Notes under the pieces: generated by a model
Databases searched by the model: none
What the model was told of the DNA's origin: nothing
What the model saw: the letters and a program-made list of their open reading frames with translations, nothing else
In this document: positions 1 to 24,000 of the stretch, piece by piece
Numbering within the stretch: position 1 is the stretch's first letter
Layout of the letters: every line of letters begins with the position of its first letter
Translations under genes and position numbers: made by a program
DNA from: Halostagnicola sp. A-GB9-2
Lineage (GTDB): Archaea > Halobacteriota > Halobacteria > Halobacteriales > Natrialbaceae
Length of the DNA: 24,000 bases
Direction: 5' to 3'
Assembly (NCBI RefSeq): GCF_030068615.1
Contig: NZ_JASJOC010000001.1
Span: forward strand, 851,045-875,044

Positions 1-764
1 GGAGCGACGACTTCGATCCCGAACGGCGCGTCGGGGAAACGGTGATCGTCGGCGGCGGAATCAGCGCCGGCCAGTTGGCGACCTGCCTCGCCGAGCGCGG
101 ACCCGGTCGGACGGGAACGGATCCGGCGACGTCCCACGAATCGGTCACGATGCTCGCCCGCCATCCATTCGAGCGGGCCGTCACCGAAGCCGACCCACGC
201 TGGATCAACTGGGGGCACGTCGAGACCAACCTGCACTGTCACCCGCCGGGCTCTCGAGCGCGCTATGAAACCGTCCAATCGGTCCGAAACGACTCGACGA
301 TGCCGCCGTACCTCCACGACCGGCTCGAAGATCTGGTCGAGACCGACGATCTCGCTGTCCGTCGGAGCGCGGTCGACTCAGCGAGATGCGTCGACAGCGG
401 GTCGTCGGCGAACGCGAGCGAGAAACGAGTTCGTCTCCTGCTCGAGGACGGCGGTTGTCTCTCGGCGGATCGGGTCGTGCTCGCGACCGGTTTCGAACCG
501 GTCTACGAGCACCCGTTCGTGAAACGGCTCGCCGCCGATCTGGACCTCGAGCGAGGGTATCGCGGAATGCCCGTCCTCGAGGACGAGAGCCTCGCCTGGC
601 GGCGAACGGACGGAACGACGTCGCCGCTGTTCGTCTCCGGCGCGCTCGCGGCGGGAACTGTGGGTGCGCTCGCGGGCAACATCGCGGGCGCACGACGGAG
701 CGCGGATCGGATCACGGACGCGATCGAGACGGGGGCGCTCGAGGCGGCTGAATGCCCACCGTAG
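1..764 (+). CDS. FAD/NAD(P)-binding oxidoreductase, C-terminal part (5' end lies upstream of the window)
   Basis: Frame 3 is open from nt 3, so the GTG at 42 in the ORF track is probably internal. It has the dinucleotide-binding motif 'VIVGGGISAGQLA', then 'VVLATGFEP' and a C-terminal 'LFVSGALAAG..GARRSADRI', typical of two-Rossmann-domain flavoproteins. Stop is TAG at 762-764. Confidence 0.6.
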   Translation, partial: SDDFDPERRVGETVIVGGGISAGQLATCLAERGPGRTGTDPATSHESVTMLARHPFERAVTEADPRWINWGHVETNLHCHPPGSRARYETVQSVRNDSTMPPYLHDRLEDLVETDDLAVRRSAVDSARCVDSGSSANASEKRVRLLLEDGGCLSADRVVLATGFEPVYEHPFVKRLAADLDLERGYRGMPVLEDESLAWRRTDGTTSPLFVSGALAAGTVGALAGNIAGARRSADRITDAIETGALEAAECPP

Positions 765-907
765 GCGGACAGACTGTTAAAATTCTCTGTGAGAGCCCGA
801 TGGCATCCGTATCGACTCTGTCCGCCAGTGCCAAACGTCTATCCACGAACGTGCATCACAGACGTAACCCGAAAGCGTTTTTGAGCACGGTTACGGGGAT
901 TCACGTA

Positions 908-1162
908 ATGACTGCCTACACCGCCACGGTGACGGTTCGTCTCAAACACGGCGTCCTCGATCCCGAGGCCGAGACCACCAAACGCTCCCTCGAGCGTCTG
1001 GGCTTCGATCTCGAGGCGCTTCGCTCGGCCGACCGCTTCGAGATCGACCTCGAGGCCGACTCCGCGGGCAACGCCGAGGAGGAAGTCGAAGAGATGGCCG
1101 AACGACTGCTCGCGAACCCGACGATCCACGACTACGATATCGACGTGGCCGAACGGGAGTAA
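908..1162 (+). CDS. purS: Phosphoribosylformylglycinamidine synthase subunit PurS
   Basis: 84-aa product 'MTAYTATVTVRLKHGVLDPEAETTKRSLERLGF...ANPTIHDYDIDV' has PurS size and motifs, and sits 8 nt upstream of purQ. ATG at 908 is preferred over the track start at 752, whose extension is not PurS-like. Confidence 0.9.
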   Translation: MTAYTATVTVRLKHGVLDPEAETTKRSLERLGFDLEALRSADRFEIDLEADSAGNAEEEVEEMAERLLANPTIHDYDIDVAERE

Positions 1163-1169
1163 GATCACC

Positions 1170-1850
1170 ATGACTGTATCAATCATCAGGTTCGGCGGCT
1201 CGAACTGCGACCGAGACGCCGAACGCGCGCTTTCCCACCTCGAGATCGACGCCGAGATCGTCTGGCACGAGGACGGCTTGCCGGCCGAGACGACGGGAAT
1301 CGTCCTCCCCGGGGGCTTTTCTTACGGCGACTACCTTCGGGCCGGCGCGATGGCCGCTCGCTCGCCGATTATGGCGGAGGTTCGCGACGCTGCAGCAGAC
1401 GGCGTTCCCGTCCTCGGCGTCTGTAACGGCGCGCAGGTCGGCTGCGAGTCGGGGCTCACCGACGGGGCCTTTACGACCAACGAGAGCGCACGGTTCCAGT
1501 GCGAGCACGTCTACCTCCGCGTCGAGCGCGACGACACGCCCTGGACCGAGGCTTACGACGAGGGCGAGGTTCTCGAGATTCCGATCGCCCACGGCGAAGG
1601 GCGCTATGAAATCGACGACGACCGACTCGAGGAACTCGAGGCCGAAAATCGTGTGCTCTTTCGGTACTGCGACGAAGACGGCGAGTTGACCGAGGACGCC
1701 AATCCCAACGGATCGAAACACAACGTCGCCGGCGTGCTCGGCGACCGAGACTCCGTCGCGGTGTTGATGCCCCACCCCGAACGCGTCACGCTCCCCGACA
1801 TCGGCGGGACCGACGGACAGGGTGTTCTTCGGGGTCTCGAGAGCGTCTGA
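1170..1850 (+). CDS. purQ: Phosphoribosylformylglycinamidine synthase I, glutaminase subunit PurQ
   Basis: Class I amidotransferase signature: 'LPGGFSYGDYLRAG', nucleophile elbow 'GVCNGAQ', catalytic 'MPHPER'. Forms a purS-purQ pair. Confidence 0.93.
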   Translation: MTVSIIRFGGSNCDRDAERALSHLEIDAEIVWHEDGLPAETTGIVLPGGFSYGDYLRAGAMAARSPIMAEVRDAAADGVPVLGVCNGAQVGCESGLTDGAFTTNESARFQCEHVYLRVERDDTPWTEAYDEGEVLEIPIAHGEGRYEIDDDRLEELEAENRVLFRYCDEDGELTEDANPNGSKHNVAGVLGDRDSVAVLMPHPERVTLPDIGGTDGQGVLRGLESV

Positions 1851-2083
1851 TAGCGGACAACGGGATCTTGGGAGCCACGCCGTCTCGAGCAGATCGATTT
1901 TCTCACAGTAGTTGGTAGTGAGTTTCTATATTCAGAGTTGAATGTGAAAGTCGCGATAAATATAGGGCAAGCAGTAATCGGAGAGGATGCAATTCATCCA
2001 ATAACCGTCAGAAATGCTGTTCTATGTAGGGACGTATTGACGGACGACGGAAATGTAAGGTGATTGATCGCCGATCGGTAGTT

Positions 2084-2962
2084 CTACTGACGGATGACTG
2101 CAAGTACCGCTTCGATGAAACGGTCTGGCGCGGTGAGCATCGCCTCGTGAGCGTGCCCATCGAAGGTAACGATCCGGCTGTTCGGGAGCGCATCGTTGAC
2201 CGGGGCCGTCGCATCTTTCAAGAGCGGGGGGCTCTCGCTGCCGGACAACAGCATCGTTGGCGTCGTCATATTGGCGAACCGATCTGCATCGAACTCGTAC
2301 TCGCCGATCGCTGCTAAGCTGCGGGGCCAGACGTGTGCCGCATCCACGAGGTCTGACCAATCCGAAGCCGAGCGTTGCGCGTCGATTTCCTCCGGCGTAG
2401 ATTGGGCGATTTCTTGGAGGAACAGCACGAGTACCTGTTCGTTCTCACCCACTTTCAGCAGCCGCTCCATTTCAGCGAGTACCTCATCGGAGTAGAGTTC
2501 GTGATCGCCGAACGCAATCGGTGGTTCGTACAGGATGAGTTCGTGTAGGTTATCGGTTCGCAGGGCCGCCTCCAACGATAAGAGCGCCCCCGATGAGTGC
2601 CCAAGGAGGGTTACAGGCTTGTCGATCGCATCGACGACCGCAGCCACGTCCTCGAACTCCCGTTCCAAGTCGTACTCGTCGGCGTTGCCGGAAGCGGACG
2701 CTTCCGGCTGGCCAACCGAGCTTCGCTCGGTGGCGTCGCCGCTTTCGCCGACACCGCGACAATCCATCGCGTAGACCGTGCAGTGGTCCGCGAAGGCGGA
2801 TCGAACGTCGGAGAGTTCCCAGAACCTGTGATCACAGACTCCCCCGTGGACGAGCACGAGCGGTGGCCCGCTTCCCGTCCGTTCGAAAGCAATCTCGGTC
2901 CCGTCTGCGGACGTGACTGTTTTCATCTCTTCTCCCGTGACGGGTGATGTTGATTCGGTCAT
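2084..2962 (-). CDS. Alpha/beta-fold hydrolase
   Basis: Oxyanion-region motif 'LVLVHGG', nucleophile elbow 'GHSSG', C-terminal 'DGHAHEAML' (catalytic His region). ATG at 2962 is preferred; GTG at 2974 is an alternative start. Confidence 0.8.
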   Translation of the reverse strand: MTESTSPVTGEEMKTVTSADGTEIAFERTGSGPPLVLVHGGVCDHRFWELSDVRSAFADHCTVYAMDCRGVGESGDATERSSVGQPEASASGNADEYDLEREFEDVAAVVDAIDKPVTLLGHSSGALLSLEAALRTDNLHELILYEPPIAFGDHELYSDEVLAEMERLLKVGENEQVLVLFLQEIAQSTPEEIDAQRSASDWSDLVDAAHVWPRSLAAIGEYEFDADRFANMTTPTMLLSGSESPPLLKDATAPVNDALPNSRIVTFDGHAHEAMLTAPDRFIEAVLAVIRQ

Positions 2963-3028
2963 GGTTGGGTCCACCTGGCTGTATCTGGACCGACGAGGGC
3001 CGTGATAATGACACTATCTAGTGAAATA

Positions 3029-3043
3029 TTGCACGGCGTGCAA
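3029..3043. promoter_or_regulatory. Perfect 15-nt palindrome TTGCACG-G-CGTGCAA abutting a TATA-like AATATTT (minus strand) upstream of the hydrolase gene; candidate operator
   Basis: Read directly from the sequence. It lies between the regulator stop (3071) and the hydrolase start (2962). Its half-sites are shared with the 4197-4212 element. Confidence 0.45.
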
Positions 3044-3070
3044 ACAGGACAGACTGGTTGGTGGGTTTCT

Positions 3071-3913
3071 CTACGGAGCGATAAACTGTTCGGGGACCGG
3101 AGTGTCCAATGCGTCCTCGTCGACTGGTCGCGCCTCCCGACGGTACTGCTCGAAGACCGAGAGGGCCCATTCTCGGGCCTCGGGTGCGTCGGTGTCGATC
3201 CACGCACGCAGTGCTCTGGTTTCGGTATCGTGACAGCAGATACTGACCCGGTCGTCGAAGACATCGATCCCGCACCGCGTCCTGTCGGGAAGGTCGTCGT
3301 GGACGAGGACGGTGCAATGGTTTCGGGCAGCGGCCTTCTTAAACAGGTCGGGGTTCCAATTGGCCGTCGCCGCGAGGACTGCCGGGTCGTACACGTACTC
3401 GATTTCCATGCCGTCGAGGGCGGCCCGACAGAATGCCTCGTTGGCAACCGCTTTGAATATCGTGGCCCCGAGTCCCCACATCGAGTCGCTCTCCTCAACC
3501 AGTTGGATCACGCGGTCGATGGGTTCGTATGGATAGCCCGGGCCGGGATAGACGACGACGGCGTCTGCGAACAGGTCCACGGAGAATCCCTCCATCTCTC
3601 GCGGAAGCCACTGCCAGACGTCACGGAGCTTCCCCTCGGTCTCCATCGCATCACGGAACTCCGTGAACCGTTCAGAGACGAACTCACCAAGCAGTGTGAG
3701 TTGGTACGTCGGCCCGCTCCGTTCGATCCATTGTCGCTCCTCGAAGTCGCCGAGCACGCGTCCAATAGTCGACGCGTGGGCACCAGTCCGGGCCTGTATG
3801 TCTCTCCGATCACAACCCTCCTCGGCGAGTATGTCGAGTATCCCGACCCGGTGGTTCGAGCTGGCGATGAACTCGATTTCATCGATAGGACCCCCCATGG
3901 TAATAGTAATCAT
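3071..3913 (-). CDS. Winged-helix (ArsR-like) transcriptional regulator with C-terminal DUF1724-type domain (FilR1-like family)
   Basis: N-terminal 'EIEFIASSNHRVGILDILAEEGCDRRDIQARTGAHASTIGRVLGDFEERQWIE' is a typical wHTH. The long C-terminal domain resembles the haloarchaeal/methanogen DUF1724 regulators. Alternative start is Met6 (3898). Confidence 0.75.
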   Translation of the reverse strand: MITITMGGPIDEIEFIASSNHRVGILDILAEEGCDRRDIQARTGAHASTIGRVLGDFEERQWIERSGPTYQLTLLGEFVSERFTEFRDAMETEGKLRDVWQWLPREMEGFSVDLFADAVVVYPGPGYPYEPIDRVIQLVEESDSMWGLGATIFKAVANEAFCRAALDGMEIEYVYDPAVLAATANWNPDLFKKAAARNHCTVLVHDDLPDRTRCGIDVFDDRVSICCHDTETRALRAWIDTDAPEAREWALSVFEQYRREARPVDEDALDTPVPEQFIAP

Positions 3914-4192
3914 GGTATCGATGATACTTCTTTTGGGCTCTCCTCGGCTCTATTTGAACCGATTCCAGGGGTAACCCGTGATGAATTTGCGCCCTGTACC
4001 ATCATCTGCAACTGGTCGGAACCCCGGTAGTTAGTTCCCACACGTAGTTACCGAATTTTCCGATTCAGTGTCGGGCACCAGTCTGAATAAAGAAGTCGTT
4101 CCAGTATCTACTTCTCATCTTCTTGAGTCCCAGGTCCACGCGCTATCGGCAACACACTGCTTGTGCGGACGGACGAAACTCACACGAGGAAC

Positions 4193-4218
4193 GACACTTG
4201 CATCGGCTTGCAAGCGTG
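4193..4218. promoter_or_regulatory. Imperfect inverted repeat ACACTTGCA-N6-TGCAAG(C)GTGT (core TTGCA-N6-TGCAA at 4197-4212) about 10 nt upstream of a TATA-like TTTAT (4227-4231); candidate operator in the regulator/catalase divergent region
   Basis: Read directly from the sequence. Located in the 420-bp divergent intergenic region between the regulator (-) and the catalase (+). Confidence 0.4.
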
Positions 4219-4335
4219 TGGATATCGTTTATCCAGCTAGTTGTGGGTCACTAGACGGCGAGGGAACGGACCGTCCATCGATCGGCAGTGGAGGTAATTC
4301 GGTCCGTGACGATCATCTCGAGGAAAATACGATCT

Positions 4336-6651
4336 ATGTCAGAGCACGACCCGACCGACGAGACGGACGCTGTTACCGAGCCATCGAACACAACAGAGAG
4401 CCAAGAGGAAGCGACGACTGACGAATCGAACCGAACCGCAGTAAGTGACGGCGGCACTGACGACGAGTCGGGATCTGGGTCCGACTCGAGCCAGGCGGGA
4501 ACGAGCGACGACGCCGGCGAGTTCGATGAGCAGAGCAAACAGGACCAACTCGATGAAGTCCGCGAAAATCCGGAGGGCGAACAGCTAACGTCCGATCACG
4601 GGGTCAAGATCACCGATACCGACAACTCGCTCAAGGCGGGTGAGCGCGGGCCGACGATCATGGAGGACTTTCACTTCCGGGAGAAGATGACCCAGTTCGA
4701 CCACGAGTCGATTCCCGAACGGGTCGTCCACGCTCGCGGAACGGGAGCTCACGGCTACTTCCAGCCCTACGAGGATCCCGACCTCGGCGACGAGTACGAC
4801 GACATCTCGGAGCTGACGAAAGCCTCGGTGCTGACCGATCCCGACCAGAAGACGCCGGTCTTCACCCGGTTCTCCACGGTCGTCGGTTCTCGAGGGTCGT
4901 CCGACACCGTCCGGGACGTTCGGGGCTTCGCGACGAAGTTCTACACCGAAGAGGGCAACTGGGATCTCGTCGGGAACAACATCCCGGTTTTCTTCATCCA
5001 GGACGCGATGGAATTCCCCGATCTGGTTCACGCGATCAAACCCGAGCCCGACGACGGAATGCCGCAGGCGTCGGCAGCCCACGACACCTTCTGGGATTTC
5101 GCCTCCCTCAAGCCCGAGATCACCCACATGGTCATGTGGGTCCTCTCGGGACGGGCCCTCCCGCGAGCCTACCGGATGATGCAGGGCTTCGGCGTTCACA
5201 CCTTCCGGCTGGTCAACGACGAGGGTGACTCGGTATTCGTCAAGTTCCACTGGACGCCCAAACTCGGCACCCATCAACTCGTCTGGGACGAGACCACGAA
5301 GCTCTGGGGGAAGGACTCGGATTTTAACCGGAAGGGACTCTACAACGTCATCGAGGAGGGGTACGATCCCGAGTGGGAGCTCGGCGTCCAGATCTTCGAC
5401 GAGGAACGGGCCGAGGAGTTCGACTTCGACGTCCTCGATCCGACGAAGATCGTCCCCGAGACCGAGGTCCCGGTCCGGCCGATCGGCAAAATGGTGCTCA
5501 ACGAGACGCCGGACAACTTCTTCGCCGAAACAGAGCAGGTGGCGTTCCACCCCGGCAACGTCGTCCCCGGCATCGACTTCTCGAACGACCCGTTGCTGCA
5601 GGGGCGACTCTTCTCCTATCAGGACACCCAGCTCAATCGGTTCAACAGCGCGAACTGGGACGAGATCCCGATCAACCGGCCCATCGTCGAGCGACACAAC
5701 AACCAGCGCGCCGGCTTCATGCGCCAGGAGATCAACGAAGGGAAAGCGTCGTACAAGCCGAACTCGATCGGCGACGACGATCCACAGGAGGTCCCCGAGG
5801 AGGAAGGCGGCTACGAGCACTACGCCGAGAAGATCGACGGGCAGAAGATCCGCAACCGCAGCGACAGCTTCGAGGAGCACTTCGACCAGGCGCGGCTGTT
5901 CTGGAACAGCATGTCCGAGCCCGAAAAGCAGAACATCGTCGACGCCGCCCACTTCGAACTCGGCAAGGTCGACCGCATGGAGATCCGCGAGCGGATGGTC
6001 TACGACCTGTTCAACAACGTCGACCACGAGTTCGCCACACGCGTTGCCGAGGGAATCGGCGTCGAGCCGCCCGAATCGCCCGGCGACGAGCTACCGGACC
6101 ACGACAGGGAGGATCCGTCGCTCAGCATGGAAAACCGGACCCCGGACACGATCGAGACCCGCAAGATCGCGATGCTGGTCGACGACGGGTTCGACGACGA
6201 CCACGTCTCGGAAATCCGATCAGCCCTCGAGGACGAGGGCGCTCGAGTCAAGATCATCTCGGAACTCCTCGGCGAGAAATCGGGGGCCGACGGCGAGACG
6301 GTCGACGCCGACGAGCATCACGTCGCGGCGGCTTCGGTTTCGTTCGACGCGGTCGTCGTCCCCGGCGGCAGCGAGAGCGTCGACGCAATGACTCAGCAGG
6401 GCGATCCGAAACACTTCGTCGCCGAGGCGTTCAAACACTACAAGCCGATCGCCGCGGTCGGTGAGGGAACGGAACTGTTCGAGGCGGTCGATCTGCCGGA
6501 CACCGAAATCGCCGACGACGGCGACCTCGAGTCGGACGCCGGCGTCGTCACCTGCCGGAACGACGACCTCGACGAGTTCCTCGAGGCGTTCGTCGACGCG
6601 ATAGCCGAGCACCGTCACTGGGGGCGGAATCCGAAGGAAGTACCAGCTTGA
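4336..6651 (+). CDS. katE: Large-subunit monofunctional haem catalase (HPII/KatE-like, clade 2) with acidic N-terminal extension and C-terminal DJ-1/PfpI-like domain
   Basis: Catalase core motifs: 'FDHESIPERVVHARGTGAHGYF' (distal His), 'FTRFSTVVGSRGS..RDVRGFATKFYT', 'GRLFSYQDTQLNR' (proximal Tyr). The roughly 150-aa C-terminal 'KIAMLVDDGFDD...FDAVVVPGG' domain is typical of large-subunit catalases. ATG at 4336 (MSEHDP..) is preferred over 4288. Confidence 0.93.
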   Translation: MSEHDPTDETDAVTEPSNTTESQEEATTDESNRTAVSDGGTDDESGSGSDSSQAGTSDDAGEFDEQSKQDQLDEVRENPEGEQLTSDHGVKITDTDNSLKAGERGPTIMEDFHFREKMTQFDHESIPERVVHARGTGAHGYFQPYEDPDLGDEYDDISELTKASVLTDPDQKTPVFTRFSTVVGSRGSSDTVRDVRGFATKFYTEEGNWDLVGNNIPVFFIQDAMEFPDLVHAIKPEPDDGMPQASAAHDTFWDFASLKPEITHMVMWVLSGRALPRAYRMMQGFGVHTFRLVNDEGDSVFVKFHWTPKLGTHQLVWDETTKLWGKDSDFNRKGLYNVIEEGYDPEWELGVQIFDEERAEEFDFDVLDPTKIVPETEVPVRPIGKMVLNETPDNFFAETEQVAFHPGNVVPGIDFSNDPLLQGRLFSYQDTQLNRFNSANWDEIPINRPIVERHNNQRAGFMRQEINEGKASYKPNSIGDDDPQEVPEEEGGYEHYAEKIDGQKIRNRSDSFEEHFDQARLFWNSMSEPEKQNIVDAAHFELGKVDRMEIRERMVYDLFNNVDHEFATRVAEGIGVEPPESPGDELPDHDREDPSLSMENRTPDTIETRKIAMLVDDGFDDDHVSEIRSALEDEGARVKIISELLGEKSGADGETVDADEHHVAAASVSFDAVVVPGGSESVDAMTQQGDPKHFVAEAFKHYKPIAAVGEGTELFEAVDLPDTEIADDGDLESDAGVVTCRNDDLDEFLEAFVDAIAEHRHWGRNPKEVPA

Positions 6652-6685
6652 AAAGTGCCCGCCCAAAAAGTGCCCGCAAAAACCG
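6651..6685 (-). terminator. Oligo-T terminator region for the minus-strand radical SAM gene; contains a tandem 12-nt direct repeat
   Basis: Minus strand reads CGGTTTTTGCGGGCACTTTTTGGGCGGGCACTTTTC, with three T4-5 tracts immediately after the stop at 6686. Plus-strand repeat AAAAGTGCCCGC occurs at 6651-6662 and 6666-6677. Confidence 0.4.
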
Positions 6686-7765
6686 TTATCGAGTCAGCGG
6701 CTGATTGTAGCCGCGTTCGAGGTCCATCACGGCGTCCCAGGTCGCTTCGCACTCACAACTGACCTGCTCGAAGACCGAGGGATCCTGTCGGAGGTCGAAG
6801 TCCTTGATCGCCTTCTGGACGAGGTCGTCACACTCCTTGCAGTTGTGGGCACCGCGGTCGGAGCCGTGGCCGACGGGGTCGGAGACGACGATCGAGTCGA
6901 CATCTGCAGTTTCCTCAAGGACGTGTGCGACCGACCAGAGCCACGGTGGACGATAGCCGTCTCTAAAGTGGAGTTCGTCGACCATGGTGTAGCGCTGGAC
7001 GTTACACGGGTTCATCGAGACGGTGTGACAGCCGGACACGTCGGCACAGCGCTCGATTGAGGAGATCATGTCCTCGACGGCCTCGGGTTCGCTGAGGAAC
7101 GGCGGCTTCATCAGCAGGTACGCTTTGATCCCCGCGTTCTCGACCTCGGCCGCGGTCGAGCAGGCGTCCTCGAAGTCTGCGAAGTCGAAGTACTTGTTCA
7201 CGCAGTCGTGGCGAACCCGATCCGTGGCGGTCTCGAGGCCGATCGCGATGTCGGCCTGGAGCCCTTCGTCGGTGAAGTCCGTGAGCTTCTCGCGGTCGAC
7301 GAAATCGGGCAGGGACTCGAGGACGATCCGTTCTCGGTCGCCGAAGGTTTCGGCGATTGCTCGGCGGGTTTCGGCGCCCACCTCTCGTTCGTCGAGGAAC
7401 GAACCGGAGGTGTAGATCTTGATGAGTGGCGCTGGACCGTCCGCGTTTTCGGCCTCGTGGGAGAGGCAGACGTCGATCTGATCCAGCAGGGCGTCGTGGG
7501 AGACGCTCCCGCCGTCGACGCTTTCGGCGACGTAACCACACATCGTACAGCCGCCGGCGCGGGCCCAGCGACAGCCGCCGGTATTTAAGATGATCGTCAG
7601 ACTCTCCTTGACGCCGTCGGGCGTATTATCCTCGTCGAGCCAAACGCGGGTGGGCTGGTGGGGATCGTAACTCGCCTCCTTCTCGGAGCGGATCTCCCGC
7701 ATCACCTGATTGTGGGCGTCCATGCCCTTGCCCTGCTCGTAGACTTCGGGCGTGGGTGTACTCAT
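6686..7765 (-). CDS. Radical SAM protein, archaeosine-biosynthesis RaSEA family (TIGR01210-like)
   Basis: Cys cluster 'NTGGCRWARAGGCTMCGY' and conserved N-terminal 'EVYEQGKGMDAHNQVMREIR' match my recollection of haloarchaeal RaSEA proteins. C-terminal Cys pairs 'NCKECD' and 'SCECE'. A TATA-like CTTTAGG lies about 25-30 nt upstream of the ATG. Confidence 0.7.
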   Translation of the reverse strand: MSTPTPEVYEQGKGMDAHNQVMREIRSEKEASYDPHQPTRVWLDEDNTPDGVKESLTIILNTGGCRWARAGGCTMCGYVAESVDGGSVSHDALLDQIDVCLSHEAENADGPAPLIKIYTSGSFLDEREVGAETRRAIAETFGDRERIVLESLPDFVDREKLTDFTDEGLQADIAIGLETATDRVRHDCVNKYFDFADFEDACSTAAEVENAGIKAYLLMKPPFLSEPEAVEDMISSIERCADVSGCHTVSMNPCNVQRYTMVDELHFRDGYRPPWLWSVAHVLEETADVDSIVVSDPVGHGSDRGAHNCKECDDLVQKAIKDFDLRQDPSVFEQVSCECEATWDAVMDLERGYNQPLTR

Positions 7766-7870
7766 TATCGAAGGAAGCGGTCGGACGCCTAAAGCGCCTT
7801 CGTTGCCGCTCGCGTTCGGTAGCCGACGCTACGGGACTGTCCTGATCGCGTCGCGATTACGGAACCGAGA

Positions 7871-8065
7871 CTACAACCGAAGCTCCCGCGTTTCGATGGC
7901 GTCACAGGACGGACAAACGTGCTGGTAGGAGACTCGGTCACCGCTCGTCCGGACGCGCCATCCGCCGTCGGAGTCGACATATCCGCACTGTCGACACCGC
8001 CGTTCAGTATCATCGAACTTCTGTCGAAGCCGGTCGAAAGGTGATCGGCTCTGTTGGGCAGACAT
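7871..8065 (-). CDS. Small C4 zinc-ribbon protein (64 aa)
   Basis: Motifs 'CRQCG' and 'CPSCD' are separated by about 27 residues, and GC3-rich codon use looks coding. A TATA-like TTATTAA (8088-8094, minus) sits 23-29 nt upstream of the ATG, which is leaderless geometry. Confidence 0.65.
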   Translation of the reverse strand: MSAQQSRSPFDRLRQKFDDTERRCRQCGYVDSDGGWRVRTSGDRVSYQHVCPSCDAIETRELRL

Positions 8066-8165
8066 GTGCTATCATAGGACATGGTGCTTAATAACATTCG
8101 GGGTGCTCGATCCTCGGCTCGCCCAACCACAGTACTTCATAGTGAGCGTCTGCGTACGTAGGGAC

Positions 8166-10055
8166 ATGGATACGTCCGACACGGAGTCGACGGATCAAGA
8201 GTCCGACTCGATGTCGAACGCGACCGTCGCGCTCGAGCAGATGGTCGATCCGGTGGTGACGGTTGCAGACGGGGCGGTTACGTACGCGAACGAAGCCGCT
8301 TGCGAGGAGTTCAGCCTCACGGGCGACGAAGAGGAAGAAGCCACAGACGCCACCCTCGAGGGACGGTGGGCCACACTTCGAGCGGAAATCGACGAAACGA
8401 CGGCCGGGACGGTTCGGGAGGTCAAACTCGAGGACGATGGCTACGACGTGCGTATTCATCGGGACGTCGATGGGGCGACGCTCATCTTCCAGCAAACAGA
8501 GGATGCCAACAGCTCGACGAACGACAGGGCCGTCAAAGCTCGTGCGGTCAACGAGGCACCGGTGGGGGTGGCGATCTCCGATCCGTCGCTCGAGGACAAT
8601 CCGCTGGTGTACGTTAACGACACCTATCAGGACCTATCCGGGTACGAGTTCGAAGACATCGTCGGACGGAACTGCAGAGTTCTTCAGGGGCCGGATTCGG
8701 ACCCCCATGCCGTCGAGGAGATGCGAGCCGCCATCGACGACGAACGGCCGGTGACCGTCGAGCTCAAGAACTACCGCAAAGACGGTACCGAATTCTGGAA
8801 CGAGGTCACGATCGCACCGGTCTACGACGGCCGCGGCGAACTCACCAACTACGTCGGCTTCCAGAACGATATTACCGCCCGCAAAGAGGCCGAATTCGAG
8901 GCCGAGCGACGAACCGAGGAGCTCGAGTACACCCTCGAGCGCGTCGAAGGGTTGATTCAGGATGTCACCGACGTGGTCGCGGGATCGACGACCCGGAGCG
9001 AACTGGAGGCCGCCGTCTGCGATCGCATTGTTGCGGAGTCCGCCTACGACGGCGCCTGGATCGGCGAGCGAAACCCCGAAACCCGCACCGTCGACGTTCG
9101 GACTGCTGCCGGTCGGTCACCGGACGTTCCCGACGAACTCGACGGACACCCGGCAACCAAAACGCTCGAGACCGCCGCGGTTTCGATCGACACGATCGGC
9201 GGATCGACCCGGGCGGCGTTCCCACTGTTTTACAATGATATCGAATACGGGGTCCTTACCGTCCGGACGGGAACCGAGCGAGACATCACCGACCGGGAGA
9301 CCGTTATCCTCTCCGCGCTCGCTCGCGCCGTCGCCAGCGGTGTTAACGCTCGCGAAACCAGTCGAATGCTCGCGACGGACGCCGTCGTGGCCGTCGACCT
9401 CGAACTCACCGACGCGTCGGCCGCACCCGTCGCCGTCTCGCGGGCGACGGACTGTCGACTCGAGTACCGGCGCTCGGTTCACCGAACGGGAGCGAAAACT
9501 TCCTCGTTGTTCACCGCAACTGGGCCGTCGTCGGACGACAGCACGGACGTATCAGCGGCGATAGCAGAAGCCACAACAGCTCTCGACGGCGTTGACCTAT
9601 CGATACTGGTCGAACGTGACGACGAATGTCTGGTCGAGCTCTCGACCGAAGAGAACGTCGTTACCTGGCTTTCCGAACGCGGTGTCAGGACACAGGCGAT
9701 TTCCGCGGAGAACGGGCGGGCACGACTTACGCTCGAGATTCCCCGATCCGCGGACGTGCGATCCGTCATCGAGGCGATCGAGGACCGCTACGACGGCACT
9801 GATGTCATCTCGTTCCAGCACAGGGAGCCAAATGGGGAAACGCGACAGGAGTTCGCCGCTCGTCTCGAGGAGGAGCTTACCGAGCGCCAGTTCGCGTCGA
9901 TTCAACGGGCATACCTGGGCGGCTATTTCGAGTGGCCGCGACCCGCTACGGGCGAGGAACTCGCCGAATCGCTCGGCGTCTCGCGACCGACGTTTCACGA
10001 ACACTTACGCAATGCGGAGGCGAAACTCTGTCGAGCGTTCTTCGGTGACGACTGA
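8166..10055 (+). CDS. Bat-type transcription regulator: N-terminal PAS-like region, LOV domain, GAF-like domain, BAT domain, HTH_10 DNA-binding domain
   Basis: C-terminal 'LTERQFASIQRAYLGGYFEWPRPATGEELAESLGVSRPTFHEHLRNAEAKL' is the HTH_10/bat-type motif. The LOV signature is listed as a separate feature. ATG at 8166 (MDTSDTE..) is preferred over 8064, which overlaps the divergent gene's start. Confidence 0.88.
   Translation: MDTSDTESTDQESDSMSNATVALEQMVDPVVTVADGAVTYANEAACEEFSLTGDEEEEATDATLEGRWATLRAEIDETTAGTVREVKLEDDGYDVRIHRDVDGATLIFQQTEDANSSTNDRAVKARAVNEAPVGVAISDPSLEDNPLVYVNDTYQDLSGYEFEDIVGRNCRVLQGPDSDPHAVEEMRAAIDDERPVTVELKNYRKDGTEFWNEVTIAPVYDGRGELTNYVGFQNDITARKEAEFEAERRTEELEYTLERVEGLIQDVTDVVAGSTTRSELEAAVCDRIVAESAYDGAWIGERNPETRTVDVRTAAGRSPDVPDELDGHPATKTLETAAVSIDTIGGSTRAAFPLFYNDIEYGVLTVRTGTERDITDRETVILSALARAVASGVNARETSRMLATDAVVAVDLELTDASAAPVAVSRATDCRLEYRRSVHRTGAKTSSLFTATGPSSDDSTDVSAAIAEATTALDGVDLSILVERDDECLVELSTEENVVTWLSERGVRTQAISAENGRARLTLEIPRSADVRSVIEAIEDRYDGTDVISFQHREPNGETRQEFAARLEEELTERQFASIQRAYLGGYFEWPRPATGEELAESLGVSRPTFHEHLRNAEAKLCRAFFGDD
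8544..8873 (+). other. LOV (light-oxygen-voltage) flavin-binding PAS domain within the Bat-type regulator; putative photoactive Cys codon at 8673-8675
   Basis: 'ISDPSLEDNPLVYVNDTY..GRNCRVLQGPDSD..VELKNYRKDGTEFWNEV..YVGFQNDIT' aligns block for block with phototropin LOV2 ('ITDPRLPDNPIIFASDSF..GRNCRFLQGPETD..LINYTKSGKKFWNLF..YFIGVQLDGT'). Confidence 0.8.
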
Positions 10056-10226
10056 TCCTGTCGGCAGTACGTCGTTCACAATTCTCGTCGCCCCGCGGGT
10101 GCAAGACGCTTCACAGGGGGACAGCCGACAGTACGGCTGAAACGCCGTCAGCGGCGGATTGAACCCCGGCTTACTCGCCTGTAGTCTAAACTTAGCACTC
10201 GGAACGGTCCCGGACGGTCGGCGGCA

Positions 10227-10232
10227 TTTATA
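10227..10232 (+). promoter_or_regulatory. TATA box (TTTATA) for the DUF1328 gene
   Basis: TTTATA lies 25-30 nt upstream of ATG 10257, consistent with a leaderless transcript. This argues against the GTG start at 10242. Confidence 0.5.
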
Positions 10233-10256
10233 TGCACCGTCGTGATAGCTCGGCGT

Positions 10257-10445
10257 ATGCTGGAACTCGCGACTCCGCTACAAATCGGTGACGGTGGCTT
10301 TCTGTACTGGGCGGTCGTCTTCTTCGTCCTCGCAATCGTTGCAGCCGCGGTCGGTGCTCGCGGTGTCGCCGGAATTTCGATGGAGATCGCACGGATCTTC
10401 GTGTTGATCTTCATCATTCTCGCGATCGTCGCGCTCCTGTTGTGA
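10257..10445 (+). CDS. DUF1328/UPF0391-family small membrane protein
   Basis: 62-aa product with two hydrophobic helices: 'FLYWAVVFFVLAIVAAAVGARGVAGISMEIARIFVLIFIILAIVALLL'. This is the characteristic DUF1328 pattern (helix, 'GFGGIAG'-like loop, helix). Confidence 0.7.
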   Translation: MLELATPLQIGDGGFLYWAVVFFVLAIVAAAVGARGVAGISMEIARIFVLIFIILAIVALLL

Positions 10446-10652
10446 GCCGATAGTTAGCCGGTTGGAATGTGCACACAATCGGTTACGAATGCGCAGAACT
10501 TGCCACCGCGCTCGTTGCACTCGAGCCACGGAAAGGCGTGTGTTTTGAGCCCGTATTGATTGGTCCGCGACAGCCGGCGTAACTAAATCTGGTTACCTTC
10601 CGTCGGGAAGGACTAACACGACGGAGGACAAAGATAATAGTGAGCATTTACC

Positions 10653-12578
10653 ATGACAGATATTGGCGGCTTCCACGACAACGTCGCACGCATCGACCTC
10701 GGGGAGGAGTCGGTCGACTACGAGTCGATCGACGACGAGGACGCGAAGAAGTATATCGGTGCCCGCGGGCTGGGGGTGAAGTATGTCTTCGAACAGGGAC
10801 CGGACGTCGACCCGCTTGGTCCGGAGAACCTCCTTGCGTTCATGAACGGGCCACTTTCGGGGACCCAGGTGACGATGAGCGGCCGGATCGCGGTCTGTAC
10901 GAAATCGCCGCTGACCGGGACCGTCACCGACAGCCACCACGGCGGCTGGTCGGGAGCGCGGCTCAAATGGGCCGGCTTTGACGGCCTGCTGTTCGAGGGC
11001 CAGGCCGACGAGCCAGTCTACGCGTACATCGAGGACGGCGAGGTCGAGCTTCGAGACGCCTCCCACCTCTGGGGGAACGGCGTCCACGAGACTCGAGACA
11101 CCATCGAGGAGGAGATCGATGGAGCGTACGGCAAGAACCTCTCGATAATGGCGATCGGTCCAGGCGGCGAAAACGGGGTCAAGTACGCCTGCATCGTCAA
11201 CGAGGACGACAGAGCGTCGGGTCGAGGGGGAACCGGCTGCGTCATGGGCTCGAAGAACCTCAAAGCGGTCGTCGTCAAGTCGACGACGAAGATGCCCCAG
11301 CCCGCCGACCAGGAGACGTTCAAGGAGGGCCATCAACAGGCGATGGCCGCGATCACCGAATCCGAGGTAACTGCGCCCAACGAGGGCGGCCTCTCGCTGT
11401 ACGGCACGAACGTCCTGATGAACATCACGGAAGAGATGGACGGCCTCCCGACGAAAAACGGGGTGTACACCTCTACGGAGAGTATGACCGAGGCCGAGGG
11501 CGTCGACATCGACGCCGAGCGCGTCTCCGGCGAGAACGTCCGCGAGAACATCCTCGTCGACGAACCGACCTGTCACTCCTGTCCTGTCGCCTGCAAGAAG
11601 GAAGTCGAGGTCCAGACGATGCACAAGGGCGAGGAGATGAACGTCCGGATGGAGTCCTACGAGTACGAGTCCGCCTACGCGCTCGGGCCGAACTCGGGCC
11701 ACACCGACCGCGACGCCGTCGGACTGATGATCGACCGCTGTAACGACATGGGCATCGACACCATCGAGGTCGGGAACATGATGGCGATGGCCATGGAGAT
11801 GAGCGAGCAGGGCAAACTCGAGGAGGGCCTCGACTGGGGCGACTCCGAGACGATGGTCGACATGATCGAACACATCGCTCGCCGCGAGGACGACCTCGCG
11901 GACCTGCTCGCAGAAGGGCCGCGTCGAGTCGCGGACCGCAAAGACGCACACGACAATTCTCTTGCGGTTAAAGGACAGACGATTCCGGCGTACGACCCGC
12001 GCTGTATGAAGGGCATGGGCATCGCCTACGCAACATCGAACCGCGGCGCGTGTCACCTCCGCGCATACACGCCCGCAGCCGAAATCCTTGGCGTACCGGA
12101 GAAGGTCGATCCCTACGAGTACGAAGGGAAGGGCGAACTGACCGCCGCCTTCCAGGATCTCCACGCCATCTCCGACAGCTTCGACATCTGCAAGTTCAAC
12201 GCTTTCGCCGAAGGGATCGAGGAGTACGTCCTCCAGTACAACGGCATGACCGGACTCGAGTACACTGAAGACGACCTGCTCGAGGCCGGCGAACGCATCT
12301 ACAACTTAGAGCGGTACTACAACAACCTCGCCGGCTTCGACGGCGCAGACGACTCCCTGCCAGCCCGGTTCCTCGAGGGCGGGGACGGAATCGCCGGACA
12401 GGGTGCGAGCGAGGGCGAGTTCTGCGAACTCGAGGAGATGAAAGACGAGTACTACGACCACCGCGGCTGGGTCGACGGCGTCGTGCCGGACGAGAAACTC
12501 GAGGAACTCGAGATCGATATCGGCCCCGGAACCGGCGTGGATTCGAGCGGCGGTGCGACTGCCACCGGCGACGACTGA
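10653..12578 (+). CDS. aor: Aldehyde:ferredoxin oxidoreductase (AOR family, tungsto/molybdo-pterin plus [4Fe-4S])
   Basis: N-terminal 'RIDLGEESVDYESIDDEDAKKYIGARGLGVKYVF', 'MSGRIAVCTKSPLTG', [4Fe-4S] ligand motif 'CHSCPVACKK' plus 'NRGACHLRA'. Length of 641 aa is typical. Confidence 0.93.
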   Translation: MTDIGGFHDNVARIDLGEESVDYESIDDEDAKKYIGARGLGVKYVFEQGPDVDPLGPENLLAFMNGPLSGTQVTMSGRIAVCTKSPLTGTVTDSHHGGWSGARLKWAGFDGLLFEGQADEPVYAYIEDGEVELRDASHLWGNGVHETRDTIEEEIDGAYGKNLSIMAIGPGGENGVKYACIVNEDDRASGRGGTGCVMGSKNLKAVVVKSTTKMPQPADQETFKEGHQQAMAAITESEVTAPNEGGLSLYGTNVLMNITEEMDGLPTKNGVYTSTESMTEAEGVDIDAERVSGENVRENILVDEPTCHSCPVACKKEVEVQTMHKGEEMNVRMESYEYESAYALGPNSGHTDRDAVGLMIDRCNDMGIDTIEVGNMMAMAMEMSEQGKLEEGLDWGDSETMVDMIEHIARREDDLADLLAEGPRRVADRKDAHDNSLAVKGQTIPAYDPRCMKGMGIAYATSNRGACHLRAYTPAAEILGVPEKVDPYEYEGKGELTAAFQDLHAISDSFDICKFNAFAEGIEEYVLQYNGMTGLEYTEDDLLEAGERIYNLERYYNNLAGFDGADDSLPARFLEGGDGIAGQGASEGEFCELEEMKDEYYDHRGWVDGVVPDEKLEELEIDIGPGTGVDSSGGATATGDD

Positions 12579-12675
12579 TCGCCGCCACCGGCGAAGGGGA
12601 CTCGATCGCTCGATTTTGGCGACAGCAAAGCTTCGGGCGTCGACGACAGTGAGGTGAGCGAAAAATCAGTCGCGA

Positions 12676-12825
12676 TTACTTCTTAAATTCGTACGTGGCG
12701 ATTTCGGTCGAATCGCAGTTCGGACAGACGTCGCGTTCTTCATCCAGCGTCGTCCCGCAGTTTCGACACTCATAGTGTGGGTCGTCGTCCGTCAGCAGTT
12801 CCGTGAGAACGTCTTTGAGAACCAT
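12676..12825 (-). CDS. 49-aa C4 zinc-ribbon microprotein, translationally coupled to the upstream Lrp-TrkA_C gene (below the ORF-track length cutoff)
   Basis: My hand translation is MVLKDVLTELLTDDDPHYECRNCGTTLDEERDVCPNCDSTEIATYEFKK*. It has two CxxC knuckles and GC3-rich codons. Its ATG (12823-12825) overlaps the Lrp stop TAA (12825-12827) as TAATG. A T5 tract follows the stop on the minus strand (12661-12665). Confidence 0.6.
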   Translation of the reverse strand: MVLKDVLTELLTDDDPHYECRNCGTTLDEERDVCPNCDSTEIATYEFKK

Positions 12826-13559
12826 TACGGATCGATTGGGTCCGGCTCTCGGCCGAACTCGGTCGCGGGCTTTTGGAAACTATCGAGCGTTCGGTCGTCG
12901 ATGCCGTCCCGCGAAAGGACGGTCACGACGTCGTCCGAGCGAATCGTCGTCTCGCCGCGAGGAGTTAGCACGGTACCGTCCCGCTCGATGGCGACGACGA
13001 GAAGGTCGTCCGGGAGGACACCGTTGTTTCCGGCCTCCTCGAGCGTATAACCGCGTATTTCGGATTCGGAGCCGACGGTGACTTCGACGACGTTGGCGTC
13101 TCCGGTCAGGCTAATCACATCCATCGGCGTCGGTTCAGCCGTCGTTTCGTCGGGGCCGTACGGCGCGTACGGACGCGAAAGTTCGTCCTGAACGAGATCC
13201 TCGTCTTCGATTTCGGCGCCGAGTTCGGACAGCGCGCGCCCGATCCGCTCGAGAGACTTCGTATCCGCGCCGACGGCGACGACGTGGAGGTTTCGTCGCC
13301 CGGTCATCAGTTTTCGAACGTTGATGACGCCGGGAATCGCGCTCACTTTCTGAGCGATCGATTCGCGGTTTTCGACCGGAACGTTGCACTGAAAGAGCGT
13401 CGTCAACCCGCCCTCGGCGGACTCGAAATCGACCGACGTGTGGTAGCCGCGGATAATGCCGTGGCTCTCGAGTTGATCGATCCGATTGCGGATCGTCGCC
13501 GGAGAGACGCTGACCTCCTCGGCGATCATGGGCGCGGACGTGTTGCGCGCGTCGGCCAT
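12825..13559 (-). CDS. Lrp/AsnC-family transcription regulator fused to a C-terminal TrkA_C (RCK_C) ligand-binding domain
   Basis: 'ARNTSAPMIAEEVSVSPATIRNRIDQLESHGIIRGYH' is an AsnC-type HTH, followed by a RAM-like region. The C-terminal 'VVEVTVGSESEIRGYTLEEA...VVAIERDGTVLTPRGETTIRSDDVVTVL' is TrkA_C-like. The first ATG is at 13559, but the conserved helix-1 sequence continues in frame upstream (see findings). Confidence 0.85.
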   Translation of the reverse strand: MADARNTSAPMIAEEVSVSPATIRNRIDQLESHGIIRGYHTSVDFESAEGGLTTLFQCNVPVENRESIAQKVSAIPGVINVRKLMTGRRNLHVVAVGADTKSLERIGRALSELGAEIEDEDLVQDELSRPYAPYGPDETTAEPTPMDVISLTGDANVVEVTVGSESEIRGYTLEEAGNNGVLPDDLLVVAIERDGTVLTPRGETTIRSDDVVTVLSRDGIDDRTLDSFQKPATEFGREPDPIDP

Positions 13560-13844
13560 CAGCGCGTAGATTATCCGTCGATCGATCTCGTCGAGACGGT
13601 ATCCCGAATCGGGGCGCTGATTAGCGATAGCGGCTCACCCTCATTGGTCACTCAGTTGGCTTTCACGATCGAACAATAAATACTCCCCGGATTATTCAAA
13701 CCGTACTCTCAGTTCGAATAGCTCAGGAAGCGAAAATTCTACCGATACAAATATATGTTCTGCGCCGATTTCGCAGACTAGAAACAGTACGCAGTTTCAC
13801 CTGTGCGGTTTAAGCCCCGCGAAACCGGGGAGGACGACCACATC

Positions 13845-16184
13845 ATGTCTGATCAAGAACTCGCTCGCGACCTGGGATTCGTCGAGGCCTACACGCTTGG
13901 GCTGGGAACGATGATCGGAGCCGGCATTTTTGTGCTCCCCGGAATCGTCGCGGATGCAGCAGGCCCCGCAAGCATGATTTCCTTCGCTATCGGGGGCGTC
14001 GTCGCGTTGCTCGCGGCGCTTTCGCTTTCCGAACTGGCGACCGGAATGCCAAAAGCCGGCGGGAGCTACTATTACGTCAACCACGCACTGGGGAGTTTCT
14101 TCGGTACGATCGTCGGCTGGGGAATGTGGGCCGGGTTGATGTTCGCAACGGCGTTTTATATGCTTGGATTCGGTCAGTACCTCACCAATCAGCCCTCAGA
14201 CGCGTTCGTCGTTATCTTGGCGGGCTTGGCGATGGCCTCGGTACTCGTAGCCGTCAACTATCGCGGCGTCAAGGAAACCGGCTCCCTCCAGAACGTTATC
14301 GTCGTCTTACTTCTCGGGCTTATTCTCGTCTTCATCGCCGTCGGCTTGACGAGCGTCGACGCCGAGTTACTCTCCCCCTTCGTCCGCGAAGGAGAAGGGT
14401 GGCCCGTCGTCGCGGCGACCGCAGGGACGGTGTTCGTGACGTTCATTGGATTCGAAGTGATCGCAACCAGCGCCGAAGAGATCAAAGATCCGGGACGGAA
14501 CCTTCCCCTCTCGATGATCGCGGCGGTCGTCACGCCGACGATCCTCTATGTCCTCGTCATGCTGGTGAGCACGGGCACGCTCCCGGTACCGGATCTGGCA
14601 GATTCGGACGTTCCGGTCGCCGATGTCGCGGCCGCGGCCGCCGGCGGGTTCGGCTCGTTTGCCGTCGGCGAGTATCGCGTGGAATTCGCGACGATCGGAT
14701 CGATCGTCATGATCATCGGCGCGATGTTGGCGACGATCTCCTCGGCGAACGCGTCGATCCTCTCGGCCGCTCGAGTCAACTTCGCGATGGGGCGAGATCA
14801 GGTCCTCACCAACTGGCTCAACAAGATCCACGACCGATATCGAACGCCCTACCGGGCGATCCTGGCAACAGGAGTCGTTATTCTCCTCCTGATCGCCAGC
14901 CCGCTTCCGATCGATACCCTCGCAGACGTCGCGAGTTTCATGTTCCTCATCACGTACGCGCTCGTCCACGTCGCCGTCATCGTCCTGCGTCGGGCGGAAC
15001 CCGACGAGTACGATCCGGACTTTCGGATCCCGGCAGTCCTCTACCCGGTCGTTCCCGCTCTCGGGTTCCTAACCTGTCTCGGCGTCATGTACCAGATGGT
15101 CTGGTACGTTCAGGCGATCGGAATCGGTATCGTCGGCGTCGGCGTCGTCTGGTACCAATTCTACGCGAAAGAGCAGGCAATCTCCACGACGCTCATCGGC
15201 GAAGCGGTCGCCCCGCAAACGGACGAAGCGCTCGAGGAGGACGCCTACCGCGTCGTCGTGCCCGTCGCGAATCCGGAAACTCAGCGCCCGCTTATCAAAT
15301 ACGCCGCGGCGAGCGCCGCGAGTCAGGACGGCGAGAGCGAACTCGTCGCAATCAACGTGATCGAGGTGCCACCACAGACGTCGCCCGCCCAGATCGAATT
15401 CGAAGAGCGGCGGGTCGAGCGCCAGCAGGCGCTCCTCGAGAACGTTCGCGACGTCGCGACGGATCTGGATGTCGCGGTAAGAACGCGGGCGATCGTCGGC
15501 CGAGACGCTGGAGAGACGCTGCTCTCGGTCGTCGAGGAAGAACAAGCGAATCACATGCTGTTGGGATGGGCGGGGAGCCGACGTCGACGCGATGTGATCT
15601 TCGGCTCGACGATCGATCCGCTGCTCGAGCGAGCCGCGTGCGACGTGACGCTGGTCAAGGATCCATCCGAGTCGCCGGACGATATCGTGACGCTCGCGGG
15701 CGGCGGCCCGCACGCGCCGGTGTCCGCTCGGCGTGCAGGAGAGCTTCGGCGCGCGTTCCCCGAGAGCACGCTGACGTTGTTGAATGTGCAACCGAAGGGA
15801 GACGCCGTGATCGGACCGGATTCGGACGATCGATCCGATTCTGACGGGGAAGCCGCGGACGAAGCGCCTGCCGCAATCGATCCGAAGCAAACCGGTCGAG
15901 AGACGATCGAAAGCGTCGCGGCGGCGGCCGGCCTCAAGGCGGACGAGTTCGAGTCGCGCGTGCTCGTTGCCGACGACGTACAGGAAACGCTGCTCGAGGC
16001 GACGGTGGGGTACGGGACGGTCTGTGTCGGAGCGACGGGAACGAGCACCGTCGCGCAGGCGCTATACGGATCGCTTCCCCAGCGAATCGTTCAGCAGTCC
16101 GACGGGACGGTCCTCATGGCCCGCGGCGAAGCTCGGTCGCCACGGACGTTCCGGCAGGCGCTGATCCAGCGGCTAGAGGGGTGA
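13845..16184 (+). CDS. APC-superfamily amino-acid/cation permease fused to C-terminal tandem universal stress protein (UspA) domains
   Basis: 'AYTLGLGTMIGAGIFVLPG' and about 12 hydrophobic segments run to roughly nt 15200. Two USP-like repeats follow ('YRVVVPVANPET...', 'DIVTLAGGGPHAP...TVCVGATG'). GGAGG at 13829-13833 precedes ATG 13845, which is preferred over GTG 13803. Confidence 0.9.
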   Translation: MSDQELARDLGFVEAYTLGLGTMIGAGIFVLPGIVADAAGPASMISFAIGGVVALLAALSLSELATGMPKAGGSYYYVNHALGSFFGTIVGWGMWAGLMFATAFYMLGFGQYLTNQPSDAFVVILAGLAMASVLVAVNYRGVKETGSLQNVIVVLLLGLILVFIAVGLTSVDAELLSPFVREGEGWPVVAATAGTVFVTFIGFEVIATSAEEIKDPGRNLPLSMIAAVVTPTILYVLVMLVSTGTLPVPDLADSDVPVADVAAAAAGGFGSFAVGEYRVEFATIGSIVMIIGAMLATISSANASILSAARVNFAMGRDQVLTNWLNKIHDRYRTPYRAILATGVVILLLIASPLPIDTLADVASFMFLITYALVHVAVIVLRRAEPDEYDPDFRIPAVLYPVVPALGFLTCLGVMYQMVWYVQAIGIGIVGVGVVWYQFYAKEQAISTTLIGEAVAPQTDEALEEDAYRVVVPVANPETQRPLIKYAAASAASQDGESELVAINVIEVPPQTSPAQIEFEERRVERQQALLENVRDVATDLDVAVRTRAIVGRDAGETLLSVVEEEQANHMLLGWAGSRRRRDVIFGSTIDPLLERAACDVTLVKDPSESPDDIVTLAGGGPHAPVSARRAGELRRAFPESTLTLLNVQPKGDAVIGPDSDDRSDSDGEAADEAPAAIDPKQTGRETIESVAAAAGLKADEFESRVLVADDVQETLLEATVGYGTVCVGATGTSTVAQALYGSLPQRIVQQSDGTVLMARGEARSPRTFRQALIQRLEG

Positions 16185-16223
16185 AACCGTTCAGCTGTTG
16201 CTCGAGCCGGAGAATCGTCCGCT

Positions 16224-16577
16224 TCAGGTCCCGATAATCAATGGATCTCGGATCTCGAGTGCCGCCTCGAACTCCGAGAGGCGATCCTGTCGTCTCCCGA
16301 TCCGATGGAGTTGTTCTTCGTGTGCGCGACGAACCGCTGACGTCTCGCGACGGTCCCAATCGAACCGCTCGCCGAGTTCCTCCCAGTGGCCCCACTCGAC
16401 GAGGAACGCACAGCGGTCGTCGTCCTCGAAGACGGTCTCGTACTCGCGTCGATACCGTGCGATATCCGACTCGAGTCGTTCCTGTGCCCGGTCGACGAGC
16501 GCGGGGAGCCGAGTCGGGGGAACGCTGGCTTTCGCCGCGGTGAGAACCAGAATCTGTCCCTCGATCGGATCCGCCAT
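16224..16577 (-). CDS. Hypothetical protein (117 aa), second gene of a coupled pair
   Basis: ATG (16575-16577) overlaps the upstream gene's TGA (16577-16579) as TGATG. The product 'MADPIEGQILVLTAAK...' is acidic with GC3-rich codons. The longer 166-aa track ORF has an Arg-rich, non-protein-like N-terminus. Confidence 0.6.
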   Translation of the reverse strand: MADPIEGQILVLTAAKASVPPTRLPALVDRAQERLESDIARYRREYETVFEDDDRCAFLVEWGHWEELGERFDWDRRETSAVRRAHEEQLHRIGRRQDRLSEFEAALEIRDPLIIGT

Positions 16578-16837
16578 CAGCCACCTGCCCGCATCGCTTT
16601 CTGCGCGAACTCCTCGACGAGCGATTCGAGATGATCGTCCTCTCCCTCGAAGACGACGGTCACCTCGGTGAGCGTCAGCGACGGACCGATCTCGACCGTC
16701 TCCGAGGTGATCGACGCCGACCACCGCTCGCTCTCGACCGTCTCGTCGTCGACCCGTTCGCCCCCCAGATTCGTCAGATATCGGATCGCGAGCCGTTCGG
16801 AAATCCCTCGAAAGGAGCGCTCGATACGCCGTGTCAT
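16577..16837 (-). CDS. Hypothetical 86-aa protein ending in -Arg-Ala-Gly-Gly; possibly related to the MoaD-associated C-terminal domain (DUF1952/MoaD_arch), unverified
   Basis: The ORF shows coding-type codon bias. A TATA-like TTTATT (16861-16866, minus) sits 24-29 nt upstream of the ATG, which is leaderless geometry. C-terminus is '...EEFAQKAMRAGG*'. Confidence 0.65.
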   Translation of the reverse strand: MTRRIERSFRGISERLAIRYLTNLGGERVDDETVESERWSASITSETVEIGPSLTLTEVTVVFEGEDDHLESLVEEFAQKAMRAGG

Positions 16838-16919
16838 AGTCGGTCTTCGGTCAGCAGCCGAATAAAGCCATCTTCGTCGGCGAAACTGCCCTCGAGGCCG
16901 GACCCGCGAACATCGGCTC

Positions 16920-16938
16920 GAAAAAACCGCCGGCGGTT
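16920..16938 (-). terminator. Hairpin plus oligo-T terminator after the SAMP gene
   Basis: Minus strand reads AACCGCCGGCGGTT (perfect 14-nt palindrome) running into T6. It starts 8 nt after the SAMP stop codon (16946-16948). Confidence 0.55.
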
Positions 16939-16945
16939 CAACGGA

Positions 16946-17224
16946 TTACCCGCCCGCAACTGGCGGAAAGACGGAGAGTCGATCCCCGTCTTCGAGGGGC
17001 GTCTCCGGCCCCTCCATGTGAACGACATCGCGGCCGTTTTTCAGCACGCTTAGCTGCGGTCGGATCGAACCGTTCTCGAGTAACTGCTCTTCGAGTCCGT
17101 CGTACTCGTCCTCGAGAGCGCCGAGAACGTCGCCGACGGAGGCACCGTCTTCGACTGTCCGGCGTCGCTCTTTTTCGCCGACGGCCTCTCGAAAGGTCGC
17201 GAAGAATCGAAGCTCGAGTTCCAT
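16946..17224 (-). CDS. samp3: MoaD/ThiS-family ubiquitin-like small archaeal modifier protein (SAMP), SAMP3-like
   Basis: 92-aa product 'MELELRFFATFREAVG...LSVLKNGRDVVHMEG...DRLSVFPPVAGG*' has a beta-grasp MoaD pattern and a C-terminal di-Gly. Its N- and C-termini and its length match my recollection of Haloferax volcanii SAMP3. ATG at 17224 is preferred over the track start at 17293. Confidence 0.88.
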   Translation of the reverse strand: MELELRFFATFREAVGEKERRRTVEDGASVGDVLGALEDEYDGLEEQLLENGSIRPQLSVLKNGRDVVHMEGPETPLEDGDRLSVFPPVAGG

Positions 17225-17428
17225 GTCGGTCCCTTGTCGGCTGTAACCATAAGTTCGGGCGGTACGACCGCCGCGTGAGCGTGTGGCCGCCACTCGGAGG
17301 GCTTGACCACGGGTGTTCGTCGCACGCGGTCCACGTCGTGACCACGCGGTATCTGACCCCTGATAAATGACGGGGGGAGACCACCGACAACAACTTATTG
17401 ACGAGCGGATTATCTCCTCTCAACAGGT

Positions 17429-17608
17429 ATGTGCGAGCGTTCCACGAACTGCTCGAAAGAGGATGCGTGTCAGCTCATCGTCCGGAACAACGATACCGGA
17501 ATCGAGACCGTCGAGTACTATTGTAAGGCGCATCTCGTCGTCCGTATCTGTGAAGTCGAAGATGACGATGGACTCGCTGTCGTCGACGCGACGAAACTCT
17601 GGAACTGA
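17429..17608 (+). CDS. Candidate 59-aa Cys-containing acidic microprotein (below the ORF-track cutoff)
   Basis: My hand translation is MCERSTNCSKEDACQLIVRNNDTGIETVEYYCKAHLVVRICEVEDDDGLAVVDATKLWN*. Third-codon positions are GC-rich like neighbouring genes. A TATA-like CTTATT (17394-17399) lies about 30 nt upstream. No family recognised. Confidence 0.35.
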   Translation: MCERSTNCSKEDACQLIVRNNDTGIETVEYYCKAHLVVRICEVEDDDGLAVVDATKLWN

Positions 17609-17668
17609 GCCGTCCCGCAGGGAAGTACCGCCATCCCCTCGGCGTGCTCGCCCAAGAGCATCGGTTCG

Positions 17669-18025
17669 TTACTCCTCGCTTACAGTTGCTGGCGACGGAT
17701 ATGAGACGGATTCGAAACCAGCGTTCTCGACGATCGTCTCGATTCTCCTCGCACCAACTTCTTCCGCCGCTCGTTCGGACTCCGCATCGACACTGACGAA
17801 AAGACGAAACGATATCGCGATCGTGTACGGGTCGAACGGTGCCGCGGGATGTTCGTACACCTCGGCATCGAGACCGTTCCAGTCGATCCCTCCGGTTGTC
17901 TCCAATTCGGCCAGCGACTCGAGCGCCCCGGCGATTTCGTCCGTCGCTTCGTCGCGGGCGGTCGTGTCGGTCCCTTCGTGGAGCGTTACGAGCGTCCGGA
18001 CCTCGCGCGAGACGATATGGGTCAT
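17669..18025 (-). CDS. Hypothetical acidic protein (118 aa)
   Basis: ORF with coding-like composition, 'MTHIVSREVRTLVTLHEGTDTTARDEATDEIAGALESLAELE...'. It is divergent from gdh. No recognisable motif. Confidence 0.6.
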   Translation of the reverse strand: MTHIVSREVRTLVTLHEGTDTTARDEATDEIAGALESLAELETTGGIDWNGLDAEVYEHPAAPFDPYTIAISFRLFVSVDAESERAAEEVGARRIETIVENAGFESVSYPSPATVSEE

Positions 18026-18116
18026 AGTAGTGCTATTCAGTCGGGAACATTGAACGCTTGGACTGGGCGATTCGACCGCGCCTTCGATCGTCGTCCGTCG
18101 CCCGGCAACACCTCGA

Positions 18117-18128
18117 GAGTATTTACTC
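18117..18128. promoter_or_regulatory. Palindrome GAGTA-TT-TACTC upstream of the gdh TATA-like box (TTTATT 18142-18147); candidate sugar-regulator operator
   Basis: Read directly from the sequence. The TATA-like box is 26-31 nt upstream of ATG 18173, which is leaderless geometry. Confidence 0.35.
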
Positions 18129-18172
18129 GCGACCAGGTAAATTTATTGTTGAGCGTCGTCTGTGTTCGAGCA

Positions 18173-19240
18173 ATGAAAGCGATCGCAGTCGAACCAGGCG
18201 CCGGCGATCCCACCGTCATCGAGAAGCCGATTCCCGAGCCGGCGGCCGGCGAGGCGCTCGTTAGAACGCTTCGCGTCGGCGTCGACGGCACCGACCACGA
18301 GGTCATCCGCGGCGCGCACGGTGAACTCCCCGACGGGAGCGACCGACTCGTGCTCGGACACGAGGCGGTCGGCGTCGTCGAGGACCCGAACGGAACCAAT
18401 TTCGAAGAAGGCGACGTCGTCGTCCCGACGGTGCGTCGACCGCCCAACGGGACCAACGAGTTCTTCGAACGCGGCGAACCCGATATGGCTCCCGAGGGTG
18501 CCTACCTCGAGCGCGGCATCGTCGGCGAACACGGGTTCATGGCGGAGTACTTCACCAGCCCGGCCGAGACACTCGTCTCGATCCCCCGTGACCTCGAACC
18601 GCTTGGCTTTCTGGTCGAACCGATCAGCATCACCGAGAAGGCTCTCGAGCACGCCCAGGCGGCCCGCTCGACGGTCCACTGGGAGCCCGAATCCGCGATC
18701 GTCCTCGGAAACGGCTCGCTCGGGCTCGTCACCCTCGCGATGTTCGAGAAGGTCCTCGAGATCGATCGAACGTACTGTCTCGGAAAGCGCGATCGGCCGG
18801 ATCCCTCGATCGAGTTGATCGAGGATCTCGGAGCGACGTACGTCGACTCTCGAGAAACGCCCGTTTCCGAGATTCCGGACGTTCACGAACCGATGGATCT
18901 CGTCTACGAGGCGACGGGCTACGCGAGACACCCTTTCGAAACGGTCGAAGCGCTCGCGCCAAACGGCGTCGGCGCGCTGGTTGGCGTCCCCGACGACTGG
19001 TCGTTCGAAATCGACGGTGGGAAACTCCACCGGGAACTCGTCCTCCACAACAAGGCACTCGTCGGGACGGTTAACTCCCACCGTGGACACTTCGAGGCCG
19101 CCGTCGATACCCTCTCGTCAGTTCCGGAGTGGGTCACCGACGACCTCGTAACCGGCGTCTACGACCTCGAGAACTTCGACCGGGCCTTCGAACAGGACGA
19201 GTCGGTGATCAAAACGGCGGTCGAGTTCGATACGCTCTAA
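18173..19240 (+). CDS. gdh: Glucose 1-dehydrogenase (zinc-dependent MDR family, haloarchaeal type)
   Basis: 'MKAIAVEPGAGDPTVIEKPIPEPAAGEALVRTLRVGVDGTDHEVIRGAHG...LVLGHEAVGVV...VVPTVRRPP...EPISITEKALEH...GNGSLGL...HNKALVGTVNSH' is near-collinear with the Haloferax mediterranei GlcDH sequence as I recall it. ATG is at 18173; the track's 463-aa ORF starts far upstream in non-coding sequence. Confidence 0.93.
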   Translation: MKAIAVEPGAGDPTVIEKPIPEPAAGEALVRTLRVGVDGTDHEVIRGAHGELPDGSDRLVLGHEAVGVVEDPNGTNFEEGDVVVPTVRRPPNGTNEFFERGEPDMAPEGAYLERGIVGEHGFMAEYFTSPAETLVSIPRDLEPLGFLVEPISITEKALEHAQAARSTVHWEPESAIVLGNGSLGLVTLAMFEKVLEIDRTYCLGKRDRPDPSIELIEDLGATYVDSRETPVSEIPDVHEPMDLVYEATGYARHPFETVEALAPNGVGALVGVPDDWSFEIDGGKLHRELVLHNKALVGTVNSHRGHFEAAVDTLSSVPEWVTDDLVTGVYDLENFDRAFEQDESVIKTAVEFDTL

Positions 19241-19331
19241 TCAGGCACAAGGACTATTTACCGGCTCGCTGGTACGAAAACACGGACCGAACGAGTCCGA
19301 CTGCGAAATGTATTCACAGGATAGAAAAACA

Positions 19332-19349
19332 TTACTATGATACGAGTAA
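19332..19349. promoter_or_regulatory. TTACT-N7-GAGTAA inverted repeat (TACT-N7-GAGTA) immediately upstream of the dehydratase gene; TrmB-like cis element candidate
   Basis: Sequence is aTTACTatgatacGAGTAAc, ending 11 nt before ATG 19360. Confidence 0.4.
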
Positions 19350-19359
19350 CTCATTAGTC

Positions 19360-20598
19360 ATGGGAGTCGATTACTCACAGCTACACGATCCGAACGCCGA
19401 GTACACGATGCGGGAACTGTCCTCGGAGACAATGAACGTCACGCGCGAGCGCGGGGGCGGCCGGGACGTCGAAATCACGGACATCCAGACCACGATGGTC
19501 GACGGTAACTTCCCGTGGACGCTGGTCCGCATCTACACAGACGCCGGCATCGTCGGCACCGGCGAAGCCTACTGGGGCGCGGGCGCGCCCGAACTCATCG
19601 AGCGAATGAAGCCCTTCCTGCAGGGCGAGAACCCGCTCGATATCGACCGCCTGACCGAGCACCTCGTCCAGAAGATGTCGGGCGAGGGCTCGATCGGTGG
19701 CGTCACCGTCACCGCCATTTCGGGCATCGAAGTCGCGCTGCACGATCTGGCGGGCAAGATCCTCGAGATCCCGGCCTATCAGCTTCTGGGCGGAAAGTAC
19801 CGCGACGAGGTTCGCGTTTACTGTGACTGTCACACCGAAGACGAAGCCGATCCGATCGCCTGCGCCGACGAAGCCGAACGCGTCGTTGAGGAGTTGGGCT
19901 ACGATGCGCTCAAGTTCGACCTCGACGTTCCGTCCGGTCACGAAAAGGACCGCGCGAACCGCCACCTTCGCGGCCCCGAGATCGACCACAAGGTTTCGAT
20001 CGTCGAAGCCATCACCGAACGCGTCGGCAGCCGCGCCGACGTGGCCTTCGACTGTCACTGGACCTTCTCCGCGGACAGCGCGAAGCGACTCGCAACCGCG
20101 CTCGAGGAGTACGATATCTGGTGGCTCGAAGACCCCGTCCCGCCGGAGAACCACGATGTCCAGCGGGAGGTCACCCAGTCGACGACGACGCCGATTACGG
20201 TCGGCGAGAACGTCTACCGCAAACACGGCCAGCGCCAGCTCATCGAGAACCAGTCCGTCGACATCATCGCGCCCGACATGCCGAAAGTCGGCGGCATGCG
20301 CGAGACCAGAAAGATCGCGGATCTTGCGGATATGTACTACATCCCGGTCGCGATGCACAACGTCGCCTCGCCCGTCGCCACGATGGCCTCGGCCCACGTC
20401 GGTGCGGCGATTCCGAACTCGCTCGCCGTCGAGTACCACAGCTACGAACTCGGCTGGTGGGAAGACTTGGTCGAAGAGGACGTCATCGAGGACGGCTCGA
20501 TCGAGATCCCCGAGAAACCAGGTCTCGGCCTAACCCTCGACATGGACGTCGTCGAGGAACGGATGGTCGAGGGCGAAGAGCTCTTTGACGAGGCATAA
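19360..20598 (+). CDS. gnaD: Enolase-superfamily (mandelate racemase/muconate lactonizing enzyme) sugar-acid dehydratase, probably gluconate dehydratase
   Basis: 'ITDIQTTMVDGNFPWTLVRIYTDAGIVGTGEA', metal-ligand blocks 'ALKFDLD', 'WWLEDP' and 'IIAPDMPKVGG', plus 'AMHNVASP'. The assignment is helped by its position directly downstream of glucose dehydrogenase. Internal ATGs at Met17/Met25 are alternative starts. Confidence 0.82.
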   Translation: MGVDYSQLHDPNAEYTMRELSSETMNVTRERGGGRDVEITDIQTTMVDGNFPWTLVRIYTDAGIVGTGEAYWGAGAPELIERMKPFLQGENPLDIDRLTEHLVQKMSGEGSIGGVTVTAISGIEVALHDLAGKILEIPAYQLLGGKYRDEVRVYCDCHTEDEADPIACADEAERVVEELGYDALKFDLDVPSGHEKDRANRHLRGPEIDHKVSIVEAITERVGSRADVAFDCHWTFSADSAKRLATALEEYDIWWLEDPVPPENHDVQREVTQSTTTPITVGENVYRKHGQRQLIENQSVDIIAPDMPKVGGMRETRKIADLADMYYIPVAMHNVASPVATMASAHVGAAIPNSLAVEYHSYELGWWEDLVEEDVIEDGSIEIPEKPGLGLTLDMDVVEERMVEGEELFDEA

Positions 20599-20601
20599 GC
20601 C

Positions 20602-20640
20602 GCGTCACGCTCGCTGAGCGTTATTCAGCGTTTTCGACGC
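20602..20640 (+). terminator. Candidate terminator after the dehydratase gene (nested hairpin plus T4)
   Basis: GCGTC(20602-06)/GACGC(20636-40) enclose ACGCT(20607-11)/AGCGT(20617-21) and TTTT (20631-34). It starts 4 nt after the TAA stop. Confidence 0.35.
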
Positions 20641-20854
20641 GGGCTGAGACTCGAGGCGCGTTTCCAAACGTGGCTACCGCGTTTGGCTTCGAACGCCAAT
20701 TCCATAGCACCCAGAGAGTCTGTCCGCGACATCGGTTTTTTCGGTCGGTTGTACTATCCTGCAGTCCGTCGGACTCGAGAAGCCCCCATTTTAGGAGTGA
20801 TATCACCGCTTCGGCGTCGGCAGCGGGAAAAGGGAAACCGACACAATACCGGGA

Positions 20855-21823
20855 CTACCCTTCCATCCCGCCGAAGGAGAGCCCGCTTTCGACGTAGCTC
20901 TGTGCGAGGAAGTAGATGACAGCGACGGGCAGTGCGAACAGGATGGCAAAGGCCGAGAACTCGGTCCACGGCGTTTCGTAGCTCCCGCCCGCGATGAGCG
21001 AGTAGAGTTCGACCGAGAGCGTGTAGTTGTGGGACTGAAGCAGCGTCTGGGCGATGATGAACTCGTTCCAGCCCGCGAGGAACGTAAAGACCAGCACAAC
21101 GGCGATACCGGGCTTCGATAGCGGGAGGATCACCTCGCGGATAACCTGTAACTGGCTCGCACCGTCGATGACGGCCGCTTCCTCGTAGGAGACGGGGATG
21201 TTGTCCATGAAGGTTTTGAGCAGCCACGTGTTGAACGGGATCGCCCCCGCGGCGTAGAACACGCCGAGCACGAGGAGATTGTTGTCCAGCCCGAAGTTGA
21301 CGAACAGGGCGTAGAGCGCGATCAGCGTCGCGATCGATAGCCCCGCGCCGACCTGCGTGAACAGGACGTAACCGTAGAGGATTCCGCGCCGGCCGAGGAA
21401 CTTCCGGCGCGAAAGCGCGTACGCGCCGGGGATGATCACCGACATCGAGACGGCGACGGTGATCGAGACGACGATGATGCTGTTTCCGAGCGCGTGTGCG
21501 AAGTTCGACTCGAAGAGCACCCACCGGTAGGCGTCGAGGTTGTACGTCGTCGGATCGGCGAAGATGCCGTCGGTGCTCATCAACCCGGCTCCCTGCGAGA
21601 GCGACGCGGCGAACACCCAGTAGACCGGGAACAACAGGATCAGCATCATCGCGAAGGCGCCCGCCGTCCCGAGCCCCGTCTTCGCGACGTCGGTGACGGA
21701 TCGGCGGCCGGTTCGTACCTGTTCGACGGTCGTCCGCGCCGACTCGGCGACGCGTCGCGGCCAGGTTAGTTTGCGAACGGTCCATCGACCGACGGAACTG
21801 GTGTAGCGATTGAGAAGGCTCAT
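20855..21823 (-). CDS. Sugar ABC transporter permease (CUT1 family, MalG-like)
   Basis: Six hydrophobic segments and the EAA-loop region 'SYEEAAVIDGASQLQVIREVILPLSKPG'. ATG (21821-21823) overlaps the upstream permease stop (21823-21825) as TAATG, so the track start at 21871 is rejected. Confidence 0.9.
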   Translation of the reverse strand: MSLLNRYTSSVGRWTVRKLTWPRRVAESARTTVEQVRTGRRSVTDVAKTGLGTAGAFAMMLILLFPVYWVFAASLSQGAGLMSTDGIFADPTTYNLDAYRWVLFESNFAHALGNSIIVVSITVAVSMSVIIPGAYALSRRKFLGRRGILYGYVLFTQVGAGLSIATLIALYALFVNFGLDNNLLVLGVFYAAGAIPFNTWLLKTFMDNIPVSYEEAAVIDGASQLQVIREVILPLSKPGIAVVLVFTFLAGWNEFIIAQTLLQSHNYTLSVELYSLIAGGSYETPWTEFSAFAILFALPVAVIYFLAQSYVESGLSFGGMEG

Positions 21824-22854
21824 TAGGAATCGATTCCCTCCGCGAGTTTTCCTTTCTTGACGGCGAGCCACATGAACATCCCAATGAACGCGATGGCGGT
21901 GACCATGATCGCCGAGGCGAACGCGTACTCGTTCAGGTCGATTGCTTCACGATAGCCGTAGAGGATGAGCAGTTCGTTCTGTCGCGACGGCCCGCCGCGG
22001 TTGAAGATGAACGGGATCAGGAACTGCTGGAACGAGGTCGCGGCGGTCAAGATGGACGCGAACAGCACCGGCCGCTTGATCGACGGCAGCGTGACGTGGA
22101 AGAATCGGTGAACGTAGCCCGCACCGTCGACTTTCGCCGCGTCGTGGAGATCCATCGGCACGTCCTGTAACGCGCTGACGATGATGATGACCATGAACGG
22201 GTACGCCAGCCACACTTCGGTCGTAATGTACGCGAAAAAGGCGCTCCAGCGGCCACTTAGCCAACTTATCGGAATATCGGCGAGCAGGATATCCGGCGCT
22301 GAAAGCGCCACGAAGAACAGGAGACTGTCAAGCGCCCCGACGAGTCCCGAAACGACAGAATTGTACGTTGCGACCAACTGATTCAGCGGGCCGTATCGGG
22401 CACCACTGAACATGCCGTCCCAGACGGTGATCACGAAGATTGCCGGAAATCCCATCGGGACGATCACCAGCGCCCGCATGTATCGTTTCCCGACGACTCG
22501 AGCGTGGGTCAGGACCATCGCGATCCCGATCCCGAGCACGACTTTGATGGCGAGACTGATGGCGAGAAACAGCCACGTGATCCCGAACGAGCGCCAGAAC
22601 TGCGGATCGGTAAACAGCGAGACGTAGTTGTCGAAGCCGACGACCGAGGCCTCGCCGCCGATGACCGTTCCGGCGTGGGTTGCGTCGGTAAACGAGAGGT
22701 AGACGAGAAACGCGATCGGGAACAGCATGAACGAGAGAAACAACACGACGCCGGGAGCGACGAGCAAGAGTCCGGCGAGGCCGACGTTCTGAACGTCGAA
22801 CGGCAGACGTCGCTGTCCGTGGTCGGAAGCGCGACGGATGAGTGACGAAGACAT
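21823..22854 (-). CDS. Sugar ABC transporter permease (CUT1 family, MalF-like)
   Basis: Multiple transmembrane segments and the EAA loop 'DLHDAAKVDGAGYVHRFFHVTLPSIKRP'. It starts 22 nt downstream of the binding-protein gene. Confidence 0.9.
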   Translation of the reverse strand: MSSSLIRRASDHGQRRLPFDVQNVGLAGLLLVAPGVVLFLSFMLFPIAFLVYLSFTDATHAGTVIGGEASVVGFDNYVSLFTDPQFWRSFGITWLFLAISLAIKVVLGIGIAMVLTHARVVGKRYMRALVIVPMGFPAIFVITVWDGMFSGARYGPLNQLVATYNSVVSGLVGALDSLLFFVALSAPDILLADIPISWLSGRWSAFFAYITTEVWLAYPFMVIIIVSALQDVPMDLHDAAKVDGAGYVHRFFHVTLPSIKRPVLFASILTAATSFQQFLIPFIFNRGGPSRQNELLILYGYREAIDLNEYAFASAIMVTAIAFIGMFMWLAVKKGKLAEGIDS

Positions 22855-22876
22855 GAATACTCTCAGTTAGCGCGTG

Positions 22877-24000
22877 TTAGTCCCAGCGGTCGCGAATGTC
22901 TTCTGCGGCCGTTTCCATCGCTTCGTCGGCGCTTTCGTCGCCATGGAACACTCGTTCGAGTCCCTCCTCGAGCGGGTCCCAGATCTGGTCGGACTTCGGG
23001 TGGGTCGGAAGCGGCGTCCCCATCTCGACGGTTTCAGCGAAGGTTTCGACGTCTTCGCCGAGGTTGTCGTCGCCTTCCGCGTAGTCCTGATGAACGGGAA
23101 TGAGTCCCTGCATTTCCGCGTTGTCGACGATCGCCTCCTCGTTGGTCGTGTACCACTCGGCCCACTCGACGGTCGTCTCGAGTTCCTCCTGGTCGGCCGC
23201 TGCCAGTTCGGAGGTAAAGTACCAGACCTGCACGCCGGTGTACGGGGTCGGCTCACCGCCCTCGACATCGGGGAGCGGAGCAACCTCGACATCGACGCCG
23301 GCGTCGCGGAATCCCTCGAGCTCCCACGGCCCGTTGATCGCGAACGGCGCGTTTCCGTCGTTGAAAACCGGCACCTGACTGTCGTAGTCGGGATCGCCGG
23401 GAACGTACGGCCAGATGGAGTCCTCGAGGAGTTCGATTCCCTCGATGAACTCGTCGTCTTCGATGCCGAGCTCTTCGGTCTCTTCGTCGAACAGATAGCC
23501 GCCGAAGGCCTGCAGCCACGCGCTCGGGAAGTACGGATCGACGGCGGGCATCGAGAGGCCGTACTGGTTGTTTTCGGGGTCGTGGTGATCTTCCATGATC
23601 TCGACCATCTCCGAGAGCGTCTCCGGTGGTTCGTCCACATACTCCGGGTTGTACATCAGCGAAACCGTCTCGATGGCGTAGGGAAGTCCGTAGATCGCAC
23701 CCTCCCACTGGACCGCTTCGACCGCGTTTTCGGTATACGTTTCCTCGAGATCGATCTCGAGGTCGTCGCTCGCGTCGTAGACGAACTCCTGTTCGTGATA
23801 CTGACCGATCCAGTCGTGGGCCCAGTTAAACGTCTCCGGGCCCTGCTCGGCCGGAAGTGCCGTTTCGAGTTCCTCTTCCATCTCCGCGGGCGCTTCGGCG
23901 TTGAGTTCGTCCTCTCGGCCATCGTTGAACTCCTCGAGGTAGTCCTCGAACGCGTTTTCTTGCGCTTCGGTGAAATCGTACCAGGCGGTCGTCCCCTGAT
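22877..24000 (-). CDS. Extracellular solute-binding protein (family 1) of the sugar ABC transporter, partial (N-terminus beyond the window end)
   Basis: The frame stays open upstream of the first Met to nt 23998 ('..QGTTAWYDFTEAQENAFEDYLEEFNDGRED..' by hand translation). The protein is very acidic and Trp/Tyr-rich, with 'GAIYGLPYAIETVSLMYN' and 'APFAINGPWE' typical of MalE-like binding proteins. Confidence 0.85.
   Translation of the reverse strand, partial: QGTTAWYDFTEAQENAFEDYLEEFNDGREDELNAEAPAEMEEELETALPAEQGPETFNWAHDWIGQYHEQEFVYDASDDLEIDLEETYTENAVEAVQWEGAIYGLPYAIETVSLMYNPEYVDEPPETLSEMVEIMEDHHDPENNQYGLSMPAVDPYFPSAWLQAFGGYLFDEETEELGIEDDEFIEGIELLEDSIWPYVPGDPDYDSQVPVFNDGNAPFAINGPWELEGFRDAGVDVEVAPLPDVEGGEPTPYTGVQVWYFTSELAAADQEELETTVEWAEWYTTNEEAIVDNAEMQGLIPVHQDYAEGDDNLGEDVETFAETVEMGTPLPTHPKSDQIWDPLEEGLERVFHGDESADEAMETAAEDIRDRWD

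Follow-up and report, generated by a model that had tools for sequence, protein, structure and literature searches.

In the window, by which we mean the whole 24-kb stretch of DNA that was analysed, a plus-strand open reading frame runs across 8064-10055 and encodes, from a Met at 8166, a protein of 629 aa that combines a flavin-type LOV domain with a Bat-type DNA-binding regulator. Judged from its sequence, the product (LOV-Bat hereafter) is a probable blue-light-sensing transcription factor. The chosen start is an invariant column (Met1) in the homologue alignment. The window derives from a Halostagnicola-like archaeon of the family Natrialbaceae. An exact-sequence look-up of the 629-aa protein returned no record; a "bacterio-opsin activator domain-containing protein" of Halostagnicola bangensis, also 629 aa long, was 98% identical to it. 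The gene, its domains and the neighbouring features are as follows.

7871-8065, minus strand: small CPxCG-type zinc-finger gene, 64 aa, HVO_0649 family (NCBIfam NF041911, 111.6 bits, cutoff 70, 1e-32); candidate Brz-like partner
8066-8165, no strand assigned: putative divergent promoter region, 100 bp, from comparison of 53 orthologous intergenic regions
8166-10055, plus strand: LOV-Bat gene, 629 aa, from the open reading frame and domain matches; order PAS-like, LOV, J-alpha helical linker, GAF, BAT, HTH_10
8208-8495, plus strand: N-terminal PAS-like domain (residues 15-110), from AF2 topology and the published annotation of orthologues
8562-8870, plus strand: LOV core (residues 133-235), from PAS_9, the YtvA match, Foldseek and key residues in register
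8673-8675, plus strand: codon of Cys170, predicted to form the adduct with flavin C4a and aligned with YtvA C62 and AsLOV2 C450
8874-8984, plus strand: J-alpha helix (residues 237-273), predicted LOV-to-GAF coiled-coil linker, starting just past the D-I-T motif (235-237)
8994-9380, plus strand: GAF domain (residues 277-405), assigned from relatives' GAF_2 matches and predicted topology
9378-9857, plus strand: BAT domain (residues 405-564), PF15915, 125.5 bits, cutoff 25.8, E 2e-36
9876-10031, plus strand: HTH_10 DNA-binding domain (residues 571-622), PF04967, 70.9 bits, cutoff 23.1, E 8e-20
10179-10248, plus strand: conserved non-coding block upstream of DUF1328, from the 38-sequence alignment A3
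10257-10445, plus strand: DUF1328 small membrane protein, 62 aa from the ATG at 10257 (PF07043, 2e-10); candidate target

The LOV domain and its predicted flavin pocket

The initial annotation had recognised the hallmark blocks of LOV domains, and all of them lie where it placed them: GRNCRVLQG at residues 167-175 (nt 8664) with its Cys codon, NYRKDGTEFWN at residues 202-212 (nt 8769) and GFQND at residues 231-235 (nt 8856). The profile search, alignment and structure prediction that it had suggested led to the same domain. PAS_9 (Pfam) spanned residues 133-238 (E 3e-24), the NCBIfam YtvA-family model NF052652 matched residues 125-254 (E 6e-47), and the YtvA LOV domain was the phmmer match in the PDB (E 2e-35), with an alignment free of gaps up to the H-beta/I-beta loop; the scores of the LOV match are far beyond chance. 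In the AF2 model, the LOV part had the five-stranded antiparallel sheet with flanking helices that defines a PAS fold, and Foldseek superposed it on the solved LOV domains of YtvA (2pr5) and MrLOV (9vf7) with a target-normalised TM of 0.88 and an rmsd of 2.0-2.1 A. The key Cys, Asn, Arg and Gln residues were in register with those of YtvA and AsLOV2; for the latter, N169, C170, R171, Q174, R187, N202, N212 and Q233 correspond to N449, C450, R451, Q454, R467, N482, N492 and Q513. Fold, cysteine motif and the register of the flavin-contacting Asn, Arg and Gln were all found, which confirmed the LOV identity at the level of sequence and modelled structure, and flavin binding and a Cys170-dependent photocycle are predicted for the domain.

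The pocket departs from the canonical one at two positions. The GXNCRFLQ motif reads GRNCRVLQ (residues 167-174), with Val at a position where relatives have F, L, V, I or Y, and R187, the second phosphate-binding Arg, is retained here but has given way to Ala in roughly half the orthologues, so that the affinity for the cofactor or its type could differ. The same two features would suit a degenerate PAS domain that holds no flavin and serves in dimerisation or as a scaffold only. We regard such a degeneration as highly improbable. Seven of the eight flavin-pocket residues, all except R187, are invariant among 120 homologues down to about 40% identity, which is hard to explain without cofactor binding, and R187 itself is kept in the query. 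Moreover, ALovD-1, a LOV-histidine kinase of Halonotius and the first canonical Cys-containing archaeal LOV protein shown to photocycle, which is active in 3 M salt, has a normal photocycle although its motif carries Tyr where LOV-Bat has Val (Valle et al. 2025, PMC12202551). The output of ALovD-1 is a histidine kinase of a two-component system, whereas LOV-Bat is a DNA-binding, one-component regulator.

A bound flavin might also serve another purpose. Bat of Halobacterium salinarum, which mediates the control of bop and crtB1 by light and oxygen, was described as a factor for oxygen inducibility whose PAS domain is "redox-sensing", and the BAT-LOV* protein of Halorubrum hochstenium, in which a LOV-type flavin domain likewise sits in a GAF-HTH regulator of the Bat type, binds flavin and changes conformation on chemical reduction and photoreduction (Yee et al. 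2015, PMC4682037). The NifL and DosP models also matched LOV-Bat, more weakly. These data fit a LOV domain that is mainly a redox or oxygen sensor working through flavin reduction, in the manner of NifL or Aer, with light incidental; the protein would then signal the redox state of the cell. Nevertheless, we consider this unlikely: the adduct cysteine is present at position 170 in 120 of 120 homologues, while a pure redox sensor needs none, as the natural Cys-less LOV* domains illustrate, and the top matches were all bona fide photoreceptors (E 1e-30 to 1e-35, against 4e-17 for NifL). The PAS domain of H. salinarum Bat lacks the adduct cysteine, and BAT-LOV* has Pro in its place, an N-terminal receiver domain and flavin semiquinone signalling without a Cys adduct; in contrast, LOV-Bat has the canonical Cys170. 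Since Halobacterium Bat senses oxygen besides light, light need not be the sole or main input of LOV-Bat.

YtvA was the closest LOV sequence (45-49% identity), and the two share the D-I-T motif and a linker length that changes in steps of seven. The score against NF052652 (160.2 bits) was below the equivalog cutoff of 250, and just the LOV domain and J-alpha matched (profile positions 3-132 of 243). The LOV part is thus related and the rest is unmatched, and LOV-Bat is not a member of the YtvA family.

An additional PAS-like domain precedes the LOV domain and had been overlooked in the initial annotation. In the AF2 model, residues 15-110 formed two strands, helices and then three strands (pLDDT about 80-88). 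They had no Pfam match and carried no flavin motif, and the idea of a second LOV or sequence-recognisable PAS domain was rejected, the hhalign comparison with the LOV profile being weak (probability 7.7%). The name PAS-like is given to them solely on the predicted topology and the published annotation of orthologues.

The linker and the Bat-type output

Behind the LOV core, residues 237-273 formed one unbroken helix in the AF2 model. Hydrophobic residues at 252, 256, 259, 263, 266 and 270 follow the 3-4 spacing of an a/d pattern, as read from the sequence. The distance from Q233 to G262 was 29 aa in 109 homologues and 36 aa (+7) in 12, with no further value, and these two lengths fit a coiled-coil signalling helix. 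LOV-Bat shares the a/d pattern of hydrophobic residues and the D-I/V-T motif with the coiled-coil linkers of the YtvA/YF1 type, whose effectors are STAS or histidine kinase domains and differ from the GAF-BAT-HTH_10 effector found here.

That effector had been proposed from the start, and the domain searches upheld it. PF15915 (BAT) and PF04967 (HTH_10) were present in all 23 family members compared. GAF_2 and GAF_3 stayed below cutoff in LOV-Bat itself (GAF_2: E 0.0015, 19.2 bits against a cutoff of 28.6), while GAF_2 matched 16 of the 23 members at the aligned region (best 6e-14), and the alpha/beta topology of residues 277-405 in the AF2 model was consistent with GAF. A GAF domain N-terminal to BAT is therefore assigned by homology and not from the LOV-Bat sequence alone. 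The BAT sub-model (pLDDT 90) consisted of tandem beta-alpha-beta-beta units, and the structure search gave no close solved structure for it, the best being Ta1207 with a query-normalised TM of 0.43. The HTH_10 fold resembled sigma-70 region 4 (3hug_K, target-normalised TM 0.63), and Sigma70_r4 matched in 4 of the 23 members. On these domain matches, GAF, BAT and HTH_10 make up a Bat-type module in the C-terminal half. The whole-protein AF2 model had a pLDDT of 81 and a pTM of 0.38, at which the relative placement of the domains is unreliable.

Among characterised LOV proteins, EL222 of Erythrobacter litoralis is likewise a one-component LOV-to-HTH regulator (LOV match 3e-28), and the sigma-4/LuxR-like class of HTH fold is common to both. 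EL222 has its LuxR-type HTH packed directly against the beta-sheet of the LOV domain, whereas HTH_10 of LOV-Bat begins only at residue 571, so LOV-Bat is not of the EL222 type. Because about 330 residues (coiled-coil linker, GAF and BAT) lie between LOV and HTH_10, the relay must differ from that of EL222.

Proteins of this kind have been described. Haloarchaeal "PAS+LOV+GAF+HTH" proteins were catalogued by Losi, Mandalari and Gaertner (2014, PMC4844311, Suppl. S3), and LOV-HTH regulators of the LOV-Bat kind make up about 30% of halobacterial LOV proteins (Losi et al. 2014, PMC4844311). Haloterrigena turkmenica D2RWH0 (644 aa) and Halopiger xanaduensis F8D4L2 (658 aa) are direct orthologues with 60-65% full-length identity and the same architecture and neighbourhood. 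The catalogued proteins show no structural difference from LOV-Bat, and Halostagnicola is absent from the list. The protein type, including direct orthologues, was thus already published in 2014, and neither its existence nor its architecture is new. In the literature, as the initial annotation had also stated, we found no Cys-containing LOV-Bat protein with a photocycle, regulon or phenotype.

Conserved neighbours and their putative promoters

Comparison of the loci covered 60 from Natrialbaceae and 21 LOV-Bat relatives from other families, and linkage to a catalase was counted over all 81. Divergent from LOV-Bat and separated from it by 100 bp, the zinc-finger gene encodes CRQCG and CPSCD knuckles. 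A divergent zinc finger of the HVO_0649 family was found upstream of the LOV-Bat orthologue in 55 of 58 Natrialbaceae loci. DUF1328, downstream on the same strand, was adjacent in 55 of 60; its start is conserved (ATG...MLE(F/L)A, 25 nt past the TATA box). This three-gene core was kept while the flanking genes varied: a radical-SAM gene lay within 6 kb in only 32 of 58 loci, an aldehyde:ferredoxin oxidoreductase (AOR) followed in 43 of 57, and extra genes have been inserted on the upstream side of the zinc finger in H. turkmenica. Both conserved genes had been suggested as light or photo-oxidative-stress targets, and both proved to be conserved neighbours; the catalase at 4288-6651, named along with them, was dropped as a linked target, since a catalase occurred within 6 kb in 0 of the 81 related loci, the link being confined to this window. 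H. turkmenica has other genes at the catalase position.

The pairing with the zinc finger recalls the Bat/Brz system. Small zinc-finger proteins of the CPxCG type occur alongside Bat homologues, and Brz acts as a co-regulator of bop (PMC2253796); the PAS-GAF-BAT-HTH_10 layout of H. salinarum Bat and a nearby small CPxCG zinc-finger gene are found here too. The zinc finger of this locus is of the HVO_0649 family, and its putative likeness to Brz lies in being a small CPxCG gene next to a Bat-type gene. Beyond Natrialbaceae the pairing was rejected. A single-sequence search with the 64-aa protein gave 4 matches, and as a profile was needed, a profile HMM was used; even so, the 21 relatives from other families had no zinc finger beside them, and DUF1328 was absent from these 21 loci as well. 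Conversely, no Bat-type gene lies within 5 kb of the zinc-finger gene in Haloferax mediterranei, Haladaptatus or Haloplanus, and in these genera it adjoins DUF2070 or unrelated genes. With the zinc finger placed away from Bat-type genes in other families, a Brz-like partnership is plausible but unproven, and since LOV-Bat of other families does without both neighbours, the adjacency may be inherited synteny rather than functional coupling.

The 100-bp region between the divergent genes holds a TATA-like TTCATAG at 8136, about 30 nt ahead of the LOV-Bat ATG, CGTAGGG at 8157 and, on the opposite strand, CTTAATAA at 8087 as a TATA-like box for the zinc-finger gene. The consensus of the 53 orthologous intergenic regions was CAC..GGTTCTTAGG, about 10 nt, CGTAGGG and ATG, and points to a promoter at 8066-8165. 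In front of DUF1328 the conserved block contains CTGTAG-N6-CTTAGC at 10179-10196, GACGGTCGGCG at 10213-10223, the TATA sequence TTTATA at 10227-10232 and CGTGATAG at 10241-10248. Its motif occurs once in the window, with 0 occurrences expected by chance, and 25 of the 27 occurrences in 1.07 Mb of loci sit upstream of DUF1328. The promoter block is strongly conserved and locus-specific, and it could be bound by a factor different from LOV-Bat. Apparent compensatory hairpins, seen by eye, had raised the suspicion of a structured RNA in the block, which was rejected: Rfam gave no match to it at E<=1, RNAalifold found 0 pairs among the 38 sequences, and folding energies equalled those of shuffled controls (mean z -0.3, both strands). 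As a repeated site, GACGGTCGSCG showed no excess in the window (6 matches against 7.7 expected).

A putative light-responsive regulator and its candidate targets

Taking these results together, we think it probable that LOV-Bat, as a Bat-family protein of haloarchaea, is a one-component regulator that controls transcription in response to blue light, with the following relay and targets. The LOV domain (133-235) would bind flavin, and blue light would link Cys170 covalently to flavin C4a and thereby protonate N5. Gln233 on I-beta would relay this change to the beta-sheet and the flanking helices 117-130 and 237-273. The latter helix is most likely a parallel coiled coil in a dimer, whose rotation or pivot would be passed to GAF-BAT and in consequence alter promoter engagement by the sigma-4-like HTH_10. 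The N-terminal PAS-like and GAF domains may add inputs or help dimerisation. Light sensing and light-dependent transcription are thus predicted functions of LOV-Bat. Its most probable direct targets would be its own divergent promoter, common to the zinc finger, and DUF1328 immediately downstream, and the zinc finger may co-regulate, as Brz does with Bat in Halobacterium.

A different assignment of the targets deserves serious weight, although we lean against it. LOV-Bat may be a genuine light-sensing regulator for which the zinc finger and DUF1328 are mere syntenic passengers, its regulon lying elsewhere, for example among genes for carotenoids or photoprotection, in the way that Bat acts on crtB1. 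Bat controls the unlinked crtB1 and blh, and both the solitary zinc fingers of Haloferax, Haloplanus and Haladaptatus and the 21 other-family relatives with none of the neighbours accord with passengers. No bop, brp, blh or crtB gene was found within the 24-kb window. Passengers are harder to reconcile with a core that is retained although its flanks change, even where genes were gained upstream of the zinc finger, and with the unusual, locus-specific conservation ahead of DUF1328. More tentatively, and by analogy with Bat/Brz, we hypothesized that in Natrialbaceae LOV-Bat and the divergent HVO_0649-family zinc finger might form a light-gated two-protein switch acting on the CTGTAG-N-CTTAG / GACGGTCGCCG block for DUF1328 and on its own promoter; at present this is doubtful. 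If this is true, an archaeal LOV photoreceptor would for the first time have a defined regulon and cis-element, and DUF1328, which is RpoS-controlled in Salmonella, would be tied to a light-stress response in archaea.

To our knowledge, a physiological output has yet to be established for any LOV photoreceptor of archaea. The locus is a compact system in which a canonical Cys-containing LOV-Bat gene, a conserved candidate co-regulator and a likewise conserved candidate target promoter lie within 2.6 kb. LOV-Bat could show how a LOV signal passes through GAF-BAT and might yield a salt-tolerant optogenetic transcription switch, and the locus could reveal blue-light-controlled functions in non-phototrophic haloarchaea.

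Reading frame, LOV domain and predicted flavin pocket

The initial annotation had assigned the following LOV-Bat gene to a blue-light sensor module fused to a Bat-type transcription factor. It is listed with its two closest neighbours.
7871-8065 (-), zinc-finger gene of the HVO_0649 CPxCG family
8166-10055 (+), LOV-Bat, predicted LOV plus Bat-type regulator
ATG 10257 (+), DUF1328, small membrane protein gene

The open reading frame of LOV-Bat spans 8064-10055 (+) and, from Met 8166, encodes 629 residues, the length of its closest match, the 98% identical protein of Halostagnicola bangensis. Met1 did not vary across the family alignments. An in-frame ATG at 8064 was rejected as the start: it overlaps the start codon of the zinc-finger gene on the opposite strand, and the orthologues point to Met 8166; the stretch 8064-8165 is predicted to be promoter DNA.

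The three LOV motifs were found where they had been placed (GRNCRVLQG at residues 167-175, NYRKDGTEFWN at 202-212 and GFQND at 231-235), as was the Cys170 codon (8673-8675); the observation is confirmed, and chance is far exceeded. The LOV identity was also borne out by profile matches to PAS_9 (residues 133-238; Pfam, 3e-24) and to the YtvA-family model (residues 125-254; NCBIfam, 6e-47). A sequence search of the PDB matched 141 chains, with YtvA the best (2e-35), and the top chains among the matches listed were LOV photoreceptors or engineered LOV fusions. The alignment with YtvA was ungapped as far as the H-beta/I-beta loop, where two residues are inserted. From the AlphaFold2 model of LOV-Bat (pLDDT 81), superposition of the LOV part gave 2.0-2.1 A against YtvA and a LOV domain from Meiothermus.

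Aligned to YtvA, AsLOV2 and 120 homologues, the Cys, Asn, Gln and Arg residues of the pocket were in register, as the LOV reading implies. N169, C170, R171 and Q174 corresponded to AsLOV2 N449, C450, R451 and Q454, and R187, N202, N212 and Q233 to R467, N482, N492 and Q513. All of these eight residues except R187 were invariant (120/120). LOV-Bat has the second flavin-phosphate-binding Arg, R187 (8724-8726; AsLOV2 R467, YtvA R79), whereas roughly half of the 120 homologues have Ala there, which may reflect a different cofactor preference or affinity inside the family. The sole deviation from the textbook motif was Val172 for Phe; halophilic ALovD-1 has Tyr at the Phe position and a normal photocycle (Valle et al. 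2025, PMC12202551). The LOV* domain characterised in a Halorubrum Bat-type protein lacks the adduct cysteine (Yee et al. 2015, PMC4682037), whereas LOV-Bat has Cys170. We regard LOV-Bat as a probable photoactive LOV transcription factor.

Domain architecture and the linker helix

Predicted domains of LOV-Bat (residues; AlphaFold2 model unless stated)
15-110, N-terminal PAS-like domain
117-130, A'-alpha helix
133-235, LOV core
237-273, long single helix linking LOV to GAF
277-405, GAF (Pfam slightly under cutoff)
405-564, BAT (Pfam, 2e-36; window 9378-9857); 407-553 in the model
571-622, HTH_10 (Pfam, 8e-20); 560-626 in the model

The N-terminal PAS-like domain had been missed in the initial annotation. 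The Bat-type output held up, given the BAT and HTH_10 matches and a GAF_2 match to the aligned region in 16 of 23 relatives (best 6e-14). Modelled separately, the BAT-HTH part reached a pLDDT of 90, and BAT consisted of tandem beta-alpha-beta-beta units. A PDB comparison found no close solved structure for BAT (best match Thermoplasma Ta1207, query-normalised TM 0.43). The HTH was structurally similar to sigma-70 region 4.

The relative placement of the domains was unreliable because the pTM was 0.38. In LOV-Bat, as in YtvA, a D-I-T motif immediately precedes the long helix, in which hydrophobic residues are spaced 3-4-3-4 from residue 252 on. Gln233 and Gly262 (8862-8951) lay 29 residues apart in 109 homologues and 36 (+7) apart in 12; no third spacing occurred. 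The linker length shifts by whole heptads only, which fits the prediction for a coiled-coil signalling linker and points to such a helix between LOV and GAF. In EL222, the LOV domain cages the HTH directly; the heptad steps speak against this arrangement in LOV-Bat and argue for a dimeric relay like that of YF1.

Conservation of the gene neighbourhood

Full-length orthologues (51-82% identity) occurred across Natrialbaceae, in genera including Natrinema, Haloterrigena, Natronococcus, Natronorubrum, Halopiger and Halobiforma. Relatives of about 40% identity were found in Haladaptatus, Halomicrococcus, Halorussus and others, many without the N-terminal domain. The window genes were mapped onto 80 related loci from species-representative genomes, of which 60 were Natrialbaceae-type. 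At the latter, the zinc finger was divergent and upstream of LOV-Bat in 55/58, and DUF1328 lay directly downstream on the same strand in 55/60. An aldehyde:ferredoxin oxidoreductase (AOR) gene was next in order in 43/57, and a radical-SAM gene lay within 6 kb upstream in 32/58. In Haloterrigena turkmenica, extra genes separate the radical-SAM gene from the zinc finger. With the flanks variable and these insertions present, it is therefore the zinc-finger/LOV-Bat/DUF1328 core that stays together. The catalase (4288-6651), previously proposed as a light target, was linked to LOV-Bat at 0/81 loci and was dropped.

The H. turkmenica inserts encode a 222-aa HTH_10 protein that matches BAT weakly (6913-7581 of that locus, L001) and a HalOD1 protein (6555-6866); a 1052-aa multi-PAS/GAF sensor lies farther upstream. 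Saliphagus sp. JCM 18464 carries four copies of the zinc-finger/LOV-Bat/DUF1328/AOR block in one assembly (L049, L050, L051, L065), three of them on one 72.8-kb contig at a spacing of about 29.5 kb; in the L065 copy, zinc finger and LOV-Bat are disrupted. These could be tandem duplications or an assembly artefact. The catalase itself is a large-subunit enzyme that carries a DJ-1/PfpI-like domain at its C terminus; as called from a GTG start, its N terminus is extended by about 100 residues of extremely acidic, low-complexity sequence ahead of the catalase domain.

Neither conserved neighbour was present at the 21 loci from other families. At four of these, the regulator, a short LOV-GAF-BAT-HTH relative, adjoins a small CPxCG zinc finger of another kind (MPNCDHCG...; MPNCDHCGSYVS...ACPxCS):
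L072, 6596-6745
L073, 5182-5334
L075, 7659-7805
L080, 7674-7820

Unrelated families of zinc fingers are therefore found, repeatedly, beside Bat-type genes. Small CPxCG zinc fingers are known to accompany Bat homologues (Tarasov 2008, PMC2253796). Members of the HVO_0649 family from Haloferax, Haladaptatus and Haloplanus (L083, L084, L085) are not close to any Bat-type gene, adjoining a DUF2070 gene in Haloferax mediterranei and Haloplanus and a phosphoglycerate mutase-like gene in Haladaptatus. The pairing with LOV-Bat is therefore restricted to Natrialbaceae, which limits what can be drawn from the Halobacterium Brz/Bat precedent (zinc finger plus bacterio-opsin activator). In H. volcanii, a mutant deleted for HVO_0649 swarmed less and showed a weak bile-acid phenotype.

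Predicted promoter DNA and standing of the class

In the 100-bp divergent intergenic region, each ATG has a TATA-like box at a distance of about 25-30 nt, which suggests leaderless transcripts for this pair. The LOV-Bat-side consensus was CAC..GGTTCTTAGG, about 10 nt, then CGTAGGG. The DNA upstream of DUF1328 stood out more: about 70 nt (10179-10248) were strongly conserved across genera whose proteins are only ~60% identical. The blocks were, in order, CTGTAG-N6-CTTAGC, GACGGTCGCCG (also given as GACGGTCGGCG), the TATA box TTTATA and CGTGATAG, followed by ATG 10257. This ATG, 25 nt past the TATA box, is the conserved start (MLELA...); the mechanical ORF starts at GTG 10242, inside the CGTGATAG element. 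The upstream block was common to Natrialbaceae genera and mostly absent in Natronococcus. The CTGTAG...CTTAG motif occurred once in the window against 0 expected by chance, and across the fetched loci (1.07 Mb), 25 of its 27 occurrences were upstream of DUF1328. A structured RNA was rejected here (no Rfam match, 0 pairs in RNAalifold, folding energies equal to shuffled controls). The most fitting reading of the block is a promoter that includes operator elements, both upstream and in the core promoter. From adjacency, we infer that LOV-Bat might bind it; DUF1328 and the divergent pair are doubtful candidates for direct targets.

Losi et al. (2014, PMC4844311) listed 167 LOV proteins from archaea; among those of halobacteria, about 30% have HTH outputs, and one of the arrangements resembles Bat. 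Consistent with the earlier remark that haloarchaeal LOV domains had been catalogued, their Supplement S3 lists LOV-Bat orthologues as PAS+LOV+GAF+HTH, including H. turkmenica D2RWH0 (644 aa), Halopiger xanaduensis F8D4L2 (658 aa) and several Natrinema/Haloterrigena species, with Halostagnicola absent. As had been supposed, no cysteine-containing LOV-Bat regulator with a described photocycle, regulon or phenotype came up in our literature search, whose coverage was incomplete, so that absence is not proof. The molecular interpretation in the initial annotation was correct on the alignment, domain and literature evidence. LOV-Bat adds a new orthologue to a class that has been published and catalogued bioinformatically but not characterised by experiment, and so is no surprise to a specialist. 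What is added here is the PAS-like domain at the N terminus, the linker quantised in heptads, and the zinc-finger/LOV-Bat/DUF1328 core with its specific promoter block, the catalase being removed from the list of candidate targets.
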